Program-made: the position numbers and the translations under genes | Shown here: in pieces, positions 1-64,000 of the stretch | Layout: each line of letters begins with the position of its first letter | Position numbering within the stretch: position 1 is the stretch's first letter | Assembly: GCA_963789955.1 (NCBI GenBank) | Contig: CAWBMV010000034.1 | Coordinates: 736,001-800,000, forward strand | Direction of reading: 5' to 3' | Length of the DNA stretch: 64,000 nt | Source of the DNA: an uncultured Candidatus Rokubacteria bacterium | GTDB taxonomy: Bacteria; Methylomirabilota; Methylomirabilia; Rokubacteriales; CSP1-6 | The notes under the pieces: model-generated | What the model saw: the letters and a program-made list of their open reading frames with translations, nothing else | Told to the model about the DNA's origin: nothing | Database searches by the model: none

Positions 1-429
1 TCAAGAGCCAGGAGATGCGCGACAAGATCGGCGTGTACGAGAAAGCTGGATATCCGAACTATCCGCCGGCGAACGACGACGGCTATCCGACCCGCCTCGA
101 CGTCTCCCGGCGCCTTGCGATCTTCTTCTCGGTCTTTCCCGATTACTACGAGACGTTCCGTCCCGAAGCTCGACGGGCCGTTCGTCCCGGCGGTGGCCGG
201 ACCCGACAAATCCTACATCGCCAACGAGAAGTACAAGGACACGCCGGGTGCGGTCCTGCGCGTGGGCAACCTGCCGCACAACGCGCCTCAGGGCGTGCAC
301 TCGGGCGAAGACGTGGTGCTGACGGCAACGGGGCCGGGCGCCGACCGCGTCCGTGGATTTCTCGACAATACCGAGGTGTTCCGAATCATCGTGGACGCGC
401 TGGGTCTCGGGGCCGTGCCCGCGCAATGA
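1..429 (+). CDS. Alkaline phosphatase (PhoA-type), C-terminal part, truncated by window edge; internal frameshift
   Basis: C-terminal motif GVHSGEDVVLTATGPGA..GFLDNTEVF is typical of alkaline phosphatases; frames 15.. and 115..429 join near 150-170. Confidence 0.7.
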   Translation, partial: SRARRCATRSACTRKLDIRTIRRRTTTAIRPASTSPGALRSSSRSFPITTRRSVPKLDGPFVPAVAGPDKSYIANEKYKDTPGAVLRVGNLPHNAPQGVHSGEDVVLTATGPGADRVRGFLDNTEVFRIIVDALGLGAVPAQ

Positions 430-872
430 TTCGCCTGTCGCGCGCCGGCGCCGGGCTCGTGGCGCTGACCCTGCTGGCCTTCGGACTCGCCGAGGGCGGC
501 GGAGAGCGACTTCGGTTCGCGGATCTCTATCAAGGATCCGGTGTGCTTGGCGTGAAGTTCTCCGATACCGCGTCGCGCCTCGTCGGCAAGCCCGTCGTCA
601 TGCGAGGGTTTCTGGCACCCCCGCTGAAGGCCGAGGCCACGTTCTTCGTCCTGAGTCAGCGACCCGTCAGCGTGTGCCCGTTCTGTCAATCCGATGCGGA
701 CTGGCCCCAGGACATCGTAGTCGTCTATCCGGGTTCGGGATCGGTCGCGTACCGCTCGGGGTCGGCACCGGTTGAAGTGAGCGGTGTCCTCGAGCTCGGC
801 GCGAAGCTCGACTCGGCCACGGGCTTTCTCAGCCAGGTCCGTCTGGTCGACGCGACCGCGCGCCCGAAGTGA
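426..872 (+). CDS. Exported DUF3299-like protein with CPFC motif
   Basis: ATG at 426 overlaps the upstream TGA; signal-like N-terminus; GKPVVMRGFLAP...VCPFC...VEVSGVLELG. Confidence 0.6.
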   Translation: MIRLSRAGAGLVALTLLAFGLAEGGGERLRFADLYQGSGVLGVKFSDTASRLVGKPVVMRGFLAPPLKAEATFFVLSQRPVSVCPFCQSDADWPQDIVVVYPGSGSVAYRSGSAPVEVSGVLELGAKLDSATGFLSQVRLVDATARPK

Positions 873-878
873 GCGACG

Positions 879-1583
879 ATGGGCGCGGCGCTTCACGCGC
901 ACGACGTACGTCTCGCATACCCGATGCCCGGCGGAGGGCGTCGGCACGTCCTCGACCTGCCACGGTTCACGCTGGCCGCCGGCGCGCGCGTGGGAATCGC
1001 CGGGCCGTCGGGTTCGGGCAAGACGTCACTCCTGTACGTGTTGACCGGGATCGAGACGGCCGAGGCGGGCGAGATCTCGTGGGCGGGCCTCGACATCGGC
1101 CGCCTCGCCGAGAGCGCGCGCGATCGCTGGCGGCGGGCGACCGTGGGCTTCGTCTTCCAGGATTTTCACCTGCTCCCGGGAATGTCCGCGCTCGACAACG
1201 TCCTCGTCCCGACGACGTTCGCCTATGCGCGCAGGCCGCGGCCGCTTGTCCAGCGTGCGCGCGACCTGCTCGAGCGGGTCGGCCTGGAGCGGAGCGCCGC
1301 GCGTGTGGAGGTGTTGTCGCGCGGCGAGCAGCAGCGCGTCGCGTTCGCGCGGGCGCTCCTGTTCGCGCCTTCGGTTATCGTGGCCGATGAGCCGACGGCG
1401 AGTCTCGACGGGGAGAACGCCGCTCACCTCGGCGAGCTCTTGCTGTCGCTCTGTGCCGAGATCTCGAGCACACTCCTGGTGGTCAGCCACGATCGCCGGC
1501 TGCTCGAGCGGCTGGACACCGTGCATACCCTGGTGGACGGCCGCCTGGTCTCGCCGTCGCCGAAAGCGCTGACCGCCGCGTGA
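879..1583 (+). CDS. ABC transporter ATP-binding protein (LolD/MacB-like)
   Basis: Walker A GPSGSGKT, LSRGEQQR signature, ADEPT Walker B, H-loop. Confidence 0.9.
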   Translation: MGAALHAHDVRLAYPMPGGGRRHVLDLPRFTLAAGARVGIAGPSGSGKTSLLYVLTGIETAEAGEISWAGLDIGRLAESARDRWRRATVGFVFQDFHLLPGMSALDNVLVPTTFAYARRPRPLVQRARDLLERVGLERSAARVEVLSRGEQQRVAFARALLFAPSVIVADEPTASLDGENAAHLGELLLSLCAEISSTLLVVSHDRRLLERLDTVHTLVDGRLVSPSPKALTAA

Positions 1584-2787
1584 TCAATCCACTGCCGGTC
1601 GTCGTCTCGGAGCTCCGGCGCTCGCGGGCCAGCACCATCGCGGCGATCGGGCTGGTCGCCGTCGCGGCGGCGCTGGGTGTGGCCGTGTCGGCGCAGGAGC
1701 GCGCGCTTCGCCAGGGCTCGGCACGCGCGGCCGATCCGTTCGATCTGCTGATCGGGCGTCGAGGAAGCCCCACCCAGCTCGTGCTGGCCAGCGTGTACCT
1801 GCAGCCCGACGCGCTGGATCTGGTCTCCGGAGATGCGCTCAAGCGTCTACAGGCCGAGCCCGGCGTCGTGCGCGTCGTGCCGCTGGTGTTCGGCGACTCC
1901 TATCGCGGCCGGCCGGTGGTCGGGACGAGCGCCGACTTCGTCACCGACGCCGGCCGGCGGCCTCTCGCCGAGGGGCGCGCGTTCACCATGATGCGAGAGG
2001 TCGTGGTGGGAGCCGACGTGCCCCTTCGTGTCGGCGAGTCGTTCGCGCCGAGTCACGGTCACATCGACGGCGAGGATCTGGTTCACGCAGGCTTCACCTA
2101 CGTCGTCGTCGGCCGCATGCCGTCTCTCGGCAGCCCCTGGGACCGGGCGATCGTGGCCCCCGATCGAGGCGCTGTGGCGCGTCCATGCGCGGCCGACGGG
2201 ACACCGCGACGGGTGTCGACCGGGTCGGGCCGCCGTGGGACGCCGACGATCTGACGGGCGTTTCCGCGATCGTCGTGACCCCGCGCTCGGTGGCCGACGC
2301 CTACCGGCTCCGCGCGAAGTACCGGGACGGCGACACGATGGCCGTCTTCCCGGGCGAGGTGCTCGTCGAGCTGTACGGAATGCTCGGTGACGCGCGGCGA
2401 CTCCTGTCGGTCTTCGCTCTGTTGACTCAGGCGCTCGTCATCGCCGCCGTGCTTCTGGCGGTGGTCGCCATCGAGGCGCAACGCCGTCGACAGCTCGGCA
2501 TCTTGAGAGCGTTAGGCGCCTCGCGCGCCTACGTCTTCTCCGCCATCTGGTTGCACGTGACCCTGCTGGTCGGCGTCGGGGCCGTGCTCGGATTGCTGCT
2601 CGGCTGGCTCGGCGCGTGGGGGATCTCGCGAGCGCTGGCGGCGCAGACCGGCCTCGCGCTGCCGGTCGGGATCGCGCCGCCTGAGCTGACGTTGGTCGGC
2701 GGGTTGATCGTGATCGGTGCCGCCTTCGCGCTTCTCCCGGCCTGGCGTTGCTATCGCCGCCCGGCATCGGCGCTGCTCAGGTCGTAG
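1580..2787 (+). CDS. ABC permease, MacB/FtsX family (frameshift near 2160)
   Basis: N-terminal TM, periplasmic domain with SHGH, C-terminal RRQLGILRALGAS FtsX motif in ORF 2185..2787. Confidence 0.85.
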
Positions 2788-2798
2788 AGCCATGCGAA

Positions 2799-2843
2799 CT
2801 TCACCGGGCCGACACACGCGCGCAACGAGCCGGACGTGATACT
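2799..2843 (+). promoter_or_regulatory. Pho-box-like promoter of phoD
   Basis: CTTCAC(2799), CGACAC(2810), CGCAAC(2821) at 11-bp period, then -10-like GATACT(2838). Confidence 0.6.
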
Positions 2844-2871
2844 TTTCCGCAGGTCAACAGGAGGAGCGCCC

Positions 2872-4465
2872 ATGAACCGCCGGAAATTCCTCAGACAGTC
2901 CGCTCTCGCCGTCGGTGGCGCTCACGACCTCGTCTCTCATCCGGCGCCCGGTGTGGGCGCAGGGCACGGCGCCGGCGGTCGTGACGTCCGACAAGGCGCG
3001 TCCGGCGATTCCGTACGGCGTTCAGAGCGGTGACGTCCTGAGCGACCGGGCGATCGTGTGGAGCCGGACCGACCGGCCGGCGCGGCTGCTCGTCGAGTGG
3101 GCCACGAGCGACACGTTTCGCGATGCGACGCGGATCGTCGGCCCCGCGGCGCTGGCCGAGAGCGACTTCACGGCGCGCGTCGATCTGACCGGGCTGCCGC
3201 CGGGACAGCAGATCTTCTATCGCGTGCTGTTCGAGGATCTCGCGAGCCCGAAGGTGCTGAGCGCGCCGGTGACCGGCCGATTCCGGACGCCGGCGCCGAC
3301 CCGCCGCACGGTGACCTTCGCGTTCTCGGGCGACGAAGCCGGGCAGGGGTGGGGCATCAACACCGCCTGGGGCGGCATGAAGATGTACGAGGTCATGCGG
3401 CGCGACGAACCCGGACTTCTTCATCCACTCCGGCGACCAGATCTACGCCGACGGGCCGATCAAGGCCGAGGTCGCGCTCGACGACGGCTCGGTCTGGCGC
3501 AACGTGACGACCCCGGCCAAGGCCAAGGTGGCCGAGACGCTCGAGGAGTTCCGCGGCAACTTCGCCTACAACCTGCTCGACGACAACAAGCGCCGCTTCT
3601 GCGCCGAGGTCCCGATGCTCGTCCAGTGGGACGACCACGAGACGCGCAACAACTGGTATCCGGGCCAGACGCTCGGCGACGAGCGGTACCGCGTCCGCAG
3701 CGCGTCGCTCCTGGCCGCGTTCGCCAAGCGCGCCATGTTCGACTACAACCCGTTCCGCTTCGACCCGATCGATCCGGAGCGCATCTACCGGTCGTTCGCC
3801 CACGGTCCGTCGCTCGAGGTCTTCATGCTCGACGAGCGGAGCTATCGCGGGCCGAACTCGCCGAACCGTCAGACCGACGCTCGACGACGGAGGCCGCGTT
3901 CCTCGGCGCCGCGCAGCTGCGCTGGCTCAAGCAGGCGCTGCGCAGCCTCGCGGGCCACCTGGAAGGTGATCGCGAGCGACATGCCGATCAGCATCGTCGT
4001 CCCCGACCTGAACTCCGACGTGCCCAAGGGCACCTTCGAGGCGTGGGCCAACGACGATCACGGCGCGCCGCTCGGGCGCGAGCTCGAGCTCGCGAGCCTG
4101 TTCGGCTTCATCAAGCAGCAGCGCGATCAAGAACGTCGTGTGGGTGACCGCCGACGTCCACTACGCGTCGGCGACCTACTACGACCCGGGACGCGCGCAG
4201 TTCACCGACTTCACTCCGTTCTGGGAGTTCGTGGCCGGGCCGATCAACGCCGGCACCTTCGGCCCCGGCGAGATCGATCGCACGTTCGGCCCGGACATCA
4301 AGTACTCGTCGGCGCCGGATGGCGATGAAGCAGAACCGGCCGCCGACCGACGGGATGCAGTACTTCGGCCTGGCGAAGATCGACGGCGCGACCGAGATGC
4401 TGACCGTCTCCTTCAACGACCTGACCGGCAAGACGCTCTACCAGATCGACGTCAAGCCGGCCTAG
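2872..4465 (+). CDS. phoD: Alkaline phosphatase D, Tat-exported (several frameshifts)
   Basis: MNRRKFL Tat motif after GGAGGAG RBS; GVQSGDV, WDDHE, LDERSYR, TADVHY PhoD motifs across frames. Confidence 0.9.
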
Positions 4466-4483
4466 AGGGCGTCCACCGGACAC

Positions 4484-4867
4484 GTGCTCAGCGGTCGAGG
4501 GAAGTTCCAGAAGCGGCGCGTCGTCGACGGCGGCCTCGAGATTTCCACGTCGGGCTCGACCGACGACGAACGTCTGCGCGAGTGGATCAGCGAGTCCCAC
4601 GCCGTGCTGCCGAGGCTCCGGGCCCTGGTGCGCAACGGCGACGTCGCCCGGAGCCGCTGCGATCTCGTCGTGGAGGATCTGCGTCGCCGCGTCGAGGAGC
4701 TCGAGGAAGAGCTGGCGCGGCGGGTGGACGCCGCAAGGTCAGTCGCGGTCGCCGAGAGCCGTCGCGTCGCGGCTCGCCGCAGAACCTTCGCGCTCCCGTC
4801 ACGAAATCGCAACGCGCCGCGGCTACGGTTGGCGCGGACATGGTGGTCGATCGTTCGCCGGCCGTGA
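4484..4867 (+). CDS. Small coiled-coil hypothetical protein
   Basis: ORF fills the phoD-phnC gap; heptad-like LRRRVEELEEELARR; 3' end overlaps the phnC promoter, so the end is uncertain. Confidence 0.4.
   Translation: MLSGRGKFQKRRVVDGGLEISTSGSTDDERLREWISESHAVLPRLRALVRNGDVARSRCDLVVEDLRRRVEELEEELARRVDAARSVAVAESRRVAARRRTFALPSRNRNAPRLRLARTWWSIVRRP
4786..4829 (+). promoter_or_regulatory. Pho-box-like promoter of phn operon
   Basis: CTTCGC(4786), CGTCAC(4797), CGCAAC(4808) at 11-bp period, then TACGGT(4824). Confidence 0.6.
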
Positions 4868-5668
4868 CGCTCGATGCCGTCGGCAAGGTCTTCGCGGGTA
4901 AAGCGGCGCCCGCCCTCGACGATCTCTCCGCCGTGATCGAGCCGGGGCAGTTCGTCGCGGTCATCGGCAAGTCCGGCGCCGGCAAGACGACCCTCCTGCG
5001 CTGCCTCTCGCGCGCCACGCTCGTCACGCGCGGCGCGATCCGCTTCGACCAGACCGATCTCGCGCGGCTCCGCGGCGCGGCTCTCCGCGCCCACCGGACG
5101 CGGGTCGGGATGATCTATCAACAGTTCAATCTCGTCCGGCGCCTGCCCGTCGTCGACAACGTGCTGATCGGACGCCTCGGCCGGCTCCGCGGCTGGGCGC
5201 GCTGGGCCGCGCTCGGGCATCACTTCGACCGCCATCAACGGGAGATCGCGTTTCGTTGCCTCGACCATGTCGGGCTCGCTCGACCGCGTCTGGCAGCGGA
5301 CCGACACGCTCTCCGGCGGCGAGCAGCAGCGCGTCGCGATCGCGAAGATCCTGGCGCAGGAGCCGACGGTCGTGCTGGCCGACGAGCCGGTGGCCAGCCT
5401 CGATCTCAGCAACGGCCGGCTGGTCATGCAGACCTTGCGTCGCGTGGCCTCGGCGGTCGGCATCACCGTCATCGCGACCCTCCACCACGTGGAGCTCGCG
5501 CGAAGCTACGCCGATCGGATCCTCGGCCTGAAGGGCGGTCGGCTCGTCTTCGACGGATCGCCCTCCCAGCTCACCGATGCGGCGCTGTTCGAGATCTTCG
5601 GTGAATTCGTGACCGAGCCGGCCGGACGAAGCGAGGGCGAGCGGCTCGGCGAGCTGGCGGCCTCATGA
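4840..5668 (+). CDS. phnC: Phosphonate ABC transporter ATP-binding protein (frameshift near 5275)
   Basis: GKSGAGKT, GMIYQQFNLV, LSGGEQQRVAIA, LADEPVASLD. Confidence 0.9.
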
Positions 5669-6481
5669 GCACGGCCTTCACCTCGATCCACGCCGGGCCG
5701 GCGCCTGCCGGTTCCGGCGAGGCCGTCCGCCGTCGGCCGGACCATGCTCGCGACGATCACGTTGGCCGTCGTGTTCGGACTCGCGGCGCGCGTGGTCGAG
5801 CTGCGGCCGATCGAGCTCTTTCGCGACATCGGCAATATCGGCGTGTTCCTCCGCGGCTATCTCCATCCGTCGTTCGGTAACGTCGGCGAGTACGCGTGGC
5901 AATGCGTGGTCACCCTCTGCATCGCGCTCTGGGGCACCGTGCTGGCGCTCCTGGTCTCGGTGCCGCTCGGCCTGCTCGGCGCGCGCAATCTCAGCCCGCA
6001 CCCGCTGGTCTATTTCGCCGCGCGCCGGCTGATGGACGTGCTCCGCGCGGTGAACGAGTTCGTGTTCGCGCTCATGTTCGTCACCGCGGTCGGCCTCGGC
6101 CCATTCGCCGGCATGCTGGCGCTCGGTATCCACACCGGCGGAGTCCTCGGCAAGCTCCTGTCCGAAACGATCGAGTCGGTCGATCCGGGCCAGGTCGAAG
6201 GCGTCACCGCCGTCGGCGCCGGACGACTTCAAGTCATCGCCTTCGGCGTCGTGCCCCAGGTCCTGCCGAATTTTCTCTCGTACGTGCTGCTCCGGCTCGA
6301 GTCCGACATCCGCTCGGCGTCCGTCATCGGGATGGTCGGCGGCGGCGGCATCGGCTTCTATCTCTGGGACACGATCCGCTCGTTCAAGGACGGCGAGGCG
6401 GCGACGGTGATCCTGCTGATCGTGGCGATGGTGATGTGCATCGACGTCGTCTCCGCTCGCGTGCGGCGGGCGGCGATCTAG
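5665..6481 (+). CDS. phnE: Phosphonate ABC transporter permease (frameshift near N-terminus)
   Basis: VGLGPFAGMLALGIHTGGVLGKLLSETIE, IRSASVIGMVGGGGIG. Confidence 0.92.
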
Positions 6482-6492
6482 GGAGGTCATTC

Positions 6493-7384
6493 ATGCGCCC
6501 ACTCCGAATCGTGCTCGCGGCGATGCTCACGGTGCTCGCGATGGTCGGCGCCGCGGCGCCACCGATCCGAGCTGGCCCAAGGAGGTCACGTTCGGCCTCT
6601 TGTCCACCGAGAACGCCGCCGAGATCACGCGCCGGTGGGCGCCGATCCTGGCCCAGCTCGAGAAGGACCTGGGAGTGAAGGTCAAGGCGGTGACCGCGAC
6701 GGATTACCGCGGCACCATCGAGGCGCTGAAGTTCAAGAAGGCCGAGCTCGGCCACCTCGGGCCCAAGGCGTACGTCGAAGCCTCGAACAACAACTACGCG
6801 AACGTCGAGCCGATCGCCCAGCTCCAGCTCGCGAACGGCTCGCTCGGCTATCGCTCGTGCCTGATCGTGCACGCCGACTCCGACATCTTCAGCCCCGAGG
6901 ACATGGCCGGCAAGACCTTCGCCTTCAACGACCCGAACTCGACCTCGGGCTATCTGGTGCCGTCGGCGTTCTTCATGATGGAGCTCGGCGTCGATCCCAA
7001 GAAGCACTTCTCGAAGGTCACGTTCTCCGGCTCGCACGAGGCGTCGATCCTGGCGGTGGCCGCGAAGAAGGTCGAGATCGCCTCGACCAATCTGCCGGAT
7101 CTCCAGCAGCTCACGCGGGAGAACAAGGTGCCGCGCGGCGCCCTGCGCGTGATCTGGGTCTCGAAGCTGATCCCGAACGACCCGATCGTCGTCCGCAAGG
7201 ACCTGCCGGCGAGCTTCAAGTCGGCCGATCGCAGGAGTCGCTGACGACGATGCGCGCGCGGAACCCGGAAGCGTTCAAGGACATCGGCGCGTGGCTCGGC
7301 GACTTCGTCGCGGCCGACGACAGCAAGTACCAGGTGATCCGCGACCTGAACGAGACCGCCAAGAAGCTCGCCGCGCAGAAGTAA
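6493..7384 (+). CDS. phnD: Phosphonate ABC transporter substrate-binding protein (frameshifts)
   Basis: Signal peptide; STEN, DPNSTSGYLVP, GSHEAS, IPNDPIV motifs. Confidence 0.9.
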
Positions 7385-7830
7385 TGAGCCCGGCCGAGGC
7401 TCGGCGGCGGTGGATGGCGGTTCTGGCTCAGGCCTCGCCGGATGAGCTCGAGGGTCGCTGGCGCGACGTGGCCGCGCCGCCGCCGCATCGCATGCTGCGA
7501 CCGCCCGAGACCGGCCTCGTGATGGTCCGGGGCCGCGCGGGCGGCACGGGCGCGCGCTTCAACGTGGGCGAGATGACGGTGACCCGCTGCGCCGTCGAGC
7601 TCGAAGGCGGCGCCGTCGGGCGTGGCGTACGTCCGCGGGCGGGATCGGCGCCACGCCGAGCTGGCGGCGGTGCTCGACGCATTACTGCAGGATCCGGCGC
7701 GCCGCGAAGATCTCGAGCACTCGGTCGTCGCGCCGCTCGTCGCGGCCCGACCGCCCGCCGGCGGGCGGCCGCCGAGCGCGTCGCGCCATCGCGTGTCGAG
7801 TTCTTCACCTTGGTCCGCGGAGACGACTGA
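7384..7830 (+). CDS. phnG: C-P lyase subunit PhnG (frameshifts)
   Basis: RRRWMAVLA, PETGLVMVRGRAGGTGARFNVGEMTVTRC, VEFFTLVRGDD. Confidence 0.92.
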   Translation: MSPAEARRRWMAVLAQASPDELEGRWRDVAAPPPHRMLRPPETGLVMVRGRAGGTGARFNVGEMTVTRCAVELEGGAVGRGVRPRAGSAPRRAGGGARRITAGSGAPRRSRALGRRAARRGPTARRRAAAERVAPSRVEFFTLVRGDD

Positions 7831-7832
7831 CG

Positions 7833-8412
7833 ATGCTGCCCGGGCTCGCCGACCCGACGCTCGACAGCCAGCGGGTCTTCCGGAGCGTCCTCGAGGCCAT
7901 CTCGCGGCCCGGTCGGATCGTCGACGTGGCGGCCGCGATCCAGCCGCCCGTCCCGCTTCATCCGGCCACCGCCGCGGTGTGCTTGACCCTGCTCGATTTC
8001 GACACGCCGCTCTGGCTCGACGGCGCGGCCATGCGGCCCGAGGTCGTCGAGTGGCTGAAGTTTCACTGCGGCATGCCGCTCGCGGCCGAGCCAGAGGCGG
8101 CGGGCTTCGCGCTGGTCGCCGATGCCGAGCTCATGCCGCCGCTGAGCTCGTTCAACGCCGGGACCGCCGAGCATCCCGAGCGCTCCGCGACGGTCATCGT
8201 CCAGGTTCGGGCTCTGATCGGCGGCACGGGGCGGCAGCTGACCGGCCCTGGCATCGCGGGTGAGGTTCACCTCGATGTCACCGGCGTCCCCGAGAGCTTC
8301 TGGACGTGGGCGTCGAAGAACCATGCGCAGTTCCCGCGCGGCGTCGACGTCCTCATGAGCGCCGGACAGGTGATCGCCGCGTTGCCGCGCACCACCGCGT
8401 GGGGAGGACTGA
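7833..8412 (+). CDS. phnH: C-P lyase subunit PhnH (frameshift at extreme C-terminus)
   Basis: SQRVFRSVLEAISRPG, LTLLDFDTPLW, LTGPGI, FPRGVD, ALPRTT. Confidence 0.92.
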
Positions 8413-8415
8413 GCC

Positions 8416-9532
8416 GTGTACGTGGCCGTCAAGGGCGGCGAGCGCGCGATCGCGAACGCGCACCGGCTCCTGGCCGAGGAGCGGCGCGGCGATCCGTCGG
8501 TGCCGGAGCTCAGCCTGATCCAGATCGACCAGCAGCTCGGCCTCGCGGTCGACCGCGTGATGATCGAGGGCTCGCTCTACGATCGCGAGCTCGCCGCGCT
8601 GGCCATCAAGCAGGCGCGCGGCGATCTGATCGAGGCGATCTTCCTGGTGCGCGCCTACCGGACGACCCTGCCGCGCTTCGGCGCGACGCCAGCCGATCGA
8701 CACGGACGCGCATGGCGATCCGCCGGCGCGTCTCGGCGACGTTCAAGGACGTTCCGGGCGGCCAGATTCTCGGCGCCGACCTTCGACTACACGCACCGGC
8801 TGCTCGATTTCGGTCTGGCCGACGCGCAGCGCTCGCCACCGCCGCGCGAGGCCGATTCCGCTGCGGCGATCCGGCCGGCGGACCTTGCCGCCCTCGGCGG
8901 ACGGATGCCGCGCGTCATCGACATTCTCGACCGCGACGGCCTGATCGAGCCCGAAGAGCCCGACACGGACCGCCGCGCCGTCGGCGATCTGACCCGCGAG
9001 CCGCTCGACTTTCCCGGCCGGCCGCGATCGTCGCGGCTGCAGAGCCTGGCGCGCGGCGGACGAGGGTTTCGTGCTGGCGCTCGGCTATTCGACCCAGCGC
9101 GGCTACGGCCGCAACCATCCCTTCGCCGGCGAGATCCGCGTGGGCGAGGTCGAGGTCGAGCTCGTGCCCGAAGAGCTCGGCTTCCCGATCACGATCGGCG
9201 AGATCACGGTCACCGAGTGCCAGATGGTGAACCAGTTCAAGGGCTCCGCGACGGCGCCGCCGCAGTTCACGCGCGGCTACGGGCTCGTGTTCGGCCACGC
9301 CGAGCGCAAGGCGATGACGATGGCGCTCGTGGACCGCGCGCTCCGCTGCCGCGAGCTGGGCGAGAGCCGACCTCGCCGGCGCAGGACGAGGAGTTCGTCC
9401 TCTACCACGGCGACAACGTCGAGGCCTCGGGCTTCGTCCAGCACCTGAAGCTGCCGCATTACGTCGATTTCCAGTCCGAGCTGGTGCTGATCCGCACGCT
9501 CGCGCGCCGAGGCGCGAGGCCCGGCGCGATGA
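8416..9532 (+). CDS. phnI: C-P lyase subunit PhnI (frameshifts)
   Basis: MYVAVKGGERAI, LALGYSTQRGYGRNHPFAGEIRVG, HLKLPHYVDFQSEL. Confidence 0.93.
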
Positions 9533-10361
9533 ACGGCTACAACTTCGCGTACCTCGACGAGCAGACGAAGCGGATGATCCGCCGGGCCATCCTGAAGGCG
9601 GTGGCGATCCCCGGCTACCAGGTGCCGTTCGGCAGCCGCGAGATGCCGCTGCTCGTACGGGTGGGGCACGGGCGGCGTGCAGGTCACCGCGAGCGTGATC
9701 GGACCCGACGACGTGCTCAAGGTGATCGACCAGGGCGCCGACGACACCACCAACGCCGTCAGCATCCGCCGATTCTTCGAGCGGACGACCGGCGTGCGGA
9801 CGACGACACGCACCGATGCGGCGACCCTGATCCAGACGCGCCACCGGATTCCCGAGACGCCGCTCGCCGAGGGCCAGATCGTCGTCTTCCAGGTGCCGAT
9901 CCCCGAGCCGCTGCGCTGGCTCGAGCCGCGCGAGACCGAGACGCGCAAGATGCACGCGCTCGAGGAGTACGGCGTCATGCACGTGCGGCTCTACGAGGAC
10001 ATCACGCGCCACGGTCACGTCGCGACCGCGCTACGACTATCCGGTGCTCGTCGAACGGCCGCTACATCATGCGGCCCTCGCCGATCCCGAAGTTCGACAA
10101 TCCCAAGCTCGACCGGTGTCCCGGCGCTCCTGCTGTTCGGCGCGGGCCGCGAGAAGCGCATCTACGCGGTGCCGCCGTTCACCTCGGTGCGGAGCCTCGA
10201 TTTCGAGGATCACCCGTTCACGATCGAGCGGTGGGACCAGACCTGCGCGCTCTGCGGCGGCGGCGGACGTCTTCATGGACGAGATCGTGGTCGACGACAA
10301 GGGCGGGCGGATGTTCGTCTGCTCCGACACCGATTTCTGCGAGCGCCGTCGTGGACGCTGA
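9529..10361 (+). CDS. phnJ: Alpha-D-ribose 1-methylphosphonate 5-phosphate C-P lyase (radical SAM; frameshifts)
   Basis: YNFAYLDEQTKRMIRRAILKA, IQTRHRIPE, CALC...FVCSDTDFC cluster ligands. Confidence 0.93.
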
Positions 10362-11129
10362 CCGCCCGCTGCTGCGAGCGCGGGCGTCACGCGATACTAC
10401 GGAGCGCGCGTCGGTTGCCGCGACGTCGGTCTCGACCTCTGGCCCGGCGAGGTGCTCGGCGTGGTGGGCGAGTCGGGCTCCGGCAAGACGACGTTGCTCG
10501 GCTGCCTGTCCGGGCGCCTCGAGCCCTCGGCCGGCAGCGTCGAGTTCAGGCAGCGCGACGGCACGGTCGTGGACGTGCTCCGGATGGCGGAGCCGGCGCT
10601 CCGCAAGCTGGCCCGCACCGATTGGGGCATCGTCCATCAGAACCCGCGCGACGGGCTGCGCCTGGGCGTGAGCGCCGGCGCCAACGTCGGCGAGCGCCTC
10701 ATGGCGCTCGGCGCCCGGCACTACGGTCGGATCCGGGATGCAGCGTTCGACTGGCTCGGCCGGGTCGAGATCGACCACGAGCGGATCGACGACTGGCCCG
10801 AGACCTTCTCGAGCGGGATGCAGCAGCGGCTCCAGATCGCCCGGACCCTGGTGACCGAGCCGCGGCTGGTGTTCATGGACGAGCCGACCGGTGGCCTCGA
10901 CGTCTCGGTCCAGGCGCGCCTGCTCGACCTGCTGCGGCGGCTCGTCACCGATCTGGGCTTGTCGGCGGTGATCGTGACCCACGATCTCGCCGTCACCCGG
11001 CTGCTCGCGCACCGGCTGCTGGTGATGCGCGGCGGCGAGGTGGTCGAGTCGGGCCTGACCGACCAGGTGCTCGACGATCCCCAGCATCCCTACACCCAGC
11101 TCCTGGTCTCCTCGGTGCTGCAGCCGTGA
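10351..11129 (+). CDS. phnK: C-P lyase ABC-like ATPase PhnK (N-terminal frameshift)
   Basis: GESGSGKT, HQNPRDGLR, FSSGMQQRLQIAR, GLTDQVLDDPQHPYTQLLVSSVL. Confidence 0.93.
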
Positions 11130-11839
11130 GTGCCGACCGGGGCGGAGCGGTGCTCCTCGTCGAGGGGCTCCGCAAGACGTTCACGCTCCACACGCAGGGC
11201 GGGATCCAGCTTGCCGTGCTGCGGGGCGTGGACCTCGCCGTGTACCCGGGCGAGTGCGTCGCGCTGACCGACCCGTCCGGGTCGGGGAAGTCGACCTTGC
11301 TGCGGGCGATCTACGCGAACTACCGGCCGCAGCGAGGCCGCATCCTCGTCTCGCACGGCGGGGGCCTGGTCGATATGGTCGACGCGGGGCCCCGCGACCT
11401 CCTCGCCGTGCGCCGGCAGACGATCGGCTATGTCAGCCAGTTCCTCCGGGTGATCCCGCGCGTCCCGACGCTCGACGTCGTCATCGAGCCCCTCCGGACG
11501 TTCGGCGTGGCGCGCGAGACGGCGCTCGAGCGCGGCCGGGCGCTCCTGGCGCGACTCCGGATTCCCGAGCGGCTGTGGAGCCTGTCGCCGGTGACCTTCT
11601 CCGGCGGCGAGCAGCAGCGCGTGAACCTGGCGCGGGGATTCGTCGCCGACTTTCCGATCCTCCTGCTCGACGAACCGACGGCGTCGCTCGACGTCGCGAG
11701 CCGGGCCATCGTTGTCGAGCTGATCCGCGACGCGCTGGCGCGGCGCGCCGCGATCGTGGGCGCCTTCCACGACGCGGAGGTACGCGAGGCGGTGGCGACG
11801 CGCACGGTGACTCTGCACGGCGCGGGAGCGGCCGCATGA
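11126..11839 (+). CDS. phnL: C-P lyase ATPase PhnL
   Basis: KTFTLHTQGG, YVSQFLRVIPRV, TFSGGEQQRVNLAR. Confidence 0.93.
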   Translation: MSADRGGAVLLVEGLRKTFTLHTQGGIQLAVLRGVDLAVYPGECVALTDPSGSGKSTLLRAIYANYRPQRGRILVSHGGGLVDMVDAGPRDLLAVRRQTIGYVSQFLRVIPRVPTLDVVIEPLRTFGVARETALERGRALLARLRIPERLWSLSPVTFSGGEQQRVNLARGFVADFPILLLDEPTASLDVASRAIVVELIRDALARRAAIVGAFHDAEVREAVATRTVTLHGAGAAA

Positions 11840-12975
11840 GCGAGGTGGTCCTCGCCAACGCGCGCGTGGTCATGCGCGACGAGATCGTCCACGGCGCCGT
11901 TCATGTCGTCGCTGGACGCATCGCGGACGTGGACCCGACGCGGGCGATCGGGCCGGGGGCGATCGATCTCGAGGGCGACTACGTGATGCCCGGCATCGTC
12001 GAGCTGCACACCGACGTCCTCGAGAAGCACGCGTTTCCGCGTCCGAGCGCCCGCTGGCCGGAGGTCGCGGCGGTCGTCGCGCACGACGGGCAGCTCATCG
12101 CCGCCGGCATCACGACCGTGCTCGACAGCCTCGCGATCGGGTACGTCTACGACGGCGGCCAGCGCGCCCGCAATCCGCTCCCTCTCATTGCTGCGATCGA
12201 GCGGGGGCGGGCGGCCGGACTGCTGAAGGCCGACCACCTGCTGCATCTGCGATGCGAGGTGTCGACCGAGCACGTCGTGACCGACTTCGCGCCGCACGCC
12301 GGCAACCCGCTCGTGCGTCTCGTGTCGCTGATGGACCATTCGCCCGGCCAGCGTCAGTTCACGAACGTCGCGAAGTATCGCGAGTACAACCAGGGCAAAT
12401 ACGGATTGAGCGATGCCGAGATCGATGCGCTGATCGAGAAGCGGATCGCCGACCGGGCGAGGTACGGCGACGCCCATCGCGCCGCGCTCCTGCGACTCGC
12501 CGAGTCGGGTCGCGTGCCGCTCGCCAGCCACGACGACGCGACGACCGCTCACGTCGAGGAGGCGGTCAAGGCCGGCATGGTCATCGCGGAGTTCCCCACG
12601 ACCCTCGAGGCCGCGCGGGCGGCGAGGGCGTATGGACTGGCCGTCATCGCCGGCGCTCCCAACCTCGTGATGGGGCGGTCCCACTCCGGCAATGTCTCGG
12701 TGGGAGACCTCGCCGGGGCGGGTCTCCTCGACATCCTGTCGTCGGACTATGTGCCGGCGAGCGCGCTGCATGGCGCGTTCCTGCTCCATCAGTTGCACGC
12801 GTGGCCCTTGCCCGATGCGATCGCGTGCGTGACCTCGACGCCGGCCGAGGGGGTCGGTCTCGATGATCGCGGAGAGATCGCGCCGGGCCGATGCGCCGAT
12901 CTCCTGCGGGTGCGGGTGGTCGACGACATTCCGCTGGTCGTCGCGGTCTGGCGCGACGGACTCCGGGTTGCCTGA
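11836..12975 (+). CDS. phnM: Alpha-D-ribose 1-methylphosphonate 5-triphosphate diphosphatase
   Basis: PGIVELHTD, SLMDHSPGQRQF, LASHDD, AEFPTT, GAPN, ILSSDYVP. Confidence 0.95.
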   Translation: MSEVVLANARVVMRDEIVHGAVHVVAGRIADVDPTRAIGPGAIDLEGDYVMPGIVELHTDVLEKHAFPRPSARWPEVAAVVAHDGQLIAAGITTVLDSLAIGYVYDGGQRARNPLPLIAAIERGRAAGLLKADHLLHLRCEVSTEHVVTDFAPHAGNPLVRLVSLMDHSPGQRQFTNVAKYREYNQGKYGLSDAEIDALIEKRIADRARYGDAHRAALLRLAESGRVPLASHDDATTAHVEEAVKAGMVIAEFPTTLEAARAARAYGLAVIAGAPNLVMGRSHSGNVSVGDLAGAGLLDILSSDYVPASALHGAFLLHQLHAWPLPDAIACVTSTPAEGVGLDDRGEIAPGRCADLLRVRVVDDIPLVVAVWRDGLRVA

Positions 12976-12987
12976 GGCCCGCGGACG

Positions 12988-13887
12988 ATGGCCGCCGAGT
13001 TTCTCGACCAGCCGGTGAAGCGAGAGCCGGCGGTCGCCGGGGATCGGCGGGCCGCGGCGGCATCCGAGATCGCGGGGCTCGCCGGAAAGATCGCGCTCGA
13101 CTATTTCGAGCGCGCCGAGGTGTCCTGGAAGGCGGACGACTCGATGGTGACCGAGGCGGACGTGGCGATCCAGTCCTGGCTCGAGGACGAGATCGCCGCG
13201 GCGTTCCCGGACGACGGAATCCTGGGCGAGGAGGGGCTGACGCCCAGGAGGCTCCGGCCGGGCGCCCGCTTCGTCTGGGTCATCGATCCCGTCGACGGCA
13301 CCAACAACTTCGGCCGGGGAATCCCGGGCTTCGCGATCTCGGTCGGCGTCTTGCGCGACGGGCTGCCGTTCGCAGGTGCCGTCTACGATCCGGTCTCCAG
13401 CCAGCTCTTCACGGCATGCGTCGGCCATGGGGCGTGGCTCAACGGGCGCCGCCTCAGGGTCGAACCGGTTGCTCTGAGCTCGCGCTCGCTCTTCTCGATC
13501 CGCTCGCCCTTCTCGGGCGACGTGCCGGGCTACGTCCACGAGTGGCTCACGCGCTATCGGCTGCGCCGATTCGGATCGACCGCGCTTCAGCTATGCTACG
13601 TCGCCGCCGGTGCGCTCGCGTTGGTGCACGACCATCGCGCCTCGCTCTGGGACATTGCCGGCGCCGCCCCCGTTCTTCTCGAGGCGGGCGGCGTCCTCAC
13701 CGCCGAGAACGGCGCGCCACTGTTCCCGGTCGACCCGAACGCGTACGGCGGGGAGCCGATCGCGTTCCTCGCGGGCGATCCGACCGGGCATCAGATGAGC
13801 CTTGCCGACATCCGTCGTGCGCACGGCGGGCCGGAACGAGATCGGGCGGAGTCGCCCAGCGCTCTCGAGAGCGCTTCCGGAAGCTGA
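12988..13887 (+). CDS. Inositol monophosphatase family (FIG superfamily) phosphatase
   Basis: VTEAD, GEE, WVIDPVDGTNNF, WDIAGA motifs. Confidence 0.88.
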   Translation: MAAEFLDQPVKREPAVAGDRRAAAASEIAGLAGKIALDYFERAEVSWKADDSMVTEADVAIQSWLEDEIAAAFPDDGILGEEGLTPRRLRPGARFVWVIDPVDGTNNFGRGIPGFAISVGVLRDGLPFAGAVYDPVSSQLFTACVGHGAWLNGRRLRVEPVALSSRSLFSIRSPFSGDVPGYVHEWLTRYRLRRFGSTALQLCYVAAGALALVHDHRASLWDIAGAAPVLLEAGGVLTAENGAPLFPVDPNAYGGEPIAFLAGDPTGHQMSLADIRRAHGGPERDRAESPSALESASGS

Positions 13888-13923
13888 CACGGCTTCTCCG
13901 TTCCCGATGGCCGGGCCGGGGAA

Positions 13924-13967
13924 TTTCACGCTTCCGTCATCATTTCGTAACGATCCGCGTAGACCAT
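13924..13967 (+). promoter_or_regulatory. Pho-box-like promoter
   Basis: TTTCAC(13924), CGTCAT(13935), CGTAAC(13946) at 11-bp period, then GACCAT(13962). Confidence 0.65.
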
Positions 13968-14703
13968 GCCGGCCATGATCGAGTTGCTCGGAGTCGGCGC
14001 GCCTCGAGAGGACGGCGGCTGGAGGCTCCATCGCGTCTGCGCGAGCTTCCAGCGGGGCGAGGTGACTCTCGTCGTCTCGCGTCTGCCCGAGGAGCGGGAT
14101 GCGCTGCTGGACGCGGTCGCCGCCCGTATCGTTCCCGACGAGGGGCGCGTCTGGGTTTCTCACGTGCCGGTGTCGCGCGACACGGTCCGCCGCATCCGTG
14201 GAATGGTCGTGGAAGCCGACGTGCACGCCCGGCCGGTCGAGCATCGCTCGCTGCTCTGGAACGTGCTCGTCGCCGGCAAGTCCGGACATCGCGCGCTCCC
14301 CGGGCTCTTGCGCCTGCCGCGCAAGTCGGAGCGCCTCGCCGCGAGGCGCGCGCTCGAGCGCGTCGGGCTGGCAGGTCGTGAGGTCGAGACCGCATCCGGC
14401 CTCGGCGCGGTCGATCGGGCGCGGCTCGCGCTCGCGAGCGCGCTGGTGACGACGCCGGAGGTGCTGGTGGCGCGCGAGATCGATCGCGGGCTCGACGGCG
14501 CCGAGGCGGCGACCGTGCGCGCCCTGCTACGATCGCTCGCTCATCGCGAGCGGCTCGCGGTGCTGGCCAGCGCCGCCACGCCGGCCGCCGCGTCGGACTT
14601 CGCGGATCGTCTCGTCGCGATCGCCGACGGTCTGCTCGTCTTCGACGGCGCGCCGGCCGACTTCGGCGGTCAGCGCGTCGCCTGGCGCTTCGGCACCGCG
14701 TAG
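13966..14703 (+). CDS. Degenerate PhnC-like ABC ATPase domain protein lacking catalytic motifs (start may be ATG 13975)
   Basis: ABC layout kept (SLLWNVL, ALERVGL, FADRLVAIADGLLVFDG), but Walker A, signature and Walker B positions read SRLPEERD, LGAVDRAR and VARE. Confidence 0.75.
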   Translation: MPAMIELLGVGAPREDGGWRLHRVCASFQRGEVTLVVSRLPEERDALLDAVAARIVPDEGRVWVSHVPVSRDTVRRIRGMVVEADVHARPVEHRSLLWNVLVAGKSGHRALPGLLRLPRKSERLAARRALERVGLAGREVETASGLGAVDRARLALASALVTTPEVLVAREIDRGLDGAEAATVRALLRSLAHRERLAVLASAATPAAASDFADRLVAIADGLLVFDGAPADFGGQRVAWRFGTA

Positions 14704-14733
14704 TCCCGCCCGGCACCTCCGAGCACTTTTTAC

Positions 14734-14913
14734 TTGTCCACACTGTCCACAGGGCAACCCCCCGTCTGTCCCCAGCAACACACTATTTGCGGTCCTGTAA
14801 TACCCAAGCAACAATATATTGGGTACGCTGGGCCGGTGCTCACGCGTACGACCGGTTCCCTTCGGGTTGGTGGTTGTTTTGCAGTGTGGATGGCTGTGGA
14901 CAACTGTGGATGA
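14734..14913. promoter_or_regulatory. Cluster of DnaA-box-like 9-mers flanking an AT-rich core with an NrdR-box-like palindrome
   Basis: TTGTCCACA(14734), CTGTCCACA(14743), CTGTCCCCA(14766); opposite orientation TGTGGATGG(14885), TGTGGACAA(14895), TGTGGATGA(14905); CAATATATTG(14812). Confidence 0.6.
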
Positions 14914-14936
14914 TTCTCCGAGAGGAGGCGAACGGT

Positions 14937-15737
14937 TTGAAGCGGATCGATACCCACTCGCACCCGAAGATGTCCAAGCACTTCAAGTTCGACCCGAGGT
15001 CGGTGGAGCGCATGGTGCGCATGGCCGGACGGGTCGGGCTCGACGGTCTCGCGCTCACCGAGCATTTCCACGGGACGGATTTCTGGGCGGTCCACGAGCA
15101 TCTCGAGCGCACGTATCCGGTCGAGGGCGGCGTCTTCTGGGCCGGGAACGGCTCGCGCTGATTCCGGGAGCCGAGATCAACATCCGCGAGGGCGCGCACG
15201 TCATCGTCCTCGGTGAGGTCGCCGAGCTGCGCCGGCTCGATCGCGCGTTTCCCGAGTGGCTGTCGCACCGCTACGAGCCGACCCTGCGCGAGTTCCTCGA
15301 CGTCAGCGAATACTTCGACGTCGCGCGAATCGGCGCGCACATGTTCCGTCCGAAGAAAGAGCTCGGAAAATTCCGCATCGACGATCTGCGGCGACTGCAC
15401 GCGCTCGAGGTGAACGGCAAGGATTTCGGGACGGAGGTCATGTTGCTCGTGCAAGCGCGCGCGCTCGGCTTGCCGATCGTCGCGGGAAGCGACGCGCATC
15501 ACTGGCTCCAGCTCGGCGTTCGCCACACGCTCGATGCACGTCGACGAGATCAGAATCGCGAGCGTGTTGAAGACGATCAGAGAGGGCTTGACGGGCTTTG
15601 CAACATCCCCCTATACTCCGCTCCGCGTCAGGGGCGCTAAGTCCCTGAAAAACATTACGAAACTGTTACGAAAATGTTACGGCAGAGTGATCGCGAGCGG
15701 AACCCCGCGGCCTGCAGTCTCGACCGCCAGCAGCTGA
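14937..15737 (+). CDS. PHP-domain metal-dependent phosphoesterase (frameshifts near 15150 and 15530)
   Basis: TTG start after GAGGAGG; DTHSH, ALTEH, GAEI, AHMFR, EVNG, GSDAH PHP motifs. Confidence 0.85.
15654..15681 (-). promoter_or_regulatory. Inverted Pho-box-like triple repeat inside the 3' end of the PHP gene, upstream of the amphi-Trp genes
   Basis: ATTACG(15654), GTTACG(15665), GTTACG(15676) read CGTAAC/CGTAAC/CGTAAT on the minus strand; 11-bp period with A/T-rich spacers. Confidence 0.65.
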
Positions 15738-15898
15738 TTGCCCCGTAACTGATGCCCCGGGAAGCGGCCGGCCGGGGCGAGATCGTAGCCGAAGCCGCTC
15801 GCAGACCGTCAGTCGAGAACCGCCAACTACGAAGGCCGTCGCACCCGTACCGCCGCCGGAGACCACGACGCTCGGCGCGGCCGGCCCAGAGGGAGCAG

Positions 15899-16171
15899 GT
15901 GAGCGCCGCGATTCCGGCGAAGTTCCACGCTCGAGCGCGCCGGGACGCCGCGGCGTTCTATCTGACGCAGCTGGCCAAAGGAGTCCTCGCGGGCGAGCTG
16001 GCGATCGCCGTCGGAGATCAGCAGATCCAGCTCGCGACGTCCGAGTTCGTGATTCTGAAGATCGAGGCCAAGCAGCGGAAGCGCGCGAACCACGTCAGCG
16101 TCAAGCTTCGATGGCCGAGGCGTCCACTGATCCGGGTCGCTGCGGCAAGGGGAGATCGTGATGGGAGATAG
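15899..16171 (+). CDS. Amphi-Trp domain protein 1
   Basis: Amphipathic helix AAAFYLTQLAKGVLAGEL, beta-strands, terminal KLRW. Confidence 0.75.
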   Translation: MSAAIPAKFHARARRDAAAFYLTQLAKGVLAGELAIAVGDQQIQLATSEFVILKIEAKQRKRANHVSVKLRWPRRPLIRVAAARGDRDGR

Positions 16172-16418
16172 CCGGGAGTTCGAGTTCGAAGGTGCCGCAA
16201 CGCCCTCGGAGGCCGCCGACGCGCTGAACCGTATCGCGGACGGGATCCGGGCACGCTCGCTGTCGCTCTCGATGGGCGAGGAAGAGATCACCGTCTATCC
16301 GGACGGCGACCTCGCGATGGAGATCGAGGCGAGCGAGAAGAAGGGAAAGGCGAAGATCGAGATCGCCATCGCCTGGAAGCGCGCCAAGCCAGATGACGAC
16401 GATGAGGACGAGGACTAG
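16161..16418 (+). CDS. Amphi-Trp domain protein 2 with acidic tail
   Basis: EAADALNRIADGIRARSL...IEIAIAWKR, C-terminus DDDDEDED. Confidence 0.85.
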   Translation: MGDSREFEFEGAATPSEAADALNRIADGIRARSLSLSMGEEEITVYPDGDLAMEIEASEKKGKAKIEIAIAWKRAKPDDDDEDED

Positions 16419-16435
16419 GCCGAAAGGGGCTCACG

Positions 16436-16717
16436 ATGGCAAAGAACAGCGTTCAGTTCGCCCGGATCGCGTCGCCCGAGGAGATCGCGGAGTATCTCAC
16501 GTCGCTGGCCGTCGGGCTCAAGCGGGGTGAGATCAGCCTCGAGTCCGGCGAGCGCTCGCTCCATCTGTCGCCCGCGAGCGACGTCAAGCTCGAGCTGAAG
16601 GTGGGACAGAAGGAGCGCAAGGGCCGCATCGAGCTCGAGATCGGCTGGAAGCGCTCGACGGCGGCGAAGACGTCCGAGCTGCGCGTGGCGGTCGGGCAGC
16701 GCCCGGCGCGCGCGTAG
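16436..16717 (+). CDS. Amphi-Trp domain protein 3
   Basis: EIAEYLTSLAVGLKRGEI...IELEIGWKR. Confidence 0.85.
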   Translation: MAKNSVQFARIASPEEIAEYLTSLAVGLKRGEISLESGERSLHLSPASDVKLELKVGQKERKGRIELEIGWKRSTAAKTSELRVAVGQRPARA

Positions 16718-16766
16718 CCGTTTCCCGCTCCGCTCCGCGACCCGATCCCGGATCAGACATCGATCC

Positions 16767-18365
16767 GTGACTAGCGTCCTGCGCGAAGACCTGGGCCAGG
16801 ACCTCGCCATGATGGCGCGGCTCGTCCAGTCGCAGCTCATCCGCGGCATGACGGCCTTCTTCCAGCGCGACGCGCGGCTCGCCGAGCAGGTGACCCAGAA
16901 GGACGACCAGGTCGACAACCTGCTCGGCCTCATCGAGGTGAAGTGCTTCGAGCGCATCGCCGGCGAGGAGCCCAACGGCGTGCGCTCGCGCCAGCTCCGC
17001 GGCGTCTTCCGGGTCGCGCTGAACCTCGAGAAGCTCGGCGACTACGCCGTCAACATCGCCGAGCAGGCGGTGCACGTCTCGCGCCTCAAGGCCCGTCCGA
17101 TCCCGTTCGACCTGGCCGGGCCGGCGCGCGTCGCGCTGGCCGCGCTCGACGAGGTCATCACCGCCTTCACCGACGCCAGCGCCGAGAAGGCCAAGCACGC
17201 CTGCCGCTGCGAGGTCGAGCTCGACCGGCAGTACCGCGATGCGCTGCAGGAAGCGTTTCGCCGCCTCGCGCAGCCGCACCCGGACCCGGCGTTCGTGATC
17301 ACGAACCTCTTCGTCGCGAAATTCCTCGAGCGGATCGGCGACTCGATCCTGAACATCGGCGAGACGACGCTCTTCATCCTGACCGGCGAGCGGCTCAAGC
17401 TGCATCAGTACCTGCACCTCGAGCAGGTGGCCGGTGCGCTCGCCCCGCACGGGGAGGGCGCGCTCGACTTCCGCCAGATCTGGGGCGGCATCAGCGGGGC
17501 GCGGGTCGGCCGGCTCGCGGTCGGCCAGAGCGAGCCGCTGATCTGGAAGGAGGGCGACGAGCGGAAGATCGACGAAGAGATCCGCGAGATGGACGCGTGG
17601 AACCGGATCGTCCCCGGGCTCGTGCCCGACGTCAAGGCGCGCCATCGCGAGGAGGGCCGGCTCTCGTTCCTGGGCCAGTTCCTGCGCGGGAGCCTGCTGC
17701 GCGACATCTACATCACCCGGACCTGGGACGACAAGGTCCGCGCCACTCGCCGGCTCCTCGAGACCGTCCGCGACATCTGGTCGACCACGCTCGTGAAGGA
17801 GCCGCCGCGAATCGACTACGCCCGGCAGATCCGCGAGCGGCTGCCCGAGCTCTTCGCGCTCCACCCGAAGCTCGAGACCTTGCGCGGCGGCGAGAGCCGC
17901 GTGTTCGGGATCGCCCACGGCTCGCTGGCCGATCTGCTCGAGCGCGCCGCCGAGCTCGAGGCCTCGCTGGCGCCGCCGGTCTCGGTCCGGCTCCACGGCG
18001 ACTTCAACGCCAACAACGTGGTCTACGACGCCGAGTCGGACCGCGTGCACTTCATCGACGTGCACCGGAGCGGTCACGGCGACTACCTGCAAGACATCGG
18101 CGTGCTGCTGGTCTCGAACGTGCGCAATCCGATCGAGGACGGGCGCGTCGCCGGCGACCTGGCGCGGCTCAACGACCGCATTCGCGAGTTCGCGCTCGAG
18201 TTCGCCCGCCGGATCGGCGACGACCACTTCGAGACGCGGCTGACGCTCTCGCAGGCGCGCTCGTTCATCACCTCGGGTCGCGTCGTGGCCGACTTCGAGT
18301 TCGCGCGGTCGATCTTCCTGCAGGGCGTGCGTCTGCTCGAGCGCGCGACCGCGCTCGCCGCGTGA
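16767..18365 (+). CDS. PhoU-domain / aminoglycoside-phosphotransferase-like kinase fusion
   Basis: N-terminal PhoU repeats (DDQVDNL, LEKLGDYAVNIAE, LERIGDSILNIGE); C-terminal HGDFNANN and FIDVH kinase motifs. Confidence 0.85.
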   Translation: MTSVLREDLGQDLAMMARLVQSQLIRGMTAFFQRDARLAEQVTQKDDQVDNLLGLIEVKCFERIAGEEPNGVRSRQLRGVFRVALNLEKLGDYAVNIAEQAVHVSRLKARPIPFDLAGPARVALAALDEVITAFTDASAEKAKHACRCEVELDRQYRDALQEAFRRLAQPHPDPAFVITNLFVAKFLERIGDSILNIGETTLFILTGERLKLHQYLHLEQVAGALAPHGEGALDFRQIWGGISGARVGRLAVGQSEPLIWKEGDERKIDEEIREMDAWNRIVPGLVPDVKARHREEGRLSFLGQFLRGSLLRDIYITRTWDDKVRATRRLLETVRDIWSTTLVKEPPRIDYARQIRERLPELFALHPKLETLRGGESRVFGIAHGSLADLLERAAELEASLAPPVSVRLHGDFNANNVVYDAESDRVHFIDVHRSGHGDYLQDIGVLLVSNVRNPIEDGRVAGDLARLNDRIREFALEFARRIGDDHFETRLTLSQARSFITSGRVVADFEFARSIFLQGVRLLERATALAA

Positions 18366-19252
18366 AGATCGCCGTCGTCGGCCAGCCGGGCGCGTGGTCC
18401 ACCGAGCGTCTGGCGGACGCGCTGCGCGCCTGCGGGACGGAAGCCACGGTCGTCGATCTCGCCGCCTGCAGCCTGCGACTTCCAGATCGACGGCTCTTCC
18501 ATCGCGGCGAGCCGCTCGAGGGGCTCGACGGCGCCGTCGTCAAGAAGCTCGGCGACACCGCCGACGGCTGGAGCGTCCAGGAGCGCATCGGCATGTTGCG
18601 TCACCTGGAGGCCGCGGGTGTTCCGGTGCTGAGCGCCCCGGATTGCCTCCACGTCGCGGTGAACCGCTATCGCATGACCGCGGAGCTCGTCCGGGCCGGG
18701 CTGCCGGTGCCGCCGACGACGATCACGGAAGACGTCGACGAAGCGGCGGCCGCCGTCGCGCGCTTCGGCACCGCCGTGATCAAGCCGTTGTTCACCTCGA
18801 AGGGCCGCGGCATGCGCCGGCTCGAGCCGACGCGCGAGCTCCGCCGCGAGCTCGAGTCGCATCGCGACGGCGGGCTCGGGCCGTTCTATCTCCAGCGCTT
18901 CGTGAAGCATCCCGGACGCGACCTCGGCGTGGCCGTGCTCGACGGACAGTGCATCGGCGCCTACTGGCGGGTCGCCGCCGGCGATCAGTGGATGACGACG
19001 ATCCTCTCCGGCGGCCACTACGAGAAGGCGGACATCACGCCCGAGACGGCGGCGATGGCCGTGGCCGCCGCGCGGCACTTCGGCCTGGTCTTCACGGGCG
19101 TCGACCTGATCGAAGATCCGGACGGACGCTTCACCGTGCTCGAGGTCAGCGCGTTCGGCGGATTTCGTGGACTCTTGAAGGGCTGCGGAGTCGACGCGGC
19201 GCCGATGCTCGCCGACGTCGTGCTACGCCGCTTCCGCGAGGCGCGAGGTTGA
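18362..19252 (+). CDS. GAK-system ATP-grasp enzyme (RimK-like)
   Basis: VIKPLFTSKGRGM, FYLQRFV, GVDL, LEVSAFGGFRGL; GTGA coupling to the upstream gene. Confidence 0.85.
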   Translation: MKIAVVGQPGAWSTERLADALRACGTEATVVDLAACSLRLPDRRLFHRGEPLEGLDGAVVKKLGDTADGWSVQERIGMLRHLEAAGVPVLSAPDCLHVAVNRYRMTAELVRAGLPVPPTTITEDVDEAAAAVARFGTAVIKPLFTSKGRGMRRLEPTRELRRELESHRDGGLGPFYLQRFVKHPGRDLGVAVLDGQCIGAYWRVAAGDQWMTTILSGGHYEKADITPETAAMAVAAARHFGLVFTGVDLIEDPDGRFTVLEVSAFGGFRGLLKGCGVDAAPMLADVVLRRFREARG

Positions 19253-20299
19253 GCCCCGAATCTCTCATCGAGGCGATCGAGACACCGCACAGCCTCTCGC
19301 TCTGCTTCGCGGAGGTGCCGATCCAGGTCAAGACCAACGATCCCGAGGTCCGGGCTCGGCTCGCGTCGTACTTCCGTCCCTATGTGGTCAGCGGCCGTCC
19401 GCCTCTGGCGGAAGTCAGTCTGATCCAGGGGTCTCTGCCGATCCCCGGCGAGTTCGCGGACCTGGCGCGGGAAGGAGGCCGGCGGCCGAAGGAGGCGACG
19501 CAGGAGGTCGCCGGCGGGCGCCTGATCCTCAAGCGGGCGACAGGAGTTCTGATCGGGCTCTGGCCCGGCGGCGCCTTCGCGGCCGGCGACATCCGCGCGA
19601 ATCTGAACCAGGGCATCAACCTCGTCAACAACTGTTACGCCAAGATCGTGCTCCGCCGAGGACACGCGCTGCTCCACGCCTCCGCCGTGTCGCGCGACGG
19701 GCGCACCGCGGTGCTGGCCGGTCCGCCCGGGGCGGGGAAGTCCACCTCCGCGCTCCATCTCGTCGAGGCCGGTTTCCGCTGTCTCTCGAACGATCGGGTC
19801 CTCGCCAAGCCGATGGCGGACATGGTGGAAGCGCTCGGCTATCCCAAGCAGCCCCGCGTCAACCCGGGCACGCTCCTCGGCCATCCGCGGTTATCGGCGC
19901 TGCTCGAGCCGGCCGACTGCGCCGCGCTCGCCGCGCTGCCCGCGGGTGAGCTGTGGGAGCTCGAGCGGAAATCGGACGTGGACCTCGACAGCGTCTACGG
20001 CCCCGGCACCGTCGACCTGCGCGGTCGCATGGAAGCCCTGGTGCTCTTGAAGTGGCGGCGGGACGGGCGAGGGCTCGACGTCCGCCGGCTCTCGGCCGAC
20101 GACGCGCTCGAGGCCCTGCCGCTCGTCTACAAGAACCTCGGCGCCTTCGACCTCGACCGCGCTCCCCGGTGCCGCGATGACCGACGCCGAGCGCGAAGCG
20201 TTCCGCGAGCTATTCGGTCGGGTCGCAGTGGTCGAGGTCACCGGCGGGGTCGATTTCGGCGGGCTCGTCGGCGTCGTCGACAAGCTCCTGTCCGTCTGA
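19249..20299 (+). CDS. HprK-related kinase B (frameshift near 20165)
   Basis: LHASAV, GPPGAGKST, LSNDR, PKQPRVNPGT, LERKSDVD. Confidence 0.85.
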
Positions 20300-20323
20300 G
20301 ACCTCTCGACTCCGCCGGGCACC

Positions 20324-20379
20324 TGTCACCCAAGATTTACCCGTCCGTCATCGTCCCGTAACCCCCTCGAGCCGACACT
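20324..20379 (+). promoter_or_regulatory. Pho-box-like promoter of phoB (autoregulation)
   Basis: TGTCAC(20324), ATTTAC(20335), CGTCAT(20346), CGTAAC(20357) at 11-bp period, then GACACT(20374). Confidence 0.7.
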
Positions 20380-20387
20380 CCTGAGCG

Positions 20388-21176
20388 ATGGGCACCCCAC
20401 AGGAGGCCAACATCAACATGATGACCACGGATCGGCGCCGGGTTCTGCCGGGGCCCGCTCAGCCGGGCCGCCAGCGCCTCGGACGGGTGCTCCTCGTCGA
20501 GGACGAGCAGGACGTCGCCGAGCTGATCCGCTACAACCTCACGAAGGAAGGCTACGACGTATTCCTGACCGCGAACGGAAATGACGCGCTCCGTCTGGCC
20601 CGTGAGCATCGTCCCGATGTGCTCCTGCTCGACATCATGGTCCCCCAGCTGAACGGCTGGGAGGTGTGCCGCCGGCTCAAGAAGGACCCCGACCTCGCGC
20701 AGATTCCCGTGATTATGGTCAGCGGCCGCGTCGAGGAAGGTGACAAGGTCCTCGGCTTCGAGGTCGGCGCCGACGACTACGTGACCAAGCCCTTCTCGCC
20801 CCGCGAGCTGATCGCCCGGATCCGTGCCGTGCTCCGTCGGGGCCGTCCGGCGGACGCGAAGGAAAAGAAGGCCAGCCTCAAGGTCGGCGATCTGGAGATC
20901 GACCGCTACCGCTTCGAGGTTCGGATGAAGGGACGCCAGGTCGAGCTCACCCCCAAGGAGTTCGAGCTCCTGGCCACCCTGGTCGGGACGCCCGGTCGCG
21001 TGTTCGGGCGCGAGGAGCTTCTCGACATGGTCTGGGGCCGCGACGGCTTCGTCGAGCCCCGGACGGTGGACGTGCACGTGGCGCGTCTGCGCGGGAAGTT
21101 CTCCGCCGCGAAGCTCGAAGAGCCCGGAATCGAGACCGTCAGAGGTGTCGGCTACCGCTTCAAGGACAAGCCGTAA
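20388..21176 (+). CDS. phoB: Phosphate regulon response regulator PhoB/PhoP (start uncertain)
   Basis: Receiver domain (VEDE, LDIM, KPFSPREL) plus winged helix (RTVDVHVARLR, TVRGVGY); directly upstream of the pst operon. Confidence 0.85.
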   Translation: MGTPQEANINMMTTDRRRVLPGPAQPGRQRLGRVLLVEDEQDVAELIRYNLTKEGYDVFLTANGNDALRLAREHRPDVLLLDIMVPQLNGWEVCRRLKKDPDLAQIPVIMVSGRVEEGDKVLGFEVGADDYVTKPFSPRELIARIRAVLRRGRPADAKEKKASLKVGDLEIDRYRFEVRMKGRQVELTPKEFELLATLVGTPGRVFGREELLDMVWGRDGFVEPRTVDVHVARLRGKFSAAKLEEPGIETVRGVGYRFKDKP

Positions 21177-21180
21177 TTCT

Positions 21181-21235
21181 CGTAGCAGATTCGTAACACC
21201 ACCGAAACCTTCACGCAACACCGGACTGTAACCAT
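21181..21235 (+). promoter_or_regulatory. Pho-box-like promoter of pstS
   Basis: CGTAGC(21181), CGTAAC(21192), CGAAAC(21203), CGCAAC(21214) at 11-bp period, then AACCAT(21230). Confidence 0.7.
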
Positions 21236-21259
21236 AGACACCGACTGAGGAGGAGAGAG

Positions 21260-22305
21260 ATGAAGACTGCGTGGATCACGGCCCTGACATTGCTCGTGAC
21301 GAGCGCGTTCGCGCAGCCGGCCGCGGCCCAGACCTTGATCAACGGCGCCGGCGCGACGTTCCCGTATCCGATCTATTCGAAGTGGTTCGACGAGTACACG
21401 AAGGTCGATCCGGAGGTGCGGTTCAACTACCAGTCGATCGGCAGCGGCGGCGGCATCAAGCAGGTGACCGCGCGCACGGTCGACTTCGGCGCGTCCGACG
21501 GGCCCATGAACGACGAGCAGCTGAAGGCGGCTGCGTCCGAGCTGCTGCACATCCCGACCGTCATCGGTGCGGTCGTCGCGACCTATAACCTGCCGGGCTC
21601 CCCGAAGCTCAAGCTCACCGGCGACGTGCTCGCGGACATCTTCCTCGGGAAGATCACGAAGTGGAACGATGCGAAGATCGCCGCGCTCAACGCCGGCGTG
21701 TCCTTGCCGGACAGCCGATCGTCGTCGTGCATCGCTCGGACGGAAGCGGCACCACCTACATCTGGGTGGACTACCTCTCGAAGATCAGCTCCGAGTGGGA
21801 GAAGAAGGTCGGCCGCGGCACGTCGGTGAACTGGCCGGTCGGGCTCGGCGGCAAGGGCAACGAAGGCGTCTCGGGCCAGGTGAAGAACCAGCCGGGCGCG
21901 ATCGGCTACGTCGAGCTCGCCTACGCGGTGAAGAACAATCTCCCGGTCGCCTCGGTGAAGAACGCGGCCGACAAGTTCGTCGCACCCTCGATCGCGTCCA
22001 CGACGGCGGCCGCGGCCGGCGCGGCCAAGAGCATGCCGGACGATTTCCGTGTCTCGCTCACGAACCCGCCCGGTGACGAGGCGTACCCGATCGCCAGCTT
22101 CACGTGGCTGCTGGTCTACAAGGACCAGCCGAACGAGCTGAAGGGACGGGCGATCGTCAAGTTCCTGTGGTGGATGAGCCACGACGGACAGAAGTACGCC
22201 GACGACCTGCTGTACGCTCCGCTGCCGACGCCGGTGGTGAAGCAGATCGAGGCCAAGATCAAGCAGATCACCTACCAGGGCAAACCTCTGCTGGCGGGCC
22301 GCTAG
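21260..22305 (+). CDS. pstS: Phosphate ABC transporter substrate-binding protein (frameshift near 21710)
   Basis: [44 protein letters not shown]. Confidence 0.95.
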
Positions 22306-22311
22306 CGCCAG

Positions 22312-23282
22312 ATGGCGGTCGTCGCGGCGGTTCAGCGGGTCGAAGCGCGGGCGGCGCCGAGGAACTTCGGCGACCAGATCCTGCGCTTCGTCATGCGGGG
22401 CGCCGCGCTGACGCTCGTTCTGCTCGTCGTCGCCATGATCGTGTCGATGCTCTATGCGGCGTGGCCCGCGATGCGAGCGTTCGGCTGGCGGTTCCTGGCG
22501 TCCTCGACGTGGGATCCGGTGGCCGAGCAGTTCGGCGCGCTGCCGTTCATGTACGGCACCCTGGTCTCGTCGCTTGCTCGCGCTGCTCATCGCCGTGCCG
22601 CTCGGCGATCGGCGCGGCCATCTTTCTCGCCGAGCTCGCGCCGGCGTGGATGCGCTCGCCGATCGCCTTCCTGGTCGAGCTGCTGGCGGCGATCCCGAGC
22701 GTGGTCTACGGGCTCTGGGGCATCTTCGTCCTGGCGCCCTTCCTGCGCGGTCTGGGTGCAACCTGCCCTCGGCAAGACGTTGGGGTTCCTACCGCTCTTC
22801 CAGGGCCCGCCGCACGGCGTCGGCATGCTGGCCGCGGGTATCATCCTGGCGATCATGATCGTGCCGTACATCACGTCGGTGAGCGCGTGAGGTGCTGCTG
22901 GCCGTGCCGAACACCCAGCGCGAGGCGGCGCTCGCGCTCGGCGCGACGCGCTGGGAGACGATCGCGCATCGCGGTCCTGCCTACGGCCGTTCCGGGCTCG
23001 TCGGCGCGATCCTGCTCGGTCTCGGGCGCGCGCTCGGCGAGACGATGGCGGTGACGATGGTCATCGGCAATCGCCCCGAGGTCGCGTTGTCGCTGTTCGC
23101 GCCGGGCTACACGATGGCCAGCGTCATCGCCAACGAGTTCGCCGAGGCGACGTCCGACCTCTATCTGGCGGCGCTGATCGAGATCGGCCTGCTGCTCTTC
23201 GCCGTCACCGTTGTCGTCAACGCGCTGGCGCGGCTGCTGGTATGGTCGCGTCGGCGGCCCGGTGAAGGTGGTGCGCGAGTGA
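22312..23282 (+). CDS. pstC: Phosphate ABC transporter permease (frameshifts)
   Basis: [40 protein letters not shown]. Confidence 0.92.
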
Positions 23283-24122
23283 CACCTCGGTCGCGTCGCG
23301 TCGTGAACGTCGTGATGTCGTGGCTGGCCGCCGCGGCCGCGGGCGTCGTCGTGCTCCCGCTGCTCCTGATCTTCGCGTTCCTGCTCTGGCAGGGCGCGTC
23401 GGCGGTGAACGTCGATTTCTTCACGCATCTGCCCAAGCCGGTGGGCGAGGTGGGCGGCGGCATGGCGAACGCGATCGTCGGCACCCTGATACTCCTCGCC
23501 CTGGCCGCGATCCTCGGTCTGCCGATCGGCATCCTCGGCGGTCTCTACCTCGCCGAGTCTCGCGACCGGCGGTTACCGTGGGTGGCGCGGTTTCTGGCCG
23601 ACGTGCTCAACGGCGTGCCGTCGATCGTGGTCGGTATCTTCGCCTACACGATCATCGTGCTGCCGATGCAGCGCTTCTCGGCGCTCGCCGGCGGCGTTCG
23701 CGCTGGCGGTGATCATGCTCCCGATCGTGGTGCGCACCAGCGAGGAGCTCGTGCGGCTGGTGCCGGCCTCGCTGCGCGAAGCCGGCCTGGCGCTCGGCAT
23801 CCCAGAGTGGAAGGTGCTGTTGCGCGTCGTCCTGCGGACCGCACGCGCGGGCATCATCACCGGCGTCATGGTGGCGGTCGCGCGCGTCGCCGGGGAGACG
23901 GCGCCGCTGCTGTTCACGGCCTTCGGCAACCGCTTCTGGCATCAAGGGCTCGATCAGCCGATCGCGTCGCTGCCGCTTCAGATCTTCACGTACGCGATCG
24001 CGCCGTACGACGACTGGCACCGCCAGGCCTGGGCGGGAGCACTCGTGCTCATCGGCCTGGTATTCGTGGTGAGCTTCGCGGCCCGCGTCGCTACGCGCGG
24101 CCGCTTCACGGGGGTAAGATAA
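23279..24122 (+). CDS. pstA: Phosphate ABC transporter permease (frameshift near 23700)
   Basis: [33 protein letters not shown]. Confidence 0.92.
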
Positions 24123-24125
24123 CGT

Positions 24126-24885
24126 ATGGCCGACGGGATCGTCGTCCGCGACCTCGAACGCGTGGTTCGGCAACGCGCACGTCCTGCACGGGATCGGCGT
24201 GACGTTCGCGCCGAAGGCCGTCACCGCGGTCATCGGTCCTTCCGGCTGCGGCAAGTCGACGTTCATCCGCTGCCTCAACCGCATGCACGAGGTCGTCCCC
24301 GGCGCGCGGGTGACCGGCAGCGTGCGGGTCGACGGCATGGACGTCTACGCGCCCGGCATCGATCCCGTGCAGGTCCGGCGCAAGATCGGCATGGTGTTCC
24401 AGAAGCCGAACCCGTTCCCGACCATGTCGATTTTCGACAACGTGGTGGCCGGTCTGCGGCTCGGCGGTGTCCGCGAGCGCTCGGTCCTGGACGAGGCCGC
24501 GGAACGGGCGCTCCGGCAGGCCGCGCTCTGGGACGAAGTGAAGGATCAGCTCGGCAAGTCGGGCGTGAGCCTCTCGGGCGGGCAGCAGCAGCGCGTGTGC
24601 ATCGCGCGTGCGCTGGCCGTCGAGCCCGAGGTGCTGCTGATGGACGAGCCGTGCTCGGCGCTCGATCCGATCGCGACCGCCAAGATCGAGGAGCTGATTC
24701 TCGAGCTACGGAGCACGCTCACGATCGTCATCGTCACCCACAATATGCAGCAGGCGGCGCGGGTGTCCGAGTCGACGGGCTTCTTCCTCCTCGGCGAGCT
24801 CGTCGAATTCGGCGTGACGCGACAGCTGTTCACGAATCCGCACGACAAACGGACCGAGGACTACATCACCGGCCGGTTCGGCTGA
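24126..24885 (+). CDS. pstB: Phosphate ABC transporter ATP-binding protein (N-terminal frameshift)
   Basis: [35 protein letters not shown]. Confidence 0.95.
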
Positions 24886-24899
24886 GAGCGGAGAACACT

Positions 24900-25556
24900 A
24901 TGCAGCGCCATTTTCACGAAGAGCTGGATGCCCTCAAGCAGACTCTGCTGGCCATGGGCGGCCTGGTCGAGGATCAGATCCGCCGCGTGATGCGCGCGCT
25001 CCTGGAGCGGGACAGCGATCTGGCCCAGGAGGTCATCGACCGTGACCGGCAGGTGAACGCCTACGACGTCGAGATCGACGAGAAGTGCGTGGAGCTGCTG
25101 GCGCTCCACCAGCCGGCCGCCGGCGACCTGCGATTCATCACGACCGCGATGAAGATCGTGACCGATCTGGAGCGCATCGGTGATCAGGCGGTCAACATCG
25201 CCCAGCGGACGATCGAGCTGAATCCGGAGCCCCAGCTCAAGCCGTACGTGGATCTGCCGCGAATGGCGGAGAAGGCCCAGCGGATGGTGAAGGAGAGCCT
25301 CGACGCGTTCGTCAGCCGTGACACGGAGCTCGCGCGCCGGGTCTGTGGCGAGGACGCCGACGTCGACGCGCTCAAGGAGCAGATCTTCCGGGAGCTCCTG
25401 ACCTATATGATGGAAGATCCGAAGACGATCCCCCGCGCCATCCGGCTCATCCTGGTCTCGCGCTTCCTCGAGCGCGTGGCCGACCACGCGACCAACATCG
25501 CCGAGATGGTGGTCTACCTGGTCGAGAGCAAGATGGTTCGCCACATGCTCGCGTAA
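24900..25556 (+). CDS. phoU: Phosphate signalling protein PhoU
   Basis: QPAAGDLR, DLERIGD, LERVADHATNIAE. Confidence 0.95.
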   Translation: MQRHFHEELDALKQTLLAMGGLVEDQIRRVMRALLERDSDLAQEVIDRDRQVNAYDVEIDEKCVELLALHQPAAGDLRFITTAMKIVTDLERIGDQAVNIAQRTIELNPEPQLKPYVDLPRMAEKAQRMVKESLDAFVSRDTELARRVCGEDADVDALKEQIFRELLTYMMEDPKTIPRAIRLILVSRFLERVADHATNIAEMVVYLVESKMVRHMLA

Positions 25557-25570
25557 CGCCGCCGCGACGC

Positions 25571-26002
25571 TCAGTCGCGCAGGACCAGAGTCGGAACCGG
25601 CGCCTCCTGGATCACGCGATCCACCACTCCCGGGCGCAGCGCGGCCGCCAGACGGTTCCGACGGCTGGTCGCGAGCGCCACCAGATCGGCGTTGAAGGCC
25701 TCGGCCTCGAGCCGGATCTCGTCCGCCGGCTCGCCGAACCGCACGACGCGTTCGACCGGGATGCCCTCGAGCTCGGCTTCCACGTGGGCGAGCTCGTCCA
25801 GACCGAGCGCCGTCAGTCGCGCCATCTCCTGATCCACGTACGCCACCGTACGACCCTCGGGGGTGACCACATGCTCCGGAACCGGGAACACTTTCAGCAG
25901 GCGGACCGTCGAGCCGGCGCCGCGCGCGAGCGCCGCGACAGTCGGAACGATCGTCGTGCTTTCCTCACTACCGTCGATAGGTGTCAAGATTCTCTTGGCC
26001 AT
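25571..26002 (-). CDS. Universal stress protein
   Basis: KRILTPIDGS, FGEPADEI, ADLVAL, APVPTLV. Confidence 0.85.
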   Translation of the reverse strand: MAKRILTPIDGSEESTTIVPTVAALARGAGSTVRLLKVFPVPEHVVTPEGRTVAYVDQEMARLTALGLDELAHVEAELEGIPVERVVRFGEPADEIRLEAEAFNADLVALATSRRNRLAAALRPGVVDRVIQEAPVPTLVLRD

Positions 26003-26291
26003 CGTCTTCGTCCTCCCATTCCGCTTCATCATCACAGTGATTAGGAGGCCGGAGCCCGGGTCAGCGATTCTCCCGACGGGCACGCGGCAGAATCTTTTCA
26101 TCCCCGGAGGACATCTGAACATCTGCGGCGGTGTGTACCGGCGGCGGTCGTCGCGAGCGAATCCGGAAACCTCGGCACGCCCGGCCGGCCTGTTCAGTTT
26201 CTGAGCGTCGGATGGCTGTCATCCCACCATCCCTGACGCTGGCGAACCCTGCGCCGGCCTTGATTTACGGACATTTGGGCGACACCTGGCC

Positions 26292-26729
26292 GTGGTGCAT
26301 CGTTTGCACGACCATGAGGTCGTGCGCATTCTCAGGAAACGGCGTGAGACCCCGGAGGAGGCTCGGCAACGGCGGCTCTGCCGCCTGATGCTCGGGCTGC
26401 CGCCCGAGACCGTGTACCACCACGTGCGCGAAGGCGTGATCACGGTCGCCGGGCTCGGTCTCGTCCTCGTCGTGATGATCGCGTGGCGGATGGGCCAGCT
26501 CGCGACGCTCGCGCCGATTCTCTTCAGCGGGGCGCTGCTCGCGATGCTCACCCCTACAGTTCTCATGGTCCGGCGCCGTTATCGTCACGTCCTCGCCGCG
26601 GTGCTCGTGCTCGCGATGCTGCTCGGGCTGCTCGCGGCGGCGGTCCATCGCTACGGCTATCCGGCGACGCTCGCGCTCGTCGTCGGTCCGACTCCATCGG
26701 CAGTCGCCGACGCCGTCTCCCCGCGCTGA
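26292..26729 (+). CDS. Hypothetical membrane protein
   Basis: About three hydrophobic segments; start uncertain. Confidence 0.5.
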   Translation: MVHRLHDHEVVRILRKRRETPEEARQRRLCRLMLGLPPETVYHHVREGVITVAGLGLVLVVMIAWRMGQLATLAPILFSGALLAMLTPTVLMVRRRYRHVLAAVLVLAMLLGLLAAAVHRYGYPATLALVVGPTPSAVADAVSPR

Positions 26730-26785
26730 GCCGGCAGTCCGATCGGGCTCGTCGACGGTCCGCACGCCTGTGTTAGCCTCTGGGC

Positions 26786-27839
26786 ATGTCGCCGGCCGAC
26801 CCGGATCTCGACGCTGACGCGATCGAAAGCCTCTTCGCCCGCGGCGTCACCGACGGCCTCCCGGTCGTGCCGCCGACCCGACGCCTGGTCGAGCGAGCGA
26901 TCGCGGCGTCGGGGCGCGCCGCCGACGAGCTGATCGCGCTCGTCCCGCCCAATTACGGCCGCGCGACCGTCGAGAAGATCGCGATCAACGCGGTCATGGC
27001 CGGATGCCGCCCGGAGTACCTGCCGGTCGTGCTCGCTGCGATCGACGCGATCTGTGACGAAGCGTTCGACCTGCACGGCGTGTCGGCGACGACGAACGCG
27101 CCGTCGCCGCTCGTGATCGTCAACGGCCCGATCCGCGCGGAGCTCGAGATCAACTCCGGGGCGGGCGTGTTCGGCCCGGGCTGGCGGGCCAATGCGACGA
27201 TCGGCCGGGCGGTGAGGCTGGTGTGTGTGAACCTCGGCGGGGCGAAGCCGGGCGACGTCAGCATGTCGACGCTCGCCCATCCCGGGCGCTACGCGTATTG
27301 CATCGGCGAGCACGAAGAAGAGAGTCCGTGGGAGTCGTTGGCGGTCGAGCACGGGTTCGCGTCCGACGAGAGCACCGTCGCGCTCCTCGCTGCCGACGCG
27401 CCGCTCGGTGTCTACGCGCAGCGCAGCCGTACTCCCGATGACCTCATGCCGACGATTGCCGCGAGCATGGCCGTGATCTCCCATCACCGGATGACGCACT
27501 GGGGGGACACCTTGCTGCGTGCTCTCGCCGGAACACGCGAAGATCCTCGGCGACGCCGGCTGGAAGAAGGCCGACGTTCGCCGCTGGCTCCACGAGCGAC
27601 TGCAGTGGCCGGTGCGCGAGCTCATTCCCGGGCGCGACGGAGGCGAGGGCCTGCCCGCGCACGTGCTCGGGAAGTATCGCGATCCGGATCGCGAGACCAC
27701 GCGGATCCCGAAGTTTCGCGCGCCCGAGCACATCAAGGTCATGGTCGCCGGGGGCACCGCCGGACGGTTTTCCGCGATCGTGCCGGGCTGGACGTTCTCG
27801 AAGGGCTCGAATCTCGTCTTCAGGAGGATCGACCGATGA
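26786..27839 (+). CDS. Conserved protein typically associated or fused with UGSC (seleno)proteins (frameshift near 27520)
   Basis: GVTDGLPVVPPT, TVEKIAINAVMAGCRPEYLPVV, RANATIGRA motifs. Confidence 0.75.
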
Positions 27840-28354
27840 CCGAGTATCTCGATCCGACCGATTCGGTCGCCGTGCCCCGCAAGACGGCGTCACGTCCCGT
27901 GAGCCTCGACGGCAAGGTCATCACCTTGCTCGACATCTCGAAGGCGCAGGGCAATCACCTGCTGGACCGGCTCGAAGAGCTGCTGCGCGAGCGCACGGGG
28001 GCGAAGGCTATCGTCCGGAAGAAGAAGCCGACCTTCGCGCGCCCCGCGCCCGACGCGCTCCGCAAGGAGATCGTCGGCGCCACCGACGTCCTCGTCGAGG
28101 GACTCGCCGACTGAGGGTCGTGTACAACGTGCAGTGTGCACGACGGCGTGTTCTTCGAAGACAACGGTGTCCCGGTGGCGACGGTGATCTCGTCCGAGTT
28201 CGTCCGAGCCGCGCGCGCGCAGGCGGATGCGCTCGGCGCCGCCGACTATCGGACGGTCGTGGTGGCGCACCCGATTCAGCCGCTCACCCGCGAAGAGGTG
28301 AGGGCGCTCGCCGACCGCGCGTTCGACGAGATCGTCAGGAGAATCACGGCGTGA
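27836..28354 (+). CDS. UGSC-family selenoprotein (TGA 28112-28114 read as Sec)
   Basis: Continuous frame ...GLAD-TGA-GSCTTCSVHD...HPIQ; downstream stem-loop. Confidence 0.85.
28117..28144 (+). promoter_or_regulatory. Bacterial SECIS-like hairpin
   Basis: GTCGTGTAA-type arm GTCGTGTACA pairs with TGTGCACGAC (one G-U) around ACGTGCAG, starting 3 nt after the in-frame TGA. Confidence 0.65.
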
Positions 28355-28405
28355 CGGCGCCGCGAATCCCGGCCGCGGTGGGGGCCGCGGCCGAGGACTG
28401 ACGCG

Positions 28406-29191
28406 ATGCTCGTCGGCGCGTTCGCGTGCGCCCACACGCCCCAGCTGCTGGCCCGGCCCGGGACCGAGGACCGCGACCTCGTCCTGCGCGTCCATGCGGC
28501 CTTCGCGCGGGTCAAGCGCCGGCTCGAAGCGCTCCGCGCCGACGCCATCGCGATCGTGGCCGGCGACCACGTCGAAGCGTTCTTTCTCGACGCCGTGCCG
28601 GCGCTCGCCGTCTACGTCGGCCGCGAGTGCGCGGGAACGTTCGGACACTATCGCTACCGGTTCCCGATCCACGAGCCGCTGGCGCGGGCCGTCGTCGAGC
28701 AGGGCGTCGAGCGCGGCTTCGACCTCTTCTATACGCAGCACGCGCCGCTCGACTACGCGTTCTACGTCCCGTTGCACTTCACGATGCCCGAGCCGGCGGT
28801 GCCGATCGTCCCGCTCCACGTGAACGTCTATCTCCCGCCTCAACCCACGCCGCGTCGCTGCTACGAGTGGGGCCGGGCGCTCGGCGAGATACTCCGATCG
28901 CGGCCGGAGCGAGTCGCCCTGATGGCGTCGGGCGGCATGTCCCACTTTCCGGGCACCGATCGCTACGCCTCGCCGGAGTTCGAGTACGACCGCCGGCTGC
29001 TCGAGTCGCTGAAAGCGGGACACGGTCGGGAGCTGGCGGCGATCACCGGCGAAGAGCTCGACAAGATGGGCAACATCGAGCTCAGGACCTGGGCGACCTT
29101 GCTCGGCGCCGTCGGCGACGCCAGGGCGGACGTCTACTGCTACGAGCCCTCGTGGCATCACGGCAACGCGGTCGTCGAGTGGCCGGTGTGA
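28406..29191 (+). CDS. Extradiol ring-cleavage dioxygenase, LigB-like (class III) subunit
   Basis: AHTPQL, GDHVEAFF, MASGGMSH, GNIELRTW. Confidence 0.85.
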   Translation: MLVGAFACAHTPQLLARPGTEDRDLVLRVHAAFARVKRRLEALRADAIAIVAGDHVEAFFLDAVPALAVYVGRECAGTFGHYRYRFPIHEPLARAVVEQGVERGFDLFYTQHAPLDYAFYVPLHFTMPEPAVPIVPLHVNVYLPPQPTPRRCYEWGRALGEILRSRPERVALMASGGMSHFPGTDRYASPEFEYDRRLLESLKAGHGRELAAITGEELDKMGNIELRTWATLLGAVGDARADVYCYEPSWHHGNAVVEWPV

Positions 29192-29466
29192 ACGATCAGC
29201 CTCACTACCGATTCCCGCCGGCCTCGGCCTATCGGCTCAACCGCTGCCTCTTCGCGCTCAAGTCCGACGACGCGTTTCGTGCGCGGTTTCTGAAGGACGC
29301 GCCCGCCGCGATGGGCGAGCTTGAGCTCGATGCCGAGGACGCCGCGGCGGTTCTTCGGGGCGATCGCGACGCGCTCCTGGCCCGCGGGGCGCACCCGTAT
29401 CTCGTCTTCATGGCGGACCTGCGACTCCGCATGGAGCGCGAGCCCGTCTCGTTCGAGTTTTTCTAG
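29188..29466 (+). CDS. LigA-like small dioxygenase subunit
   Basis: YRLNRCLFAL..FRARF..LLARGAHPYLV; GTGA-coupled to the ligB-like gene. Confidence 0.75.
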   Translation: MNDQPHYRFPPASAYRLNRCLFALKSDDAFRARFLKDAPAAMGELELDAEDAAAVLRGDRDALLARGAHPYLVFMADLRLRMEREPVSFEFF

Positions 29467-29572
29467 TCTCGACCCGGCTCCCGATCTTCTCCGAGGAGGA
29501 TGCGATGGCGCCGCTGGGAGTTCCTGCTCACCGTCGCGCCGCTGCGCTTGCAGCACACGACGGGCTCGCCGG

Positions 29573-29929
29573 TCAACCCGATCGCGTTGTTCTGATCGGT
29601 CGGTTCGGCGCGGCCCGCGTCACGCCGATCCGCGACTTGATGCGGGCGCGGACGGCCAGCTCTGCTTTCGCCGTGCGCTGGACTCGGCGGAGCGCGGCTT
29701 GTTTGAGCTCGCCCGACGGAACCTCGCCGAACACTCGGATGGTGACGGGCGATCCCCTCCAGAGCGGCACTCGCACGGTCGCCGTGAGTGGCAGCTCGAA
29801 CAATTCGGGGTCGCCGCCGAGCGCGTCGGAGATGACGCCCTTGACCGCGACGACCTCGCCGTCGCGCTTGAGCCGCAAGTCGAGGATCTTGGCGATCAGG
29901 CCGATGAGGAGCAAGAGGCCGGCGGCCAC
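29573..29929 (-). CDS. Hypothetical membrane-anchored protein
   Basis: N-terminal hydrophobic segment plus small alpha/beta domain; start uncertain. Confidence 0.5.
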   Translation of the reverse strand: MAAGLLLLIGLIAKILDLRLKRDGEVVAVKGVISDALGGDPELFELPLTATVRVPLWRGSPVTIRVFGEVPSGELKQAALRRVQRTAKAELAVRARIKSRIGVTRAAPNRPIRTTRSG

Positions 29930-30229
29930 GATCAGAAGGACCGTGACGCGGCCCTCGAGTCGGCCGAAGTGACCCCAATCCGCCGAGCCCCCCGCGGTCT
30001 GCGCCCACGGCGCGCCGCGCCAACACGAGCACGAGCGCTATCAGGGTAATGGCTGAAGCCGAAGCAGATCGAGCCGGAGGACCGGGTCTTCCGTTCTTCC
30101 ACGTGGTCCAGGGGAGGCAAGGTCGGTGCCAGGCCGGAAATGCCGAAATCAGCGCAGGATGCGGAGCGCCACACCTGTCGCGTCGTTGACGCCGACGTAA
30201 AACTTACATGCTTTCGTGAATTTACTTCG

Positions 30230-31240
30230 CTAGCTCGACAGAAACTTCAGGAGCACTTTCTGGCCGAGCAGCCGGATCGAGCGGAGGACTTTTTCCTGGT
30301 CCATGCCCGGCCACTGGACGCGGAAGATCATGGTCGTGACGCCGAGCCGCTCTCGACAGCGGGCGATCTCTTCGACCACGCGCGCCGGGTCGCCGATGAT
30401 GAACCGGTCGCGCGCGAGCTCGCCAAAGCTCGCGTCGAATCTTTCGCCGGGCGGCAGCGCCTTGTCCTGCTCCCAGCGGCGGTACGCGCCGTACTTCGGT
30501 CCGATGAGCGCCGCCGCTTCCGCGAAGGCGGTCGCGGTGTCGGGCGCCACATAGCATTCCTTGATCAGCGGCGTCTCGATGGCCGGCGGACGTCCGAGCT
30601 CGTGTCGCGTTCGGCGAAAGAGCTCGAGCTGGCGCTCGAGCGTCGCCATGGTGGCGTGCGGATTCATCAGCCACGCGTCGCCCAGCCGCGCGGCGCGCCG
30701 AACGCCGCCGTCGCTGTTGGCGGCCAGCCACACCGGCGGCCGGGGGCTCTGCAGCGGGCGCATCGAGATCCGCGTCGATTGCAGCTTGAAGTGTTTCCCG
30801 TCGTAGTTGACCGGCTCGCCGCTCCACAGCCGCTCGACCACCTCGAGCCCCTCGACCAGGCGGCTGACCCGATCTTTGGGATCCTGTCCGAGCGCGCGAT
30901 TCTCGACGTCGCGGTAGCCGAGGCCGACGCCGAAGACCAGACGACCGTCGGAGATGACGTCGAGGGTCGCCAGCTGCTCGGCGATCTCGACGGGATGATG
31001 CAGGGGCAGCAGGAGGACGCCGGTGCCGAGGATCATGCCGCGCGCGTCGGCGGCGAGGCGCGCGAGCGTCGGGATCGGCTGGAAGTAGGTGAACGGATCG
31101 GAGAGATAGTGCTGGCTCGCCCAGATCGAGCTGAAGCCCACGGCGCGCGCGAGCCGCACCTGCTCGACGTGCTCGCGGAAGCGAACGGCCTGCGGCTCCT
31201 CCGGCAGATGCTGAACGGAGAGCCCCAGGCCGAATTTCAC
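30230..31240 (-). CDS. LLM-class flavin-dependent oxidoreductase
   Basis: GFSSIWASQHY, HPVEIAEQLATLDVISDGRLVFGVGLGYR, RRAARLGDAW. Confidence 0.9.
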   Translation of the reverse strand: MKFGLGLSVQHLPEEPQAVRFREHVEQVRLARAVGFSSIWASQHYLSDPFTYFQPIPTLARLAADARGMILGTGVLLLPLHHPVEIAEQLATLDVISDGRLVFGVGLGYRDVENRALGQDPKDRVSRLVEGLEVVERLWSGEPVNYDGKHFKLQSTRISMRPLQSPRPPVWLAANSDGGVRRAARLGDAWLMNPHATMATLERQLELFRRTRHELGRPPAIETPLIKECYVAPDTATAFAEAAALIGPKYGAYRRWEQDKALPPGERFDASFGELARDRFIIGDPARVVEEIARCRERLGVTTMIFRVQWPGMDQEKVLRSIRLLGQKVLLKFLSS

Positions 31241-31743
31241 TCCGGCAGTCTCCAGACGCGGCCGACCGGAGGCTCGTCGGTCAGGGTGAACTGGGGCAAC
31301 GCCATGTGCTCGGCGAGATCCTGGAACACCACGCGCACGCGGCGGCCGATCTGGACGTTCGCCTCGGCCTCGGCCGTGAAGTCCGGCTTGACCAGATTCG
31401 CGATGACCCGCAGCGCCTCGTCCGGAGTCGGCTGACCGCGCTGCTCGTCGAGCTCGACCAGGACCACCGCGTAGGGGGTCATCTCCTTGAAGCCGGGCTG
31501 GATCGCGTGGGCGACGATCTCGTACGAATAGATCGTCCCGCGTCCAGATACCTCGTGCCACGTCCACCCGAGCTCCATGCACCAGGGGCAGGCGTGCGTC
31601 GGCGGGTAGCGCATGAGCCCGCACGCCTTGCACTTGCGCACGACGAGCCGATGGGCGCGCGCGTGCTCGTAGAATTCCTTCCACTCGCTGTCGTTGTCGG
31701 GAACGATCAGCGCCATGCCGCGGTATTGCACCGGCTGAGGCAT
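31237..31743 (-). CDS. DUF35 Zn-ribbon/OB-fold protein
   Basis: CKACG..YPP..CPWC, SGRGTIYSY, PYAVVLVELDE. Confidence 0.9.
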   Translation of the reverse strand: MPQPVQYRGMALIVPDNDSEWKEFYEHARAHRLVVRKCKACGLMRYPPTHACPWCMELGWTWHEVSGRGTIYSYEIVAHAIQPGFKEMTPYAVVLVELDEQRGQPTPDEALRVIANLVKPDFTAEAEANVQIGRRVRVVFQDLAEHMALPQFTLTDEPPVGRVWRLPE

Positions 31744-31771
31744 CAGAAGCTCCTTGTCTGGGCTCGTACGG

Positions 31772-32998
31772 CTAGTGACGCATGATCAGGGCGCTGCCGG
31801 TCGCGGGCATGGCCCAGCCGAGGTTCATCGTGATCTCGGCGTCCTTGACCTGACGGCAATGGCCCGGCGAGTAGTCGTAGGTGTGCACGCCCTCGGCGGC
31901 GCGCGGGCAGTAGTCGTCGACGGTGCCGCGCAGCTGGCGCACGTTCTCGATCACCATCGACATGCCGTGGGTGTAGCCCTCGCAGAGGTGGCTGCCCGAG
32001 GTATTGTTCGGGCGCTTGCCGCCGAGCTCGATGATCCCGCTCGAGACGTAGGCGCCGCCCTCGCCTTTCTTGCAGAAGCCGTACTCCTCGAGCTGCAGCA
32101 TCGTGGTGAAGGTGAAGGCGTCGTAGGAGCCGGTGACGTGGACGTCCTCGGGCCGGATGCCGGCCTGCGGGAAGACGATGTCCTTCGCGTAGTAGCCGGC
32201 CACCCGCGAGATGGGGCCGTACGCCCAGTGAAAATCGAGCCGCGGCTTCGACACGCGGCCGGCCACGCCCATGATGTAGACCGGGCGGTGCCGCAGATTC
32301 CGCGCGCGCTCGGCCGACGTGACGATGATGCACGTCGCGTTGTCGGTCTCGAGGCAGCAGTCGAGCAGGTGGAGCGGCTTGACGATCCAGCGCGAGGCCA
32401 GCACGTCCTGCACCGTCACGCGCTGCTTCAGGAGCGCCTTCGGGTTCTGCGAGGCGTGCTTGCTGTGCGCGACCCGCACGTGGGCGACCTGCTCGGAGGT
32501 CGTCCCGTACTCGTACATGTGGCGCATGAAGGTCGGCGCGAAGTTCTGGCCGGCGCTGCGCATCCCGTACGGCACCTGCGCCAGATCGAGGCCGCGAACC
32601 GGCTGGGCGGCGCGCGCGCCGGTGCCGCCGATGCGGAACTCCGAGTAGCCGTTCATCGAGCGGTAGATCGCGACGGTGTTGCACATACCCGCCTCGATCG
32701 CGCCCATCGCGAGCCCGACCAGCGCCTCGGTGGACGAGCCGCCGCCCATCACGTCCATGTAGAAGTTGAAGCGGATGCCGAGGTCGGAGGCGACGCTGTT
32801 GGCCAAGGTCGAGTCGCCGCCCTGGTAGTCGAGCATTCCGTCGACGTCGGCGGCCTTGAGCCCGGCGTCGAGGATCGCCTTGCGAATCGCCTCGACGGCC
32901 ATGGCGCGCGTCGTCCGCGCCGAGGCGCGCGAGTACTCCGTTTCTCCGACGCCGACGATGCAGTACTTGTCACGAAGCCCACGACTCTGGACGAGCAT
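31772..32998 (-). CDS. SCP-x/Ltp2-type thiolase-like protein
   Basis: IVGVGET, PLHLLDCCLETD, YDAFT, NTSGSHLCEGYTHG. Confidence 0.88.
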   Translation of the reverse strand: MLVQSRGLRDKYCIVGVGETEYSRASARTTRAMAVEAIRKAILDAGLKAADVDGMLDYQGGDSTLANSVASDLGIRFNFYMDVMGGGSSTEALVGLAMGAIEAGMCNTVAIYRSMNGYSEFRIGGTGARAAQPVRGLDLAQVPYGMRSAGQNFAPTFMRHMYEYGTTSEQVAHVRVAHSKHASQNPKALLKQRVTVQDVLASRWIVKPLHLLDCCLETDNATCIIVTSAERARNLRHRPVYIMGVAGRVSKPRLDFHWAYGPISRVAGYYAKDIVFPQAGIRPEDVHVTGSYDAFTFTTMLQLEEYGFCKKGEGGAYVSSGIIELGGKRPNNTSGSHLCEGYTHGMSMVIENVRQLRGTVDDYCPRAAEGVHTYDYSPGHCRQVKDAEITMNLGWAMPATGSALIMRH

Positions 32999-33200
32999 CT
33001 CTCGGGTGCCTCCTCAATTCATGACGCGCCTCCGGCGGGGCCCCAGCCCGCGACGGCCTGCGGCGCGCACGACGCTGATTCGGGGAGCTGCGCCTTCTCG
33101 ACCGTGATTCGACGGCCGCGAGATGCTACCACTTTGCCGCCGACCGTGTCATGGCGGGGTGCAGCGGCGCTGCTGCGCCGGGGCTTCGCCGGCTGGCGGG

Positions 33201-33728
33201 CTACCGGGTGGGATCCCGGTCGGGCTCTTTGTTCAGGCGGGAGTGAAGGTCGGTCACGATCTCGATCGCGTGGCTGATCCCGGCATCGAGCTCGGCGAGC
33301 TCTTTCCGAGCGCGGTCGATCTCGGCGCGCAGCCGCTCGTTTTCCTGCTGGAGCCGCTCGTGCTCCTCGAGCGCGCTGCGCACGGCGTTCACGCCGCGCT
33401 GCATCGACTCGACCCACTGGCGCGCCTCGTTCGCCGGGGCCGGAACCGGAACTGCGGCCGCGGCCGACGAAGCGCTCGAGGCCGACGAAGCGGTCACGAC
33501 CGCGAGAGACGTGGCGCGGAGCTGCTCGTCCACTTCGGGCCGCGAGCGCCGGTCTACCCGGCGCCGCTCCGCCGCCGCCGGGAGCGCTCGCCGCCGGCGC
33601 GGCGTGAGCCGACGATCCAGCACGACCGTCACGTTCGGGTCGTCGGCGAACCGCGTGCTCAGATAGTCGTAGAGCTCAGGATGGCGGCGGGCGACGATGA
33701 ACATCTGGGTCGAGGCGGCGCGGTCCAA
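33201..33728 (-). CDS. Hypothetical protein: Arg-rich DRR/ERRR N-terminal domain plus coiled coil
   Basis: FIVARRHPELYDYL..VVLDRR..ERRRVDRR; C-terminal heptads. Confidence 0.65.
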   Translation of the reverse strand: MDRAASTQMFIVARRHPELYDYLSTRFADDPNVTVVLDRRLTPRRRRALPAAAERRRVDRRSRPEVDEQLRATSLAVVTASSASSASSAAAAVPVPAPANEARQWVESMQRGVNAVRSALEEHERLQQENERLRAEIDRARKELAELDAGISHAIEIVTDLHSRLNKEPDRDPTR

Positions 33729-33736
33729 GACGCGGC

Positions 33737-36521
33737 TCAGTGGCCGTTCTTGCCGTTGGGCCGCGGTAGGAGCTCGGCCAGAAACTTGCCGGTATACGAG
33801 CCGGGTGTTTGCGCGATCGTCTCCGGAGGCCCCTCGGCGACGATCTCACCGCCGTCCTCTCCGCCCTCGGGCCCGAGGTCGATGACGTAGTCGGCCGACT
33901 TGATGACGTCGAGGTGATGCTCGACCACGAGGACCGTGTTGCCCGCGTCGACCAGCCGGTTGAGCACGCCCAGGAGCTTCTTGACGTCGTCCAGGTGTAG
34001 CCCGGTCGTCGGCTCGTCCAGAATGTAGAGCATCTCGCCGGTCGCGCGGGCACCGAGCTCTGCCGCGATCTTGAGGCGCTGCGCTTCGCCGCCCGACAAC
34101 GTGGTCGCCGCCTGCCCGAGCCGGAGATAGCCGAGCCCGACCGCCTGGAGGGTTTGCAGCCGTCGCGCCAGACTCGTCTGCGCGGCGAAGAAGTCGACGG
34201 CCTCGTCGACGGTCATCTGGAGCACGTCACTGATGCTTCGGCCGCGAAGCTTCACGCCGAGCACGTCGGGCCGGTAGCGCCGCCCCTCGCACTCCTGGCA
34301 GGCGACGTACACATCCTCGAAGAAGTACATCTCGAGCTTCTGGAAGCCGTCGCCCTGGCACGACTCGCAGCGGCCGCCCTGGACGTTGAACGAGAACGCG
34401 CCCGAGTCGAGCCCGAGCGCCTTGGCCCGCGGAAGCGCCGCGAAGAGCTTGCGAATCTCGTCGAACGCCTTCACGTAGGTGATCGGGTTCGACCGCGGCG
34501 TACGCCCGATCGGCTCCTGATCGATCAGCCGGACGCCCTTGATGTACTCGATGCCCGGTCAGGGTGTCGTACTCGCCGGGCGGCGCGAACTCGGTCTTGA
34601 AGACGCGCGCGACCGCGCGATAGAGCGTGTCGTGGATGAGGGTCGACTTGCCGGAGCCCGACACGCCCGACACGGCGGTCAAGGTGTGCAGCGGCACGCG
34701 GACCGTGACGTCCTTGAGATTGTGCTGGCGCGCGCCGGCCAGAGTCAGCACGCGCCGGCCGCTCCGCCGAAACGGGGGCACCGGGATCGACTCGCGCCCG
34801 GACACGTAGCGCGCGGTGAGCGAGTGCGTCGCCTTCTGGAACTCGGCCTGTGACCCGTTGAACACGATCTCGCCGCCGCGCTCGCCGGAGCCCGGGCCGA
34901 GCTCGACGATGTGATCCGCCGACGCGATGAACTCGCGGTCGTGCTCGACCACCACGACCGTGTTCCCGGCCTGGGCGAGCTCCCGGCAGAGGTCGGTGAG
35001 TCGCGCGGTGTCGCGCGCGTGCAGTCCGATGGACGGCTCGTCCAGGACGTACAAGGTCCCGACGAGCTGCGAGCCGAGCTGATTCGCCAGGTTGATCCGC
35101 TGCGCCTCGCCGCCCGACAGGGTGCGCGTCTGGCGGGAGAGCGTGAGATAGCCGAGGCCGACGCGCAGGAGGAACGTGAGCTTCGCGTTCAGCTGGCGCA
35201 GGATCTCGCGGGCGACGACGGACTCCCACGCGGTGAGCCGGAGGTCGCTCAGCAGCCGGGCGGCCGCGTCGATCGTGAGCACGGAAAACTCGGCGATCGT
35301 GAGGCCGGCGACGCGGACCGCGAGCGCGGCCGGCTTGAGCCGAGCGCCGTGGCAGACGCGACAGATGGACTGGCTGCGATAGCGCGAGAGGAAGACGCGG
35401 ACGTGGAGCTTGTAGCGGTACGACTCGACCTCCTCGAAGAACCCGTGGATGCCCGGGAAGCTTCCGTCGCCGCCGTAGACGAACTCGCGCGTCGCGGCCG
35501 GGAGCTTCTCCCAGGGCGTGCCGGTGTCGACCTTGAGGCGCCGGGCCGCCTTCATCAGCTCGCGCTGGTACCACTTGCCGGATGGATGCGTCCACGGCTC
35601 CACCGCGCCATCGGCGAGGCTCAAGGTTCGGTCGGGCACCACGCGAGCCTCGTCGTACTTGAGCACGTTGCCGAATCCCTTGCACTCCGGACACGCGCCG
35701 AGCGGGTGGTTGAACGAGAACAGGAGCGGCTGCGGGCGCTCGAGCGCGGCGCCGCAGCCGCTGCACCGGAAGTCTTCGCCGAATTCCCGGGTCGCTCCGC
35801 CGACGATCTCCACCGTGACCCGGCCGCCGCCCTCGCGCAGCGCGGACTCGACCGATTCGACGATGCGGGCGCGCTGGGCGGCCTCGAGCACCACGCGGTC
35901 GAGGACGACCGCGATCGCCTTCCGGTCGCCGAAATCGGCCGGCGGCGCGCCGGCGACGTCGAGGATGTCGCCGGCGATCCGGACACGGGCGAAGCCGCGG
36001 CGCGTGAGATTCGCCCACAGCTCGGCGGGCGGCAGGCCGGCCGGGACGGCGAGCGGGAAGGTGATCATCGCGCGCGCGCCCGGGTGCGCGTCGAGCAGCG
36101 CGTTCACGATCGACTCGGGCGAGTGGGAGACCGCCGGCGCGCCGCACGCGGGACAGTGGACGCGGCCGATCTTCGCGTAGAGCAGCCGCAGGTAGTCGTA
36201 GATCTCGGTCGCGGTGCCGACGGTCGAGCGTGCGGTGCGGACCGGATTCTTCTGCTCCAGCGCGACGGCCGGACGGATCTGCTCGATCTTGTCCACGTCG
36301 GGCCGGTCGACCCGGTCGAGGAACATTCGAGCGTACGTGGACAGTGATTCGATGTAGCGCCACTGCCCCTCGGCGAAGAGCGTGTCGAAGGCGAGGGAGG
36401 ACTTGCCGGAGCCGGATACTCCGGTCACGACCGTGAGACGGTCGTGCGGGATCTCGAGCGAAACGTTCTTGAGATTGTTCTGTCGGGCTCCCTGAATCCG
36501 AAGCCCGGGGGGCCGAGCCAT
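33737..36521 (-). CDS. uvrA: Excinuclease ABC subunit A (frameshift near 34555)
   Basis: [18 protein letters not shown], Zn fingers, two LSGGEAQR signatures. Confidence 0.92.
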
Positions 36522-36586
36522 TCGAACGGTCCTCCTGAGGTGGGTAGTCTACTGGAAGTCCTGTGACCGCGCCAGATGCCCGACCC

Positions 36587-36650
36587 TTGACACGCGCCGT
36601 CGGAGGTGTGTACGCTTCGGCTCGAGTCGTAATTGATAATGATTCCTAAC
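36587..36650 (+). promoter_or_regulatory. Sigma70 promoter plus Fur/PerR-box-like operator overlapping the perR start
   Basis: TTGACA(36587), 18 bp, TACGCT(36611); AATTGATAATGATTCCTAA around the ATG. Confidence 0.65.
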
Positions 36651-37112
36651 AAGACGATCGACACGCTGCGCGACCGCGGGCTCCGGCTGACGCGGCCCCG
36701 GCGGATCATCCTCGACGTGGTCCGCGCGACCGACGCCCATCCGACCGCGGCGTTCGTGTACCGGCGGGTCCGGCGCCGCCTGCCGCGCGTGAGCCTCGCG
36801 ACGGTCTACCGCAATCTCCGGATGCTGGCCGCCGAGGGGTTCCTGGCGGAGCGCGCCGACGAGGCCGGCATGCGCTTCGACGGCAACACCGGCCCGCACG
36901 ATCACTTCACGTGTCTGACGTGCGGCCGGATCTACGACGTTCCGGCGCCCGCCCAGCGGGGCGCGCGCCGCCGGCTGCCGGCGCGCGCCGGCTTCGAGGT
37001 CCTCGATCACCGGACCGAGTACTACGGCCGCTGCGGCGCGTGCCGCCGGCCGCGCGGCGGATCATCACTCACCCGACGAAGGAGGAGACATGGCAAGCCT
37101 CAAGGGCACTAA
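36639..37112 (+). CDS. perR: Fur-family repressor, PerR-like
   Basis: HPTA, SLATVYRNL, HDHFTCLTCG, CGAC; precedes rubrerythrin. Confidence 0.75.
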   Translation: MIPNKTIDTLRDRGLRLTRPRRIILDVVRATDAHPTAAFVYRRVRRRLPRVSLATVYRNLRMLAAEGFLAERADEAGMRFDGNTGPHDHFTCLTCGRIYDVPAPAQRGARRRLPARAGFEVLDHRTEYYGRCGACRRPRGGSSLTRRRRRHGKPQGH

Positions 37113-37533
37113 GAGCTTCGAGAATCTCAAAGACGCGTTCGCCGGCGAGTCGCAGGCGAACCGGCGGTATCTCTACTTCGCGCGCGTCGCGGACATCGAG
37201 GGCTTCCCGGACATCGCGGGCCTCTTCAAGGACACCGCGGACGCCGAGACCGGCCACGCCTTCGGTCATCTGGACTTCTTGAAGGAAGTCGGCGATCCCG
37301 CGACGGGCGAGCCGATCGGAAAGACCGAGAAGAACCTGAAGGCCGCGGTCGCCGGTGAGACCTACGAGTACACGCAGATGTACCCGGGGATGGCCAAGAC
37401 CGCGCGCACCGAGGGCTTCGGCGAGCTCGCGGAGTGGTTCGAGACGCTCGCCAAGGCGGAGAAGTCGCACGCGGGCCGGTTCAACAAAGGCCTGCAGCAG
37501 ATCGCCGGGAAGGATCCCGCCGAGGCGATTTAG
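37090..37533 (+). CDS. Rubrerythrin (short form, no rubredoxin domain)
   Basis: [34 protein letters not shown]. Confidence 0.92.
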
Positions 37534-37538
37534 CTACG

Positions 37539-37706
37539 ACAGGCGCGCGGTGGGAGGGGCAGCGGGAGGGGTCGCCGGACCACGCGGCGCACTTTCGCTG
37601 CCCCGCGGCGGCTGGGCTCCATCTGGGCACACGGCGTCCGTATCGTCGCGGCGCGGGAACGGGTCCGGTCGACCCCTCCCGCTGCCCCTGCCCACCGCGC
37701 GCCTGT
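37539..37706. repeat. Long inverted repeat (about 43-45 bp arms, 80 bp spacer), REP/MITE-like
   Basis: Arms 37539-37581 and 37662-37706 are reverse complements differing by two 1-nt indels. Confidence 0.85.
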
Positions 37707-37771
37707 GCGATCGCTAAACGCGTAGGCTGGCTCTCCACGAGATCTGCGTTAGGGCATACGGACCGACCTGC

Positions 37772-39067
37772 ATGGGAACGCTCGATATGAAGTCTCCGGA
37801 GTTTTGGGAGCTCGGCGCGGTTGATAAGGAGCTGCGGCGGGTCTACGACATTTGTGGTGGGTGTCGGCGGTGTTTGCCGCTGTGTCCGTCGTTCAAGGTG
37901 CTGTTCGATCGGATGGACGTCGAGGCGGTCGACGGCGACGTCGACAAGCTGCCGGCCCGCGACGTCAAGGAAGTGGTCGATCTCTGCTATCAGTGCAAGC
38001 TCTGTTTCAATCACTGTCCGTACACGCCGCCGCACCGGTGGGAGGTCGACTTTCCGCGGCTGATGCTGCGCGCGCGCGCCGCGCAGGCGCGCCAGACCGG
38101 CGTCAGCCTGCAAGATCGGATGCTCGGCAACGCCGACCTCGTCGGCAAGCTCGGCAGCCTCGCCGCGCCGCTGTCCAACTGGATGAACGAGCTCGGCGTG
38201 CATCGTGCCTTCATGCAAGCCGTCGTCGGCATCCACCGGCAGCGGAACTTGCCGAAGTTCGCCCGCCGGACGTTCTCGGCCTGGTTCAAGGGGCGCCGGC
38301 ACTCGCCGAACGCCCCGGCGAAGGCCCCCGCCGGTGGCGCGGGGCCGTCGGCGCGCAAGGTCGCGCTGTTCGCGACGTGCAGCGTCGAATACTACGACAC
38401 TGCGACGGGCCGCGCGGCGGTGAACGTGCTCGAGCGGAACCGGATCGACGTGAGCCTGCCCGAGCAGCGGTGCTGCGGCATGCCGTATCTCGACGGCGGC
38501 GCGGTGGACGAGGCCAAGGCGCTGATCCGGGAGAACGTGGCGAGCCTGGCGGCGGCGGTTCGCGAGGGGCGTGAGATCGTGGTGCCCGGGCCGACGTGCA
38601 GCTACATGCTCAAGCAGGAATACCCGTGGCTCGACGGCTCGGCGGACGCCAGGCTCGTGGCCGCGAACACGCGGGACATCTTCGAGTATCTCGCGAAGCT
38701 GCACGCCGCCGGCGAGCTCGACACGAACTTCACGAAGCCGGTCGGCGCCGTGACGTACCACGTGCCCTGTCACCTGCGGGCGCAGAACATCGGTCACAAG
38801 TCGGCCGACGTGCTGCGCGCGATTCCCGGCGCGTCGGTCGACGTGGTCGAGAAATGCTCGGCGGTGGACGGCACCTGGGGGTTCAAGAAGGAATACTACG
38901 AGCTCTCGATGAAGCTCGCCAAGCCGCTGTTCGACGCGGTGACGACGGGCGGGCCCGTGGCCGCGACGGACTGCCCGCTGGCGGCGCTTCAGATCCAGCA
39001 GGGAACCGGTCGGAAGCCGAAGCACCCGGTCGAGGTCCTCGCGGCGGCCTACGGGTTCGAGGAGTGA
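37772..39067 (+). CDS. Rubrerythrin-associated Fe-S oxidoreductase (GlpC/HdrD-like CCG domains)
   Basis: CGGCRRCLPLCP, CYQCKLCFNHCP, CCGMP, YHVPCH. Confidence 0.88.
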   Translation: MGTLDMKSPEFWELGAVDKELRRVYDICGGCRRCLPLCPSFKVLFDRMDVEAVDGDVDKLPARDVKEVVDLCYQCKLCFNHCPYTPPHRWEVDFPRLMLRARAAQARQTGVSLQDRMLGNADLVGKLGSLAAPLSNWMNELGVHRAFMQAVVGIHRQRNLPKFARRTFSAWFKGRRHSPNAPAKAPAGGAGPSARKVALFATCSVEYYDTATGRAAVNVLERNRIDVSLPEQRCCGMPYLDGGAVDEAKALIRENVASLAAAVREGREIVVPGPTCSYMLKQEYPWLDGSADARLVAANTRDIFEYLAKLHAAGELDTNFTKPVGAVTYHVPCHLRAQNIGHKSADVLRAIPGASVDVVEKCSAVDGTWGFKKEYYELSMKLAKPLFDAVTTGGPVAATDCPLAALQIQQGTGRKPKHPVEVLAAAYGFEE

Positions 39068-39071
39068 CGGG

Positions 39072-39653
39072 ATGAAGCTGCTGGAGCTGTCCGAGATCCT
39101 GAATCTGGTCGAGTACGAAAAGGTCCGCGCGACGCGCCGGCGCGAGATCGTCGCGCTGAAGCAGGCGCGGCGAGTGTCGGTGGGCCGCTACCTCACGTTC
39201 GTGTTCGAGAACCGCGCGACGGTCTGGTTCCAGATCCAGGAGATGGTGCGGGCCGAGCGCATCGTCGACGAGTCGAAGATCGCCGAGGAAGTCGAGGTCT
39301 ACAACGGACTCTTGCCGCGGCCGGGTGAGCTGGCGGCGACCTTGATGATCGAGATCGCCGAGGCGTCCGAGATCAAGCCGGTGCTCGACCGCCTGCTCGG
39401 CATCGACACGCGCGACTACGTGAAGCTGACCGTCGGTCCCCACGTGATCGTGGGCGAGTTCGAGAGCGGCCACTCGGACGAAGAGCGCGGCAAGCTGAGC
39501 GCCGTGCACTTCGTGCGCTTCGCGCTGCCGCCGGACGCGCGCGCGCAGTTCGCCTCCAGCGAGGTCGCGCTGGTCGTCGAGCATCCGAACGAGCGCGCCC
39601 GCACCGTGCTCTCGGACGAGACGAAGCGGAGCCTGCGGGACGACCTGGCGTGA
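39072..39653 (+). CDS. DUF3501 family protein
   Basis: FENRATVWFQIQEMVRAE, SAVHFVRF; usual partner of short rubrerythrins. Confidence 0.88.
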   Translation: MKLLELSEILNLVEYEKVRATRRREIVALKQARRVSVGRYLTFVFENRATVWFQIQEMVRAERIVDESKIAEEVEVYNGLLPRPGELAATLMIEIAEASEIKPVLDRLLGIDTRDYVKLTVGPHVIVGEFESGHSDEERGKLSAVHFVRFALPPDARAQFASSEVALVVEHPNERARTVLSDETKRSLRDDLA

Positions 39654-39965
39654 GGGGCGCGCCGCTGGCGTGGCTCGCGCTGGCCGTCGCGGTGGCGGGC
39701 TGCTCCGACGCGGGCCTCTCGCCGCTCGCCGAGCGGGGACGTCAGACCTATCTGGCCCATTGCGTCGCCTGCCACAACACCGATCCGGCGCAAGCCGGGC
39801 CCGGTCGGTCCGGCGCTCAAGGGCTCGTCGCGCGAGCTCCTCGAAGCGAAAGTGCTGAAGGGATCGTACCCGCCCGGCTACACGCCGAAGCGGCCGACGA
39901 CGGTGATGGTGCCGATCCCGGCGGTCGCGCCGGAGATCCCCGCGCTCGCCGAATATCTGCGCTGA
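39650..39965 (+). CDS. Small c-type cytochrome lipoprotein (frameshift near 39800)
   Basis: Lipobox VAGC, CVACH heme motif, YPPGYTPKRPTTVM in the second frame. Confidence 0.75.
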
Positions 39966-40006
39966 CGGTCGTGCGCGCTGGGGTCCGCCGGCCGAGAGCG
40001 ATGTCA

Positions 40007-40035
40007 AAGGCCCGGCGGGGTCCCCGCCGGGCCTT
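40007..40035. terminator. Hairpin between convergent genes (probable bidirectional terminator)
   Basis: AAGGCCCGGCGGGG-T-CCCCGCCGGGCCTT perfect palindrome. Confidence 0.6.
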
Positions 40036-40055
40036 CACGTCGAGCGTGCTTCCGA

Positions 40056-40778
40056 TCAGCCGCCGAAGATGATCTTGAGCGCGATCGCCAGGATCGCGGT
40101 GATCACGAAGCCCGCCCAGAGCGTGCCTTTGACCGTGCTGAGGAGCTTCTTGCCCGCGCTCGCCTTGTCCGGTGTGGCGGGGCCGATCACGGCGTTGCCC
40201 TCGACGATGGCGAGGACGATCAGGAAGACGACGAGCATGGTGATCTTCGCCGGCCGCGCCGTCGGCGTGAAGAAACCGAAGTGGCTCGCCGCGCCCATGA
40301 AGAACAGCATCGGGATCGACAGCAGGGTGTTCGTGCGAGAGGCGACGCCGCCGCGGGCTCCGCGCGCCGCCGCCTCGGGGATCGCCTGGCCGCCTTCCTT
40401 CACCCGGGCCGTCGACGCCATCACGACCTGCTGCGCCGGCCAGATGATGAACCAGACGTTGAACCACATCACGGTGCCCATGGCGCCACCCATGGCGATC
40501 GCCCAGCCGTACGGTTGATTGAAGAAGCCAAGGAACCCGAACTGGGCCCACTTGTGCAGCAGGTACAGGCCGCCGGTGGCGAAGGTCAGCATCGCGCCCC
40601 AGCGGAACCACCAGAGCGCTCGACTGACGAGCCCACCCGCGATCATGCCGGTCCTCACCGGCGGCTCGGCCCCAGCGAAGAACGGGACCTGTACGAAGTT
40701 GAAGTAGTACAACATCCCGATCCAGGTGATGCCGGCCAGAAGGTGAAACCAGCGCAGTAGGAACAGCCAAGCATCCAT
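40056..40778 (-). CDS. Membrane protein, PuuD (urate hydroxylase)-like N-terminal domain
   Basis: LRWFHLLAGITWIGMLYYFNFVQ, WFRWGA, FNVWFIIWPAQ, SRTNTLLSIPMLFFM. Confidence 0.75.
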   Translation of the reverse strand: MDAWLFLLRWFHLLAGITWIGMLYYFNFVQVPFFAGAEPPVRTGMIAGGLVSRALWWFRWGAMLTFATGGLYLLHKWAQFGFLGFFNQPYGWAIAMGGAMGTVMWFNVWFIIWPAQQVVMASTARVKEGGQAIPEAAARGARGGVASRTNTLLSIPMLFFMGAASHFGFFTPTARPAKITMLVVFLIVLAIVEGNAVIGPATPDKASAGKKLLSTVKGTLWAGFVITAILAIALKIIFGG

Positions 40779-40813
40779 TCTTGCCGCCTCCTCGTCGCGT
40801 GGTGGGCTACCGG

Positions 40814-41086
40814 CTACGGCTCCTCGTCTTCCTCTTCTTCCTCCTCGGCGTCGTCCTCGACGACGTCGTCGGCGTCGTCTTCGTCGAGCTCGTCGAGATC
40901 GTCGTCGTCTAGGTCGTCGTCATCGAGATCGTCATCCTCGAAGTCGTCATCATCGTCGAAGTCGTCGTCGTCGTCCTCGGTGTCCTCGTCGTCGTCCGGT
41001 TCTTCGGCTTCGTCGGTGCCGTCGCCCTCGGCGGTATCCTGGCGTAGCTCGGCGTCATCGTCCCACGGGTGTTTCCGAAACTGCAT
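40814..41086 (-). CDS. Highly acidic small protein (D/E-rich, disordered)
   Basis: ATG after GGAG RBS; long DDDD/EEEE tracts. Confidence 0.65.
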   Translation of the reverse strand: MQFRKHPWDDDAELRQDTAEGDGTDEAEEPDDDEDTEDDDDDFDDDDDFEDDDLDDDDLDDDDLDELDEDDADDVVEDDAEEEEEEDEEP

Positions 41087-41193
41087 GTGAAGACTCCTCC
41101 GGATGAATTGTCCGGGCGGATTATAGCAAAACGTCTTCCCCGTCAATTCGCGGTAGAATTCCGTTCTGCGTCGGTGCTCGAGTTCCCCGGATC

Positions 41194-41268
41194 GGCGGTG
41201 TAGCTCAGCGGCAGAGCAGGGGTCTCATAAGCCCCGTGTCGGAGGTTCAATTCCTCCCACCGCCACCA
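41194..41268 (+). tRNA. tRNA-Met (CAT), probably elongator
   Basis: GGCGGTG/CACCGCC acceptor stem, CTCATAA anticodon loop, GGTTCAATTCC T-arm, encoded CCA. Confidence 0.92.
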
Positions 41269-41274
41269 ACTCAC

Positions 41275-41912
41275 TCATCGCGCCGGATCCGTCACGATCA
41301 GCTGGATCGGTGTCGGGTTGAAGCCGTTGCAGGGGTTTCGCGTCTGCGGGCAGTTCGAGACGACCGCCAGCACGTCCATCTCCGCGCGCAGGTCGACATA
41401 GTCGCCCGGCTTGGAGATCCCGTCGACGATCGCCATGGTCCCGTCGGGCTCGACCGGCACGTTCATGAAGAAGTTGAGATTGGCCACGACATCCTTGCGG
41501 CCCAGACCGAAGGGCGCCAGCGCGCGCAGGAAGTTCGCGCGGCAGCTCGGCGTGTCCTTGACCCCGTAGCGGAGCTCGTTGCTCTCGGCGCTGCAGCAGC
41601 CTCCGATCGTGTCGTGGCGGCCGCAGGTGTCCTCGACGATCGTCAGCAGGCGCCGGCCGAGATCCGAGTAGATGCCGTGCCCCGCGCGTGAGAAAGATCG
41701 TCTTGGCGTACTTCATCGTGTCGGCGGCGTTGTAGCGCTCCTCGGGATTGGCCGCGTTGTAGCAGAGAAAGTCCACGGCCTGCCGTCCCTCGAGGTCGAC
41801 GATCCTCAAAATCTGACCCTGCTTGAGCACTCGCGCCCACGGCTCGCCGGCCGGGCACCACGCGATCCTCGACCACGCGGCCCGCCGCGCTTCCGACCGC
41901 TCGGGAGTCCAT
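41275..41912 (-). CDS. DUF1989 urea-carboxylase-associated family protein (frameshifts)
   Basis: GQILRIVDLEGRQAVDF, NLNFFMNVPV, SKPGDYVDLRAEMD, SNCPQ, CNGFNPTP. Confidence 0.88.
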
Positions 41913-42128
41913 GGCCGGGGAGTATAACGGACTCTGGTCGCCGCGGCGTCGGCGTCACCTAAAGCGTGTTTGACGAAGACCCCCCAAGCCCGATAGACTC
42001 CGCGAAGCTCGCACGGCCGCGCTCATGCTGCGAGGGAGTACCATCGTTCACATCGGCACAGGCTCTAGACGGGGGCGGATGACGGCACGGATGACAATGC
42101 TTGCGATGACCAGGGATCTCCCACGGGG

Positions 42129-43069
42129 ATGAGCTCGCCGCAGGGGTACGCCGCGCAGACTCGGACGGTCGCGGTCGCGGCCGTCCGGAAATCGCAGGTC
42201 GCGTGGCGTGATCGCGAGGCCGTGCAGGCGGTGTTGTGGGTCGGGCCCGCGTCCTCTACCTCGCCTTCTTCATCGCGTATCCGTTCGTGATGTCGCTCTA
42301 TCTGAGCGTCTCGAGCGCGCGGGTCGGCTCGCCCGAATGGCACTACGTCGGCCTCCTGAATTTCCAGCGGATCTTCGCCGATCCGGTCTTCTGGCAGACC
42401 GTGCGCAACTCGTTCGTGTTCACGTTCGCGTCCGAGCTGATCCGCCTGGTGATCGGCCTGCCGCTGGCGTTCGCGCTCAACCGGAGCTTCAAGGGCAAGC
42501 GCCTGGTGCAGGGGCTGATCCTGATCCCGTTCGTGATCCCGATCGCGCTTTCGTCGCTGGCCTGGAAATGGATGTTCGATTCGCTGTACAGCGTCATCAA
42601 CTGGATGCTGATGACCGCGCACATCATCGAATATCCCTGGCAGTGGCTGGGCGAGCCCGGCCTGGCCATGGTGTCCGTGGTCGTCCTCAACGTGTGGCGT
42701 GGCTTCCCGTTCTCGGCGGTGATCCTGCTCGCGGGATTGACCGCGGTGCCGACCGAGGTGATCGAGGCGGCCAAGATCGATGGGGCGGGCCCGTTACGCC
42801 GCTTCGTCTACGTGGTGGCCCCGATCGTGCGGCCCATCCTCTTCGTCGGCCTGCTCTACTCGATCGTGTTCTCGTTCACCGACTTCTCGGCGGTCTGGCT
42901 CCTGACTCAGGGTGGGCCCTATAACACCACCCACGTCTTCGGGACCTACGCATACAATGTCGGCATCAATGCCGGCGACATCGGGATGGGCGCCTCGATC
43001 ACCCTGTTCATGTTTCCGCTGCTGGCCGTGTTCGTGATCGTCATGCTGCGGCTGCTGAGACGGGAGTGA
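42129..43069 (+). CDS. Carbohydrate ABC transporter permease (N-terminal frameshift)
   Basis: VWRGFPF, EAAKIDGA, TQGGP. Confidence 0.88.
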
Positions 43070-43070
43070 C

Positions 43071-43919
43071 GTGAGAAGCCAGCTCTGGCGCAAGATCCGA
43101 CGCGACTACGGGCCCTACCTGCCGCTCTCTCCCTACCTGTTCATCGTCCTGTTCCCGTTCTACTGGATGATCATTACCACCTTCAAACGGGACAACGACC
43201 TCTACAATCTGACGGGGGTTCCGTTCTGGTTCAAGGAGCCCCCCACGATGCAGCACGTGCAGCTGCTGCTGCACGACACGCTGTTCTTGGTGTGGCTCAA
43301 GAACAGCCTGCTGATCGGAGTCTGCGTGGTCGTCGTGACCCTGGCCCTCGGATTGCCGGCGGCCTACGCGCTGGCCCGGATGCGCTTTCCCGGCAACCGT
43401 GCGATGTCGACGGCGATGTTTCTCTCGTATCTGATTCCGCCCGCGCTCCTGTTCCTGCCGCTCTCCCAGCTGGTGCGCGGCATCGGGTTCGGCGACTCGA
43501 TCTGGTCGCTCGTGATCGTGTACCCGTCCTTCACGTTGCCGTTCTGTACCTGGCTGCTCATGGGCTTCGTGCGGACGGTGCCGCACGAGATCGAAGAGAG
43601 CGCGCAGCTCGACGGCTGCACGCGGTTCCAGACGTTCCGGATGATCGTCCTGCCGGTCATCGTGCCCGGCATCATCACCGCGGGCATCTTCGCGTTCACC
43701 TTGACGTATCAGGAATTCATCTACGCCCTGACGTTCATTTCCGCGTCGGCGAACAAGACCATCGCGTACGGCGTCACCACCGACCTGATCCGTGGTGACG
43801 TCTTCTACTGGGGCTCGCTGATGGCTGGTGCGCTCATCGGTTCCATTCCGGTGGCGATCGTGTATGCGTTCAGCCTCGATCACTTCATCCATGGGCTGAC
43901 CGCTGGAGCTCTGAAATGA
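43071..43919 (+). CDS. Carbohydrate ABC transporter permease
   Basis: AAYALAR, EESAQLDGC, GLTAGALK. Confidence 0.92.
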   Translation: MRSQLWRKIRRDYGPYLPLSPYLFIVLFPFYWMIITTFKRDNDLYNLTGVPFWFKEPPTMQHVQLLLHDTLFLVWLKNSLLIGVCVVVVTLALGLPAAYALARMRFPGNRAMSTAMFLSYLIPPALLFLPLSQLVRGIGFGDSIWSLVIVYPSFTLPFCTWLLMGFVRTVPHEIEESAQLDGCTRFQTFRMIVLPVIVPGIITAGIFAFTLTYQEFIYALTFISASANKTIAYGVTTDLIRGDVFYWGSLMAGALIGSIPVAIVYAFSLDHFIHGLTAGALK

Positions 43920-43950
43920 GTCCATCGATCGTTCAAAGGAGGAGAAGCAC

Positions 43951-45236
43951 ATGGCACGGGTGACACGTCGTCGGTTCATTGCTACGACCGCGGCCGGCGC
44001 GGCCGTGGCCCCTCACGTATGGGTCAAGTCAGCGGCGGCCCAGTCGAAGCAGCTCTCGGTCCTGTGCTGGAGCCACTTCGTCCCGTCCTACGACAAGTGG
44101 TTCGATCAGTGGGGCCAGGAGTGGGCGGCCAAGAACAACGTCAAGCTGACGATCGACCACATCCCGCACCTGAACATCCCGGCCAAGATCGCGGCCGAGA
44201 TCGCCACGCAATCCGGCCACGACATCGTGCAGATGCCGGGCACCGGCACCGAGAAGTTCGCCCCGGCCCTGATCGATGTCCAGGACCTGGCCGACAAGCT
44301 CGGCAAGAAGTACGGCGGCTGGACGCCGCTGGCGAAGAACTTCTCCGAGGTGAAGGGGCGGTTCAAGTCGATTCCCGACTACTTCATCGACTTCCCCGGC
44401 CTCTACCGGAAAGACCTCTGGACAGAGGTCGGCATGCCGAACGGTCCGGACACCTGGGACGAGCTGCCGAGTCGGCGGCGCCAAGCTGAAAGCCAAGGGC
44501 TTCCCGCTCGGGATCGGGCTGGCGCATCACAACGACTCGCGCAACTCGTGGCGGGCCATCATGTGGTGCCACGGGGGTTCCGAGGTCGCCAAGGACGGCA
44601 AGACGATCACCTATAACTCGAAGGAAGTCCGGGAAGGCCTGAAGTACTTCAAGGCGCTCTACAAGGAAGCGATGACGCCGGAAGTGCTGGCGTGGGACGA
44701 CGCCTCCAACAACCGGCTCCTGGCCTCCGGGCGCGGCTCGTGGATCCACAATCCGATCAGCGCCTACCGGACGATCGAAGGGCAGAACAAGGAGCTGGCG
44801 GACAAGATCTTCATCCAGCTGTCGCCGCGCGGGCCGGCGGGTCGCCTCTCCTACGCCAACTGTTTGGCCTACGGCATCACGAAGTTCTCGACGAACCAGG
44901 ACGCGGCCAAGCTAGTTCCTGGAGAACCTCACCGACAACTTCAAGGAGGCGTTCCGCGCCAGCACGGGCTACGACACGCCGTTCCTGAAGGACTTCGCGA
45001 AGGGCCCGCTGCCGATCATCAGCGAGGACCCGAAGCTCAAGCCCCTGGAGAAGTCGCCGGAGTATCACTTCACGATGGGCTATCCGGGTCCGTGCTCGCC
45101 CGCCGCGGACGAGGTCTATCAGCAGTTCGTGATGATCGACGCGGTGGCGCAGTTCTGCACGGACAAGATGGATCTCGAGACGACCGTCAAGTGGGGCGAA
45201 GATAAGATCCGCGCCATCTACGCGAAGTTCGCGTAG
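43951..45236 (+). CDS. Tat-exported ABC substrate-binding protein (frameshifts)
   Basis: TRRRF Tat motif, WSHFVPSYDKWF, AWDDASNN. Confidence 0.85.
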
Positions 45237-45308
45237 GCGCTCTCCGTCGAACACCCCGCCCCGCGAGGGGCGGGGTGCCGCGCGCCCGCCGGCGCGGGAC
45301 TTTGACTC

Positions 45309-46308
45309 GTGGCAGCGACTCGACGCAGGCTCGTTCTGGCGGCGCTCCTGATCCTGGCGGCGCCGTCCGTTCCGTCACCTCAGACTCAAGCCCAGGTCGA
45401 GACGGTCGCGACGGGCGTGCTCCGGCCCCTGCAGATCGTCTGGGATGGGCATGCCCTGATCGTGCTGAGCTACAGCGCGCGCGGCGATTCCGCCGGTGAG
45501 CTCTATCGACTTCCCGATCGACAGCGGCGCGCCCGTCGATCTCACGCGGAAGCCGGCGAGGATTCCGTTCCGCGGCGCGGACGGCACCACGCTCGGCAGC
45601 CTCGCGCGCGATCCCGAATCGGGCGCGCTCTTCGTGGGCGAAGAGAATGGAACCCGCGTCTGGCGCCTCGGCGCCGACGACCGGCTGACCCTCTACGTGA
45701 CCGGGCTTCGACGCCTGGCCGGCGGCGGCACGGTCACGTTCGACCGCGCCGGACGTCTCATCTTGCTCGACTACGCCGACCCCTACGTTTCCCGCCCGGA
45801 GGAGCGGTTGCCGCCGGGGCTCGAGCAGCTTCGAATCGAGGAAGACTATCTCGGTCCGCTGGTCTTCCGTCTCGCCCTCGACACGTCCGTCGGGCTCCCG
45901 CGCCGCCTCGAGCACGTGCAGCCGTTGTACCCGCGCGGGTGGGGAAAGCGACGAGGGAGCGCCCAGCTGCCGCAGTTCACGTCGGCGACCACGCTCGCGA
46001 ACGGTGACCTGCTGCTGCTCGCGTCGAGCGGCGTCTTGTATCGCCTGGCCGCCGACGGAGGTCTCACGGTCTTCGCGGCGCTACCCCGCGGCCAGTACAC
46101 GCGCACCAACCTGGCCATGGCCGCTGCCGACGGAACCGTCTACGTCAGCGGCGGCTTTCACGTGGGGCAGGTCTTCCGGGTCTCGCGCGACGGCGCGGTC
46201 GAGACCTTGGCCTCGGATCTCGCGGATCCCGAGGGCATCGCGGTGGACGGGCGGGGCGCTGTCTACGTCGCCGAGTCGTCGCTGCATCGGATCGTGCGCC
46301 TGCGGTAG
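45309..46308 (+). CDS. Exported beta-propeller (NHL/SMP-30-like) protein (frameshift near 45520)
   Basis: Signal peptide; DPEGIAVDGRGAVYVAES repeat motif. Confidence 0.65.
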
Positions 46309-46371
46309 CGGATCGGAAGTGGTAGTGTTTCTCACTCGCAGTGACACATCACTCCTCGTCGAGGTGGACGC

Positions 46372-47155
46372 ATGACCGACATTCTGGTGCAGCACGACGG
46401 GCCGATCGCGACGGTCGTCATCAACCGACCGGCGATGCGCAACGCGATCAGCCTGGCGATGTGGACCGAGCTCTCGCGCGTGACCCAGGAGCTGGGGAAG
46501 ACCGACTCGGTCCGGGCGATCGTCTATCGCGGCGCGGGCACCGTGGCGTTCGCCTCCGGCGCCGACATCTCGGAGTTCAAGGAGCAGCGCAAGGACGTCG
46601 CGAGCGCCGCGCGCTACAACGAGCAGACCGGGGCGGCCTACTCGACGATTCGCGAGTGTCCCAAGCCGACCGTCGCGATGATCTTCGGCTTCTGCATGGG
46701 CGGGGCGATGGCCGTCGCGATGGCGTGTGACATGCGGTTCGCCGCGGAGGGTTCGAAGTTCGGTATTCCCGCCGCGCGCCTCTCCATCATCTACGGCGCG
46801 GACTCCGTCGGCCAGCTCGTCGACCTCGTCGGCCCCGCCTACGCCAAGGACATCCTGTATTCGGCGCGGACGGTCGACGACTCGCGAAGCGCTGGCGATG
46901 GGGTTCATCCAGCGGCTGCTGCCGGCGGCCGAGCTCGAGCCCTACACCTACGACTATCTGCGCAAGGTCGCCGACAACGCGCCGCTGTCGGTGAGCGGCG
47001 CCAAGGCGACGATCGAGTCGTACCTGATGGGGCTCACGGACGAGCGGCGCAAGAAGCTCCGGGACCTCGCGGTCGTGGCGACCGAGAGCGACGACTACCA
47101 GGAAGGCACGCGGGCCTTCCTGGAGAAGCGCGCGGCCAGGTTCACCGGGCGCTAG
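46372..47155 (+). CDS. Enoyl-CoA hydratase/isomerase family protein (frameshift near 46880)
   Basis: AFASGADISEF, GFCMGGA, DYQEGTRAFLEKR. Confidence 0.9.
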
Positions 47156-47166
47156 CGCGCCGGGTC

Positions 47167-48219
47167 GTGCGCTTCGAGTTCCTCACGTCGACGCCGCTGT
47201 CGCCGACCGAGGGCAGCGGGACGTTCGTCGCCATCGATGGTCTCGTCCGCGGCCTCGCGATGCTCGGCCACGAGGTCGCCGTCCGGCCGCTCGACATCCG
47301 CACCGGCTTTCACACGTTCGACCGCTGGCTCTACAACGCGCGGGTCGCGCTCGCGCCGCCGGTCGCCGACGTCACGGTCGGTGTCGACCTCGACGGATTT
47401 CTCTGGGCGCGCCGGCGCCGCGGACGCTTCGTCGTGATGCTGAAGGGGATCATCGCCGACGAGCTTCGGAACGAGCGGGGCGTGGTGCGGGCGCTGCTCG
47501 GCGTGCAGGCGCGCTGGGAGCGGCGCAACACCGCGCGCGCCGACCGGGTGTTCGTGCCGAGCCGGTACTCCGCCTCGGTCGCCCACGATGTCTACGACAT
47601 TCCGACCTCGAAGCTGGTCGTCGTCCCCGAGCCGATCGATCTCGCCGACTGGCGGCGACGCTTCGCCGAGGCCGACGGCGTGCGCGCGGTCCGCCCCACC
47701 GTGCTGTCGGTCGCACGGATGTACCCGCGCAAGCGCTTGAACGACCTGTTGCTCGCCGCCGCCATTCTCCGCGAGCGAATCCCCACGGCCCAGATTCGCA
47801 TCGTAGGGGAGGGGCCGGAGTCGGCGAGCCTGCGCGCGCTGCATCGCAAGCTCGGGCTCGGCGACACGGCGGTGCTGCTCGGTGAAGTCACGCGCCGGAT
47901 GCTCGCGGTAGAATATGTCAGCGCCCACTGTTTTTGCCTCCCGACAGTCCAGGAAGGATTCGGGCTGGTATTCGCCGAGGCCATGGCGGCCGGGCTGCCT
48001 GTGGTAGCGTGTCGAGCCGCGGCGGTGCCGGAGATCGTCGAGGATCGGCAGACCGGTTTACTCGTCAATCCGCGGAGCCCGGGCGAGCTGGCGACCGCGT
48101 TGGAGACATTGTTGACGAACAGAGAGCTCAGCGAAGAGTTCGGTCGGGTCGCGACCCAGCGAGTCGAGGCGTTCAGCCTCGAGTCGGTGGCGCGCCGCTT
48201 CCTCGAGGCGCTGCCATGA
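47167..48219 (+). CDS. Glycosyltransferase family 4
   Basis: RMYPRK, EGFGLVFAEAMAAGLPVV, EIVEDRQTGLLV. Confidence 0.88.
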   Translation: MRFEFLTSTPLSPTEGSGTFVAIDGLVRGLAMLGHEVAVRPLDIRTGFHTFDRWLYNARVALAPPVADVTVGVDLDGFLWARRRRGRFVVMLKGIIADELRNERGVVRALLGVQARWERRNTARADRVFVPSRYSASVAHDVYDIPTSKLVVVPEPIDLADWRRRFAEADGVRAVRPTVLSVARMYPRKRLNDLLLAAAILRERIPTAQIRIVGEGPESASLRALHRKLGLGDTAVLLGEVTRRMLAVEYVSAHCFCLPTVQEGFGLVFAEAMAAGLPVVACRAAAVPEIVEDRQTGLLVNPRSPGELATALETLLTNRELSEEFGRVATQRVEAFSLESVARRFLEALP

Positions 48220-48635
48220 CGGACACCGCGCGCGCCGCCAGCACCCGGCGCTTCACGTTCTCAGCCGGTCATCGCTACTGGGTCGAGAGCTGGTCTGCCG
48301 AAGAGAACGAGCGGTTCTTCGGACGGCTCACGGTTCCGCACGGCCACAACTACACGCTCGACGTCACCGTGCGCGGGCCGATCGACCCGCAGACGGGCAT
48401 GGTCATCGACCTCGCCGAGCTCAAGCGGGTGGTGGGCGAGACCGTCGTGGACCGCTTCGACCACGCGGATCTGACCGCGGACCCGCTGTTCCGCGGCCGC
48501 GTCCCCACCACCGAGAACATCGCGATCACGGTGTGGGAGCTCCTGGCGCCGAAGCTCGGCGCGGATCGGCTGTGGCAGGTGCGGGTGTGGGAGGATCCGA
48601 GCTTGTTCGTCGACTATCGAGGGCCCGATGCTTGA
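48216..48635 (+). CDS. 6-pyruvoyl-/6-carboxy-tetrahydropterin synthase family protein, copy 1 (no Cys before HGH)
   Basis: FSAGHR, HGHNY, GMVIDL, FDH, PTTENIA, VWE. Confidence 0.85.
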   Translation: MTDTARAASTRRFTFSAGHRYWVESWSAEENERFFGRLTVPHGHNYTLDVTVRGPIDPQTGMVIDLAELKRVVGETVVDRFDHADLTADPLFRGRVPTTENIAITVWELLAPKLGADRLWQVRVWEDPSLFVDYRGPDA

Positions 48636-49032
48636 GCTCACGCGCATCTATCACTTCAGCGCGGGCCATCGTCTGGCCGATCCGGCGCTCTCGGACGAAG
48701 CGAACGAGGCCCTCTACGGCCAGTGCTTCCGTCCGCACGGCCACAACTACTATCTGGAAGTCACCGTGGCCGGCCGACCGGATGCGGTGACGGGCATGGC
48801 GGTGGATCTCGGACAGATCGACGGCGCCGTGCGCGAGCGCGTGCTCGACCACGTCGATCATCGTACGCTGGAGGAAGTCCCGGCCCTGGCCGGTGTCGTG
48901 ACCACGGGCGAGGGGCTGGCGCGCGCGTTCTGGCGCCTCCTGGCGCCGGCCGTCCCGGCGGGCGCGCTCCGGCGCGTGACCGTCGTCGAGACGGCCAAGA
49001 ATCGATTCCAGTACGAAGGTGAGGCCGCGTGA
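48628..49032 (+). CDS. queD: 6-pyruvoyl-/6-carboxy-tetrahydropterin synthase family protein, copy 2
   Basis: [25 protein letters not shown]. Confidence 0.75.
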
Positions 49033-49610
49033 TGAGCGAAGACGGAAGCATCGCGAAGCTAGTCGCGAAGATCCTGGAAGAGGTCGGCGAGGACGTCGAG
49101 CGCGAAGGCCTCGAACGGACGCCGGACCGCGTCGAGAAGGCGCTCCGCTATCTGACGTCCGGATACGAGCAGGACGCGAAGGAGATTCTGAACGACGCCA
49201 TGTTCGTCGAGGACTACGACGAGATGGTGATCGTGAAGGACATCGACTTCAGCTCGCTCTGCGAGCACCATCTGCTGCCGTTCCTCGGCAAGTGCCACGT
49301 GGCCTACATGCCCGGCCGCAAGATCGTCGGCCTGTCCAAGATCCCGCGGCTGGTCGAGATGTTCAGCCGGCGCCTGCAAGTCCAGGAGCGGCTGACGACG
49401 CAGATCGCCAGCACCATCAACGAGGTCCTGCAGCCGCGCGGCGTCGCCGTCGTGATGGAGGCGGTCCATCTGTGCATGCTGATGCGCGGCGTCGAGAAAC
49501 AGAACTCGAAGGCGATCACCTCGGCCATGCTCGGCTCGTTCCGTGACCGGCCGGAGACGCGCGCCGAGTTCATGGACCTGATCAAGTCGAGCCGGGGGCT
49601 CCAGATTTGA
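49032..49610 (+). CDS. folE: GTP cyclohydrolase I
   Basis: [35 protein letters not shown]. Confidence 0.96.
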
Positions 49611-50335
49611 CCGGCCGGGGCGCGCTGCACGGTCAAGTCGCGATCGTCACCGGCGCCGGCCGCGGCGTCGGGCACGCGGTCGCGATGGCTCTCGCCCGCG
49701 AGGGGGCCACCGTGGTGCTGGCGGCGCGGACGCGTCAGCAGCTGGCCGCGACGGCGGCGGCCATTCGCGAGAGCGGGGGCACGGCGCTCGCCATCCCGAC
49801 GGACGTCACGCAGGACGGCGCGGTCGAGGCGATGGTCGAGGAGGCCGTGGCCGAGCTGGGCCGCGTCGACACGCTCGTCACCGCGGCCGGCGCCGCGTCA
49901 TTCGGTCCGGTGGTGGGCACCAAGCCTTCCGACTGGGACGCGATCCTCGCCGTGAATCTGCGCGCGGTGATGGTCTGCTGCCGTGCGGTGCTCCCGATCA
50001 TGATCCGCCAGCACCGGGGCACGATCATCAATATCGCCTCGATCGCCGCCCAGAGGGCGATCCCCGGCGCGGCCGTCTACACCGCCACGAAGGCGGGGGT
50101 GGTCGGCTTCAGCCGCGTTCTGGCGGAGGAGCTTCGCTCGGAGGGGGTGCGGGTCGGGGTACTGGTCCCGGGGGCCGTGGATACGCCCCTCTGGGATGCC
50201 ATCCCGAATCCGCCGGACCGCAGCCGCATGCTGCGGCCCGAGGACGTCGCCCGGGGCGCGGTCCTGATGGCGTCGCTGCCGCCGGGCGCCTCGCTCGAGG
50301 AGCTGACCCTGCTGCCTCAGGGCGGCATCCTCTGA
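49607..50335 (+). CDS. Short-chain dehydrogenase/reductase (possible pterin reductase)
   Basis: [23 protein letters not shown]. Confidence 0.85.
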
Positions 50336-50416
50336 CACCCCCAGGCCGGCATCCTGTGATACGATGACTTCGATCGGTTCGATTCCAGAAACGCCTGCTA
50401 GATCGGGAGGATCGCA

Positions 50417-50743
50417 ATGGTTACGATGACCGAAATCGCCGCGAAGAAAGTCTCCGAGCTTCGCCTCGAAGAAGGCAAGCCCGAATGGGGCCTTCGGATC
50501 CGTGTGGTCGGCGGTGGCTGCTCGGGCATGTCGTATGAGCTCGGCTGGGAAGACCAGGCCGCGGCCGACGACAACGTGCTCGACGCCCAGGGCATCAAGG
50601 TCTACATCGACAAGCACAGCGCGCCCTACCTCGAGGGCAGCGAGATCGACTTCGTCGACAACAACATGATGGGCGCCGGGTTCGCGATCAAGAATCCGAA
50701 CGTGAAGTCGAGCTGCGGCTGCGGTCAGTCGCACCGCTTCTAA
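50417..50743 (+). CDS. Fe-S cluster assembly accessory protein (HesB/IscA/ErpA)
   Basis: GGGCSG, NPN..SCGCGQS. Confidence 0.92.
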   Translation: MVTMTEIAAKKVSELRLEEGKPEWGLRIRVVGGGCSGMSYELGWEDQAAADDNVLDAQGIKVYIDKHSAPYLEGSEIDFVDNNMMGAGFAIKNPNVKSSCGCGQSHRF

Positions 50744-50757
50744 GCTCGCAGTCCACG

Positions 50758-51429
50758 GTGCGCGTCCGGGTTCGTCTCTTCGCCCGGTACCGAGAGGCGC
50801 TCGGACGCGAACAGCTCGAAGTCGATCTTCCTGAGGGTGGCACGGTCGAGTCTGCCTGGTCGGCGATCGCCGACCGCCACCCCGAGCTCGCGCAGTTCCG
50901 TCCATTCACCCTGTTCGCGGTCGGCCACGACTACGTCGCCGCCGACCATCGTCTGGCGCCCGACGACGAGCTCTGTCTCTTCCCGCCCGTGAGCGGCGGC
51001 TCCGCGCCCGATATCTTTCGCGTCGTGACCGAGCCGCTGTCGCCCGACGCGATCGCGGTCGAGGTGGACGACCCGGGTGCCGGCGGCGTCGTCATCTTCT
51101 CGGGGGTCGTCCGGAACCAGACCGGCGGCCGACCGGTCAAGTATCTCGAGTACGAGGCGCACGCGACGATGGCCGAGGTGAAGATGCGCGAGATCGGCCA
51201 GACCGTGCGCTCGCGATGGCCGGGCGTGCAACGCGTCGCGATGCTCCACCGTACCGGGCGCCTGGAGATCGGCGAGGCGAGTGTGCTCATCGCCGTCTCG
51301 GCCCAGCACCGCGGCGATGCGTTCGAAGCGTGCCGCTACGCGATCGACACCCTCAAGCGCACGGTGCCCGTGTGGAAGAAGGAGTACTTCGAGGACGGCG
51401 AGGTCTGGGTGGGGCTCCAGGGCGGCTAG
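50758..51429 (+). CDS. Molybdopterin synthase MoaD-MoaE fusion (MoaX-like)
   Basis: LFARYRE...FPPVSGG, then FSGVVR, LEYEAH, HRTGRL, PVWKKE. Confidence 0.9.
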   Translation: MRVRVRLFARYREALGREQLEVDLPEGGTVESAWSAIADRHPELAQFRPFTLFAVGHDYVAADHRLAPDDELCLFPPVSGGSAPDIFRVVTEPLSPDAIAVEVDDPGAGGVVIFSGVVRNQTGGRPVKYLEYEAHATMAEVKMREIGQTVRSRWPGVQRVAMLHRTGRLEIGEASVLIAVSAQHRGDAFEACRYAIDTLKRTVPVWKKEYFEDGEVWVGLQGG

Positions 51430-51433
51430 GCGC

Positions 51434-52807
51434 TTGGCTCTGCGCGAGCACCTGGAGCGCACTCTTCGCCGCCACGCGATGCTCGCGGGCGGCGAAACCG
51501 TTTTAGTCGCGGTGTCGGGCGGCGCCGACTCCGTCGCGTTGCTTCACCTCTTGCTCGACCTGGCCCCGGCGTGGCGGCTCCGACTCCACGCGCTTCACGT
51601 CGATCATCGATTGCGCGCCGAGTCGGCGGCCGACGCCGGCTTCGTCAAGGCTCTCGGGGCGAGACTCGGCGTGCCGGTCGAGGTCGCGACGGTCGAGGTG
51701 GATCGACGAGGCTCGCTCGAAGCGTCGGCGCGGGCGGCGCGGTACGCGGCACTCGAGGCGTGCGCCGCACGAGTCGGCGCAACGCGTATCGCGGTCGGCC
51801 ACACCGCCGACGATCAGGCCGAGACGGTCCTCATGCGGCTCGTGCAAGGCGCGGGCGTGCGCGGCCTGGCCGGTATCCCCCCCGTGCGCGGACCGATCAT
51901 TCGCCCGCTCATCGAGGTTCGCCGCTCGGCGCTCGAGGCGGAGCTTCGGCGCGCCGGGCTCTCGTGGGTCGACGACGAGACGAACCGCGATCCGAAGTTC
52001 CTGCGTAATCGGATCCGCCACGAGCTGCTGCCGCTTCTGGCCGATTCGTACAACCCCGAAGTCGCGGCGGCACTCGCGCGCCTGGCGTCCGTGGCGCGTG
52101 AGACGGTGAGCGCGCTCGATCAGACCGCCGGCGCCGAGCTCGATCGGCTCGCGATCTGGAGCGACCGCGCCGTGACCGTGCGCCTCGAAGCGCTGCGCGC
52201 CGTGCCGCGTCCGGTCGCCGCGGAGGTCCTGCGGCAGGCCGCGGCGCGGCTGGGCAGTCGCGCGCCGCTGAGAGCATGGGCGCATCGAGGGCTCAAGCGA
52301 GTCCTCGCGGTCCCGGCACCGCGCCGGCCGTTCAGGCTGGGCGGAGTGACCGTCGAAGTCAGCGGTGTGCTCGCGCGTCTGGCGACGACGCCGCCGGCCG
52401 CCTTGGTCGAGCGGCCGGTCATCGTGCCCGGACGCACCGAGCTTCCCGAGATCGGCCAGGCACTCGAGGCGCGGCTCGTGGGCGCCGACGCCTACGCGAT
52501 CCCCCGCGAGCCGAGCCGCGTGGCGTTCGACGCCGACGATCTCGCGACGCCGCTCGTCGTCCGTGCCCGGAGGCGCGGCGAGCGGTTCATCGCCTTCGGC
52601 GGATCCGAGCGCCGGCTCAAGTCGCTCCTGATCGAGGCGAAGGTGCCGCGCTGGGACCGCGCCCGGGTGCCGGTGATCGAGGCCGGCGGTACGATCGTCT
52701 GGGTCGGTCACCTGCGCCGGGGCGCCGCCGGCCGCGTGACCGCGCGGACCCGGCGTGTGCTCGAGCTGGCACTGGTCCCTCTGGCGCAGCCCGACCGCCC
52801 CCAGTAG
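51434..52807 (+). CDS. tilS: tRNA(Ile)-lysidine synthase
   Basis: VSGGADS, GHTADDQAETVL, IRPL, RNRIRHELLP. Confidence 0.93.
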   Translation: MALREHLERTLRRHAMLAGGETVLVAVSGGADSVALLHLLLDLAPAWRLRLHALHVDHRLRAESAADAGFVKALGARLGVPVEVATVEVDRRGSLEASARAARYAALEACAARVGATRIAVGHTADDQAETVLMRLVQGAGVRGLAGIPPVRGPIIRPLIEVRRSALEAELRRAGLSWVDDETNRDPKFLRNRIRHELLPLLADSYNPEVAAALARLASVARETVSALDQTAGAELDRLAIWSDRAVTVRLEALRAVPRPVAAEVLRQAAARLGSRAPLRAWAHRGLKRVLAVPAPRRPFRLGGVTVEVSGVLARLATTPPAALVERPVIVPGRTELPEIGQALEARLVGADAYAIPREPSRVAFDADDLATPLVVRARRRGERFIAFGGSERRLKSLLIEAKVPRWDRARVPVIEAGGTIVWVGHLRRGAAGRVTARTRRVLELALVPLAQPDRPQ

Positions 52808-52827
52808 AGTAGGAGGCCGAACCGCCG

Positions 52828-54280
52828 ATGAATCGACTCGTCGCGCTGATCTTCGCCGTGCTCTTCGCACCACCCCGGTGTGGGCTCAGCAGCGTCCGCC
52901 CGCCGCCGAGACGCGCCCGGCCCCGAAGACCGATCCGCGCGCCGTCCTGCGCGCCATGGAAGACGCGTTCAGCGCCGTCGCGGATCGCGTCACACCGGCC
53001 GTCGTGCACGTCAGCACGGTCCAGAAGAAGAGCCCGGGCGGCGGCGGTGAGGAGGCGCCGGAGCGATTCCGCGAGTTCTTCGGCGACGAATTCTACGAGC
53101 GCTATTTCCGCCGGCGCCCGCGCGAGGACACGCGCGCCACCGGCTCGGGTGTCCTGGTGGATCCGAAGGGATACATCTTGACGAACAACCACGTGATCGA
53201 GAACGCTCAGGACATCATCGTGCGCCTCTCCGATCAGCGGAAGTTCACCGCCAAGCTCGTCGGACGCGATCCCAAGAGCGACATCGCCGTGCTCAAGGTC
53301 GACGCCCCGCGCCCGCTGCCGGCCGCCGAGCTCGGCGACTCCGACCACCTGCGCGTCGGCCAGTGGGCGATCGCCATCGGCAATCCGTTCGGCCTCGACC
53401 GCACGGTGACCGTCGGGATCATCTCGGCCACCGCGCGCACGCGGGTCGGGGTCACGCAGTACGACAACTTCATCCAGACCGACGCCTCGATCAACCCCGG
53501 CAACTCGGGCGGTCCGCTCCTGAACATCGACGGCAAGGTGATCGGGATCAACACGGCCATCGTGGCCGCCGGTCAGGGCATCGGGTTCTCGATTCCGATC
53601 AACCAGGCGCGCGACGTGATGCAGCAGCTCATCACGCGCGGCAAGGTGGTGCGCGGCTGGCTCGGCATCGTCATCCAGGACGTGACCGATCAGCTCGCGG
53701 GCAGCTTCGGCGTCAAGGAGCGCGAAGGCGTCCTCGTGGCCGAGGTCATGAAGGGGAGCCCGGCCGAGACCGCGGGCCTGAAAGCCGGCGACGTCGTCGT
53801 GGAGCTGAGCGGCACGCCGATCAAGGAGGTCCCCGACCTCCAGCGGAAGATCGCGGCCATCCGTCCGGGGCAGACGATGAAGCTCGTCGTGATCCGCGAC
53901 AAGAAGCCGGTGCCGGTCACGGTGAAGATCGGTGAGATGCCGGCGGACGAGCCGGTCGTCGCCGAGGCGCCCGGCAACGACGAGTGGGGGCTCAGCGTGG
54001 AGGCGCTCACCGGCGACGCCGCGCTTCGCCTGGATCTGCCCGTCTCGCGCGGGCTCTTCGTCACCGAGGTGCAGCCGGGAAGCCCGGCCGAGAAGGCCGG
54101 CATCCGTCGTGGTGACGTGATCCTCGAAATTTCACGCCGACCGGCCGACGAGCCGGCCACGCTCTTCAAGGCGCTCTCCGCGCTCAAGCCGGGCGAGACG
54201 ATCCTGATCTACGTGCACCGCGCCGGCGGCAGCGGCGGCGGGGCGAATCAATACCTCACGATGGAACGTTCCCGCCAGCG

Positions 54281-54284
<4 letters not shown>
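52828..54284 (+). CDS. degP: Do/DegP family serine endoprotease with two PDZ domains (frameshift in signal region)
   Basis: LTNNHV, DIAV, INPGNSGGPL, two PDZ domains. Confidence 0.85.
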
Positions 54285-55723
<1,439 letters not shown>

Positions 55724-55736
55724 CGGAGGCGTCGAG

Positions 55737-57086
55737 ATGACCGAAGACACCGCGATCGAGACCCAGGCCACCGAGCTGCTCCGCACCCTGATCCGGAACG
55801 GGTGCGTCAATACCGGCGAGGCCTCCTCCGGCCACGAAGAGCGCAGCGTGGCCGCGCTGGAGGACTTCTTCGCCGGCACCGGGCTCTCCTGCGAGCGCTA
55901 CACCTCGGAGCCGGGCCGGATGAGCCTGATCACGCGGATCGAGGGTCGCGATCCCAAAGCGCCGACCTTGCTGCTGATGGGCCACACCGACGTGGTGCCG
56001 GTCAGCCTGTCGGGCTGGCAGCGTGATCCGTTCGCGGCCGAGCTGGTCGACGGCATCGTGTGGGGCCGCGGCGCCATCGACATGCTGAACCTGACGTCCA
56101 CGATGGCCGTGGCCACGTATCGGCTCGCCAAGAGCGGCTGGCGCCCGCGCGGCACGCTCATCTATCTGGCCGTCGCCGACGAGGAGGCGGGCGGCTTTCT
56201 CGGCGCCGGCCACCTGGTCGAGCATCACGCGGACGCCGTGAAGTGCGACTACGTCATCACCGAGAGCGGCGGCGTGCCGATCCCGACCAAGGCCGGCCAC
56301 ACGTTGAAGGTGACGGTCGGCGAGAAGGGCGGCAACTGGCGCCGCCTGATCGTCCACGGCACGCCCGGCCACGGCTCGCGGCCGTTCAAGACCGACAACG
56401 CCCTCGTGACCGCCGCCAAGGTCGTGCAGCGGCTCGCCGAGTATCGGCCGAAGGCGCGCATCCTCGACGCCTGGCGTGGCTACGTGCAGTCGCTCACGCT
56501 CGAGCCCGGTCTGACGGAGGCGCTCACCGATCCCGACCGCGTGTACGAGGCCGTGTGCGATCTCGACAACCTCGCGCTGGCCCGCGAGGCGCACGCGTGC
56601 ACCCACACGACGTTCTCGCCGAACATCGCGCACGGCGGCACGAAGGTGAACGTGATCCCCGATCGCGTCGACATCGACGTCGACATCCGCTCGCTGCCCG
56701 GCGTCGAGCAGCACGAAGTCGAGGCGATGATCAAGGAAGCGCTCGGCCCGCTCGCGTCCAAGGTGACGATCGAGACGCCGTCGGACCGTCGGCGCGGCGG
56801 CAGCGTGTCGCCGACCGACACGCCGCTGATCGCGGCGATCCGCCGCGTGAGCAAGCGGATGATGCCGGACAGCACGGTGGTCCCGGCGATCACCACCGGC
56901 GGCACCGACGCGAAGTTCTTCCGCTGGAAGGGCATCCCGGCGTACGGCTTCGGCCTGCACTCGCTGCGCATCCCGTACACCGAGTACCCGGTGATGTTCC
57001 ACGGCCACAACGAACGCGTGGACACCGAGAGCTTGAAGCTCTCCGCGATGATGTGGGAAACGCTCTGCCGAGAATTTCTCGGCTGA
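55737..57086 (+). CDS. M20/M25/M40 family metallo-hydrolase
   Basis: GHTDVVP, GRGAIDM, DEEAGG, GGTD, HGHNER. Confidence 0.9.
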   Translation: MTEDTAIETQATELLRTLIRNGCVNTGEASSGHEERSVAALEDFFAGTGLSCERYTSEPGRMSLITRIEGRDPKAPTLLLMGHTDVVPVSLSGWQRDPFAAELVDGIVWGRGAIDMLNLTSTMAVATYRLAKSGWRPRGTLIYLAVADEEAGGFLGAGHLVEHHADAVKCDYVITESGGVPIPTKAGHTLKVTVGEKGGNWRRLIVHGTPGHGSRPFKTDNALVTAAKVVQRLAEYRPKARILDAWRGYVQSLTLEPGLTEALTDPDRVYEAVCDLDNLALAREAHACTHTTFSPNIAHGGTKVNVIPDRVDIDVDIRSLPGVEQHEVEAMIKEALGPLASKVTIETPSDRRRGGSVSPTDTPLIAAIRRVSKRMMPDSTVVPAITTGGTDAKFFRWKGIPAYGFGLHSLRIPYTEYPVMFHGHNERVDTESLKLSAMMWETLCREFLG

Positions 57087-57095
57087 GAGAGCTGA

Positions 57096-57563
57096 TCGAA
57101 CACCTTCAACGCCGGCACGACGGGCTACGTAGAGACGAGTGACGCCAACGGTAGCGCGGGGGCCGACGCCGTCCGCCTCGTACCCGCGACTGCGCAGTCG
57201 TCGTCGGCTCCGTCGCCGCCCTCGGGCTCGCCGGCCGCCGGCGACTTCACGACCACCGGCCTCGTCGCCGGACAGGTCGTCACGACGCCGATCCGCGTCC
57301 AGAATTTCCCGGCCGTCGGGACCGGCCAGGTGTTCAACAACTTCGCCTACGCGATCCTCAACAGCGCGGGCGCGACCGTCTTCACCAACCAGGAATTTGG
57401 CCAGCCCTACTGCTTGGCCGGAGACGATGGCACCGCGTGCTTCTTCTGGGACCCCGCGTCGATTGCCGTCGGCGCCTACACCGTTCGCATCACGATGACC
57501 TACGTCGAGGGCGGCGCTAACAAGACCGTCGTCAAGACGATCGCCTTTTCGGTGGCGCGCTGA
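57096..57563 (+). pseudogene. 5'-truncated remnant of an extracellular protein (tail of a golvesin-like domain, S/P linker, beta-rich domain)
   Basis: Open frame without start or RBS: TFNAGTTGYVETSDANGSAGADAVRLVP...KTIAFSVAR. Confidence 0.5.
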
Positions 57564-57615
57564 TGCGCGAGATCGGCGCCCTCGGCTCAGGTTTCTCGCG
57601 AGAGGAGAGGACACG

Positions 57616-58503
57616 ATGAACGTACGCCGAAAGGGGATCTTGGCAACGCTGGTCGTTGCCTTGCTCTTCGCCGGGACCCACACGACACAAGCCGCCGCGG
57701 CGTCGTTCGGCCTGGAGTGGCCGGGCGACGGAGCCGTGCGTCGCATGCTCTTCTGGCACAACCCGTTTCCGATCTACGACGCGACGTACGTCTTCAAGGT
57801 GTTTCCGCGGATGAAGACCGTGCCGACGAATTCACCGACCGGCTACTACACGACGTTCTTCTGGGGCAACGACGGCACCTTCGTGTGGGACGGCGGCAGC
57901 GCCAACACGTACTACGGCGCGCATCCGTATCCGGTTCCCGCGCCGAACGGCGCCGGGCAATGGGAGATCTCGGTCTACGCCAACGACTATGTGACCGGAT
58001 CCGAGGTGCAGTGGGGCCGCTGGTACACTCAGGTGTTCCGCGCCTGGCGTGAATCGGCGACGACGACTCGCCACGAGTTCTACTGGGACTGGCCGGACAC
58101 GACCAAGGTCATCACGCACACCATCACCGATCCGGGCTGGGCGGATCGCAATCCACCGACCCCCGCGATCGTCGTGGGTCAGGCGCCGGACTTCAACGGA
58201 GCGTCGTGGGGCGGCTACCCGGGGTGGGAGGAGTTCAACGGTATCATCCGCGGCATCCAGATCTACTCCGGGCTGCTGTCACTTTCCGACATCCAGAGCG
58301 AGATCAGCGCACCACAATCCAGCGCGGCCGGGCAGAGTCTCATCTGGTATCTCAATCTCAATCCGCGCCCCAGCGACGTGACCGACAAGAAGACGACGGG
58401 CGCCCCGCACAATCCGGCGTGGGCCGGGACGACCGCCAAGGAGTGGAGCGACTCCGCCGACACGATCGCGCCGTCGGCGCCGAGCAACGTGCGGATGCAG
58501 TGA
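57616..58503 (+). CDS. Secreted beta-rich protein (LamG/ConA-like), ending in an FN3-type linker
   Basis: Strong RBS, signal peptide, FNGIIRGIQIYS..LS..I motif, C-terminal DTIAPSAPSNVRMQ. Confidence 0.65.
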   Translation: MNVRRKGILATLVVALLFAGTHTTQAAAASFGLEWPGDGAVRRMLFWHNPFPIYDATYVFKVFPRMKTVPTNSPTGYYTTFFWGNDGTFVWDGGSANTYYGAHPYPVPAPNGAGQWEISVYANDYVTGSEVQWGRWYTQVFRAWRESATTTRHEFYWDWPDTTKVITHTITDPGWADRNPPTPAIVVGQAPDFNGASWGGYPGWEEFNGIIRGIQIYSGLLSLSDIQSEISAPQSSAAGQSLIWYLNLNPRPSDVTDKKTTGAPHNPAWAGTTAKEWSDSADTIAPSAPSNVRMQ

Positions 58504-58505
58504 GG

Positions 58506-58529
58506 CGAGGGGGCGGGAGCCCCCCCTCC
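58506..58529. terminator. GC hairpin between convergent genes
   Basis: GAGGGGGC...CCCCCCTC. Confidence 0.45.
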
Positions 58530-59111
58530 TTACCAGGTGAAGAGGTTCGAGAAGAAGTCCTTCACGCGCTGGGTGAAGGACGGATCACTCTTCGCGGGCG
58601 CGGTCTGAGTCTCGGACACCATCCCGGGCTCCAGGGTCGCCGAGGCCTTCGAGGGGCCGGCGGCTTTCGGCTCGTCCACGCCGGTCGCGAGCGACGCGGG
58701 CGGCGTGTCGCTCCCCGTCTGGACGGGAGCCGGCTGCGTGATCTGGGACGCGCTGATCGCGAGGTAGGTGTACCAGAGGCCCTCGTAGACGTGGACCTCG
58801 AGCGCGTTGCCGTCCTTCTCGAAGACTTGCCGCCATCCATCCTGCCCCGTGGTCGTCCGCGACACCGGACGCCAGCCGCTGGCCTCGACCCGCGTGCGCA
58901 TCGCCTCGCCGAGCGTCACCGGCTCCAGGCGGCCGCGATAGACGAGCTGCGCCGCCTTGACGGTGGGCGACTCGATCACGATCGAATCCTGCGGCTGGTA
59001 GACGAGCCCCGCGGGCAAGTTGATGTCGTCGAACTGGCGGCGCGCCGCCGTCGTGGCGCATCCGGCGGCAAAGAGCATGATCACGGCGGTCGCGAAGATT
59101 TTTGTTTTCAT
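58530..59111 (-). CDS. Lipoprotein of unknown function
   Basis: Lipobox AAGC; FDDINLPAGL. Confidence 0.7.
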   Translation of the reverse strand: MKTKIFATAVIMLFAAGCATTAARRQFDDINLPAGLVYQPQDSIVIESPTVKAAQLVYRGRLEPVTLGEAMRTRVEASGWRPVSRTTTGQDGWRQVFEKDGNALEVHVYEGLWYTYLAISASQITQPAPVQTGSDTPPASLATGVDEPKAAGPSKASATLEPGMVSETQTAPAKSDPSFTQRVKDFFSNLFTW

Positions 59112-59172
59112 GCGCGCAGCCTAGCAAACGCCTCCCGGAGGGACCAAGAAATTTGACGCGTGTGACGCGCGA

Positions 59173-60169
59173 CTACGCACTCAGCAGCGCGTACACCACC
59201 CGCCACAACTGGAACAGGTCGCGGACGTCTCGCCAGCCCGGGCCGCTGGCGGCCTCGACGTGCCCGACCAGCCCGACCAGCACGAGGGTGGTCCGATCGG
59301 GTCGCGCCGCCGCCAGCCGCAGGCTCTCCGTATAGGGCACCGCGTAGTCGGCGCGGCCGTGAACCAGAATGAGGCGTGCGCGGATCGCCGAGGCGACCCG
59401 CAGCGGCGACAGGGTGTCGAGGTACCTCTGGAGGTCCGGCGGCGGCGCGTCGAGCAGTCGAGCCGCGGCCTCCCGATCGGCGGCCTCGAGGATCGCGCGC
59501 GACGCCGGGTCGAGACGGTCGGCGTTGGCGCGCACGAACATGCGCACGAGCTTCGGATCGTGGTCGACCCGGCCGCGAACGTTTTCGTAGGCGTACGCCC
59601 CGGTGAGCCAGAACCGCAGGACTTCGGCCGCGGACGCGTAGCCCCCGAGGCTCAGCACCACGCTCACCCGCTCGCGGCTGCGCGGGTCGGCGGCCGCCAG
59701 GAGCGCCGGGCCGGCGCCGACGCTCGCTCCGATGAGGACCGCCTTCCCATCACGCGCGGCGAGGGCGGCAATCACCGGCTCGACGTCCTCGGGTCCGAGC
59801 CGTCCGGCCGGTGAGCCCGGGGATCGTCGGCACCGCGACGTCGAAGCCGGCCCGCGCCAGGAGCCCCGCGACGTCCTGGACACGAGGGTCGTCCTTGCCC
59901 TCAGGCGCGAACCCGTGAACGAGCACCAGCGGCCGGCCGGCGCCGAGCCCTCGGTGGACATAGAGATCGGCGCCCGCGCCGGGGAGCGGGATCGGCCGGC
60001 GGATGGGCTGATCGGTCAGCGCGGACAGTACGGGGGGGCGCCCACGGGTCAGGAACTCGATCAGAAACGCCCCGGCGAACAGCGCCGTCCGCCCGGCAGA
60101 GACGACAGGCGCGACGACGACGAGAGCGAGGACGAGGGCGGTGAGGCGGGCTACTTCCGGTTGATGCAC
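59173..60169 (-). CDS. Alpha/beta-hydrolase fold protein (frameshift near 59810; start uncertain)
   Basis: LVLVHG, GASVGAG nucleophile elbow, LVHGRADYAVP, GHVE. Confidence 0.75.
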
Positions 60170-60780
60170 TTCACGAGGCGCCACCCCTTGAACATGTTCA
60201 CGTGGGTGATCGACTCGGGGACCAGCCCGACCTGCTCGAGCAACGGCTCCATCATGAGGTTCGACTTCCAGCCCAGCCGCGTGCACACCGGCGCCAGCAG
60301 ATCCTCGACCGTGCCGGTGACTCGGCGCTGGCTCCTGAAGTGGTTCAGGATCACGATGATGCCGCCCGGCTTCACCACCCTGCGCATCTCGCGCAGCACG
60401 GCAACCGGATCAGGGACCGCCGAGATCGTGTAGGTCGCCGCCGCCTTGTCGAATTCGTTCTCGCCGAAGTCCATCGACGTGGCGTCCATGACCTTGAGAA
60501 CCACGTTGGGCATGGCCAGGGTCTGCACGCGCTCGACAGCCTTGTCGAGCATCTCCTGAGAAAGATCGATCCCCGTGAGGTGGCAGGACCACGGGTAGAG
60601 CGGGAGGTTCAAGCCGGTGCCGATACCGACCTCGAGGACAGAATCGTCACGCCGAAGATCGAGGCCGCCGATCGCGGCCGCGCGGCCCGGAGCGAAGATC
60701 CAGTCGAAGATGAAATCGTACACCGGAGCTAACAGCTCGTAAGCACGCTCAACCTGCCGCTTTTCTAACGCTACGTCCAC
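60151..60780 (-). CDS. SAM-dependent methyltransferase, PmtA-like phospholipid N-methyltransferase
   Basis: APVYD, VLEVGIGTGL, EMRRVVKPGG..ILNHF. Confidence 0.75.
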   Translation of the reverse strand: MDVALEKRQVERAYELLAPVYDFIFDWIFAPGRAAAIGGLDLRRDDSVLEVGIGTGLNLPLYPWSCHLTGIDLSQEMLDKAVERVQTLAMPNVVLKVMDATSMDFGENEFDKAAATYTISAVPDPVAVLREMRRVVKPGGIIVILNHFRSQRRVTGTVEDLLAPVCTRLGWKSNLMMEPLLEQVGLVPESITHVNMFKGWRLVKCINRK

Positions 60781-60893
60781 TCAGAGCCCTCCGGCAGTGT
60801 CGATTTGGGGGAGAGTCGGTCGAAGCCGAGAGCCGGGCGTATTCTAACCACGGCCGACCGGCGTTGCCAAGCTACTTTTCGCCTGACGACCCT

Positions 60894-62241
60894 TTAGAGG
60901 AGAAACCTGATCAACAAGGTCGCGAGCCCCAGAAACGAAAAGAATCCGAATACATCCGTGAAGGTCGTAATAATCACGCTCGACGCGATGGCCGGGTCGA
61001 CGCGAGAGGTTTTCAGCGCGATCGGAATCAAGGTGCCGACGACGGCGGCCACCAGCATGTTGGCGACGAGGGCGACCGCGAGGATCAACGAAAGGAGCAG
61101 CTGCCCCTTCCAGAGGTAGGCGATCACCGCGATCACCAGACCGTTGACGCCGCCGGTCGACAGCCCGAGCCACAGCTCCTTCCAGAGGACCCGTCGCAGC
61201 ACGCTGGCGCTCATGTCGCCGAGCGCGATCCCCCGGACCACGACGGTCGCGGTCTGGGTCGTGGCGATGCCACCCATCGAGGCGACGATCGGCATGAAGA
61301 CCGCCAGGGTCGCCAGGGTCTGAATCGAGGACTCAAAGAGCCCGATCACCGAGGCGGCCAGCACGGCGGTGCCCAGGTTGATCAGCCGCCAGAGGTTGCG
61401 CTTGACGAAGACCGCGCGGGGCGGGTCGAGCACCGTCTCGTCGCCGGCGACGCCGCCGAGGCGCTGGATGTCCTCGGTCGCCTCCTCGCGCATGACGTCG
61501 ATCACGCCGTCGACCCCGATCGTGCCGAGCAGGCGCCGGTTGACGTCCACCACGGGGATCTGGATCAGGTTGTAGTGCTGGACCAGGCGCGCGACCTCCT
61601 CCTGGTCCGTGTCCGCCCGCACGCTCTCGACCTCGTCGGTCCGGAGGGCGCGGATCGGCGTCGCCGCGTCGGCGGCGAGCAGGCGATGGAGCGGGACGAC
61701 GCCGACCAGATGATCGTGGTCGTCGACCACGTACAGGTAGAAGGGCCCCTCGCCGGACGCCGCCTTGCGGATGTGCTCGATCGCCTCGGCGACGGTCGTG
61801 TCCTCGCGGACCGCGACGAACTCGGACGACATGAGGCGCCCGGCCGTGCCCTCCCCATACTCGAGGAGCTCCTGAACCTCCTCGGACTTCTCTTCCTCCA
61901 TGAGCTCGAGGATGTCGTCCGCCCGCTTCTTCGGGTAGCTCCTCGACGACGTCGACGACCTGCTCGGGCGGCATCCGGTCGAGGACGCGCGAGACCTCGA
62001 CTTCGGGCAGCGAGCTGACCAGCTCACGCAGGGTGGGGTCGTCGAGCTCGGCGAGCACTTCGCCCGCGTGCTGCGGGCTCAAGAGGCGGAAGAGCCGTAC
62101 CTGATCGTCGTGCGGGAGCTCGCGGATCACGCGCGACACGTCGGCGGGGTGCGCGTCGTCGACGACGTCGGAGAGCCGCTCGTCCCGGCCTTCGACGAGC
62201 AGCAGCTTGATCGATTCCCTCAGCCGTTCGAGCTCTTCCAT
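60894..62241 (-). CDS. mgtE: Magnesium transporter MgtE (frameshift near 61935)
   Basis: HPAD, CBS pair (TAGRLM), PIVASMGG, DPAIAS..ITTFTDVFG. Confidence 0.92.
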
Positions 62242-62288
62242 GGGTGATGGGGGGGCGTGCCGCGGCACGACCTCACCTCGGAGTATGA

Positions 62289-62311
62289 CCTTGCCCGGAT
62301 GTCGGGCAAGG
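62289..62311. terminator. Hairpin between apgM and mgtE
   Basis: CCTTGCCCG-GATGT-CGGGCAAGG. Confidence 0.4.
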
Positions 62312-62338
62312 GAATTCGGGGGTCGACGGGAGCGCCCG

Positions 62339-63554
62339 TCAGGCTCCGAACTTCGTGAGTCGGAGCGCGTTCGCCATCACGAGCGGCATGAGGTGCTGGG
62401 AAGGGATGACCCCGAGGCTCCCGGCGCCGCAGGCGCGCTCCGTGAACGCGGTCACGCCGTCGGGGCCGCAGTAGCGGCCCCAGACCAGGACCGGAACCGG
62501 CTGCCATCCGTGCCCCGCCAGCACCGACGGCGTGGCGTGGTCGCCGGAGACGATCAAGACGTCGGGCTTGAGCGCGCGAATCTCCGGGATCGCCCGGTCG
62601 AGGCGCTCGAGGGCTCGAACCTTCGCGTCGAAGTCGCCGTCCTCGCCCGCCTTGTCCGTGTCCTTGTAGTGCAGGAAGAAGAAGTCGTGCGTGTCCCAGT
62701 GCTCGCGCAAGGTCGCCAGCTCGTCCTCGAAGGAGGTGCCGGTCTTCAGGACTTCCATGCCGACCAGCTTCGCGAGGCCGCGGTACATCGGATAGGCCGC
62801 GATCGCGGCGCTCCGGAGACCAAAGACCTCGGGAAACCGCGGGAGCTTGGGCAGCTGGTCGAAGCCGCGCAGCAGCACCATGTTCGCGGGCGCCGCGTCG
62901 GCGAGCAAACGCCGCGCCTCGGAGGCGAAGCGGTTCACGAGCGCGGCGGTGGCCTTCGCGCGCGGATTGAGCGCCTTCACGGCGAGCGGCGGCTTGCCGA
63001 GTGACTTGCGGGTCGCTCTCGGTCAGGCCCGCGGCCAGCCGGGCGCCGCCGCGGGCGCGCGCGCGGAGCACGAGGACGAATCGGTGCTCCTTCACCGACT
63101 CGACGAACACCTCGACGCCGGGCAGGCGGATCTTTCGCAGGCGCTCGGTGAGCCGCAGGTTGATCTCGGTCGCGAGCCGGCCCGCGCGCCGGTCGGTGAT
63201 GCGACCGGCGCTGTCGATCGTGCAGAAGTTCCCGCGCGCGGCGACGTCGCCCGCGCGCAGGTCGAACTCGATGCCGAGCGCTTCGAGCACGCCGCGCCCG
63301 ACCTGGTAGTGCAGCGGGTCGTAGCCGAAGAGTCCGAGGTGGCCGGGGCCGCTTCCCGGTGTGATCCCGGGCGCCACGTGTCGGATGAGGCCGCAGGCGG
63401 CCTCGGTGGCGAGCTGGGAGAGGTTGGGCAGGTGAGCCGTCTCGAGCTCCGAGCGTCCGGTCTCGGGCCGGGGGAGCCCGCCGAGGCCGTCCAGCGAGAC
63501 GAGGACGATCTTCGTCGTGTTTTGAACGACGAGCGGCGCGATGAGGTCGAGCAT
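62339..63554 (-). CDS. apgM: 2,3-bisphosphoglycerate-independent phosphoglycerate mutase, ApgM type (frameshift near 63000)
   Basis: LDGLG, PGSGPGHLGLFGYDP, YPMYRGLA, KDTDKAGEDG, GDHATP. Confidence 0.88.
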
Positions 63555-63567
63555 CGTCCTGGTCTCC

Positions 63568-64000
63568 TCACGCCTCCTTCACGGGGTTCTCGATCTGCCC
63601 GAGTCCGGTGATCTCGAGCCGGCACGTGTCGCCCGGCTGCAGGAAGACCGGCGGCTTGCGCGCGAAGCCCACGCCCGGCGGCGTGCCCGTCGCGATGAGA
63701 TCGCCCGGCGAGAGCGTCATCAGCCCCGAGAGGTAGCTCACGATGTAGCGCACGTCGAAGATGAACGTCTTGGTGTTGCCGCCCTGCATCTGCTTGCCGT
63801 TGACCCACAGCTTCAGCTCGAGCACGTGCGGATCGGGAATGTCCGCGCGATCGGCGATGTAGGGCCCGACCGGCGCGAAGGTCTCCGGGATCTTCCCGGC
63901 CATCCACTGGCTGCCGATGAACTGGAAGTCCCGCGCGCTCACGTCGTTGATGATCGTGTAGCCCCAGACGTGGTCGAGCGCCTTGTCCTTGCTGACGAAG
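63568..64000 (-). CDS. Fumarylacetoacetate hydrolase family protein (C-terminal part)
   Basis: NDVSARD, GK..TFAPVGP, TLSPGDLIATGTPPGVG. Confidence 0.9.
   Translation of the reverse strand, partial: FVSKDKALDHVWGYTIINDVSARDFQFIGSQWMAGKIPETFAPVGPYIADRADIPDPHVLELKLWVNGKQMQGGNTKTFIFDVRYIVSYLSGLMTLSPGDLIATGTPPGVGFARKPPVFLQPGDTCRLEITGLGQIENPVKEA

Follow-up and report, generated by a model that had tools for sequence, protein, structure and literature searches.

A variant GAK operon in a phosphate-gene island of a Candidatus Rokubacteria bacterium and its probable link to PhoB

The cassette and its gene products

What a GAK-type operon does among genes of phosphorus acquisition, and how phosphate supply might control it, are questions raised by seven + strand genes at 14937..20299 of the window (the whole 64,000-nucleotide stretch of DNA that was analysed). 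The GAK system is named in annotation databases and occurs across several phyla; literature searches found no paper on it, and 'amphi-Trp' was met only as a row of a proteomics table. The earlier note on this DNA, made from the letters alone, had described seven co-oriented genes between the C-P lyase operon and phoB-pstSCAB-phoU with the last three translationally coupled, and this description was borne out, each of the last junctions being a 4-nt overlap. The upstream flank comprises phnC/E/G/H/L/M, followed by a gene of the inositol-monophosphatase family and by a PhnC-like one that is degenerate. The seven-gene set is also conserved in Rokubacteria-like relatives.

14937..15737, + strand: short PHP-family metalloenzyme (PHP_C and CehA/McbA models; 265 aa in relatives)
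15899..16171, + strand: amphi-Trp protein 1, basic, start uncertain (TIGR04354 39.3 bits, cut-off 31)
16161..16418, + strand: amphi-Trp protein 2, acidic tail (TIGR04354 63.7 bits, cut-off 31)
16436..16717, + strand: amphi-Trp protein 3, which may pair with the PhoU-kinase (TIGR04354 58.1 bits, cut-off 31)
16767..18365, + strand: fusion of a PhoU domain and an APH-type (small-molecule-like) kinase (PF01895, PF01636)
18362..19252, + strand: GAK-type ATP-grasp ligase of the RimK/LysX/MptN group (TIGR04356 278.2 bits, cut-off 300)
19249..20299, + strand: HprK-related kinase B, HprK-B (TIGR04355 230.9 bits, cut-off 200)

In the assembly the reading frame of PHP shifts twice (near 15145 and near 15533) and that of HprK-B once (near 20170). 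These shifts are most likely assembly errors, because PHP is a single gene of 260-265 aa in 8/8 relatives examined, the extra letters at its breaks are absent from RNA-library contigs of close strains (3/4 and 4/4 runs), and pstS, pstC, pstA and phnD, also in the window, have frames broken in the same manner.

Assignment to the GAK system, as proposed earlier, held for the amphi-Trp proteins and HprK-B. The ATP-grasp ligase fell short of its cut-off, and for this reason the locus is classed as a GAK variant, not a canonical member. TIGR04356 was still the best family for the ligase by 88 bits (MptN 189.8 bits; rimK_fam, TIGR00768, 150.5 bits against a cut-off of 143.4, which is passed), and its cut-off was passed by 0/10 matches in the phylum versus 19/19 Desulfobacterota genomes with matches. 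Genome-wide model searches agreed with the initial reading that CofD-like and XXXCH genes are missing. In a genome that is 87% complete the best CofD-like score was 87 bits against a cut-off of 340 (TIGR04357, which detected the protein in 4/5 control genomes), and XXXCH (TIGR04358, a model that works on locus L015) was absent from the genome and from 12 related loci.

The catalytic motifs are intact in both kinases and in the ligase. The PhoU-kinase has 241 representatives with E <= 1e-30, and its model (pLDDT 95.9) lies nearest to APH, 5-methylthioribose kinases and PhoU; K261, E271, H410-G-D412-x-N414, D431 and the PhoU acidic motifs are conserved, and no solved or named family of PhoU-APH fusions was found within the libraries searched. 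Five Arg residues in the C-terminal half of the kinase are at least 90% conserved and the ligase has eight conserved Lys/Arg, which may point to an anionic substrate. The solved structures nearest to the ligase are RimK and LysX, and its best non-GAK family is MptN, a cofactor glutamate ligase. Its motifs have some likeness to those of the ITPK1/PPIP5K kinases, for which a sequence search gave no sign of kinship, as they were absent among 33 solved sequences at E <= 10. In HprK-B the His, the Walker A motif and N-D-R are invariant. The HxH, E-H, H and DxH motifs of PHP are likewise invariant, and the short PHP is present in 14/159 genomes of the family. No kinship was detected (probability 0.4) between it and a long PHP-like protein of Desulfobacterota, for which no solved match was found and whose 'PHP' label is a reading of motifs. 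A weak match to TCAD9, below cut-off, was also seen.

The proposal that the amphi-Trp proteins are covalent targets was not upheld by alignment. Only Trp is invariant among 47 sequences (the best Ser column reaches 19/47), the C-termini of 68 proteins have 12 different end residues with Glu in 8/68, and neither a C-terminal residue nor any Ser, Thr or His is conserved as a possible acceptor in the aligned proteins, some of which carry acidic tails. Amphi-Trp 3 is predicted to fold as a helix and four strands; no match to this fold was found (best E 0.95 with Foldseek, best Z 3.1 in a wide search, pTM 0.55 for the monomer) and Atlas returned its own family alone. Complex prediction, which had also been suggested, gave a weak pairing of amphi-Trp 3 with the PhoU-kinase (score 0.44 versus 0.00 for the best of three controls), in a range, 0.60 or less, that holds only 18/157 solved pairs yet both of the mismatched pairs that passed. 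The mark itself was reached by 116/157 solved and 2/215 mismatched pairs. Runs shared at least 94% of contacts, with partner pLDDT of at least 80, and the modelling weakly supports binding of amphi-Trp 3 to the PhoU-kinase.

Putative promoters and Pho-box-like sites

The sites on which a regulatory reading depends lie upstream of PHP, within its coding sequence and before phoB.

14734..14751, + strand: two tandem DnaA-box-like 9-mers upstream of PHP
14773..14829, + strand: P1, proposed PhoB-activated PHP promoter, with four weak Pho-box-like units (14773-14812) and a -10-like TACGCT (14824-14829)
14810..14823, + strand: NrdR-box-like palindrome separating the last unit of P1 from its -10
14885..14913, - strand: three DnaA-box-like 9-mers in opposite orientation, directly before the PHP ribosome-binding site
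15588..15617, + strand: P2, sigma-70-like promoter TTGACG-18-TATACT within the PHP coding sequence
15652..15682, - strand: three-unit Pho-box array within the 3' end of PHP (28.1 bits)
20323..20379, + strand: phoB promoter context, a four-unit forward Pho box and -10-like hexamer (23.2 bits, genome rank 4)

The units of P1 are spaced by 11 bp and score 13.5 bits (genome rank 62). Together with a TAnnnT about 11-12 nt later, a spacing that is not 10, they were found in 18/19 loci, and the four-unit layout matches that upstream of phoB; activation of P1 by PhoB is inferred from these sequence features. The box and hexamer before phoB point to a promoter of its own for phoB-pst. The NrdR-like palindrome, judged against the NrdR-box consensus, has 1-2 mismatches in 10/10 loci. 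NrdR boxes occur in tandem about 31 bp apart, and the partner at -31 has 3-5 mismatches. An nrdR gene is present in the genome, where the sole perfect match to the box precedes the gene of a B12-dependent ribonucleotide reductase; the site at P1 is weak when taken alone because 100 genome sites have no more than 2 mismatches. The DnaA-like 9-mers, scored with the DnaA-box consensus, form one of three clusters in the genome with at least three boxes per 300 bp, another of which precedes dnaA, and similar repeats occur upstream of PHP in relatives. An origin of replication at this cluster was considered and rejected: GC skew does not turn here, and dnaA, which has boxes of its own, is on a different contig.

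P2 was the single promoter-like site between 14650 and 16800, a region for which shuffled sequences average 0.2 such sites. About +30 to +59 from its predicted start lies the array, which ranks first among 13.5 million genome positions, far beyond chance, with a matrix trained only on the upstream repeats of phoB, pstS and phnC-like genes of relatives. Its half-site is near-palindromic, and the minus strand scores 28.1 bits versus 19.2 for the plus strand. The array reaches at least 15 bits in 23/26 loci, with the minus strand higher in 24/26; P2 is complete in 21/26 distinct loci and the box sits 36 nt downstream of it in all 21, which are not independent since P2 and box probably had a single origin. 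Rare codons maintain both elements, TTG (Leu, 4% usage) and ACT (Thr, 3%) in P2 and TTA (Leu, 0.3%) in the array, each in 8/8. Two loci of the sister branch to the P2-bearing clade (L074 and L079) use ordinary codons for a similar peptide and have neither the box nor the final T of the -10. Genome-wide, only 2 of 99 sigma-70-like sites are followed within 110 nt by a triplet of 12 bits, and the internal box was found in 0/27 loci of other lineages.

The array was real, as first described, but its place is within the coding part of PHP and not between genes. An activating role for it at the amphi-Trp genes is not supported either, there being no -10 behind it and a promoter, P2, upstream. Boxes of other P genes in this genome are followed 10-11 nt later by a -10-like hexamer, which the internal array lacks; the activating geometry (box, 10 nt, -10) was found in 0/22 loci on either strand. 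An activating promoter in antisense direction is a weak candidate, since on the minus strand the hexamer 10 nt past the box is GACTTA in most loci, without the last T of a -10. The arrangement agrees with PhoB damping transcription of the kinases and ligase. RNA contigs of related strains span PHP and amphi-Trp portions and are uninformative on starts, strand or level; two of them, from one run, end at 15653, which is not evidence of a transcript start. The array conforms to the (c/t)GTnAC repeat that is the PhoB motif in Desulfovibrio (PMC3333781), a motif present here also before phoB, pstS and phn genes. Most intragenic PhoB sites of E. coli are described as inert, and also as not conserved, in the accessible part of one study (PMC10294691); the dual-coded promoter and operator in PHP clearly exemplifies a conserved intragenic PhoB-type site, a kind that would be rare going by these data.

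GAK loci of other lineages

The PhoU fusion and the PHP enzyme are not special to this cassette; they proved to be usual GAK parts, a PhoU-kinase fusion being found in 38/41 loci of other lineages and a phosphoesterase in 33/41. Amphi-Trp genes were present in 35/41 of these loci and 12/12 Rokubacterial ones, CofD-like genes in 25/41 and XXXCH genes in 13/41, with 0/12 Rokubacterial loci for each of the latter two. The hydrolases of three subtypes were a short PHP, a long PHP-like protein, and a histidine phosphatase with Nudix and calcineurin-like enzymes. Such hydrolases and the CofD-like transferase belong to small-molecule chemistry.

A survey of neighbourhoods, which the earlier note had recommended as a check, showed that adjacency to P genes is rare outside Rokubacteria: pst genes adjoin 3/26 loci, and a pst, phoU or phn gene was found in 3/28 held-out loci. 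Adjacency to pst/phoB is mostly a Rokubacterial trait, and the neighbours there include acid phosphatase, glycerophosphodiesterase, ppx, pyrophosphatase, phn and pst genes. The proposed link to the Pho regulon itself fared better, with Pho-box-like repeats both at the locus and before GAK operons of other phyla (10/22 versus 3/95 controls). In a held-out set a stricter operon-start rule, applied first, gave 3/23 versus 1/61, and a rule set close to that of the first survey then gave 5/24 versus 2/63. The upstream box scored below 10 bits in 12/22 and 19/24 non-Rokubacterial operons, and forward boxes, read by eye, had a TA-starting hexamer exactly 10 nt later in 9/22. Their position upstream of the whole operon suggests plain induction, and hence that a store-when-replete role is not general.

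The spread of GAK is patchy (10/201 and 19/251 genomes) and includes plasmid-borne loci without pst neighbours; a phage collection gave partial PhoU matches only. No match to GAK could be established for the D. vulgaris PhoB target DVU1475 ('PhoU family protein') or for Dbac_1052 ('metallophosphoesterase', box at -29). The 'phoU homolog Dde_2835' of D. alaskensis was rejected as a GAK kinase, as it is purN in the fitness study's own supplement, the accessible part of which holds no recognisable GAK gene.

Candidate functions and comparison with known systems

Some form of PhoB control over the locus is very probable. A specific scheme, read from sequence, is given a little better than even standing. 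When phosphate is replete P2 would drive the core alone, so that the ligase, the two kinases and the amphi-Trp proteins are made but PHP is not; under starvation PhoB~P would add PHP by opening P1 and, from the strong array past P2, would damp that promoter as a roadblock or through a convergent promoter. The NrdR- and DnaA-like sites are weak candidates for tying P1 to nucleotide and replication state. The promoter and array within the first gene suggest that phosphate supply switches the cell between phosphate-adding and phosphate-removing halves of the GAK system. The reading tentatively preferred, at appreciably less than even probability, is of a GAK variant under Pho control whose acceptor is a small, anionic, soluble compound; by adding phosphate to this acceptor and taking it off again, the system would buffer phosphorus or serve as a phosphorus signal. 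Its chemistry, in which PhoU-controlled kinase, ATP-grasp, HprK-B and PHP act on a small molecule, is put forward a shade more cautiously still, from the small-molecule-kinase fold, the conserved basic residues, the MptN likeness, the subtype hydrolases and the CofD-like partner. The APH-type kinase would phosphorylate the molecule under control of its own phosphate/metal-sensing PhoU domain, with amphi-Trp 3 as a bound, non-covalent subunit; the ligase would add an amino acid, most likely glutamate, HprK-B would add a further phosphate or, driven by Pi, remove one, and PHP would hydrolyse or break the product with release of phosphate.

Protein modification, in which the kinases and RimK-like ligase phosphorylate or glutamylate amphi-Trp or another protein and PHP reverses this, would account for the ligase's nearest structures, for the near-constant presence of amphi-Trp genes, some acidic-tailed, and for the weak predicted pairing with the PhoU-kinase. 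HPr kinase relatives, moreover, act on proteins and peptides, and homologues phosphorylate peptide Ser, even repeatedly, in the accessible part of PMC8498205. It is nevertheless judged rather unlikely: the sole invariant Trp and varied C-termini are unlike a LysW-type carrier, and the Nudix and CofD-like partners of other subtypes suit small molecules better. About as doubtful is plain starvation-induced scavenging or sparing, with PhoB switching on the whole operon from P1 while the array fine-tunes, loops or autoregulates. The phoB-like layout of P1, the forward boxes and hexamers before first genes elsewhere and the acquisition-type neighbours in Rokubacteria all agree with it, but it leaves unexplained why rare codons should maintain, within a coding sequence, a near-consensus promoter and the strongest box of the genome, and two kinases and a ligase consume ATP and do not free phosphate.

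It is improbable that the phosphate link is local, GAK having some other (stress or conflict) role and the P island or PhoB having captured it in some lineages only. The rarity of adjacent P genes outside Rokubacteria, the patchy spread, the plasmids and the TCAD9 match speak for this; the PhoU domain with conserved acidic motifs nonetheless belongs to the core kinase, and upstream Pho-like triplets exceeded controls in two independent locus sets. An extended form of the preferred small-acceptor reading is similarly improbable. Here GAK would make and break a phosphorylated, glutamylated small molecule, a bacterial phosphate store or second messenger sensed by way of a PhoU-gated kinase, and Rokubacteria would toggle it through PhoB, turning the eraser on and the writers off by a promoter and operator in the eraser's coding sequence, with NrdR and DnaA sites connecting the module to dNTP supply and replication. 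Were the product a new phosphate store or signal, bacterial phosphate homeostasis would gain an extra branch in lineages that abound in soil and sediment. GAK is made testable by a cue (phosphate), a candidate pair of binding partners and a prediction with a direction, namely PHP up and the core promoter down with PhoB~P; culturable carriers include Tritonibacter mobilis, Pseudooceanicola and sulfate reducers.

The closest known system is GAK itself (TIGR04354, TIGR04355, TIGR04356), which has amphi-Trp, ATP-grasp and HprK-B in the same order, preceded by the same PhoU-kinase and headed by a phosphoesterase-type gene. The Rokubacterial variant differs in the missing CofD-like and XXXCH partners, in its three free amphi-Trp genes and short PsfC-like PHP, and in an internal promoter and Pho box found in its clade alone. 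The Pho regulon of Desulfovibrio vulgaris PhoB (DVU1083) has the same 11-bp-spaced repeats, validated there by gel shift (PMC3333781); the strongest site here differs in being intragenic, after a promoter and with no -10 behind it.

Among single enzymes, the closest solved match to PHP (E 3e-18) is PsfC (7RTY), a PHP-family non-heme diiron enzyme of fosfomycin biosynthesis that is itself no phosphatase; phosphonate biosynthesis genes were not seen at the GAK locus, and the PHP here is at most a putative phosphatase. The fusion keeps the confidently modelled folds and the catalytic and acidic motifs of the APH/5-methylthioribose kinase family and of PhoU, and differs in its Arg-rich C-terminal half. 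The ligase shares conserved ATP-grasp residues with the RimK/LysX/MptN/CofF glutamate-type ligases, but its metal-binding motif is EVS instead of ExN in 31/31 sequences (EVN in RimK and LysX). LysW of the LysW/LysX amino-group carrier system is a small carrier with a conserved C-terminal Glu, an end shared by only the few amphi-Trp proteins counted above, so that the small proteins beside the GAK ligase have no LysW-like carrier end. HprK-B, finally, aligns with HPr kinase/phosphorylase and lasso-peptide kinases at the catalytic His, Walker A and the following Asp-Arg; it fails the HPr kinase model (TIGR00679, 18.3 bits versus a cut-off of 240), no HPr or lasso genes lie nearby, and it has Asn-Asp where those enzymes have Asp-Asp.

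Gene content and distribution

The earlier note's description of a GAK (Grasp, Amphipathic, Kinase) cassette was upheld, with seven co-oriented genes confirmed by gene calls in the window:

14937-20299, + strand: the seven GAK-cassette genes

In an NCBIfam model search the three amphi-Trp proteins and the HprK-related kinase B (HprK-B) scored over their cut-offs, the GAK ATP-grasp (the ligase) reached 278 bits against a cut-off of 300, and a fusion of PhoU with an APH-type kinase (PhoU-kinase) was recognised by domain models in the family-model search of window proteins. PHP, the first gene, and HprK-B are frameshifted in the present assembly, as are phnD, pstS, pstC and pstA (single-base frameshifts at window 6558-7381 and 21260-24119). 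Since PHP is unbroken in 8/8 relatives and the extra letters at the breaks are absent from RNA-library contigs of close strains, the frameshifts across the window were treated as assembly errors. Neither a GAK CofD-like gene nor an XXXCH gene was found in the source genome (6.8 Mb, 87% complete), in agreement with the absence of both from the locus reported earlier. The locus behaves like other GAK loci, yet misses three curated membership features and was therefore filed as a GAK variant.

Genes at GAK loci were called by a custom script, with labels assigned via representatives, and composition was counted at loci with both flanks, after removing duplicates along with three loci that were truncated or heavily frameshifted. 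PhoU-kinase lay immediately upstream of the ligase in 12/12 Rokubacterial and 38/41 other loci, HprK-B followed the ligase in 12/12 and 36/41, and a phosphoesterase-type gene was nearby in 12/12 and 33/41. A CofD-like gene was present in 0/12 Rokubacterial versus 25/41 other loci and an XXXCH gene in 0/12 versus 13/41. As PhoU-kinase and the hydrolase recur across lineages, both belong to the normal GAK repertoire and are not local extras. A kinase tree (FastTree; long branches flagged) clusters loci by hydrolase: short PHP, long PHP-like, or histidine phosphatase with calcineurin-like and Nudix.

Variant forms also occur. One 1009 aa protein (P0085) joins a calcineurin-like phosphoesterase part, from motif reading, to PhoU-kinase. 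Locus L057 (4638-5213) retains PHP and three amphi-Trp genes without PhoU-kinase, ligase and the start of HprK-B, and L009 lacks PHP and two amphi-Trp genes. A split form (L010, L100, L106) has ligase and HprK-B alone, then peroxiredoxin and pta, with ackA and a CofD-like gene also present in two of the three; in L102-L104 the ligase is joined by a CofD-like gene, HprK-B being absent.

The ATP-grasp was present in 10/201 genomes of the phylum (all one family, all below the cut-off), in 19/251 genomes of the phylum to which a Desulfobacteraceae genome belongs, on five alphaproteobacterial plasmids annotated as GAK (three inspected) and in 425 metagenome stretches; among 80 of these matches listed, the 47 of at least 5 kb were mapped. 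A literature search, with subscription journals mostly outside its reach, found no study of GAK.

Phosphate genes and Pho boxes

Genes for pst, phoB, ppx or phn were found within ~10 kb of 12/12 Rokubacterial genome loci, and three further Rokubacterial loci likewise have phosphate genes nearby, these loci being kin, not independent. In five metagenome loci of the clade, all short or basal, no pst, phoB, ppx or phn match was obtained; one of them has ppk. Among loci from other lineages, 3/26 had pst genes nearby, 3/26 had phoH, and 3/28 held-out ones had pstB, phoU or phnM; several of the loci surveyed end at contig edges. Placement in a phosphate island is therefore mainly a Rokubacterial trait, and the general enrichment of GAK near phosphate genes expected under the earlier note's reading was not borne out.

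A second phosphate island (two pstS, pstC, pstA, pstB, ppx and Pho-like triplets) lies on another contig of the source genome, G000 C5:2300-8300. A PhnC-like ABC ATPase gene (window 13923-14703), its Walker A apparently degenerate, kept in relatives, is equipped with a strong Pho box scoring 23.2 bits; close to C5 position 241 there is a near-identical copy of this box and start. An ORF at window 26786-28114, with a weak UGSC-family (seleno)protein match, is conserved in L004, L008 and L012.

A matrix was built from 93 units that, in relatives, precede phoB, pstS and the phnC-like gene; with it the Pho-box-like array at 15652-15682 ranked first of 13.5 million genome positions (28.1 bits on the minus strand, 19.2 on the plus) and outscored the phoB, pstS and phn sites of the same genome. 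Its half-site fits the gel-shift-tested (c/t)GTnAC repeat of D. vulgaris PhoB, as described in the accessible part of PMC3333781. Other lineages were scanned for forward triplets, the first two matrix columns having been softened by hand. Triplets of at least 10 bits were found upstream of 10/22 non-Rokubacterial GAK operons versus 3/95 control upstream regions, and 14/22 exceeded shuffles at P < 0.05; held-out metagenome loci gave 5/24 versus 2/63 controls (Fisher 0.016), with 8/24 exceeding shuffles at P < 0.05, and 3/23 versus 1/61 in a first pass under a different operon-start rule, all these tests being inflated by kinship among loci. Pho control nevertheless looks like a recurrent GAK feature. 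The rank of the array and the enrichment in two locus sets strengthen the link to Pho regulation drawn earlier, and the connection of the GAK locus to PhoB is well supported.

Candidate promoters around and within PHP

The array sits within the PHP coding end, and 36 nt upstream of it lies P2, a sigma-70-like promoter (TTGACG-18-TATACT) and the sole promoter-like site in 2.1 kb. Full P2 was found in 21/26 distinct loci of this type and a box of at least 15 bits in 23/26, the two co-occurring in all 21 full-promoter loci. Rare codons are fixed at the -35 (TTG), the -10 (ACT) and the box (TTA), 8/8 each. In loci L074 and L079 ordinary codons yield a similar peptide, and the box and an intact -10 are both missing, so the DNA motif is not needed for the PHP protein; the kinase tree places the two loci as sister to the clade bearing P2, which makes it probable that P2 and box arose once. 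No internal box of this kind was found among 27 loci of other lineages. A caution for any regulatory role of the internal array is that in E. coli most intragenic PhoB sites are inert, though these are unconserved as well, according to the part of PMC10294691 available. Other phosphate-gene boxes of the genome have a -10-like hexamer 10-11 nt further on; such a hexamer follows the internal array in 0/22 loci on either strand. A downstream Pho-like triplet occurs at only 2/99 sigma-70-like sites in the genome. From its position downstream of P2 and the missing -10, the effect of the array likely runs counter to plain induction.

Upstream of PHP, at the proposed promoter P1, four weaker Pho-box-like units and TAnnnT were found in 18/19 loci. 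This region is overlapped by an NrdR-like palindrome with DnaA-like boxes on its flanks, judged by the NrdR and DnaA consensus motifs, a signal that is weak by itself. The sole perfect NrdR-like match in the genome (G000 C17:134866) precedes a gene for a B12-dependent ribonucleotide reductase and is accompanied by DnaA-like repeats similar to those of P1. A terminator-like hairpin in the PHP leader (window 14851-14871; one found, shuffle mean 1.4) was not seen to be conserved in distant relatives. We infer that PhoB~P would open P1 and damp P2.

Competing readings and the enzymes

Four readings were weighed, and the one tentatively favoured sees the locus as a write/erase module acting on a small phosphorylated metabolite. 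The PhoU-kinase model (pLDDT 95.9) resembles APH kinases, methylthioribose kinases and PhoU; its catalytic and PhoU acidic residues are conserved across 117 sequences, and its C-terminal half has five conserved arginines. The role of PHP as a phosphatase is an assumption, because its best solved match, PsfC, is a dinuclear non-heme iron enzyme in the text available from PMC12871164. Plain induced scavenging is an unlikely alternative, consistent with the Rokubacterial island and at odds with the likely direction of the array. That the phosphate link is chance is more doubtful still: the few phosphate genes near loci of other lineages would suit it, and the enriched upstream triplets of other lineages argue against it.

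Modification of the amphi-Trp proteins themselves by the cassette enzymes was rated no higher than scavenging. These proteins share one invariant Trp and a basic hairpin, and an alignment comparison found no conserved acceptor residue or common C-terminus. The predicted complex of the third amphi-Trp protein with PhoU-kinase scored 0.44 versus 0.00 for the best control (contacts agreeing at least 94%, partner pLDDT at least 80), a weak hint of binding given that the mark was reached by 116/157 solved and 2/215 mismatched pairs, but at scores of 0.60 or less by only 18 solved pairs and both mismatches. Lasso-peptide homologues of HPr kinase phosphorylate Ser repeatedly (PMC8498205, in part).

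XXXCH proteins (L015:6246-6803 and related) open with a domain resembling amphi-Trp (small search; E 1e-4 to 1e-3), and the XXXCH part was modelled as a helical bundle resembling cytochrome c' or b562. Amphi-Trp-type proteins at L040:3608-4066 and L037:6746-7168 have long Lys/Ala/Pro tails like histone-like polyanion-binding tails. The amphi-Trp protein DITHS69_2464 appears in a table of the proteins that are most abundant in Dissulfuribacter thermophilus (PMC13490349).

The ligase groups with both RimK and LysX, and its top-scoring family outside GAK is MptN; EVS stands in place of ExN in 31/31. In HprK, Pi drives reversal of the reaction. The His, Walker A motif and Asp-Arg residues found in HPr kinase are all present in HprK-B.
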